Origin: Candidatus Jordarchaeales archaeon
GTDB lineage: Archaea > Asgardarchaeota > Jordiarchaeia > Jordiarchaeales > Freyrarchaeaceae
Direction: 5' to 3'
Assembly: GCA_038858525.1 (NCBI GenBank)
Contig: JAWCFL010000011.1
Location: 1 to 32,000, forward strand
Length of the DNA stretch: 32,000 bases
Shown: piece by piece, positions 1-32,000 of the stretch
How positions within the stretch are numbered: the first letter of the stretch is position 1
Layout: each line of letters begins with the position of its first letter
Notes under the pieces: generated by a model
Database searches by the model: none
Told to the model about the DNA's origin: nothing
The model's input: the letters and a program-made list of their open reading frames with translations, nothing else
Program-made: the position numbers and the translations under genes

Positions 1-89
1 CGGGGTTGATGGGGTCGGGGTGTAAGCGTCAAGGTCTTTTGACCGAGGCGTTCAGCCCGCGACTCCCAACCGTCCGAGCGTGCGGGTCC
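1..89 (+). rRNA. rrl: 23S rRNA, 3' terminal fragment (truncated by window start; 3' end approximate)
   Basis: CGGGGTTGATGGGG..GGTGTAAGCG..GAGGCGTTCAGCCCGC.ACTCCCAA matches the recalled archaeal 23S 3' end; GGTC-TTTT-GACC hairpin and GGGGTCGGG/CCCGCGACTCC pairing fit the terminal helices. Confidence 0.85.
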
Positions 90-153
90 AAAAGGAGCTT
101 CTAAGCGAAATGTTGCGGCTTGTGCGTGGCGAATCCTAATTTTCCTATCGTTT

Positions 154-846
154 TTAGAGTTGTGAAAGCAAGTTTATTATGTTTAGGAGGGATTGTGTGG
201 AGAGTGCTTTAGTGAGGAGGGATGTTGTGTAGAATGATATTAAAAAGAGAGTTAGGGCTAGTGGTGTGGTGGTGCGGTTAAGGCTTGTTGCGCGCGTGAT
301 TATGTATGTGGTTAGTGTTGTGGATGCTGCTAAGATTATGAGGGTTATCCAGTTTTGGTCGGTTATTGTTCCGAGGAGGGGTGTTAGTGTGAGTTTTAGT
401 TGTGGGATGAGGGAGGATAGTGCTCCTTGAGCGCATGATGTGGTGAATATTATTATTTTTAGTTTTATTTCTTGCGCTTTAATTTGGCGTTCGTGTTCTT
501 CCATTGTTTTTAGGTCTTCCATGAGTTCTGAGAGGATTTCTTCTAGTATTTCTCCTGTTTTTGATGCGTTCTTTTTTATTGTGGAGGATAGTATTTGGAG
601 GGTGGCGCGTAGCCTTGGGCTTCTGATATTCTCTGAAAGCTGTTTTAGTGCTTCAGCTGGTGTAAGAGCGTTAATGATAAGTCGGTTTCTGATTTCTGAC
701 AAGGTGGGTTTTAGGGGGCTATTGTAATTTGTATTTATTGCTCTTTCAAGGGATGATTCGGGGCTTAATCCGGATTTAAGTCCTGAACATATGCCTGAAA
801 GAAGCGTGGCGACGGCCTTTAGTTCTTGTATTCTTTCTTTTAGCAT
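154..846 (-). CDS. Type II secretion system F domain (TadB/TadC-like) membrane protein
   Basis: 230 aa; GLSPESSLERA...EALKQLSENIRSP helical pattern of T2SS-F domains followed by C-terminal hydrophobic segments. Confidence 0.65.
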   Translation of the reverse strand: MLKERIQELKAVATLLSGICSGLKSGLSPESSLERAINTNYNSPLKPTLSEIRNRLIINALTPAEALKQLSENIRSPRLRATLQILSSTIKKNASKTGEILEEILSELMEDLKTMEEHERQIKAQEIKLKIIIFTTSCAQGALSSLIPQLKLTLTPLLGTITDQNWITLIILAASTTLTTYIITRATSLNRTTTPLALTLFLISFYTTSLLTKALSTQSLLNIINLLSQL

Positions 847-880
847 TGCGGCTCCCTGTTTGAACTTGAAGTGGTCTTCG

Positions 881-1162
881 TTATGTTTCCCATGCCTCTA
901 CGAGTTGTTTGAGAGCGAGGGCTTTCGTGTTCTCGGATTTGAATCTGAAGATCCTTACTCTGCCGAACCTTTTTTCCTGAATTAAGCCGGCGTTTCTTAA
1001 CGCTTTGAGGTGGTTGTTTGTAGCTCTGTAATTTAAATTTGCTCTTCGGGCTATTTCGGAGATGTTTAATTCTTCTGCCTTGGCGAGAACGCGGATCACT
1101 CTTACTCTTCCCTTTGAAGAGAATACGTCTTCGAGCATGCATGTTTCACTCAAAGGAGACAC
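881..1162 (-). CDS. ArsR-like winged helix-turn-helix regulator
   Basis: 93 aa; LNISEIARRANLNY...HLKAL..AGLIQEKRFGRVRIF wHTH pattern; overlaps the cdc6 stop, suggesting an operon. Confidence 0.8.
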   Translation of the reverse strand: MSPLSETCMLEDVFSSKGRVRVIRVLAKAEELNISEIARRANLNYRATNNHLKALRNAGLIQEKRFGRVRIFRFKSENTKALALKQLVEAWET

Positions 1163-2246
1163 CTCTCAGCTTTTCATGGTTCGTGACGTTTACTATCATG
1201 ATTTTTCCGCCTTTGGTTTTGTTCACGGTTTTCAGCGTGACGACGCCTTTCTTGCCTAGCTCGTTTATGTAACGCCAGAATTGGACGTAACTTATGCTGA
1301 AGCTCGGTTTTAGTGCTTCACTGCACGCTTCAAAAAGCTCTTTTATTGAGATTTCAGATCTGGTTTCTAGGAGGGACGTGAGAGCGTTAAGGATCAGTAT
1401 GCGCCTATTTTTTCTTGAACTGTCGAAAACGGGTAAACCGTTATCTCTGAGTGATCTTTTAACATGTTTTGGGAGTATGCGGGTGGATGGCTCTGCATTC
1501 GCGTAGCGAGCTGCGTCAAGTAGTACGAGTAGTGCTCTTTTTAAACCTTTAACAGCGGCTACTCTTGCCAGAATTTTCAGGGATGACTCGCTGACAAAAC
1601 CTCTATGGAATGCTTTTTCAGAGATGTTTCTCAGTATTGAGAGAAGCTGCATGTAGGAGTATCCTTCCAGTTTTGTGACGACGCACTTTAAAGGGTTGAT
1701 CTGACGCAAATTGTTTAGGGCGTCTTCTGTCTCCATCGTGAGGAGAACATATATGCCTTGGCCGGCCTTCAACCTGCTTTCGGCTTCCGAAAGTTTTACA
1801 AGCAGCTTTTCGCCATTCCTAGTTGGTAGCCAAGAGTCGACGTCGTCCAGCGTTATTAAGGCGCTTCGCCCATTAAGCTCCTCTAAGAATATGTCGACAA
1901 GCTCTGTGAGTGATAGCCCTCTAGATGGTATGGAAGGCACTAAAACGCGTAGAAGGCATGCCATCACGTTGTAGGCGCTGCTTTCCATTTTGCAGTTAAC
2001 ATAGAATCTGAGAGCCTGATTGTTGTTCGTGTTAAAAAGAAATTTTGAGATCATGGTTTTTCCAGAATCGTGATTTCCCACCAAAACTCTGCAAAAGAAG
2101 CCGCCGCCATTGAGTATGAAGCTCATTTCGGAGGATAAAGTGCGAAGGAGTTCCATCCTAAGCTGCAATAATTCGGAGGGCACGTGGGCTACTAGACTTT
2201 CAATATCTTTTACTATGACGGGACGGGAAAGGCAATGTAGAGTCAT
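1146..2246 (-). CDS. cdc6: Divergent Cdc6/Orc1-family AAA+ protein with C-terminal winged helix
   Basis: Walker A GNHDSGKT, YVNC motif, PSRGLS, Walker B-like LITLDDVD, GYSYMQLLSILR, C-terminal YVQFWRYINELGKKGVV; SD GCGGAGG upstream of ATG 2246. Confidence 0.8.
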   Translation of the reverse strand: MTLHCLSRPVIVKDIESLVAHVPSELLQLRMELLRTLSSEMSFILNGGGFFCRVLVGNHDSGKTMISKFLFNTNNNQALRFYVNCKMESSAYNVMACLLRVLVPSIPSRGLSLTELVDIFLEELNGRSALITLDDVDSWLPTRNGEKLLVKLSEAESRLKAGQGIYVLLTMETEDALNNLRQINPLKCVVTKLEGYSYMQLLSILRNISEKAFHRGFVSESSLKILARVAAVKGLKRALLVLLDAARYANAEPSTRILPKHVKRSLRDNGLPVFDSSRKNRRILILNALTSLLETRSEISIKELFEACSEALKPSFSISYVQFWRYINELGKKGVVTLKTVNKTKGGKIMIVNVTNHEKLRGVSFE

Positions 2247-2521
2247 TTTAGGTCCTCCGCTTGAAACTTAGGAAAGCAGTTCTCAGAATAAATAGGGTTA
2301 AGTGTCTCTCTTTTCCAGTGCTTCCGCTAGGATGCGGACTCCTAGTAAGAGACATGTAAGAGAGTGAAGGTAAGACGCTTTTTACATAATCTTATTGAAG
2401 GAAAGCGAGAAAAGCGTTAAAAGCGACTAGCAGAATGAATTAATGAAGCATGCTTTTACCGTTAAGTAAACTTTAACGCTGTGAGTGTTAACGTCCATGG
2501 TTCAGCCTTTTATTCTAGGCG

Positions 2522-3820
2522 GTGAAATACGTGAGAGTTAGGAGTCTCAGGGAGATTAGCAAGAATGAAATTCGGGAGATTCTTGAAAGGCAGTTCAGAA
2601 TTAAAGAAGCTATGAAGGCGGTGAAAACAATAGTTGAGGATGTCAGGAAAAATGGCGATAGAGCTCTGGCGAAGTACACGAAGAAGTATGATGGAGTTAC
2701 TATTTCTCCCTCCGAAATTAAGGTTTCAGAGGAGGAAGTCGCTGAGGCGTACAGTAAAGTTCCCGAAAGGATAGTTGAGGCCATCAGGTTTGCGGCTGAA
2801 AATATAAGAAGCTTCCACGAGAAGCAGATGGCAACATTCATTCTCGAGAAAATACCTGGAGTGAAACTAAAGCAGATCATTAGGCCAGTAAAGTGTGCCG
2901 GCGTTTACGTTCCAGGAGGGCGCGCTGCGTACCCTTCCACAGTTTTGATGGCTACTATTCCGGCGAAGGTGGCAGGCGTTAAAAGAGTCGTGGTATGTAC
3001 GCCACCTAACCGTGATGGAAGTGTCCGGCCAGAGATTCTCGTAGCTTGCAATGAAGCGAAAGCGACCGAAGTTTTTAAGGTTGGCGGAGCGCAGGCTATA
3101 GCCGCAATGGCTTATGGAACGGAAACTGTGCCGAAGGTTGACGTTGTGGTTGGTCCGGGAAACATATACGTTACAGCTGCCAAAATGTTGGTGAGTGTTG
3201 ACGTTAAAGTAGACTTGCCTGCAGGTCCAAGTGAGGTTTTAGTTTTAGCGGATGAAAGCTGCAATCCTCGCTTTGTCGCCGCCGACTTAGTGTCGCAGGC
3301 AGAACATGACCCGGCGGCGTCGATCATATTAGTTACTACGGGCAGGAAGATCGCGGAAGATGTGATAACTTTAGCGTATAAATTAGCGGCGGAAGTGGAT
3401 ACCAAGAACGTTGCGGTCAATGCGCTTAATAAAGGATGGTGCATTCTGGTAGAAAACCTAGACGAAGCAATAGAGTTCATAAACGATTATGCTCCTGAGC
3501 ACTTAGAACTTCACGTGAGGGAACCTTATGAAGTCCTAGAGAGCGTAACGAATGCCGGTGCAGTCTTCATTGGTAGCTACACGCCAGTGGCTTTAGGCGA
3601 TTATGCCGCCGGGTCAAATCATATTCTGCCGACGGGAGGATACGCCAAAAGTTTTTCGGGGCTTTCGGTGGAGAACTTCATTAAGAGGATAAGTGTCGTC
3701 GAGTGTGACAGGAAAGGTTTTGAAGCTCTTTCGGAAAGCGTTATAACTTTAGCTGAAGCTGAGGGGATGGCTGCTCACGCTCAAGCAGTCAGGCTGAGGC
3801 TTGAGGAGAATGAAGGCTAA
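2522..3820 (+). CDS. hisD: Histidinol dehydrogenase
   Basis: GVYVPGGRAAYPSTVLM, GGAQAIAAMAYG, GPGNIYV, AGPSEVLV, SQAEHD, APEHLEL, GDYAAGSNHILPT motifs. Confidence 0.97.
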   Translation: MKYVRVRSLREISKNEIREILERQFRIKEAMKAVKTIVEDVRKNGDRALAKYTKKYDGVTISPSEIKVSEEEVAEAYSKVPERIVEAIRFAAENIRSFHEKQMATFILEKIPGVKLKQIIRPVKCAGVYVPGGRAAYPSTVLMATIPAKVAGVKRVVVCTPPNRDGSVRPEILVACNEAKATEVFKVGGAQAIAAMAYGTETVPKVDVVVGPGNIYVTAAKMLVSVDVKVDLPAGPSEVLVLADESCNPRFVAADLVSQAEHDPAASIILVTTGRKIAEDVITLAYKLAAEVDTKNVAVNALNKGWCILVENLDEAIEFINDYAPEHLELHVREPYEVLESVTNAGAVFIGSYTPVALGDYAAGSNHILPTGGYAKSFSGLSVENFIKRISVVECDRKGFEALSESVITLAEAEGMAAHAQAVRLRLEENEG

Positions 3821-4907
3821 GAAGGACTTAATGAAAGTAGAGCCATACCGTGGAGAGCTCTCCAGACGAGAGCTTGCCCGAAGGCTGGGGTTAAAGGAGG
3901 AAGAGATACTTCCACTGCACGCCAATGAAAACCTCTTCATAGAGAAAGAGTGGGTAAAAGAGAGAATAAAAGAAGCTTTAGAAAAAATTGATCCACGCAT
4001 GTATCCAGACCCACAAAACGTAGAGGTTCGTAGGGCGCTAGCACAATATTATGGAGTAGACGAAGAGGAGGTCGTCATGGGAAGCGGCGCGGATGAGCTA
4101 ATAGACGGCATTTCCAGATGCTTTATAGAGAGCGGCGAGCAAATAGTAACACTCGACCCAACTTTTCAGGTGTATGGGATCTCAGCTATGCTTCACGGAG
4201 GAAGGTGCAAAAGCGTCCTCTTAAAAGAGGACTTCTCGATCGACGTGGCAAGGCTCCTAAGCGAACTAGACGAAACAGTTAAGGTACTCTACATATGCTC
4301 TCCCAATAACCCTACAGGGAACCAGCATGAAAAAGGGGTAGTCGAAGAAGTGATTGGAAAAGCAAACTGCATAGTGGTCCTAGATGAGGCATATGTTGAG
4401 TTCGCAGATTATTCGCTTAGCAAATTGATACATGAATACGACAATCTAATCGTGTTACGCACATTTTCTAAGGGATTTGGTATAGCTGGGCTAAGATTCG
4501 GCGTTGCATTATCAAACCAAGAGATAGCAGACATAATGAGGAGGGGATTACAGCCGTACAACGTAAGCAATATAGCTCAGTACACGGCCCTTACATTACT
4601 AGAACACTGGAGCTACTTGGCTGAAAAAATAAATGAAATTAAAAGGCAACGAGAAGCGCTTCTAAAAGAACTATCAGAAATAGAGGGGCTAAAAGCCTAC
4701 CCTTCGAAGGCCAATTTTATTCTGGTTAGGATCGTGAAGAGAGGAGTGAGAGCGGAAGACGTGCAGAAAAAACTTATGATGAAAGGAATACTGGTCAGAG
4801 ACAGAAGTGGGCTTCCATTACTGGACAACTGCCTTAGAATAACGGTTTGCCCTAACCACATGACCGAAAGGCTAACTTCAGCATTAAAGGAAGCTTTAGG
4901 TGACTAA
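3810..4907 (+). CDS. hisC: Histidinol-phosphate aminotransferase
   Basis: LHANEN, YPDP, GSGADELI, CSPNNPTG, DEAYVEF, LRTFSKGFGIAGLR (PLP lysine); ATG 3810 preferred over TTG 3801. Confidence 0.95.
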   Translation: MKAKKDLMKVEPYRGELSRRELARRLGLKEEEILPLHANENLFIEKEWVKERIKEALEKIDPRMYPDPQNVEVRRALAQYYGVDEEEVVMGSGADELIDGISRCFIESGEQIVTLDPTFQVYGISAMLHGGRCKSVLLKEDFSIDVARLLSELDETVKVLYICSPNNPTGNQHEKGVVEEVIGKANCIVVLDEAYVEFADYSLSKLIHEYDNLIVLRTFSKGFGIAGLRFGVALSNQEIADIMRRGLQPYNVSNIAQYTALTLLEHWSYLAEKINEIKRQREALLKELSEIEGLKAYPSKANFILVRIVKRGVRAEDVQKKLMMKGILVRDRSGLPLLDNCLRITVCPNHMTERLTSALKEALGD

Positions 4908-4919
4908 AAGAGGGGAAGC

Positions 4920-6089
4920 ATGAGGAAACGCTACGAGAAAATTAAAGTGAATAGGCGCTACGCCTGGATACGAAAAGATAGAGAAGATAAAATAAAGGGA
5001 ATAGAGGGATTAATATTTGACTGTGACGGCGTGATTTTTGACGTGTCGAAATCATTCAGAGAAGCCATCATGAAAACGGTTGAATGGTTTTTTAGTACGG
5101 TTATGGGTGTTATGGTCCCCCAAATCAACTTCAGCCACATTCAAATGTTTAAGAATACGGGGGCCTTCAATAATGATTGGGAGCTAACATATGCTATAAT
5201 AACATACTATCTTACCAACCTGCTTGCTAATGCGAGAAAAATTGAATTAAAGGATAAATGTAGAGGGGATATCACGACGACATATAGCTTCTTCAAGGAA
5301 CTAGGTAGTTTTCTAAGAGAGATAAAGGAGAGTGGGGGGGAAGATCTGGAAAAATACGTTGAGGATGTCGGAGTTGGAGGGCTGGAGGCTGTGAGGGAGA
5401 AAGCTACAAGAAGGCTGGCTGAGGCGTGGAAAGTAGAACTCGACGAAGCTAGAAAAGTTCTGGAATACGTTTCCCCGTTTGAAGGGGAAGTGTATGATGA
5501 AAATTTAATCAAAAGGTTTTTTGAGGAAGCATATTGCGGTGACAAGCTGTTCAAGGAGATTTACGGAGTCCCAGCCGTGTTCTATCGTGGAAAAGGGCTT
5601 ATAGAAAATGAGAAACCAATAGTTAGACACAAAGCTCTCAAAGAGATTATTGGTAGGGGGTTCCCGCCGATCGGCATTGCCTCAGGCAGAATGCGAAAAC
5701 AGACCACTCCGCTACTTGAAAAGTACCGTTTGGAAGAATACTTTGATCTGGATGCCTCAACTTTTCTAGAAGAAATTGAAGAAAAAGAGAGAGAGTTGAG
5801 GAGAGAGGGAAGGCATGTAAAGCTTGATAAGCCTAACCCATACCCGCTCATCACCACTGCTTCAAAAATGAGGATTAACAGTTTCGCGTACGTCGGAGAC
5901 ACTATTGCTGATGTTTTGGCATGTTTGAACGCTGAAACAGAGTCAGGATGCAACGTTGTAAGTGTCGGTGTCCTCTGTTCTGCTGAAAATAAAAGTGAAA
6001 TGCTTTCTAAATTTTTAGAATTTGGATGCGACGTGATAATCCCTACTCCGAACGAGCTACCAAAAGTAATAGGAGGGGTGAGAAAGTGA
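4920..6089 (+). CDS. HAD-superfamily phosphatase, candidate histidinol-phosphate phosphatase
   Basis: HAD motifs FDCDGVIFD, SGR, KPNP, YVGDTIAD; sits between hisC and hisB. Confidence 0.75.
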   Translation: MRKRYEKIKVNRRYAWIRKDREDKIKGIEGLIFDCDGVIFDVSKSFREAIMKTVEWFFSTVMGVMVPQINFSHIQMFKNTGAFNNDWELTYAIITYYLTNLLANARKIELKDKCRGDITTTYSFFKELGSFLREIKESGGEDLEKYVEDVGVGGLEAVREKATRRLAEAWKVELDEARKVLEYVSPFEGEVYDENLIKRFFEEAYCGDKLFKEIYGVPAVFYRGKGLIENEKPIVRHKALKEIIGRGFPPIGIASGRMRKQTTPLLEKYRLEEYFDLDASTFLEEIEEKERELRREGRHVKLDKPNPYPLITTASKMRINSFAYVGDTIADVLACLNAETESGCNVVSVGVLCSAENKSEMLSKFLEFGCDVIIPTPNELPKVIGGVRK

Positions 6090-6664
6090 GGGAAGCGACG
6101 GTTAATAGGAAGACAGCAGAAACAAACGTGAAAGTTAAAGTTAACTTAGATGGAGAAGGAAAGGGAGAAATAAATACAGATATACGATTCTTGGATCATA
6201 TGCTGAAAACTCTTTCAAAGCACTCCCTAATCGACATATCTGTAAGTGCGGAGGGGGATCTAGAACATCACTTGATCGAGGATGTAGGACTAACTTTGGG
6301 AGAAGCCATCCTGAAGGCTTTAGGAAACAAGGAAGGCATATTCAGGTTTGGAAGCAGTTTGGTGCCCATGGATGATGCGCTAGTTAGCGTGTCCTTGGAT
6401 TGTGGAGGCAGGCCGTATGCAAAAATAGACTTAAAACTTGAAGGAGAAGAAGTTGAGGGAGTTAAAAAGCAAGACATAACTCACTTTTTCGTGTCTTTCG
6501 CTAATTCAGCACAGATAAATCTCCACATTAACACCATTTATGGCGAAAATGACCACCACAAAGTCGAAGCAGCCTTTAAAGCGCTAGCCATAGCACTAAG
6601 GAAAGCGATAGAAGTGGATTCTCGGAGGAAAGGAGAAATACCAAGCATTAAGGGAGGACTCTAA
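6086..6664 (+). CDS. hisB: Imidazoleglycerol-phosphate dehydratase
   Basis: RKTAET, FLDHML, HHLIED, VPMDDAL, ENDHHKVEAAFKA; GTG 6086 overlaps the upstream TGA (GTGA). Confidence 0.96.
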   Translation: MREATVNRKTAETNVKVKVNLDGEGKGEINTDIRFLDHMLKTLSKHSLIDISVSAEGDLEHHLIEDVGLTLGEAILKALGNKEGIFRFGSSLVPMDDALVSVSLDCGGRPYAKIDLKLEGEEVEGVKKQDITHFFVSFANSAQINLHINTIYGENDHHKVEAAFKALAIALRKAIEVDSRRKGEIPSIKGGL

Positions 6665-6670
6665 GAGAAA

Positions 6671-7279
6671 ATGATGTGCGTAATAGATTACGGTGTTGGA
6701 AACCTAAGGAGCATAACTAAAGGACTCGAAAAAGCTGGCGCCACAGTTAAGTTAACAACAAAAATAGAGGATATCCTGAACGCTGAAGCGATAGTGCTCC
6801 CGGGTGTAGGGGCATTTAAGGACGCTGTAAAAAAAATGGAGCCCCTAAAAGAAGTGCTACTCAAAGAGGTGGAAGACGGAAAGCCCATACTGGGAATATG
6901 CCTTGGGCTTCAAATTCTTTTTGAGGAAAGCTTTGAAGGCGGACGCTGTGAGGGGCTAGCCTTAATTAAGGGGCGCGTTATTAGACTTCCAAGCGAAGTA
7001 AAGGTTCCTCACATCGGATGGAACACAATAAAAATTAAGAAAAAAAATCCTCTACTTAGGGAGGTAAACGATGGCGCTTACGTGTATTTTGTTCATTCAT
7101 ACTATGCGACTCCAGATAACGAGGAAGTTATAGTTGCCACAACGAAGTACGGCGTAGAGTTCCCCTCGGTTATATGCGACGGAAACATTTTCGCTACACA
7201 GTTTCATCCTGAGAAGTCGGGGGAGGTAGGGTTAAAAATTCTAAGAAACTTCGTAGCAATAGTTAAGGGGTCGATCTAA
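6671..7279 (+). CDS. hisH: IGP synthase glutaminase subunit
   Basis: DYGVGNL, LPGVGAF, GICLGLQ, YFVHSY, QFHPEKSG. Confidence 0.97.
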   Translation: MMCVIDYGVGNLRSITKGLEKAGATVKLTTKIEDILNAEAIVLPGVGAFKDAVKKMEPLKEVLLKEVEDGKPILGICLGLQILFEESFEGGRCEGLALIKGRVIRLPSEVKVPHIGWNTIKIKKKNPLLREVNDGAYVYFVHSYYATPDNEEVIVATTKYGVEFPSVICDGNIFATQFHPEKSGEVGLKILRNFVAIVKGSI

Positions 7280-7998
7280 TGCTCGTTATGCCCTCAGTCG
7301 ACATACTTGGGGGAAAATGCGTCAGGTTAACTGAGGGAAAATTGGGTAGCGAAGAGACTTTCTTCGAAGACCCATTACAAGCAGCCCTTTACTGGGAGAT
7401 GGAGGGAGCTGACGCTCTCCACGTAGTGGACCTAGACGGAGCTCTGAGAAGGGGGGATAACCTAAGACACGTAGAGAGAATAATTAAAAGCGTATCAATT
7501 GACGTGGAGGTCGGAGGAGGAATAAGAAGCGCTGACACAGCAGTTAAGTTATACTTAATGGGAGCCGAGCGAGTTATTCTGGGTTCACTTGCAGTTGGAG
7601 ACCCTGTTTCCTTAGAGAGAATAATTAATGAGATAGGAGAAGAGCACGTCATGGTGGCCCTCGACTATAAAGAAGGAGAGGTTATGGTCGAGGGATGGAG
7701 GGAAGGAGCCAGAAAAAGCGTATATGACACTGCACGAGAGATGAAGGACATTGGAGTAAAGTGGATTTTAGCTACTAACATTGCACATGATGGAACGCTT
7801 AAGGGAGCGGATACTGAAACCATATCTAGGCTGGTAAGGTATGTAGGAGTTAACATCGTAGCGTCTGGAGGAATAAGAAGTATAAGCGACATCGTCAGGC
7901 TCAGAAAGGTTGGAGCTAAAGGTGTCGTTATAGGAAAGGCGCTTTACATGGGACTCTTCTCCCTTAGGGAGGCGAAGGAGGCGGCGGGGGAATGCTAA
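7279..7998 (+). CDS. hisA: ProFAR isomerase
   Basis: [41 protein letters not shown]. Confidence 0.96.
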
Positions 7999-8798
7999 CA
8001 AAAAGGATCATACCTTGTCTCGACGTGAAAGATGGAAGAGTGGTTAAAGGAATTCAATTTAAGAACCTAAGGGATGCAGGAGACCCCCCTGAGCTAGCTC
8101 AGTTTTACGATGAGCAAAACGCCGACGAACTAGTGTTCCTAGACATAACAGCATCAAGCGACAAAAGACGAATACTAATAGACGTTGTTAAGAGAACTGC
8201 CGACAGAGTCTTTATACCCTTCACCGTTGGAGGCGGAATAAGAAGCATAGACGACATAAGACAAGTGCTATGCGCAGGAGCCGACAAGGTTGCAATAAAC
8301 ACAGCAGCGATCAAAAACCCTGAAATAATAAAGGAAGCCGCTGAAAAGTTTGGTAGCCAGTGCATAGTTTGCGCAATAGACGCCAAGCGAGTGAGAGCCG
8401 ATGAAGAGTGCAAGAATAAAATAGTTGTAGAGACCTCTGAGGGGAAATTCTGGTGGGAAGTTTACATATATGGCGGGCGGACGCCGACAGGAATCGACGC
8501 CATAAAGTGGGCGTGTACTGTCGAAAAATTAGGAGCGGGAGAGATACTGCTCACAAGCATCGACTACGATGGAACAAAAAACGGATACGATATCCCCCTC
8601 ACCAGAGAAGTATGCAGAAGAACCAGAATACCAGTCATCGCAAGCGGAGGAGCAGGCACCCTAGAGCACATATATCAAGTGTTAACTGACGGGGAAGCAG
8701 ATGCAGCCCTAGCAGCATCAATATTTCATTACGGCACCTATTCGATAAGTGACGTGAAAAGATACCTGCATGATAGAGGAGTACCTGTAAGGTTGTGA
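7992..8798 (+). CDS. hisF: IGP synthase cyclase subunit
   Basis: [51 protein letters not shown]. Confidence 0.98.
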
Positions 8799-8802
8799 AA
8801 AA

Positions 8803-9483
8803 ATGGAACTAAAAGAAATCCTAGAGAAGCTTGACTTAGAAAAAGGAGGAGGAATAATACCTGCAGTAGTTCAAGACGTCAAAACAAAGGAAGTGCTAAT
8901 GCTCGGATATATGAACAGGGAGGCGCTGGAAAAAACTCTTACAACAGGATTAATGCACTATTATAGCAGAAGCAGAAAGAAATTATGGATGAAGGGGGAA
9001 GAGTCAGGACACTACCAGATTGTCCGCGAAGCGTACTACGACTGTGACGGCGACACACTCCTATTCAAGGTAGAACAAGTAGAGGCGTGCTGCCATGAAG
9101 GGTACTATACGTGCTTCCACAACAAAATAATAAGCGACGTGCAATTCAGCAAGACATTCAACCCCAACGAAGTTTACGGGAAAGCAAAAATCCTAGATGA
9201 AATATTCAATGTAATAAAGGACCGTATAGAAAGACCCAAAGAGGGCTCTTACGTTTCAAACCTGGTGAAACAGGGAATCAACGCTGTGACACGGAAAGTC
9301 GGAGAAGAAGCATTAGAGCTCGTCTTAGCGGCAAAAGACCACGCCAAAGAAGAAATAATAAACGAAGCTGCGGACCTACTCTTCCACACACTTGTCCTCC
9401 TAGCGAAAGAAAAAGTAGAATTGGAAGAGGTCTACGCGACACTAAAGAAGAGGAGGAGAGCCGCAACTAATACACAGGGGTAA
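8803..9483 (+). CDS. hisIE: Bifunctional PR-AMP cyclohydrolase / PR-ATP pyrophosphatase
   Basis: N-half VLMLGYMN, YYSRSR..LWMKGEESG, DCDGD, CHEG; C-half GSY..., KVGEEALE, EAADLLFH. Confidence 0.95.
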   Translation: MELKEILEKLDLEKGGGIIPAVVQDVKTKEVLMLGYMNREALEKTLTTGLMHYYSRSRKKLWMKGEESGHYQIVREAYYDCDGDTLLFKVEQVEACCHEGYYTCFHNKIISDVQFSKTFNPNEVYGKAKILDEIFNVIKDRIERPKEGSYVSNLVKQGINAVTRKVGEEALELVLAAKDHAKEEIINEAADLLFHTLVLLAKEKVELEEVYATLKKRRRAATNTQG

Positions 9484-10399
9484 CCCAGTGCTCGTACTTT
9501 GGATTTTTGCCCAAAGTAACTTCTGAAAAAGCCTTCTGAAGCTTCCTCGTGATGGGGCCAGGCTCTCCGTCACCTATAGTTACATTATCAATCTCGACAA
9601 CTGGCGTGATCTCGCCCGCTGTGCCAGTAATGAAAACTTCATCCATATTGTAAAGTTCAGCGCGAGTAATGTCCCTTTCGACCACACGTATTCCAAGCTC
9701 CTCTCGGGCAAGCGTAATCACCGTGTCACGCGTAATCCCCTTAAGAATTGATGCATATAAAGGCGGAGTAATCAGCTCCCCATTCTTCACCGCGAAAAGA
9801 TTCTCCCCAGATCCCTCAGCTACAAATCCCCTGTGGTCCAAGAAAAGCGCCTCGTCAAAACCATGCTCAACAGCTTCAAGCTTAGCCAAAATACTGTTAA
9901 TATACTGACCGCACGCCTTAACCTCAGGAGGCAAAGCCCTAGGAGAAATCCTCTCCCAAGAAGAAAACATACAGCGAACACCCTTCTCAAGAGCATCAGG
10001 TCCCAAATAACGCCCAAAGGGAACAACATAAATAGCAGCCTCGACAGGAACTTTAATAGGATTTAAACCTAAGGGACCATATCCTCTAAACACTATAGGA
10101 CGAATATAAACAGTCTCGTGAAAATTATTTCGCCTCACAAGCTCCACAATAGCATCACAAAACTCATCCTTACTATAAGGCACCTTCATCTTGTAAACCC
10201 TAGCCGAGTAAAAAAGCCGGTCAATATGCTCACGCAACCTAAAAATCAAAACATTACCATTCTCAGTCCCATACCCTCTGATCCCCTCAAAGACACCACT
10301 ACCATAATGCAACGCGTGCGTCTTAATATGAATAACAGCATCATCCCACTTAACAAATCGCCCATTAAGCCAGCAATACTCAGCACGCTCCTCAGACAT
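9467..10399 (-). CDS. ilvE: Branched-chain amino acid aminotransferase
   Basis: ALHYGSGVFEGIR, VKACGQY, EGSGENLF, LKGITRDTVI, DEVFITGTAGEITP; ATG 10399 (MSEERAEYCWLNG) preferred over 10456. Confidence 0.95.
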   Translation of the reverse strand: MSEERAEYCWLNGRFVKWDDAVIHIKTHALHYGSGVFEGIRGYGTENGNVLIFRLREHIDRLFYSARVYKMKVPYSKDEFCDAIVELVRRNNFHETVYIRPIVFRGYGPLGLNPIKVPVEAAIYVVPFGRYLGPDALEKGVRCMFSSWERISPRALPPEVKACGQYINSILAKLEAVEHGFDEALFLDHRGFVAEGSGENLFAVKNGELITPPLYASILKGITRDTVITLAREELGIRVVERDITRAELYNMDEVFITGTAGEITPVVEIDNVTIGDGEPGPITRKLQKAFSEVTLGKNPKYEHWVTPVY

Positions 10400-10465
10400 A
10401 AAACACACCCCCAAACAATTCTCACAAATAGAAGTAAAGCGATAAAATATAAGCATTAACCCTCA

Positions 10466-10479
10466 CGAAAAACTTAATA
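10466..10479 (+). promoter_or_regulatory. BRE/TATA promoter of tRNA-Met
   Basis: CGAAAAACTTAATA about 30 nt upstream of tRNA position 1 (10510). Confidence 0.6.
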
Positions 10480-10509
10480 CCTCACCTCACATTAGAAATA
10501 CACCAAGGT

Positions 10510-10695
10510 GCCGGGGTAACCTAGCCACGCTACGCTAGAATGGATCGCACCCGCCCAGAATGGGTGCCGGACTCATAATCACACCCAAAAAAGGGGTCGG
10601 ACAAAAAACATGGGACATCCGGTTGCAGGGGTTCGAATAAAGCAGTCACACAAAAAGGAATAGTGACTGCTTAGTCGGAAATCCCCTCCCCGGCA
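10510..10695 (+). tRNA. tRNA-Met(CAT), elongator type, with four BHB introns
   Basis: Removing 10527-10540, 10546-10560, 10578-10616 and 10638-10681 gives a 74-nt cloverleaf GCCGGGG TA ACCT AGCCTGGATT GGGT G CCGGA CTCATAA TCCGG TTGC AGGGG TTCGAAT CCCCT CCCCGGC A with fully paired acceptor, anticodon and T stems; CCA not encoded. Confidence 0.9.
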
Positions 10696-10698
10696 CTA

Positions 10699-10722
10699 CC
10701 CTCTACTCTTCCCTCTACTCTT
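10699..10722 (+). repeat. 12-bp direct repeat CCCTCTACTCTT x2 between the convergent tRNAs
   Basis: Exact copies at 10699-10710 and 10711-10722, immediately 3' of tRNA-Met; pyrimidine-rich, possible terminator. Confidence 0.8.
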
Positions 10723-10761
10723 GAGTTTTAGGGATATGCAACAGAAAATAGTATAAGAAGT

Positions 10762-10948
10762 TGGAGCCGCCGGAGGGAGTTCCGATAAGCAGCTACCCGA
10801 TAGGCAGCTACAATAGACTCGTTAGGATAGCTGCTCTTTTTCGAACCCTCGACCCGCGGATGGCGTGACCTGCAGGTTTAAACTTGCAGATTTACAATTG
10901 CGGTACGCAGAGGGATGTCCGCCGCTCTACCGGCTGAGCTACGGCGGC
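10762..10948 (-). tRNA. tRNA-Thr(TGT) with three BHB introns, CCA encoded
   Basis: Removing 10916-10898 (32/33), 10892-10862 (37/38) and 10839-10779 (59/60) gives 76 nt GCCGCCG TA GCTC AGCCGGTA GAGC G GCGGA CTTGTAA TCCGC GGGTC GAGGG TTCGAAT CCCTC CGGCGGC T CCA. Confidence 0.92.
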
Positions 10949-11102
10949 TCTAGTTGAGGATCTGTTTTTCTGATTTTTAATTTTTATGGGGGGTCATTTG
11001 GGGTGTGATAAGCGGTGTAAGTTTATGTAGATTTATGAATAGAAAAAGCTAGTTCGTGTTGCTTGTTAGGTATTTGCGTGTTGCGGAGGCTTGCGGGGCG
11101 AG

Positions 11103-11621
11103 TTAGGTCATCCATCTTTTAAGTTTGGCGAAAACACGGGCGATTAATTCTGCGTTTTCTTTGAATCTTGTCATGTCCTCTCTTGATAGTACTCTGACTT
11201 GAGCTGCGGGGGCTCCTCCTACACTTGTTCTTGGGGGAATTACTGTGTTTTGAGCTACTATTGATCCGGGAGCAACTAGGGCGCCTTCGCCTATTGTTGC
11301 GCCTTCAAAAATTATTGAGCCATCACCGACGACTACTGTGTCGCCGCAGTAGCAGCCGTGCATGACAACGTTGCTTCCTATTGAGGTGAAGTTACCTATT
11401 ATGACTGGGGCTGCTTCCGAGCGTGCATGAATTATTGTTCCATCTTGGACGTTAGTGTAGCTTCCGATCTGGACTTTACCAAAGTCTCCTCTTATGACGC
11501 AGCCAGGCCATATGCTTGAGTACTCGCCTATTTCGACGTCTCCGATTATTGTTGCTTGGGGGCTGATGAACGCGTTTTTGTGTATTTTTGGGTGTTTTCC
11601 TTGGAATTCCAATATGGGCAT
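11103..11621 (-). CDS. Gamma-carbonic-anhydrase-like hexapeptide-repeat protein (one metal His missing)
   Basis: MPILEFQGKHPKIH..., IRGD, NVQDG..H, MHGC; SD GGAGGAGG before ATG 11621; second ligand position reads IGSN. Confidence 0.85.
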   Translation of the reverse strand: MPILEFQGKHPKIHKNAFISPQATIIGDVEIGEYSSIWPGCVIRGDFGKVQIGSYTNVQDGTIIHARSEAAPVIIGNFTSIGSNVVMHGCYCGDTVVVGDGSIIFEGATIGEGALVAPGSIVAQNTVIPPRTSVGGAPAAQVRVLSREDMTRFKENAELIARVFAKLKRWMT

Positions 11622-11725
11622 TTTAACCTCCTCCGCCAGTTGGCAGAACTCTCTTGAAAGATATAAAAAAGATATAAAATTAAATACTTTTTTATTATTG
11701 CTTATTGCTTTGCTGTTGTGGGAGC

Positions 11726-12775
11726 TTAGTGAGATACGAGCTCCTCTTGGCAGTGGAGCTTCCATTCCAGTTTGCATTTACAGTTAAGATGTTCTAGTTG
11801 CTTTGCGTCTTGAGTTACGGAGAACTTTTTTAGGGCAGCGTCTATTTTCCTGTCGCATAACCCGCAGTTGTGTGGTCCTCTGGGGAGCCCTGAAGCTGTG
11901 GGCGTGCAGGTTAGTGTGGCGTCAACTTCTCCTTGCACGTCTAAGATTATTTTTACTAGGCTCCAGAGCCAAGGTGGCCTGTAGCATCCTTTTTTCCATA
12001 AGAGTTCTACAAAGGTGCCTTTGTGAACGGTGCATGGGTTTAGGGATATGGCGTCTACGTTCATCTCTGAGAGGTGCTTAATGGATCTTTTCACGTCGAA
12101 TATTGCTTCAGCTTCTCTTAGGAGAGGAGGCTTAACTAGAAGGTAAACTTTGACTCCTGCTTCGAGGCGTCTCAGTATTTCCAAGCTGGCTTTGAAGTCG
12201 TTTAGGGAGAAGCCTTTGTTTATGATCGACCTGACTCTGTCGCTTGTTGATTCTAATCCTATGGCGACTGTTAGTCTTTTCTCCTTTAGGGCGTTAATAG
12301 CGTCGCTTATAATGTCTTCCCTTATGAATTCGGGTCGTGACTCAACTATTACTTCTTCGACTTTGGTTTCACGCGATAAAAAGTGCAGTATCTCGTCTCT
12401 CACTTGTTTAGGAACTTCTTTTTCATCAAAAAAGCTTCCTGAAGTGAATATTTTCACGCTTATTGGAGGAGGGATGGCTGCCAGTTTTTCGTAGGCCAAC
12501 TTGAAATGGTCGAGAAGAAGGGAGGAGGACGGGGTTGACTGAGAGCCGTCATAGACGTATCCGCACATTGAACAACCACCGGAGGTGAGAGCCCAATGGC
12601 ACCCGACGGTAGGTAGGATTATTACTAGGGCATGCCCTTCCTTTCCGAGGACGCGATCCGGCTCGACCCAGGATTTGTGAGGCATACGTTCAGGAGGTTT
12701 CCTTGATTTAAGGTAATCTTCTCTTAGTTTGAGGGAATAGCTTAAAATCAGACGGCTCAGATCGCTGGCGTTCAT
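11726..12775 (-). CDS. raSEA: Archaeosine biosynthesis radical SAM protein RaSEA
   Basis: GCHWALTSGGCSMCGY, VKIFTSGSF, VESRPEFI, AIGLES, VKVYLLVKP, YRPPWLWS, RGPHNCG; coupled to arcS. Confidence 0.9.
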   Translation of the reverse strand: MNASDLSRLILSYSLKLREDYLKSRKPPERMPHKSWVEPDRVLGKEGHALVIILPTVGCHWALTSGGCSMCGYVYDGSQSTPSSSLLLDHFKLAYEKLAAIPPPISVKIFTSGSFFDEKEVPKQVRDEILHFLSRETKVEEVIVESRPEFIREDIISDAINALKEKRLTVAIGLESTSDRVRSIINKGFSLNDFKASLEILRRLEAGVKVYLLVKPPLLREAEAIFDVKRSIKHLSEMNVDAISLNPCTVHKGTFVELLWKKGCYRPPWLWSLVKIILDVQGEVDATLTCTPTASGLPRGPHNCGLCDRKIDAALKKFSVTQDAKQLEHLNCKCKLEWKLHCQEELVSH

Positions 12776-14733
12776 TGTTCATCCCACCGCTTGGCGTGCT
12801 TCAACTTTACTGCTACACCACGGCTAAGTTTGACCATTTCCTCCCCATTTAGGATCGCTTCACCTATTCCGATTAGCTTTCCGGATGAGTCTAGAACGAA
12901 GACAACGTCGCCGGGCCTTATTTGAGGGTCGGCGTCCTCAACCCCCGGCACCATGACAGAAGAACCCTTAATCGAGCTGCCTTTAAAGAGCACCCAGTGG
13001 CTGGTTGCTATTCGTTCGCCTCCCTCTAATGTCGGCACTACGAAGCCCGTTAGAGGAGATATTTGGGCGAGAAGCGTTTCTCCGTCATAGAGAAGCTTTT
13101 CTCCCTTTACTTTGACCTTCACAGTAGTAGAGTCAGTAGCTAGTTTTTCTCCTGCTCTAGGGCCAAACTGGTAGTCGGCTGTCTTTCTGAATGTTTCCTT
13201 TAAACGGTCTATTTCTTGACATTCTCGATGTGAGAAACGCGATAAAACAGACCTTAAAGAGGACAAGGAGGAGGGACTGGTAATGCTTCCCTCTACTTCA
13301 GTATAGATTATTTCTCTTCCCGATATTTCGCTTGCCTTTTTACATGCTTGAAGATATCCCCCATCAAGATGTGCTATTATGGGGCAGTCGCTTGGAAACT
13401 TATCCAAGTATCTTGCGATGCACTCAGCGGCGATCCTTATTTCTTCTTGATCCCATTCTCCGGTAACAGGAACATCATAATGCGCTGCAGGATATACTTC
13501 TTCAAGCTCTCGGGGAACTAAGCCGAGAGGGGATGACACTATTCCCTCACATAACCCCTTTATCCCTGTTTCGATGATGGCTTTTCTAAATAGCTTGTGT
13601 GAAGGTGAGCTTGAGTATGGTTTTCTGGCTGAGCAGGGTAAGAGAAGGACTGCCGTAACGTTCTTGGGGGGAGTGTAACGTGCGGCAATTCTGGTTCTAA
13701 AACGCTCAATGGATGGTTTATGGTAGGATTCCGGACCAATACAGTAAACCTTAGTTTTGCTTGAAACAGGGGTATATTTTTCGAGTAGCGGATAGGCTTC
13801 TTTGTCCGATATTCTGAGGAGTGCTGCTAATTCTGGTGATTTATGGCAGGCTTCTTCTACACCTTCACGAAGGCGTGACTGCCTTATTAGAAGAGATGCT
13901 TTTCTGAGGATGCTTAAAGCCGAGAGCAAGTTGTGATTTAAGAGAAGGCGAAGGCGTTCATCGCGGTTCGGTAATGATTTTTTTAGAAGGAGGCATGCTT
14001 CACAAAAACATGGCAACTCTTTAATGACGTTGAACTGATGCCACACGCCATCGAAGAAGTACATGTCTTTTAATGTTGCATCGATGATAATAGACGTGTC
14101 AAAAAGGTCTATGCCTAAGTAGACCAAGTGGAGGTAGTATGAGGGAGGAATTCTTCCTGAGGCGTATAATATGGCATTAGGACCAATAAAATAGTTAATA
14201 TCCTGTAAGAAAGCAACCAGGTCTCTCAGGTTATGGAAAGCTTCCTCTAATCCTCTTATGACGTAGAATCTAAAGCCAAGTTTACTTACTTCTGAAAGGA
14301 AATTTCTCCTGAGAGACCTAGAGGAAAAATAGTAGATTGGCATTGCTACTGGTAAGTCCATCATCGCTTTCCCAATAGCTTTAGCGCCTTCAAGCAGTTC
14401 ATCTAAAAGTGAGGCGATTATTTCACGTGGACCTTTAATGGGAGGGCATGGGGCAATAAGAACGTCTGCATCTAAGCTTAGCCCGTATTTTACGGCCTCG
14501 TCTAAGCTGGATGTTAACGGGCTCATGAGGGGAACTAGCTTAAATTTTTCTTTAATGTGGGAAAGTAATTCTTTCTCGTGCGTCGTGATTAATTGGGCTT
14601 GGGAAGGAGGAGGATAAGTGTCGTCAACAAAGTAAAAAACGAGGTTTGGTGTTTCAAAAGATCTTGAACCTATTTTGACACGAGTAATTCTTCCAGGCCC
14701 ATCGTGACGAAGAACTTCAAACAATGAAACCAC
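12772..14733 (-). CDS. arcS: Archaeosine synthase ArcS (TGT-like domain plus PUA)
   Basis: HDGPGR, LLLPCSARKPYS.SPSH, SSPLGLVPRELE..YPAAHYDVPVTG.W, ADYQFG, C-terminal PUA (ADPQIRPGD). Confidence 0.92.
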   Translation of the reverse strand: MVSLFEVLRHDGPGRITRVKIGSRSFETPNLVFYFVDDTYPPPSQAQLITTHEKELLSHIKEKFKLVPLMSPLTSSLDEAVKYGLSLDADVLIAPCPPIKGPREIIASLLDELLEGAKAIGKAMMDLPVAMPIYYFSSRSLRRNFLSEVSKLGFRFYVIRGLEEAFHNLRDLVAFLQDINYFIGPNAILYASGRIPPSYYLHLVYLGIDLFDTSIIIDATLKDMYFFDGVWHQFNVIKELPCFCEACLLLKKSLPNRDERLRLLLNHNLLSALSILRKASLLIRQSRLREGVEEACHKSPELAALLRISDKEAYPLLEKYTPVSSKTKVYCIGPESYHKPSIERFRTRIAARYTPPKNVTAVLLLPCSARKPYSSSPSHKLFRKAIIETGIKGLCEGIVSSPLGLVPRELEEVYPAAHYDVPVTGEWDQEEIRIAAECIARYLDKFPSDCPIIAHLDGGYLQACKKASEISGREIIYTEVEGSITSPSSLSSLRSVLSRFSHRECQEIDRLKETFRKTADYQFGPRAGEKLATDSTTVKVKVKGEKLLYDGETLLAQISPLTGFVVPTLEGGERIATSHWVLFKGSSIKGSSVMVPGVEDADPQIRPGDVVFVLDSSGKLIGIGEAILNGEEMVKLSRGVAVKLKHAKRWDEQ

Positions 14734-14742
14734 CTGTTCAGA

Positions 14743-15372
14743 TTAGTCAGTTACTCGAAACCATTCTCTAAGCGAGTTTCCCACCGCGAGGCTGGAGAGT
14801 TCATCTAAAACTTGGAGTAAGTAGACTTTTTGAGGGAAAAAACGCGTGTTTGCTGCCTGATCGAGAATTCGAAGAAGAGCATAGTACTTAGTTCGTCTTA
14901 TGGATCCCCACGTTTTTTTATCGACGGAATTTCTAGCCTGCTTGATCGTTTCTTTAAAGAGAGGCGGACCTTCAAGTTTCAAAGCAGTGAACGCCGCCAT
15001 TAAGAGAGCTATAGATGAAAACGTTTTCCCTGCTTTGGAAGGTTTAGAAGAAGCTGCACGATAGCCTTTGAGGAAACATTCCAGTGCATTTCTAAGATAA
15101 CCTTCAGCGAAGAGACAATCACCTGCTTCAACATATAATGCAGAGGCACGAATAGGCATGCCTTCAAGCTCAAGGAAGGAAGCGCATACTAAAAGCGGGG
15201 GAGAACACTGCTTATGAACGCCCAATTGATGCATTGACGAGACAGTGTTCAGAATGGTTCCTAAAGCATTTATAGCTTTGGGGTAAAGCTCTATAAGCTT
15301 TGAGCTCTCTCCTTCTTTGAGAAGGCGCGTGTAATATTCTAATATTCGCGTTGCCTCTTCCAATAGCGTCAC
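14743..15372 (-). CDS. Hypothetical alpha-helical (TPR/SNAP-like) protein
   Basis: 209-aa ORF co-oriented with arcS; ASALYVEAGDCLFAEGYLRNALECFLKG resembles a TPR-type helical pair. Confidence 0.6.
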   Translation of the reverse strand: MTLLEEATRILEYYTRLLKEGESSKLIELYPKAINALGTILNTVSSMHQLGVHKQCSPPLLVCASFLELEGMPIRASALYVEAGDCLFAEGYLRNALECFLKGYRAASSKPSKAGKTFSSIALLMAAFTALKLEGPPLFKETIKQARNSVDKKTWGSIRRTKYYALLRILDQAANTRFFPQKVYLLQVLDELSSLAVGNSLREWFRVTD

Positions 15373-15459
15373 ACTCCGCTTAAAATGGAAAAACGCCCCC
15401 CAATTTTTGGAGACCGGATGGCTACATTTATAGTTAGCGCGTCTATTTGAGTTTTAAAG

Positions 15460-16488
15460 GTGAACGAGGCGATGAAGATGATTTCTAACTGCAATGTGTT
15501 CATATCTCATTCGAAGGCTGTCGTCTTAGGGAAGGAGACCGTGTGCGATGGACATGAAGATGGTTATAGGTTGAGAGTTGTTACTCATGCTCATTCAGAC
15601 CACCTTTACGGCTTAAGAGAAAGTGTCAGGAAATGCGACTTAGTTATTTCGACAAAAGAAACAAAGGATCTCCTGATGGCGCTCGGAAGGAGAGAAGCAC
15701 GTTTCCTTGTGGCAGTCAACGGTGGCGACGCTATAAGGTGTGGGGAGGAAAAAGTGAGGTTAATTCCGGTAGAACACATTTTGGGGACTGCACAGGTCCT
15801 TGTTGAAAGAGAGGATGGGGTGCGTTGTCTTTACAGTAGCGATTTTAGAATCCACAGCGCGCCAATAGTTAAATGCGACGTCCTAGTTCTCGATTCAACT
15901 TATGGTTCACCTGACAACGTGCGGCCCAAAATGGAGGAGGTCCACAGCGCATTTTGCACAATAGTTGAAGACGCCTTAGCTAGAGGGGAGCCGGTCCATG
16001 TGTTCGGTTTCATAGGAAAAGTTCAAGAAGCGATGGCTCTCCTAAGAAGAAAAAAGGTAGATGCGCCATTCGTCGTCTCGCCCAGAATGTATAGGGTATC
16101 AAAAATATACGAGAAGTACGGTTTTTGTCTAGGAGAGTACTACTCATCAGAAGGACATGTTGGCAGAAAAGTGCTGGAAAATGACCTTCACGTTGCTTTT
16201 TTCTCGCCTCTTGAAAAACACCGCTCAAACATAAGCTGCGTGCAGATAGAACTAACAGGATGGCTCTTCAAAACCCCTTACACGAGAATAGGAGAGAAAA
16301 ACTATGTGGTTTCGCTCAGTGGCCACTCCGACTTTAACCAGTTGATAGAATACGTCGATAGATGCAGGCCAAGTTACGTTGTAACAGACAACTCTCGCGG
16401 CGGTCAGGCCGTGAAACTGGCTAAAGAAATAGAAAAAAGGCTCGGAATACCTGCTAGTCCCTCTCCTCCAAAAGAGGTCACACGTTAA
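15460..16488 (+). CDS. Metallo-beta-lactamase/beta-CASP nuclease
   Basis: THAHSDH, EHILG, YSSDF, LDSTYG, SLSGHSD motifs. Confidence 0.85.
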   Translation: MNEAMKMISNCNVFISHSKAVVLGKETVCDGHEDGYRLRVVTHAHSDHLYGLRESVRKCDLVISTKETKDLLMALGRREARFLVAVNGGDAIRCGEEKVRLIPVEHILGTAQVLVEREDGVRCLYSSDFRIHSAPIVKCDVLVLDSTYGSPDNVRPKMEEVHSAFCTIVEDALARGEPVHVFGFIGKVQEAMALLRRKKVDAPFVVSPRMYRVSKIYEKYGFCLGEYYSSEGHVGRKVLENDLHVAFFSPLEKHRSNISCVQIELTGWLFKTPYTRIGEKNYVVSLSGHSDFNQLIEYVDRCRPSYVVTDNSRGGQAVKLAKEIEKRLGIPASPSPPKEVTR

Positions 16489-18853
16489 GGTTGTAACGCC
16501 TGCGATCCAAAAGCTCTTGCTTTTTCGGGTCATTCCATGTAGCTTTGACCCCTTGAAGATATCCTGTAATGCGGGAGTATATTTCGGCTCGCCGGCTGCC
16601 ACATTTTGGACATTTAAACTCGACTAGTTCTACAGGTGAGTCGAACTGATGGTTTCTCCAGTCTATTGTTCCCTGCGCATGGCAGTCAGGGCAGACCCAT
16701 ATGTCTAACGTGAAGTCGAAGTATGCGGTTAACGTGTTTCGAGCAATTTTAACGATGAACTTCCACAAAGCGTAAGGGTCGGGTTGCACATCTTCAAGGA
16801 AGATATGCTGTAGGAAGCCTCCTCCAAGTAGGGGAGCAAACATTGCCTCTTTCTTTATCCTTTCAGCTAAGGGGATGTCGGCATCTACCGGCTGGTGAAC
16901 CGAGTTAGTCAGGTACACGTTTGGGTATTTACCTCTGAGGTATGGTCTCACTTCTGGGTATCGCTCGTAAAGTATTCTTGCAAGCTTCCCAGCCGCCGAC
17001 TCAGCTGGCGTTCGGGTAACTTCAAATATGAGCCCTGTTTCTTCCGACCATTCCTTTGCGAGGTTGTTCATAAACTTCAAAACTTTGACTGCGAACTTTA
17101 ATCCTTCCTCATGCCAGAGTGGGTATCCTGTTACAATTTCCACAGTCTCAGCAAACCCTATTGTACCTATAAGCAATTCTCTTTCTTCAGGGATTATCAT
17201 GTCCTTGCCGTTTGGTCTTTTAACATTATACAGAGGAGCTAATCCAAGGCGCTTAATGCGCTTAACTACCTCATACCTGTGAAGCAAACTTGGAACCGTT
17301 ACTTCGTTTATTATTCTTCCAAAGTCGTCGAAGAACGCGTCTTCGTCTTGACCGATTGTTCTGGCAGCTGAAGCAACGGGGTTTGGAGTGTCCATCTGTA
17401 TAGCGCCGTAAACGGCGTTTCCGGACAGGTATTCTTCAACTTGCTCCGGAGTTTTAGCTCCCCAGGTGTGGGAGCAACAGGAGACGCAGCCGCCGATTAT
17501 CTTTTTCCGCCAGTTCAGGTAATTGACGAAGTACGGTAACCCATACTTTGCCGTCAGTCTAGCGGCCCAAATGTATGCTTCTTCGAATTCAGGTTTCATC
17601 CACTCCTCTCTAAGCTCAATGTTAAGCTTCGGGTAGTTGAACAGCTTTCCGTACCTGTCACCATAGTACATGACTTTCATGAACTCGATGAAGTAGGTTT
17701 TAACTTCATCGACAAAGTCGCCGTAAACATACTTTTCGCTCATCTTACCCCCAGGAAGTATCACAGGTTCGTTCATGAACTCTTTCTTTATTCCTGGACC
17801 AATATCTATCGAGGTAAACGGGACTTGGCCTCCTCTCGCAACATATTGCTGTGTGGCGATATATGGAGTGTGCTGGCATGCTTGCTCAACCTCGCGCTGC
17901 GAAACTCGCCTCAGAACATACGCAACAATGGCTTGAACAATTTCTCTCGGAATCTGATTGAACCTTTGATAAAGCTCATCGGTTAACCCTAACGCAGGCT
18001 GGTTCATCTCGGCAATTAATTGCGCGGCGCTCTTCAACACTTCTTCTTGCTTGAATCCTCTAAGATACCAAGCTATGCTTTCCATCCAGTTATGGAATCC
18101 CTGGCCTCCGGACATGTTGCTTTGCCAAGACGCCAGCCAAATCGCAGCGTGATTAACGAAAACCGTTAAGTGTTTCGGTGGACCAGCACTCGACGAATGC
18201 ATTCCTCCCAAGCCGTCGGGCTCTAGACCCAAGACGATGAAGAGGCGTGGATCCCAAGAAGCACAGTAATCCCTTATACTCGTATATTCTCTATCTTTAT
18301 GGTAATTATCACCGTTTAGATGAGCGTCAGCTATGTTGGTGTCGAAGAACAGCCTTTTTCCTGTGGGAACAGTTACCTCTAAATGTCCAGGCAGAGTTAA
18401 GTAAGTGTGTTCAGTCATCACACGGTCGTAGATCACCTTGGCAATGGTCTCCGGATTTATCTGAAGATTAGCGTTCCAAGTATGCTGTAGAGGATTAATG
18501 ATCATCTCATTAAGGTCATAGATCGGTATACCTATCCTAGTGTATTTTTTCCTAGCCTCCACTAGTCCCATTTCGGCCAGCACAGAGCAACACATCTCTC
18601 GTATCATTGGACCAGACAGCCACTGTATGTTAGATGAGAGTATGCGTTTGACAACGCTCCTAGCAACTTCAGATGCTACATCCCTGCTGACTCCAGCCTC
18701 CTTAACAAGGCTGTTAATGATTTTGGTAACATCGAATGGTTCTATCATTCCTCTGTTTGTCCTTACAGCAGGCATCAATGAGTTCCAAAAGGTTTCGTCT
18801 TTTTCTTTTCGAGGCGACTCTTCTTCCGCATGATCAAAAGCCGGTTTCACCAA
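16478..18853 (-). CDS. nrdD: Class III (anaerobic) ribonucleoside-triphosphate reductase with ATP cone
   Basis: ATP cone (EPFDVTKIINSLVKEAG), GGQ, SCC finger, TPAES, YLTNS, CxxC/CxxC Zn site, glycyl radical loop YSRITGYLQ. Confidence 0.95.
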   Translation of the reverse strand: MVKPAFDHAEEESPRKEKDETFWNSLMPAVRTNRGMIEPFDVTKIINSLVKEAGVSRDVASEVARSVVKRILSSNIQWLSGPMIREMCCSVLAEMGLVEARKKYTRIGIPIYDLNEMIINPLQHTWNANLQINPETIAKVIYDRVMTEHTYLTLPGHLEVTVPTGKRLFFDTNIADAHLNGDNYHKDREYTSIRDYCASWDPRLFIVLGLEPDGLGGMHSSSAGPPKHLTVFVNHAAIWLASWQSNMSGGQGFHNWMESIAWYLRGFKQEEVLKSAAQLIAEMNQPALGLTDELYQRFNQIPREIVQAIVAYVLRRVSQREVEQACQHTPYIATQQYVARGGQVPFTSIDIGPGIKKEFMNEPVILPGGKMSEKYVYGDFVDEVKTYFIEFMKVMYYGDRYGKLFNYPKLNIELREEWMKPEFEEAYIWAARLTAKYGLPYFVNYLNWRKKIIGGCVSCCSHTWGAKTPEQVEEYLSGNAVYGAIQMDTPNPVASAARTIGQDEDAFFDDFGRIINEVTVPSLLHRYEVVKRIKRLGLAPLYNVKRPNGKDMIIPEERELLIGTIGFAETVEIVTGYPLWHEEGLKFAVKVLKFMNNLAKEWSEETGLIFEVTRTPAESAAGKLARILYERYPEVRPYLRGKYPNVYLTNSVHQPVDADIPLAERIKKEAMFAPLLGGGFLQHIFLEDVQPDPYALWKFIVKIARNTLTAYFDFTLDIWVCPDCHAQGTIDWRNHQFDSPVELVEFKCPKCGSRRAEIYSRITGYLQGVKATWNDPKKQELLDRRRYNLNV

Positions 18854-18859
18854 CTAAAA

Positions 18860-19141
18860 TCACCCTTTCATCAATATGTTTTTCAAATCCTCGTAGGATA
18901 CAGGATCCCCTAAAACTAGAAGCCGCATACCGCCTTCCTCAATAGCAACTATGGCTGGCGTGCTAGCAATGTATATCTGATTTTGAAGCAACTCGAATTC
19001 AAGTTCCTCCGGAAGCCTCGTGACGTCAAATATTTCTAGCGGAATGCGAAGTTCCTCACTAACTTTCTCGGCTGCCTTCTTGGCTACGGGACAATTAGGA
19101 CAATTTTCTTGTGTGAACACCAAAAGCTTGCTCACCTTCAC
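18860..19141 (-). CDS. Thioredoxin/glutaredoxin-like protein (NrdH-like)
   Basis: FTQENCPNC and cis-Pro STPAI motifs; directly upstream of nrdD; SD GGGGAGGT. Confidence 0.85.
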   Translation of the reverse strand: MKVSKLLVFTQENCPNCPVAKKAAEKVSEELRIPLEIFDVTRLPEELEFELLQNQIYIASTPAIVAIEEGGMRLLVLGDPVSYEDLKNILMKG

Positions 19142-19456
19142 AACTTGAACCTCCCCATAAAAGGACGCGGATAAAGTCTAATCGTCATGTTCATCATTTT
19201 TTATTTACCACACGCACTTTTAAAAGTGGATAACACCTGTTTCCTTTATCAGTTAAGAGTTAAAAGTAAGGAACGAATTTAAAAGTTTCTTTAATTTTTA
19301 AAGTAACGAATCATTTAATGCATAGTTGCTTCAACTTTGGAAAGCAAAATAAGCTTATATAATATATAAATTCGAAGCGTTAAGGTGTTATTTCTAATTT
19401 ATACGGCCAAAAGTGTTGCCGAACCTTGAGCTATGTGAAAAAGGTAGTTTGAATCA

Positions 19457-20083
19457 TTAAGGTTTTTCTTTTCCTTTAAAGTATTTTGCTACCACATACA
19501 TTTCAGCGCTTTGTTTTCTTGATGCAGACGGCTTGGTTGTGTAGACCTTTTTGAAGGAAAGGCGGACCTCGTCAAGCAGAGACTCGTATCCGGCGCCTTG
19601 AAAAACTTTTAGAACCAAACTGCCGCCTTCCCTTAAAAGCATTTTAGCGATGCTTAGGCTTGCCCTAGCAAGTTGAAGTTGGCGTTCGTGGTCTAAACTC
19701 CATATTCCACTAACTTTAGGCGAGCAGTCACTTAGCACTAAATCCACTTTATTAGTCACTCTTAAAATCTCATGTACAATTTTTTCGTCTTGGATATCGC
19801 CTTTTATGAATATGACTCCATTCATTCTTTCTATTTCGGATAAGTCAACGCCGATAACCACGCCCTTATCACCTAAATACTCTTTTGCTACTTGGAGCCA
19901 GCCTCCGGGGGAGCAGCAAAGATCCAAAACAGCGTTTACACCTCGGAAAATATCGAATCTTGTAGCGATTTCCTTTAATTTGTAGGCAGCTCTAGAGCGG
20001 TAACCTTCCTTGCGGGCTCTAAAGTAATAATAATCTTTTCTTCTGCTCAAACTTCTCAGCTTCCCTTTGTTACAAGAATACAA
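19457..20083 (-). CDS. rlmE: 23S rRNA Um2552 2'-O-methyltransferase (RrmJ/FtsJ)
   Basis: KEGYRSRAAYKL, VLDLCCSPGGW, VLSD.SP.VSG, KVFQG, KPSASRK.SAEMY; start uncertain. Confidence 0.93.
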   Translation of the reverse strand: MYSCNKGKLRSLSRRKDYYYFRARKEGYRSRAAYKLKEIATRFDIFRGVNAVLDLCCSPGGWLQVAKEYLGDKGVVIGVDLSEIERMNGVIFIKGDIQDEKIVHEILRVTNKVDLVLSDCSPKVSGIWSLDHERQLQLARASLSIAKMLLREGGSLVLKVFQGAGYESLLDEVRLSFKKVYTTKPSASRKQSAEMYVVAKYFKGKEKP

Positions 20084-20160
20084 GTAGTCTTTTCTTGTTT
20101 CAAGAAAAAGTTTTAATTAAGTGCATTATCTTTTTTTGGGTTAAGGGTGGGCTCTGCTTG

Positions 20161-21009
20161 GTGGAAGAGGAAGAGTTTTATAAGGCTAAGATCTCGGAGC
20201 TTGAAAAAAAGCGCCTTGACTTGCAGGAGGAGCTTGGAAGGCTTAGAAAGCATGCTGAAAAGCATAAGGAGTTAAGAGATAAGAAGAACAGTGAAGTGAA
20301 AGCAACAATTCAAGCATTAAAAGAGGTTAGAGAGAAAAGAAAGGAAAAAATCGGGGAGATGAGTGGACTTAAAGAAGAACTAAGAGAAGTTAAAGACAAG
20401 CTTAGAAAAGCTATAGAGGAAAAGAGGAAAATAAACTGGAGAGAGTATCCTAACGGTGAAGAAATTAAACATAGGATTGATTGTTTAGAGTGGAAGATCC
20501 AAATTACTCCGCTTTCACTAGAAGAGGAGAAAAAAGTTGTGGCTGAGATAGCTAGGCTTGAGAGGGAGGCGCTAGAGGCAGAAGAGCAAAGAAAAGCATA
20601 TGAAAGAGCATGCCAGCATATTGGAGAGCTCGAGACTAAGAGGGAAAGCATAGTTTCGAGGATAAATGCGTTAAAGGAGGAGATTGCAGAGCTTGACGCG
20701 AAAATCAATGTTATGGAGGAAAAGTTTCGTGCGGCGAAGGAGGAGGCTGACCAAGCGCATAGAAACTATTTAGAGTTGTTCGAAAAAATAATCAAAATAG
20801 AGAACGAGTTAGAGAAGCTGGTTGAGGAGGAAAGGATCTACAGGAGAATGTACTTCAGAGTATTTGAGAGAAAAAAAGAGGAGGAAGAGAAAGAGAAGAG
20901 AAGAATTTTGGAGGAGAAAGCGGTCGCAATAAGGGAGAAGCTTAAGAGGGGAGAGAAAGTTAACATACATGAGTTAAGAATCATTTTTCTTGGGGAGGAA
21001 GAAAGATAG
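20161..21009 (+). CDS. Conserved archaeal coiled-coil protein (COG1340-like)
   Basis: Heptad E/K-rich sequence, LEWKIQITPLSLEEEKKVV..I motif, C-terminal KLKRGEKV; GTG 20161 preferred. Confidence 0.75.
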   Translation: MEEEEFYKAKISELEKKRLDLQEELGRLRKHAEKHKELRDKKNSEVKATIQALKEVREKRKEKIGEMSGLKEELREVKDKLRKAIEEKRKINWREYPNGEEIKHRIDCLEWKIQITPLSLEEEKKVVAEIARLEREALEAEEQRKAYERACQHIGELETKRESIVSRINALKEEIAELDAKINVMEEKFRAAKEEADQAHRNYLELFEKIIKIENELEKLVEEERIYRRMYFRVFERKKEEEEKEKRRILEEKAVAIREKLKRGEKVNIHELRIIFLGEEER

Positions 21010-21010
21010 T

Positions 21011-21472
21011 TTACTCCTCGAAGGTTGCGGTTGCTCCTTCTGCTTCTTCAACCGAGACTTTAAGATGAAGGTTAGTTGGTAGAAGCCTCTTTAATTGATG
21101 ATGAATGTATTCTGCTATTTTTTCTGCTGTTGTGGCTTCTATGGGTAAGAGAGCAACGTCGTTTCTCGGAAAAACATATCTTCGATCGCTAAGCATGATG
21201 CAGATTTCACCTTCATCTTCCTTTAATTTTAATCCCTGAGACTTAGTTGGTACTAATACACGATGGTCCAACGGTTCGCAAACAGACTTCACAGCGCTTC
21301 GTATGGTGAAGAAGTCAACTACCATCTGCTCCAAATTCAACAGAGGAGACGACGCTTCCACCCGTACTTTATAGTTATGGCCGTGGAGGCGGGCGCATTT
21401 TTCGTGTGAAAGCAGAAAGTGGGCTGCTGAGAAGACAAGGTCTGCTCTTTCAATAGTAATTTTGTATGGCAA
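21011..21472 (-). CDS. queD: 6-carboxytetrahydropterin synthase
   Basis: FSAAHF, CARLHGHNY, MVVDF, LDH, TTAEKIAEY, VSVEE. Confidence 0.9.
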   Translation of the reverse strand: MPYKITIERADLVFSAAHFLLSHEKCARLHGHNYKVRVEASSPLLNLEQMVVDFFTIRSAVKSVCEPLDHRVLVPTKSQGLKLKEDEGEICIMLSDRRYVFPRNDVALLPIEATTAEKIAEYIHHQLKRLLPTNLHLKVSVEEAEGATATFEE

Positions 21473-21492
21473 TGTAACTTTTCCCTCCTTTT

Positions 21493-22119
21493 TTAGAAGG
21501 TTTTAGACTTTGCGACATCTTTATCTATATCTAGGATTTCATGCCGGTATCGTCTAGCGAGAGAGACAGCGAAGTCTTCGATGTCTTCTCTTTTAAATCC
21601 TAGGTCTAAGAGTGATGCGACTTTGACGGCTGGAGGGGCACCCTTAGAGGAGATGTTAAAAGCAAAGTGCATTTTGCCGGAAGCAGGGGATACTGTTGCG
21701 ATGCCCACGTTGAGTTTGCCATTCTTAAAGTAGAAGTCTGTGCCTTCACGTCTCAACTTCACATTGCAGGTTTCTTCTATAAGCTCTTTGAAGAGAAACG
21801 CAAGAATCCGGAGACGATGATACATAAGACGTAGTGAGGGGGGCTGCTGGTCGAAGTGTTCGATGACGATACTTACTGCTTCGTCCGCGCATATAACTGG
21901 GTGTCCTTTTCCTCCTTCAATAATAAAGTCCTTTACATCTACAAGCTCAGAAGCTTCAACTCGAAGTGGGCCGCTAAAGATCACCACAGAGTCACCTTGT
22001 AGGCCAAGTTTCCTAAGAGCCCAGAGGGGTTTAATTTCTTCGCCGGTGTAAGTCATCTTACATATGAAGGGGAGTAGTGCCACTATTATTGGCTCTTTCT
22101 CTAATATCTTTAGCTCCAA
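21493..22119 (-). CDS. DUF366 family protein
   Basis: YTGEEIKPLWA...GDSVVIF.GP, LVD.KD, IVIEHFD, GTDFY...KLNVGIAT, MHFAFNI. Confidence 0.8.
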   Translation of the reverse strand: MELKILEKEPIIVALLPFICKMTYTGEEIKPLWALRKLGLQGDSVVIFSGPLRVEASELVDVKDFIIEGGKGHPVICADEAVSIVIEHFDQQPPSLRLMYHRLRILAFLFKELIEETCNVKLRREGTDFYFKNGKLNVGIATVSPASGKMHFAFNISSKGAPPAVKVASLLDLGFKREDIEDFAVSLARRYRHEILDIDKDVAKSKTF

Positions 22120-22130
22120 TGTGAAGCCTC

Positions 22131-22978
22131 CTAGAGTATGCCTAGAAATTTGTGAGTCTGTACGGATAGTGAAACGTTTTCGCTACCCAAATAGCGTGCA
22201 GCTGCTTCAGTAAAGATGCAGAGTTGTTGGAAACTTGGGGGGAGATAACCGTTTTTAGGGGTTACTGGCTGAATACATATAGGACAATTTATTCTTGAAA
22301 GCTCGCGTGAATACCATTCAACGTTTTCTAGTTTAGTATTTGAAGTAACAACGACTTTAGCAAAGACCGCCACACCAGCATCTGAAAGTATCTTTATCGT
22401 TTCCAGCTCTAATTCGACAAGTTTCCTCCAGTTTTCTGCAGCACCAGCTGACTCATCCTTAATGTCGCAGCAGCAGTAGTCAAGCAGATGAGAGATTCTA
22501 GCAGCATGTGCAGGCATCGATCCATTTGTCTCTAAATACAGCTTGAAGCCCTCATTTTTAAGAGATTCTGCTGTTGAAGCTAGGAACTCCGGCTGGAACA
22601 ATGGTTCTCCGCCTGTCAGAGATATGGCGTGAGTGTCTGGCGAGTAAAGCCTGCGAGCCCACTCCGCTATAAAGCTTGGCTCAACAGGGTTTACGAAGCG
22701 AAGGTTTTCGTTAGTAGGCGTCACTATTTTTAGGTAGTCGGGATTAGGCTTTATGGCGTGGGGGGTTTTACGCTTTTTCGAGTCGCACCACCCACACCCT
22801 CGCCTGCCAAAAGCTCCAAGCCCAATGTTACAGCCCGAGAAGCGGATAATTCGACGGCGTTTAAGCCTATATCGTCCGCCGCCCATAATTTGACCCCTTT
22901 ACGCTTCCACCCTCGCCTTCACCCTTCCTAACCGGAAGATTGGTAGGAGGAGAAAATCTCACTTATCCATCCTTTCAC
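22131..22978 (-). CDS. queE: 7-carboxy-7-deazaguanine synthase, intron-split: exons 22978-22940, 22917-22869, 22849-22782, 22766-22131 (263 aa spliced)
   Basis: Spliced N-terminus MKGWISEIFSSYQGEGGSVKGSNYGRRTIFIRFSGCN...CGWCDTPH; later LTGGEP, LETNG, IQPVTP, QTHK; SD GAGGTG (22992-22987) 8 nt before GTG 22978. Confidence 0.9.
22767..22781 (-). other. Probable in-frame BHB intron 3 in queE mRNA (15 nt, TCGAAAAAGCGTAAA)
   Basis: Central helix UGCG/CGUA, bulges AC|U and AA|A, exon stem GG/CC; removal converts WCDSKKRKTPH to WCDTPH; only 1-bp intron stem. Confidence 0.65.
22850..22868 (-). other. BHB intron 2 in queE mRNA (19 nt, AGGCTTAAACGCCGTCGAA)
   Basis: Central helix CGAU/GUCG, bulges AU|A and AA|U, intron stem GGC/GCC; retention gives TAG; removal gives ACG ATA T|TT ATC CGC TTC = TIFIRF. 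Confidence 0.88.
22918..22939 (-). other. BHB intron 1 in queE mRNA (22 nt, TCTTCCGGTTAGGAAGGGTGAA)
   Basis: Central helix UACC/GGUG, bulges AA|U and AA|G, intron stem CUUCC/GGAAG; contains an in-frame TAG; removal gives CAA|GGC GAG GGT = QGEG. Confidence 0.88.
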
Positions 22979-23083
22979 AATCGCACCACCTCTTTAACAG
23001 TGAAATTCTCAGGAAAACAAAATTGCGAAAAAAGTTTAATTAGGCTTCTTGGGTTAGCGTGTGATTGAGAGGGGCGGTTAAGA

Positions 23084-23500
23084 TTGGCTTTATTAAAGCT
23101 TTTAGTCCCCAAAACGGAGATAGATGTCTGCAGCGTGCGCTCAGTTGAGCAGTCTATAGGTAAAGCCGAAAAGGGCTTAGAGGGCTACATTGAAAATACG
23201 GCCGTAATCCTCATGCATAAAGACGACATGCGTAAGATGGGCGTGAAGAATGGTGATAAAATTAAGGTCTCTTCAGCTTATGGGTCAGTCATCGTTAAAG
23301 CATATGAGACAGATGAAACCAAGCCGGGATTGGCGCTTATGCCTAACGGGCCATGGTTTAACGCAATAACGAGGGGGGATATACAGGTAACCTGGGGGGA
23401 TCATTACTATTTAGTGAAGGTCACGTTGGAAGCGACCAGCAAAGAGGTTACCAAGTTAGAAGAGATAGAGGAACGTTTTACTAAGGAGGACAAGGAATGA
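23084..23500 (+). CDS. fwdD: Formylmethanofuran dehydrogenase subunit D-like (molybdopterin-binding)
   Basis: MHKDDMRKMGVKNGDKIKVSSAYGSVIV, GLALMPNGPWFN; next to fwdA/B. Confidence 0.8.
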   Translation: MALLKLLVPKTEIDVCSVRSVEQSIGKAEKGLEGYIENTAVILMHKDDMRKMGVKNGDKIKVSSAYGSVIVKAYETDETKPGLALMPNGPWFNAITRGDIQVTWGDHYYLVKVTLEATSKEVTKLEEIEERFTKEDKE

Positions 23501-25035
23501 ATGGGTTAATCTTGAAAAACGGAGTGGTTTTCGACCCTCTTAACGGCATTGAAGGAGAAAAAATGGACATCATGGTTAAAGATGGCGTTGTGGTTGAACA
23601 AGTCAATGAGAGAGAGTGTAAAGTTATAGATGCAAAAAACATGATTGTAGTTCCGGGAGGCATAGACTGCCATACTCACATAGCATCCCAAATACTGAAT
23701 CTTGCGAGAATGACGAACGTAAGAATGCCACTACCTAAAGATGTCGGGGAAGCATATCTAAAAATAGGATACACGTTCGTGGTTGAAGCAGGCTTCCCTT
23801 TTTCAAAGGCGCTTCACACGCATATTGTGCTTGAGAGGTTACATTCTCTAGACAAAGCAGGCATACTGCTTCTCGACTCGAACTGGTTCATGGTTATGCT
23901 TGCTCAGGAAAAAAACGTGGAGGCGGCAGCAAAGACTATAGCGTGGCTTCTAAGGGCGTCCAAGGCTTATGGAGTCAAACTCGTTAATCCTCTGAGCTCG
24001 GAAGCTTGGACGTGGAAAAAGGAGTGGAAGGGTGTTAATGAAAAAATAAAGCATTTGGACATTAGTCCTCTAGAGTATTCCAAGTTTATCTTGTCAGCGC
24101 TTCAAAGGCTTAACCTGTTAAGCCCACTCTACCTGCATCCTAACGGGGCGGGTCAAGTTGGAGGCTACGAAGAAGCTATCGCAATGATGGATACGTTGGC
24201 AGAGGAGGGAAGAGTACACTTGGTACATGCTCATCTTTACACTCTTGGAAGCGAAAAAATATGCGCTGAGGAACTTGCAGAGCGCCTAAGTTCCAGTGAT
24301 AATTTGGAGGCGGATGCCGGTTGCATTACGCTTGACGGGGGCCCCGTAGTTTCTTACGACGCATATTTAACGAAAAGCGTTTCAAAGAAATTGAGGGTTG
24401 TGGAACAAGTAGAAATTGAAGGCTTGGCCGCGCTGGCAATAAGGGAAGCGGGGACGTGGAGGGAGTTTTTAGCGGCAGGCCTAAAGTTAATATTAAACAC
24501 GAGGGAACGCATGAAGGTTCAGTTGTCGTTAAACAACCCAAGTTGCGGGTCGCCATTAGAATACCCGCTCGTTTCAACGTGGCTGGTAAGTAGCAGGTCA
24601 AGGGGCTTCATGAATGTCGGAGGAGAATTGTCTCAAATTGAGGAGGAGTTAACTCTCCGAGACTTGTTCATCATAACTAGGAGCGCGCCAGCGGCATCTT
24701 TGAGGTTAAGTGGAAAGGGGCGACTATCAGTTGGTGCCGATGCAGACATAGCAGTCTACGACTTTAACCCGGAAACTATGGATCCAAGCAGAGACTACGA
24801 GAAGCTAATGAAGGCCTTTTCAAGAGCCGCCTACACAATAAAAAGCGGTGAGGTCATCGTCAAAGACGGGGAAGTTGTCGGTGAAACAAGGGGAAAGACG
24901 TTTTGGGTTAACAGTAAGAGTGAGCCTTCAGCAGAAGTGCTTTCTAGAATGGAGAGATATCTTTCATTTGATCCAAGACAGAGTGAAGCGGCTGATAAGG
25001 CTCTGAAGGGATTGTATCATTATGTTGAGGTGTGA
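23497..25035 (+). CDS. fwdA: Formylmethanofuran dehydrogenase subunit A-like amidohydrolase (divergent)
   Basis: VFDPLNGIEGEKMDI, PGGIDCHTH, GYTFVVEAG, GVKLVNP, LSVGADADIAVYD, AAYTIKSGEVIVKDGEVV. Confidence 0.8.
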   Translation: MNGLILKNGVVFDPLNGIEGEKMDIMVKDGVVVEQVNERECKVIDAKNMIVVPGGIDCHTHIASQILNLARMTNVRMPLPKDVGEAYLKIGYTFVVEAGFPFSKALHTHIVLERLHSLDKAGILLLDSNWFMVMLAQEKNVEAAAKTIAWLLRASKAYGVKLVNPLSSEAWTWKKEWKGVNEKIKHLDISPLEYSKFILSALQRLNLLSPLYLHPNGAGQVGGYEEAIAMMDTLAEEGRVHLVHAHLYTLGSEKICAEELAERLSSSDNLEADAGCITLDGGPVVSYDAYLTKSVSKKLRVVEQVEIEGLAALAIREAGTWREFLAAGLKLILNTRERMKVQLSLNNPSCGSPLEYPLVSTWLVSSRSRGFMNVGGELSQIEEELTLRDLFIITRSAPAASLRLSGKGRLSVGADADIAVYDFNPETMDPSRDYEKLMKAFSRAAYTIKSGEVIVKDGEVVGETRGKTFWVNSKSEPSAEVLSRMERYLSFDPRQSEAADKALKGLYHYVEV

Positions 25036-25038
25036 TGA

Positions 25039-25509
25039 ATGTCCAAGCTTAATGCTTATCAAGTATATAAGATGTTGCCGGGCATAAATTGCCAGAAGTG
25101 TGGAGAGCCTAACTGTATGGTTTTTGCCGTGAAGCTACTGAAGGGCGAAAAGCAGCCAGAGGACTGCACGCCACTAGTTGAGGATGAAAAATACAAAGGT
25201 AAGCTTCAACAACTGAAAGAGATATTTTCTCCCAAAGACGCTGTAGCTGAAACAGGACTTATAATTCACCCTGAAAAGTGTACTGGTTGCGGCAACTGCG
25301 TCGTAGGGTGCCCAGCAATAGCAGCAGAGTGCCCCCTCATAGGGAGCGGTAAGGGCGAGGTGAGGGACAACGTGGTTTTTAGAGTAGAGAACGGAAAAAT
25401 AAAGGTGGTTGATCTCACGAAGTGCAGAAGGTATGGTCCAATAAAGACTTGTCGAGTGTGCGAAATGTACTGTTTCAGCGGTGCCATAGAACTAAGAACA
25501 GTAGCCTAA
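25039..25509 (+). CDS. Fe-S protein: N-terminal FeS domain plus 4Fe-4S dicluster (FwdG/H-like)
   Basis: LPGINCQKCGEPNC..FA..L...CTPL; CTGCGNCVVGCP; CRVCEMYC. Confidence 0.8.
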   Translation: MSKLNAYQVYKMLPGINCQKCGEPNCMVFAVKLLKGEKQPEDCTPLVEDEKYKGKLQQLKEIFSPKDAVAETGLIIHPEKCTGCGNCVVGCPAIAAECPLIGSGKGEVRDNVVFRVENGKIKVVDLTKCRRYGPIKTCRVCEMYCFSGAIELRTVA

Positions 25510-25551
25510 GAATTAGGAGTACTTTAACTTAGGTTAAAGGGTGAAGGAAAC

Positions 25552-26844
25552 TTGAGGTTTAAAACGGTCTGCACTGGTTGTAGCCTTCTCTGCGACGACA
25601 TCATAGTTGATCTAGAGGGGGAAAAAATAGTTTCCACGTTTAATCTTTGCGGCCACGGTGAGGAGAAGTTTCTGAGAGCGCGTGGTACTGAAAGACTCCT
25701 TAAACCTTTTGTAAGAAGCCGGGATAGCGTGAGAGAGGTTTCCATCAGCGAAGCTATTGAGAAGGCGGCGGAGATCCTGCTAAATGCGGAAAGACCTGTT
25801 CTTTGGGGTTGGGGGTCTTCCTCTGTTGAGGCGCAAATAGCAGGAATAGAACTGGCACGTGAAATTGGAGGTGTGATTGATAGTACTGGGTCCATATGCC
25901 ATGGAATTACGTGGCTTGCTGCCTCGGAGAGCGGGTTATATACAGCCACACTAGGAGAGGTGATGAGCAGAGCTGACGTGGTTGTTTATTGGGGTAGTGA
26001 CCCTGGTCATTCGCATCCTCGCCATCTTAGCCGCTATAGTGTTCTTTCTAGAGGCATTTATACGCAGAGTGGCTATGAGCAAAGACGGGTCTATGTGTTC
26101 GACATAAGAAGAACAAGGGTGGGAAAAATTGCTAATGTTTTAATAGAGGTGGAGCCAAACAAGGATTATGAGTTGATAACAGCCATGCGACTTATTTTGA
26201 GAGGGAAAAAACTGCAATTTGATAGCGTTGCTGGTGTTCCTATTAAGACGATCGAGAAAGTAATACAAGAATGGAAGGAAAGGGACTTTGGCGTGGTGTT
26301 TTACGGCATGGGGTTGCTAGCCAGCCGAGGCAAGTACCGGAACTTAGAGGCACTTCTCAAATTGGTGTGGGAGATGAATGAATATACGAGCTTCGTAGCA
26401 CTACCAATGGCCGGGCACTTTAATACGATTGGATTTAACCATACTGCAACATGGGTTACGGGTCACCCTTCAGGTATAGATTTCAGTAGAGGCGCACCAT
26501 ACGCTAACCCTGGAGAAACGACTTTCGTCGAAATGCTTCAAAGAGGTGAAGTTGATGCTGCACTCATAATAGGCTCTAACCCCATGTCGAGTTTTCCAAC
26601 CGAACTGGCGAGAAAACTTTCCCAGATCCCCCTAATAGTCGTTGACTGCTTCAGGACGCTCACTGTAAAGCATGCAACAGTGGCAATCCCAACGGCCATA
26701 ACGGGAATAGAGGCGGGAGGCATAGCTTACAGGATGGACTCCGTCCCAATAATTTTGAGGGAGTTTCTTAGCCCGCCGGAAAGCATTCTCAGTGATGCGG
26801 ATATTATTCGAAGTATAATTGAAAAAGTAAAAAGAAAGAATTAA
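25552..26844 (+). CDS. fwdB: Formylmethanofuran dehydrogenase subunit B
   Basis: CTGCSLLCDDI, SICHG (metal-ligand Cys), TLGEV..RADVVVYWG, HPRHLSRYS, PMAGHFN, GIEAGGIAYRMDSVP. Confidence 0.92.
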   Translation: MRFKTVCTGCSLLCDDIIVDLEGEKIVSTFNLCGHGEEKFLRARGTERLLKPFVRSRDSVREVSISEAIEKAAEILLNAERPVLWGWGSSSVEAQIAGIELAREIGGVIDSTGSICHGITWLAASESGLYTATLGEVMSRADVVVYWGSDPGHSHPRHLSRYSVLSRGIYTQSGYEQRRVYVFDIRRTRVGKIANVLIEVEPNKDYELITAMRLILRGKKLQFDSVAGVPIKTIEKVIQEWKERDFGVVFYGMGLLASRGKYRNLEALLKLVWEMNEYTSFVALPMAGHFNTIGFNHTATWVTGHPSGIDFSRGAPYANPGETTFVEMLQRGEVDAALIIGSNPMSSFPTELARKLSQIPLIVVDCFRTLTVKHATVAIPTAITGIEAGGIAYRMDSVPIILREFLSPPESILSDADIIRSIIEKVKRKN

Positions 26845-26845
26845 A

Positions 26846-27397
26846 TTAAAGTGGAGTGACTAGAAACTTTACCACTAGGAAAGGATTAAAGGTTAAATGT
26901 CTTCTCAAGACACGTGCGCCGGACGGATAAAATAAAGTTAATGCACCTATTTTTTGCCCATAGAGCTTTATGAGAAGTTGCGATATGCGTCTTGCCTTTC
27001 TAGCTTGTGAGGCGAAGAGACGAGATGCTTGTGTTATATGAGGTTTAAGCATCAGGGAGTTACCGAAGAGGAAGAGGAAGGCGAGCGCAACAGCTAGAAA
27101 CGAGGAAAGCGGCAAAGTAAGATAGGATGGGAGAAACGGATATGTGAGAGTGAGGGAGAAAGATATAAAAATTAAGAGTAGAAGAAGACGGAAAGGTGTG
27201 CTACGCCTGTAGAAGTTCTGCATTTCCCTTAGTCCTCTAAGAAGCGGTTTAAGTTCGTGAATGTCAACATGCTGCTGCAAGAAAAGGTAGGCTTGGCGAG
27301 TTAACAGGATGCTAGAAAAGAGGGGAGGTTTAAGCGATGCGAAAGCGTCCAGTTCCTCGATGACACGCCTTACAAAGGCAACATCAAACGTATTCAT
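26846..27397 (-). CDS. Hypothetical membrane protein
   Basis: 183-aa ORF with two hydrophobic segments; co-oriented with the upstream gamma-CA and deacetylase genes. Confidence 0.55.
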   Translation of the reverse strand: MNTFDVAFVRRVIEELDAFASLKPPLFSSILLTRQAYLFLQQHVDIHELKPLLRGLREMQNFYRRSTPFRLLLLLIFISFSLTLTYPFLPSYLTLPLSSFLAVALAFLFLFGNSLMLKPHITQASRLFASQARKARRISQLLIKLYGQKIGALTLFYPSGARVLRRHLTFNPFLVVKFLVTPL

Positions 27398-27432
27398 ATG
27401 GACTCACTCATGCCAAAAGCTAAATCAGGGGT

Positions 27433-27969
27433 TTATTTTTCAGAGAAAAGCGTTATATATTCTTGGGCTAATTTCCTGTATGTTTCCACTCCCGCCTTAA
27501 TTATCTCAACCGTTTCTGGGGGGAGAGTTTTTTTGAGCTGAGCTGGCGCACCTACTATGAGGCTATTCGGGGGGAACTCTTTTCCCTCCGTGACTAAGGA
27601 TCCGGCGCCAACTATTGACCCTGAACCTATTTTTGCTCCGTTAAGTATTATGCTTCCCATACCTATCACTGTGCTGCTTCCGATAATGCAACCATGCAGA
27701 ACTGAATTATGGCCCACCACGACGTCGTCACCAATGCGACAAGGGTTACCGGGGTCTGCGTGAATAGTTACGTTATCTTGGATGTTCGTTCTCTCTCCGA
27801 TCTCTATGAGTTCAAGATCTCCACGTATAACGGCGCCAAACCATATGCTTGCGTCCCTCGCAACTCTAACATTACCTATTATTGTGGCGTTTGGAGCTAC
27901 AAAAACGGATGGGTGGAGCTGAGGCTTCTTGCCCATAAAAAGATAAACAGGCATTCGTGAATCCTCCAC
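27433..27969 (-). CDS. Gamma-class carbonic anhydrase family protein
   Basis: IRGD, NIQDNVTIH, VGHNSVLHGC: all three metal His present. Confidence 0.92.
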   Translation of the reverse strand: MEDSRMPVYLFMGKKPQLHPSVFVAPNATIIGNVRVARDASIWFGAVIRGDLELIEIGERTNIQDNVTIHADPGNPCRIGDDVVVGHNSVLHGCIIGSSTVIGMGSIILNGAKIGSGSIVGAGSLVTEGKEFPPNSLIVGAPAQLKKTLPPETVEIIKAGVETYRKLAQEYITLFSEK

Positions 27970-27984
27970 GACCAGAACAATTTC

Positions 27985-28827
27985 TTAAATGTTTCGATTT
28001 GTCTTTTTAAGGTATTCTCCTATAGGAAGAAAAGAGACACCCTTGTCTTCGAGATACGCTATGAGACGGTAAAGTAGGGAAACGTTCTCCTGCACTTGCC
28101 GAGGTGAGAGCTTCAAGTTAGATGAGATCCTGTATGCAAAATGCCATGCGTGAGTTGATATCATCAGTAAGCCACCATCGTCGTTCGCTATGTACGTATC
28201 CAGTATATGTTTAAATTCGTCGAAACTTCTTTTTCCCTCATGTAAAGTCCAAGTATAGAGCGTCGCCTTCCTTTCGTTTAAGGGGTATAATGGGAGGGGG
28301 ACCTCAAACAATTTGCACCCTAAAAGGTATGGGTGAGGAGGCTTAAACGACTCCGAGTATATAGAAGAGTCATACTTGTAATCTAGAGACCTCAGAATTT
28401 CACCTAGATTGGGTGTAGTGGACAAGTATGGTGCTCTGAAGCCTACAGGCTTTAACCCTGTGATTTCTGATATTATCTCTGTGGCTTTTCTTATCAGCGC
28501 CAGCTGTTGAAGTGGGGGTATTGGAACACCAGTGTATTTTCCGGCGAGATCTTCGTGATCCAAACCGTGGCATCCAACCTCATTTTTCGTAACGACTCCG
28601 AGTAACGCTTCATCATGAGCACATATGTGCTGAAGCGCTCTGGCTTCAACGAAAAAAGTCACCTTTAGACTTATTTCTTCCAGCATGTTGGAAAGCGCCT
28701 TCAGCCCCCTAATCGTACAAGTGAAGCTAGGCTTACATTCAGGAGAGTAACTGGCTGCCTTTAGCGTCCCACTTACAGGAACAGGGTAGTCACGGTCTAA
28801 GTCGATTGTGAGAGCGACGTAAGGCAT
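27985..28827 (-). CDS. Polysaccharide deacetylase family (NodB-like) protein
   Basis: LTIDLDRD, VTFFVE, EVGCHGLDHE, GFRAPYL, YKYDSS, ISTHAW. Confidence 0.82.
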   Translation of the reverse strand: MPYVALTIDLDRDYPVPVSGTLKAASYSPECKPSFTCTIRGLKALSNMLEEISLKVTFFVEARALQHICAHDEALLGVVTKNEVGCHGLDHEDLAGKYTGVPIPPLQQLALIRKATEIISEITGLKPVGFRAPYLSTTPNLGEILRSLDYKYDSSIYSESFKPPHPYLLGCKLFEVPLPLYPLNERKATLYTWTLHEGKRSFDEFKHILDTYIANDDGGLLMISTHAWHFAYRISSNLKLSPRQVQENVSLLYRLIAYLEDKGVSFLPIGEYLKKTNRNI

Positions 28828-28973
28828 TGTTAGCGCCCCTATACAGCTCTGTTCAGGAAGATGAAGCGTTAAAATCTTTTAAAAATGCTTGCGTCACTAA
28901 GGACGAGGTTTTTTAGCAAAACGCTCATCGTTATAAACGAGAGTTTCCAAATACATTTAGGAGGTCTTTAACC

Positions 28974-29834
28974 TTGGTTGCCAAAATCATTGATGGACGT
29001 AGCATTGCAGCTGAAGTCAGGAGACAGGTAGCTGAAGAAGCTAAGCTACTTTGGGAGAAGCACGGCGTACGCCCAGGATTAGCTGCTATTTTAATAGGTA
29101 ATGACCCTGCCTCAGAAGTTTACGTTGGCTTAAAGCAGAAAGCCTGTGAGGAGGCAGCTTTCACTTTTAGGAGAATAACATTACCAGAGAATGTAAGTGA
29201 GGAAGAGGTTATTGAGCGCGTTCATAAGCTTAACGTTGATGAGCGCATACATGGAGTTATAGTTCAGCTTCCATTACCACGCCATTTGAATGAAAACAGA
29301 ATAATAGAAGCGCTCTTACCCGAAAAGGATGCGGATGGTCTTCACCCAGCTAACATGGGGCGCCTCCTATTAGGTGATGAAAGCGTTACTCCATGCACGC
29401 CTACCGGGATAATTACTCTCCTCGAAAGGGAAGGGGTCACCCTCCGAGGGAAGCATGTTGTTATAGTTAACAGAAGCAAAATAGTCGGCCGCCCATTAAT
29501 GGTCATGATGCTTAATAGAGACGCCACAGTCACCGTGTGCCACTCTAAAACCGTTAACCTCGCAGAGCAAACAAAAGCCGCAGATATCTTGGTTGTCGCC
29601 GTAGGAAGACCGATGTTCATTACGGAGGATATGGTGAGAGAGGGAGCCATTGTGATTGATGTGGGGATTAACAGGGTTGAGGGGAGAATAGTGGGGGATG
29701 TTGATTTTGAGAGAGTAAAGGAGAAGGCTGCTGCCATAACGCCTGTTCCTGGCGGTGTGGGCCCTATGACTGTGGCGTTGCTCTTGATGAACGTGCTTAA
29801 AGCTGCTAAACGCAGCGTAGAAAAAATTAGGTAG
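28974..29834 (+). CDS. folD: Methylene-THF dehydrogenase/cyclohydrolase
   Basis: IIDGR, PGLAAILIGNDPASEVYV, QLPLP, EKDADG, PCTP, RSKIVGRP, DVGINR, ITPVPGGVGPMT. Confidence 0.97.
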   Translation: MVAKIIDGRSIAAEVRRQVAEEAKLLWEKHGVRPGLAAILIGNDPASEVYVGLKQKACEEAAFTFRRITLPENVSEEEVIERVHKLNVDERIHGVIVQLPLPRHLNENRIIEALLPEKDADGLHPANMGRLLLGDESVTPCTPTGIITLLEREGVTLRGKHVVIVNRSKIVGRPLMVMMLNRDATVTVCHSKTVNLAEQTKAADILVVAVGRPMFITEDMVREGAIVIDVGINRVEGRIVGDVDFERVKEKAAAITPVPGGVGPMTVALLLMNVLKAAKRSVEKIR

Positions 29835-29844
29835 GAGGGGTGGC

Positions 29845-31380
29845 ATGAAGGCCAAGCGCGCGCTTATAAGCGTGTGGGATAAGAGAGGCATACTTGAGTT
29901 AGCTAAAGCACTTCATGAAATGGGTATTGAGATAGTTGCAACCGAGGGTACTGCTAAGGCGCTCGAAGGAGTGCCTGTGAGGAGGATATCAGAACTAACA
30001 GGGTTTACCGAGATGCTAGACGGCAGAGTCAAGAGCCTGCACCCTCACGTTTACAGTGCTATTCTGGCTAGAAATAAAGAGGAAGATTTGAGGCAACTCA
30101 GGAAGATGGGGATAGAGCCCATAGACATCGTAATTGTTAACCTTTACCCTTTCATGGAAGTGGCAGCAAAAAATGAGGAACTAGACTTACTCGTGGAGAA
30201 CATTGATATTGGAGGAGTGAGCCTGGTCAGGGCCGCCGCGAAAAACTTCGAGAGAGTTACTGTTGTTGTTGACCCGGAGGACTACAATTTGATTCTTGAA
30301 GAATTGAAGAAGTATGGAGGAGTGCGAGAGGAAACTAGGAGAAGACTTGCGGTAAAGGCGTTCGCGTATACTTCAGGGTATGACGATGCCATAACGCAGG
30401 CGCTCTCCAGCAGGCTCCTAGGGAAGGGAGAAATGCCGGACATACTTACTTTAAGGTTCGCTAAAGTACAGGACTTAAGGTATGGAGAAAACCCGCATCA
30501 GAAAGCTGCGCTCTACAAGGAAATCGCCTCAATTGTTAGTGGAGCAGTTGTCGACGCTGTGCAACTTCAAGGCAAGGAGCTCTCGTTTAACAACATTCTT
30601 GACCTAAACGCAGCACTCGAGATTATAAGGGAGTTTTCAAAACCAATGGCGGTTGTAATTAAGCACACGAACCCGTGCGGAGCAGCAACAGGTGAAACGA
30701 TACGTGATGCTTACGTGAGGGCTAGGGAAAGCGACCCTGTATCGGCATACGGTAGCATAGTGGGCTTAAACGGGAAAGTAGATCTTGATACGGCAAGGGA
30801 GATTACTTCAACATTCGTCGAGGCGGTCATTGCACCCGGCTATACAGAAGACGCTTTAGAGGAGCTTAAAAAGAAGGAGAGCTTAAGGGTGCTTATGCTG
30901 CCCACCATTAAAAGGCGGGAGGCAGGCATCGACTTCAGAAGGGTAGTCGGCGGGTTACTTGTCCAAAGTGAAGACTTGACTGAGGAAGACTTTCCAGATT
31001 TTAAAGTTGTTAGTGCCAGAGAGCCAACGGAGAGAGAAGTCCAATCGGCATTGTTCGGATGGAGGATAGTCAAACACGTGAAGTCGAACGCAATAGTGAT
31101 CGCCAATGGGGAGTGGGTTGTAGGAGTAGGAGCAGGACAGATGAGCAGGGTGGACTCAGCGAAGATCGCGCTAGAGAAAGCGGGAGGCAGAGCAAAGGGA
31201 GGAGTGCTTGCGTCAGACGGCTTCATTCCCTTCAGGGATACTGTTGACGCCGCCGCCGAGGCAGGGGTAACATGTATTATACAGCCTGGTGGTTCCAAAA
31301 GAGACGAAGAAGTTATAGAGGCGGCAAACGAGCACGGTATGGCCATGATCCATACAGGCATAAGGCACTTCAAGCACTAG
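29845..31380 (+). CDS. purH: Bifunctional AICAR formyltransferase / IMP cyclohydrolase
   Basis: RALISVWDK, GRVKSLHP, ENIDIGG, LRYGENPHQ, KHTNPCG, HVKSNAIV, GAGQMSRVDS, ASDGF, IQPGGS. Confidence 0.97.
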   Translation: MKAKRALISVWDKRGILELAKALHEMGIEIVATEGTAKALEGVPVRRISELTGFTEMLDGRVKSLHPHVYSAILARNKEEDLRQLRKMGIEPIDIVIVNLYPFMEVAAKNEELDLLVENIDIGGVSLVRAAAKNFERVTVVVDPEDYNLILEELKKYGGVREETRRRLAVKAFAYTSGYDDAITQALSSRLLGKGEMPDILTLRFAKVQDLRYGENPHQKAALYKEIASIVSGAVVDAVQLQGKELSFNNILDLNAALEIIREFSKPMAVVIKHTNPCGAATGETIRDAYVRARESDPVSAYGSIVGLNGKVDLDTAREITSTFVEAVIAPGYTEDALEELKKKESLRVLMLPTIKRREAGIDFRRVVGGLLVQSEDLTEEDFPDFKVVSAREPTEREVQSALFGWRIVKHVKSNAIVIANGEWVVGVGAGQMSRVDSAKIALEKAGGRAKGGVLASDGFIPFRDTVDAAAEAGVTCIIQPGGSKRDEEVIEAANEHGMAMIHTGIRHFKH

Positions 31381-31400
31381 GCGTACGAGGAAGGGAGAAT

Positions 31401-32000
31401 TTGCCTGCACCACTAGAAGGGATTACCGTCCTAGATTTAACTAGGCTTCTCCCTGGTCCCTTCTGCTCAATGATTTTAGGAGACTTGGGAGCAAATGTGA
31501 TAAAAATCGAGTCAGTACGGTTAGGCGACTGGACGAGGTGGGTTCCACCTTTTATCCAGAGTGAAAGCGCTATTTTTCTTTCCGTTAACAGAAACAAGAA
31601 AAGTGTAACTTTAAACCTGAGGAGCGAAGAAGGACTTGAAATATTCTATAGGATGGTTAGGAGGAGCGATGTGATCCTTGAGGGGTTTAGGCCGGGCGTG
31701 GCTAGAAGGCTTAGAATAGATTATGATACAGTGAGGAAAATTAACCCACGAATAGTATACTGCTCTATTTCGGGCTTCGGCCAGAACGGACCTTACGCTG
31801 AGAGAAGTGGACACGACGTCAATTATGTAGGAATAGGGGGAGTACTCGATTTAACGGGAGTGAGGGATGAGCCACCTGTTATTCCCGGAGTGCCGATAGC
31901 TGACTTGGCAGGCGGCATGGCTGGAGTAATCGGCGTGCTAGCAGCCCTCTTGGCTAGAGAAAAAACAGGTGTAGGCCAGTATGTTGACGTTTCAATGCTG
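31401..32000 (+). CDS. Family III CoA-transferase (CaiB/BaiF), partial, runs off window
   Basis: Manual translation from TTG 31401: MPAPLEGITVLDLTRLLPGPFCSMILGDLGANVIKIE...NRNKKSVTLNL...EGFRPG...SISGFGQNGPY...GHDVNY; absent from the ORF track because there is no stop in the window. Confidence 0.92.
   Translation, partial: MPAPLEGITVLDLTRLLPGPFCSMILGDLGANVIKIESVRLGDWTRWVPPFIQSESAIFLSVNRNKKSVTLNLRSEEGLEIFYRMVRRSDVILEGFRPGVARRLRIDYDTVRKINPRIVYCSISGFGQNGPYAERSGHDVNYVGIGGVLDLTGVRDEPPVIPGVPIADLAGGMAGVIGVLAALLAREKTGVGQYVDVSML

Follow-up and report, generated by a model that had tools for sequence, protein, structure and literature searches.

Introduction

In Atabeyarchaeia and Freyarchaeia, 92–95% of the tRNA genes are interrupted, and over half carry several introns (PMC11291895). 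Supplementary Data 4 of this study (Valentin-Alvarado et al. 2024; PMC11291895) includes columns for four introns, and the four-intron genes in it are those of Freya Ile2-CAT, Freya Arg-TCT and Atabeya-2 Trp-CCA, the last with four observed. A preprint census by Goswami et al. (bioRxiv 10.64898/2026.10.13.758758) gives 2.0 inserts per tRNA gene for Jordiarchaeaceae, 2.0–2.4 across three focal families and a maximum of five in one gene, together with an average of 1.54 introns per gene in Pyrobaculum calidifontis, and states that inserts of the D-arm are especially missed by tRNAscan-SE.

Here, we analysed a 32,000-nt stretch of DNA (the window) that holds a tRNA-Met gene with four inserts. Multi-intron tRNA genes are also known outside the Asgard archaea: Sugahara and colleagues reportedly described two- and three-intron tRNA genes in Thermoproteales in 2007 and 2008 (cited in PMC11291895 and PMC4090602), and to our knowledge three introns per tRNA gene is the maximum in the Thermoproteales literature. 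The present host is not a member of the Thermoproteales; it is a hot-spring Asgard archaeon of the Jordarchaeum group (Jordarchaeia). Its assembly (G000), with an estimated completeness of 92.7%, spans 63 contigs that add up to 2.09 Mb at a G+C content of 47.5%. We compared it with ten relatives of its order, among them three genomes of the same genus (G001–G003), one of another genus of the same family (G004) and four of a sister family (G007–G010). It is very likely that this locus is a functional, apparently single-copy gene for elongator tRNA-Met(CAU) with four protein-spliced bulge-helix-bulge (BHB) introns, and that it is one ordinary member of a lineage-wide pattern.

Results

The cloverleaf dictates four inserts in BHB register

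The tRNA-Met gene covers 186 nt (window 10510–10695, +), divided between five exons (74 nt) and four inserts (112 nt, 60%), and is closed by a 7-bp acceptor stem, GCCGGGG/CCCCGGC, plus A73. This stem was fixed by direct reading, as were those of the D-arm (ACCU/GGGU), the anticodon arm (CCGGA/UCCGG) and the T-arm (AGGGG/CCCCU). We then used a solver confined to the loops of the cloverleaf to find removals in BHB register that shrink each loop to canonical size and sequence; in this register, pairing joins four exon nucleotides, 2 nt upstream of the 5' cut, to four intron nucleotides at the same distance upstream of the 3' cut. The solver recovers four inserts of 14, 15, 39 and 44 nt at sites 17/17a, 20a/21, 37/38 and 59/60, and thereby reproduces to the base the anatomy given in the initial annotation of this DNA, namely a 186-nt gene, four inserts with their helices, 112 nt of intron and a 74-nt cloverleaf. 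Just two solutions exist for the D-region, both of which include IVS1 and the better of which has IVS2 at 10546–10560. For the anticodon loop and the T-loop, the single-cut solutions are IVS3 and IVS4 only, all other solutions being the same insert taken out in two sequential cuts. ARAGORN types the 74-nt spliced product as tRNA-Met(cat) with a canonical cloverleaf, in agreement with the identity assigned initially.

Exon 1 (10510–10526, +) provides the acceptor 5' strand, U8, A9, the D-stem 5' strand and D-loop nucleotides A14–C17. It is followed by IVS1 (14 nt, D-loop 17/17a, 10527–10540, +), in which a central helix CUAG/CUAG (4/4) is flanked by bulges CC-A and AA-U and by an intron-side helix h' of CG/CG, giving a motif of HBh' type. 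Exon 2 consists of only five nucleotides, UGGAU (10541–10545, +), which represent D-loop position 17a, G18, G19 and two further loop nucleotides, and IVS2 (15 nt, D-loop 20a/21, 10546–10560, +) again shows an HBh' motif, with central helix CUGG/CCAG, bulges AU-C and AA-U, and h' GC/GC. Exon 3 (10561–10577, +) carries U21, the D-stem 3' strand, G26, the anticodon-stem 5' strand and C32–A37 with the anticodon CAU. IVS3 (39 nt, 10578–10616, +) lies at the canonical site 37/38 and forms an hBH motif with central helix CUCA/UGGG and 3' bulge AC-A, the anticodon stem serving as h. Exon 4 (10617–10637, +) comprises A38, the anticodon-stem 3' strand, a 4-nt variable loop, the T-stem 5' strand and T-loop U54–A59, and precedes IVS4 (44 nt, T-loop 59/60, 10638–10681, +), an hBH motif with central helix UUCG/CGGA, bulges AA-U and AA-U, the T-stem as h and a 10-bp intron hairpin. 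Exon 5 (10682–10695, +) completes the molecule with U60, the T-stem 3' strand, the acceptor 3' strand and the discriminator A73; CCA is not encoded.

The division of the D-loop segment into two inserts follows from exon 2. The two strands of the D-stem are 39 nt apart, and the sole GG of this stretch lies in exon 2; two separate inserts are therefore needed if G18G19 is to be kept. A single D-loop intron was rejected, as the GG lies mid-way in this stretch and no one cut leaves a D-loop that retains G18G19.

Upstream of the gene, a TATA-like box, TTAATA (10474–10479, +), is positioned 31–36 nt from the mature 5' end and is preceded by an A-rich, BRE-like stretch; it may act as the promoter, and an A-rich/TTTAATA element recurs at equal upstream distance in the orthologues of G001–G004. 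Downstream, a convergent tRNA-Thr(UGU) gene occupies window 10765–10948 (−), measures 184 nt with an encoded CCA to 10762, and apparently has three inserts, two in the anticodon loop at about 32/33 and 37/38 and one of 61 nt in the T-loop.

The four BHB motifs do not arise by chance

The central helices are fully paired (4/4) for all four inserts, that of IVS2 after removal of IVS1 (3/4 before). Since 163 cuts in the gene show a 4/4 central helix, this property alone discriminates poorly, and a stricter class was therefore adopted, combining a 4/4 central helix with a flanking helix (h or h') of at least 2 bp. When 5301 arbitrary cuts, each defined by start and length, were tested, only 12 (0.23%) fell into the strict class, yet all four sites dictated by the cloverleaf belong to it, with an h' of 2 bp in IVS1 and IVS2, an h of 6 bp in IVS3 and an h of 5 bp in IVS4. 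A chance origin of the motifs is excluded.

The two D-loop motifs are relaxed, in that their outer exon helix h has just 1 bp. In the minimum-free-energy fold of the full precursor, the motifs of IVS3 and IVS4 are formed with their 3-nt 3' bulges in place; for IVS2, folding indicates that the 3' bulge may become a 2 × 2 internal loop if A14 pairs with U21. Judged from these motifs, the locus appears to contain four BHB introns, and the small D-loop inserts would be excised along with the two larger ones.

Orthologues vary in insert content and keep the spliced tRNA

The orthologues of G001–G003 have inserts at all four sites, with diverged intron sequences and lengths. Specifically, IVS1 measures 26, 37 and 30 nt and IVS2 16, 14 and 15 nt in G001, G002 and G003, respectively, the overall ranges among orthologues being 14–37 nt for IVS1 and 12–16 nt for IVS2. 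The G004 orthologue has IVS1–IVS3 and no T-loop insert; its intact T-loop, TTCGAAT, is exactly the junction predicted by removal of IVS4 in the host. In the sister family (G007–G010), the inserts at 37/38 and 59/60 are present, the D-loop insert is absent and the D-loop reads AGCCTGGTAT. This 10-nt loop has the same length as the spliced D-loop of the host, AGCCTGGATT, and both end in T before the D-stem. A collection-wide scan for the double D-loop insert pattern returned Candidatus Jordarchaeia archaeon QC4, Candidatus Jordarchaeum sp. LHC_1308 and one MAG labelled Thermoproteota. These matches, combined with the identity of relative G006 as Freyarchaeia, assign the host to Jordarchaeia.

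ARAGORN types the spliced product as tRNA-Met(cat) in the host and in seven orthologues. Across these eight spliced sequences, all stem pairs are kept except 13:22 in two genomes, and compensatory changes occur at pairs 3:70, 5:68, 10:25, 29:41, 49:65, 50:64, 51:63 and 52:62. The intron helices change in a compensatory manner as well: the IVS4 central helix passes from UUCG/CGGA to UUCA/UGGA in G002 and G003, and the h' of IVS1 is maintained by differing sequences, as GC/GC in G004, 5 bp in G001 and G002, and 3 bp in G003.

These comparisons also bear on U21, which had been singled out at first as a reason to doubt the IVS2 boundary. Because sister-family D-loops that lack an intron also end in T, U21 is a lineage trait and not a boundary error, and to this extent the doubt is lifted. 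Among the orthologues, position 21 can be U, A, C or G, an uncommon degree of variation in a tRNA, and this variation leaves the 3' cut of IVS2 uncertain by about 1 nt.

Standard finders miss this gene and most tRNA genes of the host

In the unspliced window, neither ARAGORN nor Rfam at the gathering threshold reports any tRNA, as the initial annotation had suspected of standard finders. The sole gathering-threshold match of Rfam in the window is the 3' end of a 23S rRNA gene at the contig start (1–89, +; LSU_rRNA_archaea, model positions 2903–2987). At the scale of the whole genome, the gene is missed by ARAGORN with or without the intron option, and the Rfam tRNA model likewise gives no match to it at E values of up to 10. 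Over the 2.09 Mb, ARAGORN finds 5 of about 46 expected tRNAs, or 9 when introns are allowed, and the Rfam tRNA model finds 5; the case thus illustrates that nearly all tRNA genes of the host genome escape standard finders.

A custom rough scan parsed about 20 host tRNA genes, nearly all of them with enlarged D, anticodon or T regions. The tRNA-Tyr(GTA) gene, for example (contig C3:78516–78740, +; 225 nt), has inserts of 29 nt in the D-loop, 46 nt in the anticodon loop and 20 nt in the T-loop, each with a 4/4 central helix, and about 57 extra nucleotides in the variable region, for which the solver yielded no clear set of cuts, which brings it to at least four inserts.

The gene very probably encodes the elongator tRNA-Met

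The studied gene has CAU in a CUCAUAA loop, G1–C72 and A73, and the base of its anticodon stem is free of a run of three G–C pairs. The host genome also contains an intron-free CAT gene (C3:22477–22551, +) that we assign to the initiator tRNA-Met on account of its A1–U72 pair and GGGG/CCCC anticodon stem. This initiator gene is among the very few wholly intron-free tRNA genes in the host genome.

The orthologue in the complete Freyarchaeia genome (G006; 1505101–1504955) lies beside tRNA-Thr(TGT), the coordinates matching entries 35 and 7 of Supplementary Data 4 of PMC11291895, where the orthologue is typed as Met by tRNAscan-SE 2. The Met–Thr gene pairing is thus syntenic between the host and Freyarchaeia. 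The Freyarchaeia Ile2(CAT) gene begins with GGGCCCG, as does the host tRNA-Ile(GAU) gene, and the studied gene begins with GCCGGGG; together with the Met typing of the Freyarchaeia orthologue, this points indirectly to Met as opposed to Ile2. When the Freyarchaeia Ile2 sequence was used as a query on the host genome, it matched only tRNA-Ile(GAU) and three tRNA-Ala genes, and neither this query nor anticodon-arm scans found a tRNA-Ile2(CAU) in the 92.7%-complete assembly, whose complement of CAT tRNA genes is therefore incomplete. The missing tRNA-Ile2(CAU) gene is either more heavily disrupted or located in the unassembled 7% of the genome. With respect to a second elongator tRNA-Met, a point raised in the initial annotation, three independent scans of the same 92.7%-complete assembly found no other elongator-type CAT tRNA gene.

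Alternative readings of the locus

Three other readings of the locus were weighed against four introns in one working gene. If only the inserts at 37/38 and 59/60 were introns, the mature tRNA would retain the D-loop segments and have a D-loop enlarged to 39 nt. The 1-bp outer helix of the relaxed D-loop motifs is in keeping with this, and so is the behaviour of tRNAscan-SE, which, according to the Goswami et al. preprint (bioRxiv 10.64898/2026.10.13.758758), often keeps such D-arm stretches within the 'mature' tRNA. The same preprint, however, finds missed D-arm inserts at canonical BHB boundaries 6–10 times over null models. Moreover, the compact D-loop of the sister family is equivalent to the end of host exon 1, exon 2 and U21, and the D-loop segments, for all their variation in length, keep the exact BHB register at CUAG...CUAG-AA and CCAG-AA and have a covarying h'. 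We therefore regard retention of the D-loop segments as very unlikely. Still less probable is a decaying pseudogene or redundant copy, with a working elongator tRNA-Met elsewhere. At a completeness of 92.7%, a second copy could be unassembled, and the Freyarchaeia genome table lists two Met(CAT) genes (PMC11291895, Supplementary Data 4); against this reading, every stem is intact and covaries across two families, the promoter-like element is conserved, synteny with tRNA-Thr is kept, and the three scans of the assembly found no other elongator-type CAT gene.

The remaining reading, which we hold to be the least probable of all, concerns the anticodon loop, where two introns could be removed in succession, one with the pairing ACUC/GGGU from 36/37 to after GGGUCR and then one with CUCA/UGGG, for a total of five introns and a tRNA with G37. 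In its favour, the ACUC/GGGU pairing is complete (4/4) and, owing to conservation of the GGGGTCRGA element, recurs in G000–G003 and G006. The two-intron path, however, yields the loop CUCAUGA (G37), whereas the single-intron path yields CUCAUAA (A37), as found in the spliced orthologues. A37 (t6A) is expected for AUG decoding, which speaks against a G37 product. In addition, the ACUC/GGGU motif is devoid of an outer helix, and the minimum-free-energy fold gives a single canonical motif. The two-step path to G37 was thus rejected on the basis of its loop sequence, the fold and the missing outer helix, and the reading with four introns, one of them at 37/38, is retained.

Removal of IVS1 completes the IVS2 motif

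In the precursor, the central helix of IVS2 is AUGG/CCAG, with three of four positions paired. Removal of IVS1 joins C17 to U17a and thereby completes the 4-bp helix as CUGG/CCAG. The same gain from 3/4 to 4/4 is seen in G002 and G004, and the IVS2 helix is 3/4 in G001 and G003. In line with this gain, in the minimum-free-energy fold of the D-arm the IVS2 motif appears only once IVS1 has been removed. Helix gain and fold together make splicing of IVS1 before IVS2 likely, and we propose that splicing of the D-loop is probably ordered, with IVS1 preceding IVS2.

The host encodes the proteins that such splicing would call on. Two paralogues of EndA, 191 and 198 aa long and 32% identical, each have PF01974 and PF02778 (the N and C domains; regions C3:81835–82089, −, and C43:5978–6235, +), and an RtcB (PF01139) is also encoded in the host genome. 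One EndA paralogue has a Tyr/His/Lys motif region, and the second appears, in one pairwise alignment, to be without the catalytic His aligned to DHAP of the first. This apparent loss of His suggests an (αβ)2-type splicing endonuclease in an Asgard archaeon. In Thermoproteales, introns are processed by a broad-specificity two-subunit EndA, and the host pair, as far as its sequences indicate, would resemble the broad-specificity crenarchaeal (αβ)2 enzyme. The gene would be transcribed as a precursor of about 190–200 nt; as the motifs and gene content suggest, the two-subunit endonuclease would cut within the 3-nt bulges and RtcB would ligate the five exons into the 74-nt tRNA.

A nine-nucleotide element is conserved in the 37/38 intron

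IVS3 contains an element, GGGGTCGGA (10593–10601, +), that conforms to GGGGTC(A/G)GA. The tRNA-Met 37/38 intron carries this motif in 11/11 genomes of the order, in 4/4 Odin-like genomes (a family with genomes of 1.3–1.4 Mb, apparently Odinarchaeia) and in Atabeyarchaeia, so that it spans three Asgard classes, and the intron outside it diverges. Of the matches outside Jordarchaeia, Odin-like and Atabeya genomes, those whose loci were retrieved lay in coding sequence and were dismissed as chance. The same 9-mer is also found within the tRNA-Leu(UAA) D-loop intron of 5/5 genomes of the host family (in the host, C12:55613–55675, −).

The last two nucleotides of the element pair with intron nucleotides 2–3 to form h', and its GGGUC can pair with tRNA nucleotides 30–34 (GACUC or GACUU), which tRNA-Met and tRNA-Leu(UAA) share. 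A box C/D guide was rejected for now, as the intron is without C or D boxes and the N+5 rule misses C34, and a search of the host genome found no C/D-like RNA antisense to the element. A mimic of the 5' strand of the anticodon stem was likewise rejected, since its R position shows no covariation with pair 29:41, and no covariation that would account for the element was found. The element might pair with nucleotides 30–34 before splicing and in this way guide or gate the modification of the wobble base; alternatively, it could mark a shared intron family.

Discussion

The locus offers a fully resolved case, backed by comparison with relatives, of a single D-loop that holds two introns separated by 5 nt, and it would lend itself well to tests of ordered BHB splicing and of how specific the Asgard two-subunit endonuclease is. 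What might be new is tentative: we give fairly low credence to the joint proposition that GGGGTC(A/G)GA acts as a cis-element, as opposed to being neutral intron sequence, and that the D-loop introns are spliced in obligate order. Of all parts of this case, only the conserved intron element might open up something new.

The number of introns, in contrast to what was claimed at first, does not set this gene apart. The initial annotation called four introns in one gene exceptional. Four-intron genes are tabulated in PMC11291895, the Goswami et al. preprint (bioRxiv 10.64898/2026.10.13.758758) reports up to five inserts, and the host tRNA-Tyr gene itself has at least four. The claim finds no support, for it rests on the Thermoproteales literature and its benchmark of three introns, the wrong comparison for a host that belongs to the Asgard Jordarchaeia. 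As tRNA genes with four or five introns have already been reported in Jordarchaeia, Freyarchaeia and Atabeyarchaeia, the known picture is unchanged: heavy interruption runs through the tRNA genes of this genome and lineage, and the gene is one ordinary instance of that pattern, a clean case but no record.

Among described systems, Freyarchaeia, which fall in the same order as the host, and Atabeyarchaeia share with it BHB-type introns at non-canonical sites of the D-arm and T-arm in addition to 37/38. Unlike the Freya tRNA-Met orthologue, which has two introns (D-loop and 37/38), the host gene has four, adding a second D-loop intron and one at 59/60; moreover, the host family (Jordarchaeum, hot spring) differs from Freyarchaeia and stands outside the table of PMC11291895. 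The census of Goswami et al. covers Jordiarchaeaceae and places inserts at canonical BHB boundaries, as in the host gene, but it is statistical, and its accessible part describes neither an excision that completes the next motif nor the GGGGTCRGA element (bioRxiv 10.64898/2026.10.13.758758). Thermoproteales also have several BHB introns at D-loop, anticodon-loop and T-loop positions, but they belong to a different phylum.

What the first reader, a model, noticed from the sequence alone, without database searches (positions are those of the whole stretch)
22131..22992. Protein-coding gene queE is split by tRNA-type BHB introns (archaeal mRNA splicing)
Seen: the ORF track gives queE a nonsense N-terminus (MGGGRYRL...). 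Upstream there is an SD (GAGGTG), a GTG at 22978 and MKGWISEIFSSYQ, then a TAG. Two short insertions (22 nt, 22939-22918; 19 nt, 22868-22850) each fold as a canonical BHB with a 4-bp helix and two 3-nt bulges. Cutting after the second bulge nucleotide restores SYQGEG and GRRTIFIRFSGC exactly. Each is 1 mod 3 and introduces a TAG, so both must be removed. Known: archaeal EndA cuts BHBs, and spliced archaeal mRNAs are established for very few genes (cbf5 in crenarchaea). Inference: this organism splices mRNA, with several introns in one transcript. I know no report for queE but could not search.
Basis: partly seen in the sequence, partly recalled or inferred. Interest (0 to 1): 0.95.

Follow-up and report, generated by a model that had tools for sequence, protein, structure and literature searches.

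The report
Three tRNA-type introns split queE
In this Asgard archaeon (order Jordarchaeales/Freyarchaeota), the tRNA-modification gene queE is cut by two, probably three, tiny introns shaped like tRNA introns. All 11 related genomes searched carry them at the same sites, so the cell's tRNA-splicing enzymes very probably also splice this messenger RNA, as they seem to do for many other genes here.

Summary
On the minus strand, queE starts at GTG 22978. It is interrupted by a 22-nt insert (22939-22918) and a 19-nt insert (22868-22850). Each blocks translation with a TAG. Removing both gives a QueE N-terminus that aligns without gaps to intron-less Asgard QueE.

Both inserts have bulge-helix-bulge (BHB) geometry. 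Intron 1 is near-canonical; intron 2 is relaxed on its 3' side.

Comparative evidence is strong:
- All 11 genomes of the two families of this order carry introns at the same sites, with lengths of 20-26 and 18-30 nt.
- The intron hairpins show compensatory base changes.
- In the 201 Asgard genomes sampled, all 34 with queE outside the order show one open frame over the compared part; the six inspected upstream are uninterrupted.
- The spliced coding sequence is under purifying selection (dN/dS about 0.1).

A third intron site lies right after WCD. In this window it is a 15-nt, in-frame, stop-free insert (22781-22767).

The genome encodes an alpha/beta splicing endonuclease (EndA) and the RNA ligase RtcB. 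My homology census found at least 11 more BHB-type introns in other protein genes, including cbf5. Other first readers of this scan noted such introns elsewhere in this genome.

I found no published report of mRNA introns in Asgard archaea.

The parts
22987..22992 (-). Shine-Dalgarno-like GAGGTG upstream of the queE start
   Evidence: Read directly. It lies 8 nt upstream of GTG 22978. The start position is an ATG in relative L005.
22940..22978 (-). queE exon 1 (39 nt, MKGWISEIFSSYQ); its last 6 nt form the 5' strand of the central helix (UACC, 22945-22942) and bulge bases AA
22918..22939 (-). Intron 1, 22 nt, BHB: bulge AA|U, hairpin CUUCC-GGUUA-GGAAG, central-helix strand GGUG (22923-22920), bulge AA|G; in-frame TAG
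   Evidence: Covariation: 98.8% of cells paired, compensatory changes at all 5 hairpin pairs and at one exon-exon pair, and 0/500 shuffles reach this. Shuffle test 28/200,000.
22869..22917 (-). queE exon 2 (49 nt, GEGGSVKGSNYGRRTI plus the first base of Phe)
22850..22868 (-). Intron 2, 19 nt, relaxed BHB: central helix CGAU (22874-22871)/GUCG (22855-22852), 5' bulge AU|A, hairpin GGC-UUAAAC-GCC, 3' bulge AA|U extended to AAUUA; TAG made across the 5' junction
   Evidence: 92% of cells paired and 3 pairs with compensatory changes. Shuffle test 110/200,000.
22782..22849 (-). queE exon 3 (68 nt): ...FIRFSGCNIGLGAFGRRGCGWCD, the radical-SAM cysteine motif
   Evidence: The solved QueE structure 4NJG aligns over this region through homolog P0009.
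22767..22781 (-). Candidate intron 3, 15 nt, in frame and stop-free (reads SKKRK if retained): central helix UGCG (22787-22784)/CGUA (22772-22769), bulges AC|U and AA|A, minimal inner hairpin
   Evidence: The same site holds a 16-17-nt frame-breaking insert in G001-G004 and a 27-30-nt insert in family f2. Removal gives WCD|TPHA, gap-free against intron-less QueE. The region folds with z -2.8 and -3.5. Shuffle test 101/200,000.
22131..22766 (-). queE last exon (636 nt including stop 22133-22131)
   Evidence: ORF list. Radical_SAM Pfam hit. Homologs are named QueE by NCBI.
21493..22119 (-). DUF366 gene immediately downstream of queE
   Evidence: PF04017, 175.9 bits.
21011..21472 (-). queD-type 6-pyruvoyl tetrahydropterin synthase gene, same strand
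   Evidence: PF01242, 88.3 bits.

Best explanation
queE (7-carboxy-7-deazaguanine synthase, on the preQ0/archaeosine pathway) is transcribed as a pre-mRNA with three short bulge-helix-bulge introns in its first 212 nt.

Proposed mechanism:
1. Each exon-intron pair folds so that a 4-bp helix is flanked by two bulges on opposite strands.
2. The heteromeric (alpha-beta)2 splicing endonuclease EndA cuts after the second base of each bulge.
3. RtcB joins the exons, and the excised intron is probably circularised.

Introns 1 and 2 must be removed, because each stops translation. The result is a 263-aa QueE, or 268 aa if the in-frame 15-nt intron 3 is retained. Its N-terminus carries the QGEG motif and the Cx11CxxC iron-sulfur motif.

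Shown: the sequence anatomy, conservation, covariation, purifying selection and the presence of the enzymes. Inferred: that cleavage and ligation happen in vivo.

The introns arose in, or before, the common ancestor of the two families of this order. They belong to a genome-wide set of mRNA introns in a lineage already known for extreme tRNA intron loads.
For: - Exact frame restoration, and a gap-free alignment to six intron-less Asgard QueE at all three sites.
- All 11 genomes of families f1 and f2, including the single-contig genome G006, have introns at the same three sites. Lengths are 20-26, 18-30 and 15-30 nt, in all mod-3 classes.
- Intron 1: 98.8% of cells paired, 6 pairs with compensatory changes, 0/500 shuffles reach it, and slid controls drop to 58-68% paired.
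- Intron 2: 92% of cells paired, 3 compensatory pairs.
- dN/dS of the spliced CDS is 0.075-0.118, with dS up to 2.
- In 201 Asgard genomes sampled, the 34 queE-bearing genomes outside f1/f2 each give one open frame of 269-318 aa with no stop over the exon-3/4 part that was compared. The N-terminal intron sites were inspected, and found uninterrupted, in six of them.
- EndA alpha has the catalytic Tyr/His/Lys. A beta-like paralog lacks the His. RtcB is present. PMC5829648 reports the broad-specificity (alpha-beta)2 type for Asgard.
- Positive control in the same genome: a 30-nt BHB intron in cbf5, between the 1st and 2nd letters of the catalytic Asp codon, the published crenarchaeal site.
- A census against another Asgard genome gave 7 frame-breaking inserts with 4/4 BHB and exact motif restoration (ppsA-like, pcm, NiFe-hydrogenase-like, a radical-SAM gene, EF-2, hypD and one more). 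It also gave 4 in-frame stop-containing inserts (cbf5, rpl44e and two others).
Against:
- The 5.8-billion-protein collection holds only N-truncated calls for these genes and no transcript-derived spliced form.
- Minimum-energy folds of introns 1 and 2 are no more stable than shuffles. For intron 1 the MFE differs in detail from the BHB drawing.
- Intron 2 has a 5-nt 3' bulge in f1 and only 3 of 4 central pairs in f2.
- Intron 3 in this window is in frame and stop-free, so the sequence alone cannot show that it is removed.
- The QueE assignment rests on best-hit family, motifs and neighbours. The NCBIfam equivalog cut-off is not reached (51.7 against 240 bits).
Confidence: 0.86

Rival explanations
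1. EndA cuts the BHB sites but the exons are not productively joined, or the inserts are removed by some other unknown RNA process. The sites would then act mainly as cleavage or regulatory elements that limit queE expression.
For: No ligation product has been observed. A BHB in a 5' UTR affects expression of HVO_1309 in Haloferax (PMC7714728).
Against: Cleavage without ligation yields no QueE with its Fe-S motif. Yet all exons are under purifying selection (dN/dS about 0.1), and the frame is restored exactly in 11 genomes despite variable insert lengths. RtcB is present.
Confidence: 0.06
2. The ribosome skips the inserts by translational bypassing or frameshifting, with no RNA splicing.
For: Yokobori et al. 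note that such archaeal cases were once confused with frameshifting (PMC2738675).
Against: Insert lengths fall in all three mod-3 classes at one site, so no single frameshift rule fits. Take-off and landing codons do not match. The conserved and covarying feature is the BHB fold, not a slippery site.
Confidence: 0.03
3. queE is a decaying pseudogene that picked up insertions.
For: The unspliced reading frame is broken twice, and public annotations call only truncated proteins.
Against: dN/dS is 0.075-0.118. No other disruption occurs in any of 11 genomes. The inserts sit at identical sites across two families, and the queD and DUF366 neighbours are intact.
Confidence: 0.02
4. The inserts are assembly or binning artefacts of a metagenome-assembled genome.
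For: The genome is a 63-contig MAG.
Against: Eleven independent assemblies carry them, among them a single-contig 3.6-Mb genome (G006). The intron sequences are diverged but homologous.
Confidence: 0.01

Closest known systems
cbf5 pre-mRNA intron of Crenarchaeota (Watanabe 2002; Yokobori 2009, PMC2738675)
   Same: A short BHB intron inside a conserved catalytic motif of an RNA-modification gene. It depends on a hetero-oligomeric EndA. Its length is often not a multiple of 3, or it carries a stop. It has been gained and lost during evolution.
   Different: cbf5 has one intron per gene, was for years the only confirmed coding-sequence case, and is in Thermoproteota. Here a different gene carries three introns within 212 nt, in Asgard archaea, as part of a much larger set. 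Splicing is not yet shown experimentally.
Multi-intron tRNA genes of Jordi-/Freyr-/Atabeyarchaeia (PMC11291895; bioRxiv 10.64898/2026.10.13.758758) and of Thermoproteales
   Same: The same lineage, the same short BHB introns at many non-canonical sites with several per gene, and the same presumed enzymes.
   Different: The host RNA here is a translated mRNA. Removal must be exact to the nucleotide for the reading frame, and it competes with translation. Those papers do not mention mRNA introns.
BHB intron in the 5' UTR of HVO_1309 mRNA, Haloferax volcanii (PMC7714728)
   Same: EndA acts on an mRNA.
   Different: That intron lies in the untranslated leader and does not interrupt a reading frame.
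HAC1/XBP1 unconventional mRNA splicing in eukaryotes
   Same: An mRNA intron is removed without a spliceosome, and the exons are joined by a tRNA ligase (RtcB in metazoa). Removal changes the reading frame.
   Different: The endonuclease is Ire1, not the tRNA splicing endonuclease. The recognition motif is a pair of stem-loops, and the process is stress-regulated. The resemblance is in logic only.

Membership tests
Archaeal BHB introns (EndA/RtcB-spliced) | 4-bp central helix flanked by two 3-nt bulges on opposite strands | tested here: met
   Introns 1 and 3 have 4/4 pairs with 3-nt bulges. Intron 2 has 4/4 pairs and a canonical 5' bulge, with a 3' bulge of 3-5 nt (relaxed form).
Archaeal BHB introns (EndA/RtcB-spliced) | Cuts after the second base of each bulge give the functional mature RNA | tested here: met
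   Those cuts restore the frame and the conserved motifs exactly at all three sites in 11 genomes.
Archaeal BHB introns (EndA/RtcB-spliced) | Structure, not sequence, is conserved (compensatory changes) | tested here: met
Archaeal BHB introns (EndA/RtcB-spliced) | Host encodes a splicing endonuclease able to take non-canonical sites, and an RNA ligase | tested here: met
   EndA alpha (191 aa, catalytic residues present), a beta-like subunit (198 aa, His lost) and RtcB (601 bits).
Archaeal BHB introns (EndA/RtcB-spliced) | Excision seen in RNA (junction reads, circular intron, in vitro cleavage) | not testable with these tools
No spliced product was found among public protein calls.
QueE, 7-carboxy-7-deazaguanine synthase (radical SAM) | Match to a curated QueE model above its cut-off | tested here: not met
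   The best hits are QueE models (TIGR04508 at 51.7 bits, TIGR04322 at 50.4 bits), but the cut-offs are 240 and 200 bits. This is a divergent archaeal branch.
QueE, 7-carboxy-7-deazaguanine synthase (radical SAM) | N-terminal QGEG motif, FxRFxGCN and the CxnCxxCD(T/S) cluster motif as in the solved QueE | tested here: met
   All are present only after splicing. The intron-less homolog P0009 aligns to 4NJG over the same motifs.
QueE, 7-carboxy-7-deazaguanine synthase (radical SAM) | Pathway context (queD and other preQ0/archaeosine genes nearby) | tested here: met
   A QueD-type PTPS gene and DUF366 lie directly downstream on the same strand. NCBI names the homologs QueE.

The most novel reading that the evidence does not exclude
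The order holding this genome (Jordarchaeales/Freyarchaeota) runs obligatory, genome-wide mRNA splicing with its tRNA-splicing enzymes. Dozens of protein genes, housekeeping ones included, would carry BHB introns that have been kept at fixed sites since the order's ancestor. queE, with three, is the most densely interrupted example seen here. Frame-preserving, stop-free introns could additionally yield two protein isoforms; examples are intron 3 of this window and of G009. This would be the first prokaryotic lineage with pervasively interrupted protein genes, and it lies within the closest archaeal relatives of eukaryotes.
Probability: 0.6. Interest if true: 0.92.

Novelty: new variant of a known kind. 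Interest (0 to 1): 0.85.

Why it matters
For over twenty years, archaeal mRNA splicing has meant essentially one gene, cbf5, in Crenarchaeota. A 2020 paper still states that this is the only BHB intron reported inside an archaeal mRNA, apart from the 5' UTR case it describes (PMC7714728).

Here a different gene carries three such introns. They are conserved across an Asgard order, and the genome holds many more interrupted protein genes. If RNA data confirm splicing, four things follow:
- Protein-only tRNA splicing machinery can sustain a eukaryote-like 'genes in pieces' architecture in a prokaryote.
- There is a natural system for asking how splicing coexists with coupled transcription-translation.
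- The discussion of intron origins near the archaeal-eukaryotic transition gains a new case.
- Current annotations of these genomes systematically truncate or lose genes. Every public QueE call for this order lacks its iron-sulfur motif. Metabolic reconstructions for these Asgard lineages are therefore partly wrong.

Tried and rejected
- Motif-only genome scans. I enumerated 1.47 million BHB-like sites and filtered them by ORF bridging and hexamer coding score. Observed counts never rose clearly above random-position or decoy-bulge expectations. The BHB motif carries too little information, and gene boundaries and chance open frames dominate. I replaced this with a homology census.
- Transcript-derived proteins. 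A search of the 5.8-billion-protein collection with the exon-3/4 protein returned only N-truncated calls for this order.
- Thermodynamics. MFE z-scores for introns 1 and 2 are unremarkable, so stability alone is no argument.
- Intron mobility. blastn-short of the three introns against the genome gave only self-hits, so there is no sign of recent copying.
- ARAGORN and Rfam on the window found no tRNA, and nothing at the locus.
- The census leaves some frame-broken genes without a 4/4 BHB solution: aIF5B at C1+147523, a LeuD-like gene at C10-2705, aIF2-gamma at C1-10963 and a DnaG-like gene at C21-18478. These were not resolved.
- Literature searches for mRNA introns in Jord-, Frey- or Atabeyarchaeia or in Asgard generally found none. 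Subscription-only papers are not covered.

Full report
**What is in the sequence.** On the minus strand, an SD-like GAGGTG (22992-22987) precedes GTG 22978. The frame reads MKGWISEIFSSYQ, then SSG and TAG. Removing 22939-22918 (22 nt) and 22868-22850 (19 nt) joins three pieces into one open frame. That frame begins MKGWISEIFSSYQ|GEGGSVKGSNYGRRTI|FIRFSGCN... and ends at 22131. The ORF caller's 251-aa product (MGGGRYRL...) starts in the wrong frame and carries only part of the cysteine motif. The spliced product matches the NCBIfam QueE models from residue 5 (TIGR04508, profile positions 3-134). The score is far below the equivalog cut-off, so this is a divergent QueE branch. Directly downstream on the same strand lie DUF366 and a QueD-type PTPS gene. 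A solved QueE (4NJG) aligns, through an intron-less homolog, over exactly the interrupted motifs: EIFxxxQGEG, FxRFxGCN and CxxCDT.

**The fold.** Intron 1 has:
- central helix UACC/GGUG;
- bulges AA|U and AA|G;
- hairpin CUUCC/GGAAG;
- an outer exon helix with one extra base.

Intron 2 has:
- central helix CGAU/GUCG;
- 5' bulge AU|A;
- hairpin GGC/GCC;
- a 3' bulge that is effectively AAUUA in the minimum-energy fold.

Overall stability is not special (z -0.56 and -0.99). The specific pairing at boundaries fixed by protein homology is rare: 28 and 110 of 200,000 shuffles reach it.

**Who the organism is.** The genome is 2.09 Mb in 63 contigs, 47% GC and 92.7% complete. The nearest queE loci come from Candidatus Jordarchaeum and Jordarchaeia MAGs, which are Asgard archaea. 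This lineage is known for extreme tRNA intron loads: 92-95% of tRNA genes are interrupted, often several times (PMC11291895; bioRxiv 10.64898/2026.10.13.758758). Consistent with that, ARAGORN finds only 11 tRNAs in the whole genome, 8 of them with an intron.

**Comparative test.** A search of 41 related genomes found queE in all 4 other members of the window's family (f1) and all 6 members of the sister family of the order (f2). In all 11 genomes the gene is interrupted at the same sites.

| Intron | Position | Length range | Mod-3 classes |
|---|---|---|---|
| 1 | after SSYQ | 20-26 nt | all three |
| 2 | inside the Phe codon after R-x-I | 18-30 nt | 0, 1 and 2 |
| 3 | right after WCD | 15-30 nt | — |

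- One copy of intron 2 (G003) is in frame but starts with TAG.
- In f2, the central helix of intron 2 has 3 of 4 pairs.
- The intron interiors differ between families, but the helices persist.
- In intron 1, all five hairpin pairs show double (compensatory) changes. One exon-exon pair of the outer helix also covaries, through synonymous changes. In total 98.8% of cells are paired, 0/500 shuffles reach the observed covariation, and slid controls give 58-68% paired.
- Intron 2 is 92% paired, with three compensatory pairs.
- Six QueE genes from other Asgard families are uninterrupted. They align to the spliced translations without a gap at any junction.
- In a sample of 201 Asgard genomes, 45 hold queE. 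All 34 outside f1/f2 give a single stop-free frame of 269-318 aa over the part compared.
- The spliced coding sequences show dN/dS of 0.075-0.118, with dS of 0.2-2.0. The gene is therefore functional, and the introns are old and stably kept.
- One of the 11 assemblies is a single 3.6-Mb contig (G006), which excludes an assembly artefact.

**A third intron.** The comparison exposed a third site, immediately after WCD.
- In G001-G004 it holds 16-17 nt that break the frame.
- In f2 it holds 27-30 nt, mostly with a stop.
- In this window it is 15 nt (22781-22767), in frame and stop-free, reading SKKRK.

In this window the central helix is UGCG/CGUA, the bulges are AC|U and AA|A, and the outer helix is G/C-rich. 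The region folds with z -2.8 to -3.5. Removal gives WCD|TPHA. That product aligns gap-free to the WCDSP... of intron-less QueE and gives the CDT seen in 4NJG. Whether it is always removed here cannot be told from sequence.

**Machinery and positive control.**
- The genome encodes an EndA alpha subunit with the catalytic Tyr/His/Lys and a beta-like paralog that has lost the His. Both have the N- and C-terminal endonuclease domains.
- This is the (alpha-beta)2 architecture that PMC5829648 reports for Asgard and TACK archaea and links to broad substrate range.
- RtcB is present.
- cbf5 in this genome carries a 30-nt BHB intron (central helix CACU/GGUG, bulges AG|A and AA|A) with an in-frame TGA. 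[quoted passage not shown] That is the very position published for crenarchaeal cbf5 (PMC2738675).

**Is queE alone?** Notes from other first readers of this scan list BHB-type introns in many other genes of this genome. I treated these as leads.

My motif-only scans failed to separate signal from noise. I therefore fetched a complete 1.42-Mb genome of another Asgard family (G011) and ran tblastn of its ORFs against this genome. I then looked for co-linear matches separated by a frame break plus 14-50 extra nucleotides.

Seven such junctions have a 4/4 BHB whose removal reproduces the ortholog's sequence exactly:
- a PEP-synthase-like gene (20 nt);
- pcm (31 nt);
- a NiFe-hydrogenase/NuoD-like gene (50 nt);
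- a radical-SAM gene (28 nt);
- an unnamed gene on contig C25 (29 nt);
- EF-2 within DTPGHVDF|TGHV (29 nt);
- hypD within CGT|HE (16 nt).

Four more are in-frame inserts carrying a stop: cbf5, rpl44e and two others. Several further frame-broken genes remain unresolved.

In the ten of these whose BHB I resolved (the seven above and the three queE introns), plus cbf5, the 5' bulge begins with A in 11 of 11 and the 3' bulge in 10 of 11. The queE introns therefore follow a shared local pattern. They have no sequence copies elsewhere in the genome.

**What is missing.** Splicing has not been seen.
- All public protein calls for this order's QueE are N-terminally truncated, at 180-251 aa, and lack all or part of the Fe-S motif.

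Literature searches found only cbf5 and one 5' UTR case as archaeal mRNA BHB introns. They found nothing on mRNA introns in Asgard archaea. Papers outside the library may exist.

**Verdict.** The pseudogene, artefact and recoding rivals are each contradicted by specific results above. The case is a new variant of a known kind: the cbf5 mechanism, but in a different gene, with three introns in one mRNA, conserved across an Asgard order, and embedded in a genome-wide set.

Noticed in passing
G000 contig C1, about 177163-177260 (+), locus L003: cbf5 carries a 30-nt in-frame BHB intron with a TGA, placed between the 1st and 2nd letters of the catalytic Asp codon. This is the same site as the crenarchaeal cbf5 intron. 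It points to either an ancient shared intron or repeated insertion at one site.
   Followed up: partly
G000 contigs C1, C2, C4, C5, C21, C25, C44 (oriented-strand positions): At least 11 further protein genes are interrupted by 16-50-nt BHB-type inserts. The set includes EF-2, hypD, pcm, rpl44e, and ppsA-like and hydrogenase-like genes. It was found by homology to another Asgard genome.
   Followed up: partly
window 22767-22781 and the same site in G009 (L018): Some introns are in frame and stop-free: 15 nt here and 27 nt in G009. ORF callers cannot see them, and retaining them would give a second protein isoform.
   Followed up: partly
public protein calls P0002-P0020: Every deposited QueE call for Jord-/Freyarchaeota is N-terminally truncated and lacks all or part of the radical-SAM cysteine motif. 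Gene callers cannot cross the introns.
   Followed up: yes
whole genome G000; window 1-32000: ARAGORN finds no tRNA in the window and only 11 in a 92.7%-complete genome. This fits heavily interrupted tRNA genes. Earlier first-reader notes place two multi-intron tRNAs at about 10510-10950 of the window, which I did not check.
   Followed up: no
window 1-89 (+): The 3' end of an archaeal 23S rRNA gene (Rfam RF02540, model positions 2903-2987) lies at the window start.
   Followed up: no
window 22981-22990 and 22782-22790 (minus strand): The motif GGTGGTGCGA occurs twice in the gene: once around the SD region, and again at the 5' side of intron 3. This is probably chance.
   Followed up: no

What the first reader, a model, noticed from the sequence alone, without database searches (positions are those of the whole stretch)
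22767..22781. Hidden in-frame 15-nt BHB intron right after the radical SAM CxxC of QueE
Seen: UGCG-AC|U...CGUA-AA|A has BHB geometry. Removing TCGAAAAAGCGTAAA changes CDSKKRKTPH to CDTPH, and CDT is the usual QueE sequence after the last cluster Cys. Inference: frame-preserving introns are invisible to ORF callers, so many more could sit inside apparently intact genes. Retention could also give a second isoform with a KKRK insert.
Basis: partly seen in the sequence, partly recalled or inferred. Interest (0 to 1): 0.7.

Follow-up and report, generated by a model that had tools for sequence, protein, structure and literature searches.

The report
In-frame tRNA-type mini-intron in QueE
A 15-base insert just after the iron-sulfur motif of the queE gene of a hot-spring Asgard archaeon is very probably a tRNA-type (bulge-helix-bulge) intron; it stays invisible to gene callers only because its length happens to be a multiple of three and it has no stop codon.

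Summary
Window 22767-22781 (minus strand) is a 15-nt insert between the Asp and Thr codons of the QueE motif CxxC-D-T, and it has canonical BHB geometry.

That geometry alone is not evidence. Motifs of equal quality occur 5.3 times per kb of coding sequence in this genome, as often as decoys with wrong bulge sizes.

The case is comparative:
- All 20 distinct queE sequences of the same Asgard class (Jordarchaeia/Freyarchaeia) carry an insert of 15-32 nt at exactly this codon boundary.
- 18 of the 20 break the frame or contain an in-frame stop. The closest congener has 16 nt.
- The central helix, both 3-nt bulges and the flanking helices are kept, with some compensatory changes.
- The exons upstream are under strong purifying selection (pN/pS about 0.12).
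- About 100 homologous queE loci outside the class read straight through CD(S/T)P.
- Two more BHB introns (22 and 19 nt) lie upstream in the same gene.
- The genome encodes a catalytic EndA, a His-less EndA paralogue and RtcB.

No RNA data exist for this stretch, so splicing, and any retained isoform, remain unproven. Hidden in-frame cases look rare (3 of 60 intron instances). Frame-keeping cbf5 introns are already published, and other reports of this scan describe many mRNA mini-introns in this genome.

The parts
22131..22978 (-). Whole queE gene (7-carboxy-7-deazaguanine synthase, radical SAM): 4 exons and 3 mini-introns. The spliced product is 263 aa.
   Evidence: QueE family. (the splice model gives 263 aa with the N-terminus VKGWISEIFSSYQGEGGSVKGSNYGRRTIFIRFSGCN...). 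(346.3 bits against an HMM of 94 uninterrupted homologues, versus 282.2 for the annotated ORF).
22976..22978 (-). Probable GTG start codon, preceded by GAGGTG.
   Evidence: The same start region is conserved in relatives (M/V-KGW...).
22940..22978 (-). Exon 1 (39 nt, ...EIFSSYQ).
22918..22939 (-). Intron 1 (22 nt): UACC AA^U [CUUCC-loop-GGAAG] GGUG AA^G.
   Evidence: Length is 19-31 nt in relatives. The hairpin arms covary (CUUCC/GGAAG, CCUUCC/GGAAGG, CCCCC/GGGGG).
22869..22917 (-). Exon 2 (49 nt, GEGGSVKGSNYGRRTI + first base of Phe codon).
22850..22868 (-). Intron 2 (19 nt): CGAU AU^A [GGC-loop-GCC] GUCG AA^U. Splicing creates the conserved Phe codon of QIFIRF.
   Evidence: Length is 18-38 nt in relatives. 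Read-through meets UAG at once in all 20 sequences.
22782..22849 (-). Exon 3 (68 nt, (F)IRFSGCNIGLGAFGRRGCGWCD): holds the Cx11Cx2C cluster motif.
   Evidence: pN/pS of exons 1-3 is 0.11-0.13 within families.
22767..22781 (-). Intron 3, the finding (15 nt, phase 0, in frame, no stop; reads SKKRK if retained).
   Evidence: Orthologous inserts of 15-32 nt occur in all 20 distinct class sequences.
22784..22787 (-). Central BHB helix, 5' strand UGCG (exon 3).
   Evidence: Invariant in 20 of 20 sequences.
22769..22772 (-). Central BHB helix, 3' strand CGUA (intron; CGCA/CGCG/CGCC/CGCU in relatives).
   Evidence: The three inner pairs are kept in all sequences; the outer pair is U-A, U-G or unpaired.
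22788..22795 (-). Outer helix h, 5' strand GUGGGUGG (exon 3).
22758..22765 (-). Outer helix h, 3' strand CCCCCCAC (exon 4, codons of T-P-H).
   Evidence: In family f2 the pair is CAGGUG/CACCUG, with one double compensatory change CAAGUG/CACUUG in L105.
22131..22766 (-). Exon 4 (636 nt including the stop; TPHAIKPNP... to the C-terminus).

Best explanation
The 15 nt at 22767-22781 are the third of three bulge-helix-bulge (tRNA-type) mini-introns in the queE pre-mRNA of this Jordarchaeia/Freyarchaeia archaeon.

Proposed mechanism:
- The transcript folds so that exon 3 (UGCG) pairs with the 3' part of the intron (CGUA). A longer exon 3-exon 4 helix sits outside this.
- That exposes two 3-nt bulges, AC^U and AA^A, four base pairs apart.
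- The splicing endonuclease EndA (a catalytic subunit plus a His-less paralogue, so probably a heterotetramer of the broad-specificity type) cuts after the second base of each bulge.
- RtcB joins the exons, giving ...GCGWCD|TPHAI..., the sequence seen in all uninterrupted homologues.

The intron is ancestral to the class, and its length drifts freely (15-32 nt). In this species a one-base-shorter loop, compared with the closest congener, happens to make it 15 nt with no stop. Gene callers therefore read through it and report a spurious SKKRK.

Shown here: the anatomy, its conservation, the frame logic, selection on the exons, and the presence of the enzymes. Inferred: the cleavage and ligation themselves, and that splicing is constitutive.
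For: 1. Orthologous inserts. All 11 genomes of the class held by the genome search carry an insert exactly between the D and T/S codons, as do the nine further distinct sequences among 12 contigs from other collections (20 distinct sequences in all). Lengths are 15, 16, 17 (x5), 27 (x3), 29 (x5), 30, 31 (x3) and 32 nt.
2. Frame logic. Only 5 of 20 lengths are multiples of 3, and 3 of those 5 contain in-frame TAG or TAA. So 18 of 20 must be removed for the Cys-cluster exon to be in frame with the rest. The closest congener (78% aa identity) has 16 nt, and its called ORF reads the cluster exon out of frame.
3. Splice rule. Cutting at the canonical positions (xx^x in both bulges) restores a 262-267-aa QueE in every sequence where intron 2 could be delimited by the search pattern (all but L102). 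For intron 2, the same rule recreates the conserved Phe of QIFIRF without any free choice.
4. Structure conservation. UGCG is invariant. 93% (f2) and 88% (f1) of pair cells are paired, versus 30-67% when partners are slid. Double compensatory changes occur in the outer helix (G-C to A-U in L105) and in the inner hairpin (U-A to C-G).
5. Selection. Exons 1-3 have pN/pS of 0.13 (f1) and 0.11 (f2), although in the DNA they sit in different frames.
6. Outgroups. Every locus whose upstream region was held read straight through: about 70 of 79 metagenomic loci, all 19 examined loci from other Asgard families, and 94 database proteins all read C..CD(S/T) directly. The other 34 Asgard genomes with this QueE give an open frame of 269-318 aa without stops.
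7. Synteny control. In window-versus-congener alignments, 85 of 89 indel clusters inside ORFs are multiples of 3. The only ORF-interior site that is not is this intron, in both comparisons.
8. Machinery. EndA catalytic subunit (best solved matches are the crenarchaeal alpha subunits 3P1Z_B and 3AJV_B), a second EndA paralogue without the catalytic His, and RtcB. Only (alpha-beta)2 and epsilon2 EndAs cut relaxed motifs (PMC5829648, abstract).
9. The DNA is identical in contigs of four metagenome runs from four studies, so an assembly error is unlikely, though at least three of those runs may be sources of this assembly.
10. Intron 3 differs from the congener's by one loop base and one C-to-U change that keeps pairing (G-C to G-U), while the window as a whole is 81% identical.
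Against: - No RNA evidence. No RNA run holds this stretch, and the protein database holds no spliced form of the protein (the cluster of the annotated ORF has one member, and no 263-aa close relative is listed).
- This copy has the weakest motif of the class. The inner helix is a single C-G pair, so it is effectively a bulge-helix-loop, and one central pair is G-U.
- The MFE fold at 37 C keeps the outer helix but not the exact central helix.
- Because the insert is in frame, nothing in this genome by itself forces splicing.
- A read-through product would still carry C-D-S, a motif common in homologues.
- The HMM score rises by only 5 bits on removal of the insert.
Confidence: 0.85

Rival explanations
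1. Exonised former intron. The insert descends from the class-wide BHB intron, but in this species it is no longer cut, or only partly. It is translated as a five-residue basic loop (SKKRK) after the cluster motif, giving one longer QueE or a mixture of two isoforms.
For: It is in frame and stop-free. The inner helix is reduced to 1 bp and one central pair is G-U. The read-through keeps a C-D-S motif, as in many homologues. The HMM penalty for retention is only 5 bits. The hidden state arises easily: L010 differs from its TAG-bearing sisters by two loop substitutions.
Against: The congener's 16-nt intron has an equally minimal inner helix (one C-G pair closing a 7-nt loop), yet it must be spliced. 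The central helix, both bulges and the outer helix are all intact here. The only substitution in the helix preserves pairing. None of the uninterrupted homologue sequences examined (about 180 loci and proteins) tolerates extra residues at this point.
Confidence: 0.11
2. An ordinary lineage-specific 5-aa insertion whose BHB-like shape is a coincidence, with no intron at all.
For: BHB-like shapes of this quality occur 5.3 times per kb of coding sequence, as often as decoy geometries.
Against: Relatives carry frame-breaking or stop-containing inserts of other lengths at the same codon boundary with the same helix and bulges. A protein insertion would vary in multiples of three, as 85 of 89 other ORF-interior indels in this window do.
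Confidence: 0.02
3. The gene is decaying, or the inserts are handled by translation (programmed frameshifting or ribosomal bypass) and not by RNA splicing.
For: Three interruptions lie within 156 coding nt. Early cbf5 cases were once confused with translational frameshifting (PMC2738675).
Against: The upstream exons are under strong purifying selection across two families. The same three sites are conserved in 20 sequences. Every insert fits the endonuclease cut rule to the nucleotide. Inserts of 27-38 nt with several stops are not frameshift sites. queE sits in an intact preQ0/archaeosine gene neighbourhood.
Confidence: 0.02

Closest known systems
BHB intron of the cbf5 pre-mRNA in Crenarchaeota (Desulfurococcales, Sulfolobales; Yokobori et al. 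2009, PMC2738675, and the Watanabe 2002 work cited there)
   Same: Both are short tRNA-type introns inside a protein-coding sequence, in organisms with a heteromeric broad-specificity EndA. cbf5 introns are 16-44 bp. Those of Stetteria (33), Staphylothermus (36) and Ignisphaera (39) also keep the reading frame, and some were ignored or mis-annotated in genome records.
   Different: A different phylum (Asgard) and a different gene (queE). There are three introns within 156 coding nt, where cbf5 has one. At 15 nt this one is just below the cbf5 range. The cbf5 intron splits the catalytic residue's codon, so retention is clearly lethal to function; this one sits in phase 0 between two codons, and the read-through keeps a plausible C-D-S. 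cbf5 splicing is shown experimentally; this one is not.
Multi-intron tRNA genes of Freyarchaeia/Atabeyarchaeia (Valentin-Alvarado et al. 2024, PMC11291895)
   Same: The same lineage and the same presumed enzymes. 92-95% of tRNA genes carry introns, often several and at non-canonical positions. This implies an endonuclease that accepts many contexts.
   Different: That paper reports tRNA introns only. The substrate here is an mRNA, so the reading frame matters.
Unconventional HAC1/XBP1 mRNA splicing in eukaryotes (IRE1 cleavage, tRNA-ligase/RtcB joining; reviewed in PMC4090602)
   Same: A protein-only, spliceosome-independent excision of a very short mRNA intron (26 nt in XBP1, from my own knowledge), with sealing by the tRNA ligase.
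   Different: The nuclease differs (IRE1 at two stem-loops, not EndA at a BHB). XBP1 splicing is regulated and shifts the frame. Here nothing indicates regulation, and the frame is unchanged.

Membership tests
Archaeal BHB (bulge-helix-bulge) intron | Two 3-nt bulges on opposite strands, separated by a 4-bp helix. | tested here: met
   UGCG/CGUA with bulges ACU and AAA. The same arrangement is found in all 20 class sequences. In 6 of them the outermost pair of the 4-bp helix is a mismatch.
Archaeal BHB (bulge-helix-bulge) intron | Flanking helices h and h' (strict hBHBh'), or at least one of them (relaxed forms). | tested here: met
   The outer helix has 7 of 8 pairs. The inner helix has only 1 bp, so this copy is a relaxed hBH / bulge-helix-loop form and not the strict motif. 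Family f2 copies have a 3-5-bp inner helix.
Archaeal BHB (bulge-helix-bulge) intron | Excision at the canonical bulge positions restores the functional sequence. | tested here: met
   The rule gives WCD|TPH here. It gives a full-length QueE in all 22 loci where the three introns could be delimited, and it recreates a conserved Phe codon at intron 2. HMM score is 346 bits against 282 for the annotated ORF.
Archaeal BHB (bulge-helix-bulge) intron | Insert length is unconstrained by the reading frame across orthologues, with the exons under selection. | tested here: met
   Lengths are 15-32 nt, 15 of 20 are not multiples of 3, and 3 more carry stops. pN/pS is 0.11-0.13. Other ORF-interior indels in the window are 3n in 85 of 89 cases.
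Archaeal BHB (bulge-helix-bulge) intron | Splicing endonuclease and RNA ligase are encoded by the genome. | tested here: met
   Two PF01974 genes (110.7 and 80.6 bits), one carrying the catalytic Tyr/His/Lys context and one without the His, plus RtcB at 601 bits. The subunit composition is inferred, not shown.
Archaeal BHB (bulge-helix-bulge) intron | Spliced junction observed in RNA, or cleavage shown in vitro. | not testable with these tools
   No RNA run is listed for this stretch. The laid runs are DNA contigs only.
QueE, 7-carboxy-7-deazaguanine synthase (radical SAM) | Radical SAM core with three cluster Cys, an N-terminal ...F.S.QGEG... substrate-binding segment, and sequence similarity to QueE families and solved QueE structures. 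| tested here: met
   Pfam Radical_SAM at 38.2 bits, over its cut-off. NCBIfam QueE models match weakly and below their cut-offs. The profile hits the solved QueE structures 6NHL and 4NJG at 1e-10. The spliced product has EIFSSYQGEG and Cx11Cx2C. Sources name close homologues QueE. Neighbours are DUF366, QueD/PTPS and ArcS-like genes. Enzyme activity is not tested.

The most novel reading that the evidence does not exclude
Because this intron alone is in frame, EndA activity could set the ratio of two QueE proteins: a spliced form (CD-TPH) and a retained form with a basic SKKRK loop beside the iron-sulfur cluster. That would be alternative splicing producing protein isoforms in an archaeon. 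It would tie the output of a tRNA-modification pathway (preQ0/archaeosine) to the capacity of the tRNA-splicing machinery.
Probability: 0.08. Interest if true: 0.85.

Novelty: new member of a known kind. Interest (0 to 1): 0.6.

Why it matters
In the papers I could search, tRNA-type splicing of a protein-coding message in archaea is confirmed for only one gene, cbf5 in Crenarchaeota. Here a metabolic gene of an Asgard archaeon, from the lineage closest to eukaryotes, carries three such introns in its first 52 codons, conserved across a whole class.

This third intron has a practical consequence. An intron can leave an ORF intact, so public protein records for this gene contain five residues that are probably never translated. 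Relatives' records are truncated or carry out-of-frame N-termini.

It also shows how such introns can be found. Motif scans do not work. Non-3n length differences between close relatives inside otherwise clean ORFs do.

The idea of a frame-keeping BHB intron is not new (cbf5, PMC2738675). Other follow-up reports of this scan already describe many mRNA mini-introns in this same genome, so this is one more instructive case and not a new principle.

Tried and rejected
1. RNA evidence. The look-up of sequencing runs listed no RNA holder for window 22131-23000. The four runs laid are DNA contigs and only show that the insert is in the DNA. The protein database holds no spliced form.

2. Motif-only genome scan for hidden in-frame introns. 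BHB hits inside 1,814 ORFs were tallied by length mod 3 and compared with six decoy bulge geometries. I found no excess for the true geometry at any stringency.

3. ORF-merging scan for frame-breaking introns (BHB whose removal joins two open frames). There were about 3,000 candidate loci for the real geometry and for each decoy alike, dominated by ordinary gene junctions, and no enrichment even at high stringency. I therefore could not count the mRNA introns of this genome myself.

4. MAFFT alignment of all 20 intron regions misplaced the 3' strand of the central helix between the two families. Pair counts were therefore made per family. Covariation within families is modest because most pairs never vary.

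5. A 30-nt in-frame length difference at window 11656-11699 looked like a second hidden intron, but it lies between two genes.

6. Two literature searches meant to confirm from papers that the Thr after Cys-Asp ligates Mg2+ in solved QueE found nothing usable. That point rests on my memory of Dowling et al. 2014 and is not used as evidence.

7. The metagenome scan with the protein alignment returned almost only distant, uninterrupted homologues. These were useful as outgroups, not as extra intron copies.

Full report
**What is there.** The finding lies in the ORF 22131..22886 on the minus strand (251 aa). This is a QueE-type radical SAM protein:
- Pfam Radical_SAM matches above its cut-off, with weak NCBIfam QueE hits.
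- The profile matches the solved QueE structures 6NHL and 4NJG.
- Close database relatives are named QueE of Freyarchaeota/Jordarchaeales.

The minus strand of 22781..22767 reads TCGAAAAAGCGTAAA and encodes SKKRK between ...GCGWCD and TPHAIKPNP....

**The gene as a whole.** The annotated N-terminus (MGGGRYRLKRRR) is an out-of-frame reading. Upstream there is a GTG at 22978-22976, followed by KGWISEIFSSYQ. Applying one rule to three inserts gives a 263-aa protein whose N-terminus matches uninterrupted homologues residue for residue. The rule is a 4-bp helix, two 3-nt bulges, and a cut after the second base of each bulge. The three inserts are:
- Intron 1: 22939-22918, 22 nt.
- Intron 2: 22868-22850, 19 nt.
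- Intron 3: 22781-22767, 15 nt.

For intron 2 the rule leaves no freedom, yet it recreates the conserved Phe codon of QIFIRF. This is an independent check that the rule is the right one. Against an HMM built from 94 uninterrupted homologues, the fully spliced product scores 346.3 bits, the product retaining intron 3 scores 341.1, and the annotated ORF scores 282.2.

**Is the BHB shape more than chance?** Not by itself. A scanner that recovers all three introns also finds 8,025 motifs of equal or better quality inside the ORFs of this 2.09-Mb genome, or 5.3 per kb. Decoy geometries with bulges of 1+5, 2+4, 5+5 nt and so on are just as common. The local fold is more stable than shuffled sequence (z = -3.5), mostly because of the exon-exon helix. 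The shape becomes meaningful only because position and length are fixed independently by the alignment gap (about 1.6e-4 per fixed position and length), and because of the comparative evidence below.

**Comparative evidence.** The genome search found this QueE in all 11 genomes of the class (two families, f1 and f2). Look-ups of truncated database proteins gave 11 further contigs, and the metagenome scan gave one more (L083). That makes 20 distinct sequences in all.
- Every sequence has an insert exactly between the Asp codon and the Thr/Ser codon. Lengths are 15, 16, 17 (x5), 27 (x3), 29 (x5), 30, 31 (x3) and 32 nt.
- Only five lengths are multiples of three, and three of those contain TAG or TAA in frame. 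Eighteen of twenty therefore cannot be translated through.
- The closest congener (78% protein identity) has 16 nt. Its called ORF reads the Cys-cluster exon out of frame.
- The 5' strand UGCG is invariant.
- The 3' strand is CG(C/U)N.
- Both bulges stay 3 nt.
- The outer helix is GUGGGUGG/CCCCCCAC in f1 and CAGGUG/CACCUG in f2. One f2 sequence has changed both sides (CAAGUG/CACUUG, changing two amino acids).
- The inner hairpin shows U-A to C-G exchanges.
- Paired cells are 93% (f2) and 88% (f1), against 30-67% when partners are slid by 1-3 columns. Covariation within families is modest, because most pairs never vary.

**Selection and outgroups.** The 150 nt of exons 1-3 have pN/pS of 0.13 within f1 and 0.11 within f2, so the cluster-binding exons are translated. 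Outside the class the gene is uninterrupted:
- About 70 of 79 metagenomic loci reach far enough upstream, and all of those read C..CD(S/T) straight on.
- In a sample of 201 Asgard genomes, the 34 others that have this QueE give one open frame of 269-318 aa.
- The 19 loci I read all show ...WCDSP... or ...WCDT... without extra residues.

**An internal control.** The window is syntenic with contigs of two congeners (81% and about 70% nucleotide identity). Of 89 indel clusters lying at least 75 nt inside ORFs, 85 are multiples of three. The exceptions are queE intron 3 in both comparisons, plus two sites near the 5' ends of stop-to-stop frames, close to or upstream of the probable start codons. 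This insert therefore behaves unlike coding sequence, and no other hidden intron shows up in the 34 ORFs of the window.

**Machinery.** The genome has two EndA-domain genes.
- One carries the catalytic Tyr/His/Lys context. Its best solved matches are the catalytic alpha subunits of the crenarchaeal heterotetramers (3P1Z_B, 3AJV_B, 2ZYZ_B).
- The other lacks the His.
- RtcB is present.

This fits an (alpha-beta)2-type enzyme, the kind that cuts relaxed motifs (PMC5829648, abstract). That matters because this copy is relaxed: its inner helix is one C-G pair. tRNA genes of this lineage are known to be full of introns at non-canonical positions (PMC11291895).

**What remains open.** No RNA run holds this stretch, so splicing of intron 3 in this species is an inference from homology. 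I weigh the two readings as follows.

For full splicing:
- The congener's 16-nt intron has an equally minimal inner helix and must be spliced.
- The only helix substitution here (C to U) keeps pairing.
- No uninterrupted homologue has extra residues at this spot.

For retention being tolerated:
- The insert is in frame.
- The read-through keeps C-D-S.
- The HMM penalty for retention is small.

I put about 0.85 on constitutive splicing and about 0.1 on partial or complete retention.

**How common are hidden introns?** In this gene family, 3 of 60 distinct intron instances are in frame and stop-free: this one, intron 3 of L010, and intron 1 of L011. L010 differs from its TAG-bearing sisters by two loop substitutions, so the hidden state is an accident of drift. 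Pattern scans cannot find such cases. Comparison with close relatives can.

**Relation to what is known.** Yokobori et al. 2009 (PMC2738675) describe cbf5 introns of 16-44 bp. These include 33-, 36- and 39-bp introns that keep the frame and were overlooked in genome annotation. The principle is therefore published. In the literature I could search, nothing reports BHB introns in Asgard protein genes.

Other reports of this scan describe many such introns in this same genome. Two of them (ppsA and another gene) claim RNA contigs lacking exactly the intron. I did not test those claims and do not use them as evidence.

**Verdict.** It is a new member of a known kind and an instructive case for annotation. 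The isoform idea and the 'many more' extrapolation are unproven.

Noticed in passing
window 22981-22990 and 22783-22792 (minus strand): The 10-mer GGTGGTGCGA occurs twice within about 200 nt. One copy overlaps the Shine-Dalgarno-like GAGGTG just upstream of the GTG start. The other forms the 5' side of the intron-3 BHB. The closest congener (L004) also has GGGTGGTGCG before its start, but more distant relatives do not. It may be chance, or an alternative pairing partner for the intron-3 3' strand.
   Followed up: partly
window 22850-22868 and the orthologous sites in L004-L106: Read-through of intron 2 meets a UAG stop, formed by the last exon base plus the first two intron bases, in all 20 distinct sequences. 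This intron can never be hidden. The spliced junction creates the conserved Phe codon.
   Followed up: yes
database proteins P0002-P0007, P0012-P0034: Public protein records for queE of this class are systematically wrong. They are either truncated to start after intron 3 (175-227 aa) or carry an out-of-frame N-terminus (251-264 aa). All lack the iron-sulfur Cys motif.
   Followed up: yes
L014 1474-2049(-) and L015 1189-1785(+) (own genome, contigs C3 and C43): There are two EndA paralogues. One is catalytic and crenarchaeal-alpha-like. The other lacks the catalytic His and has an acidic N-terminal extension. Together they suggest a heterotetrameric endonuclease in an Asgard archaeon.
   Followed up: partly
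window 1-32000: ARAGORN reports no tRNA in the window. Earlier notes of this scan place multi-intron tRNA-Met and tRNA-Thr genes at about 10510-10695 and 10762-10948. Standard tRNA finders seem to miss them.
   Followed up: no
window 11726-22978: queE sits with DUF366, QueD (PTPS), an ArcS-like protein (TGT/DUF5591/PUA domains) and another radical SAM gene. This is a preQ0/archaeosine neighbourhood. An anaerobic ribonucleotide reductase and an FtsJ methyltransferase lie between them.
   Followed up: partly
window 20095-21009 (+): A 304-aa ORF with no Pfam match, conserved in both congeners.
   Followed up: no
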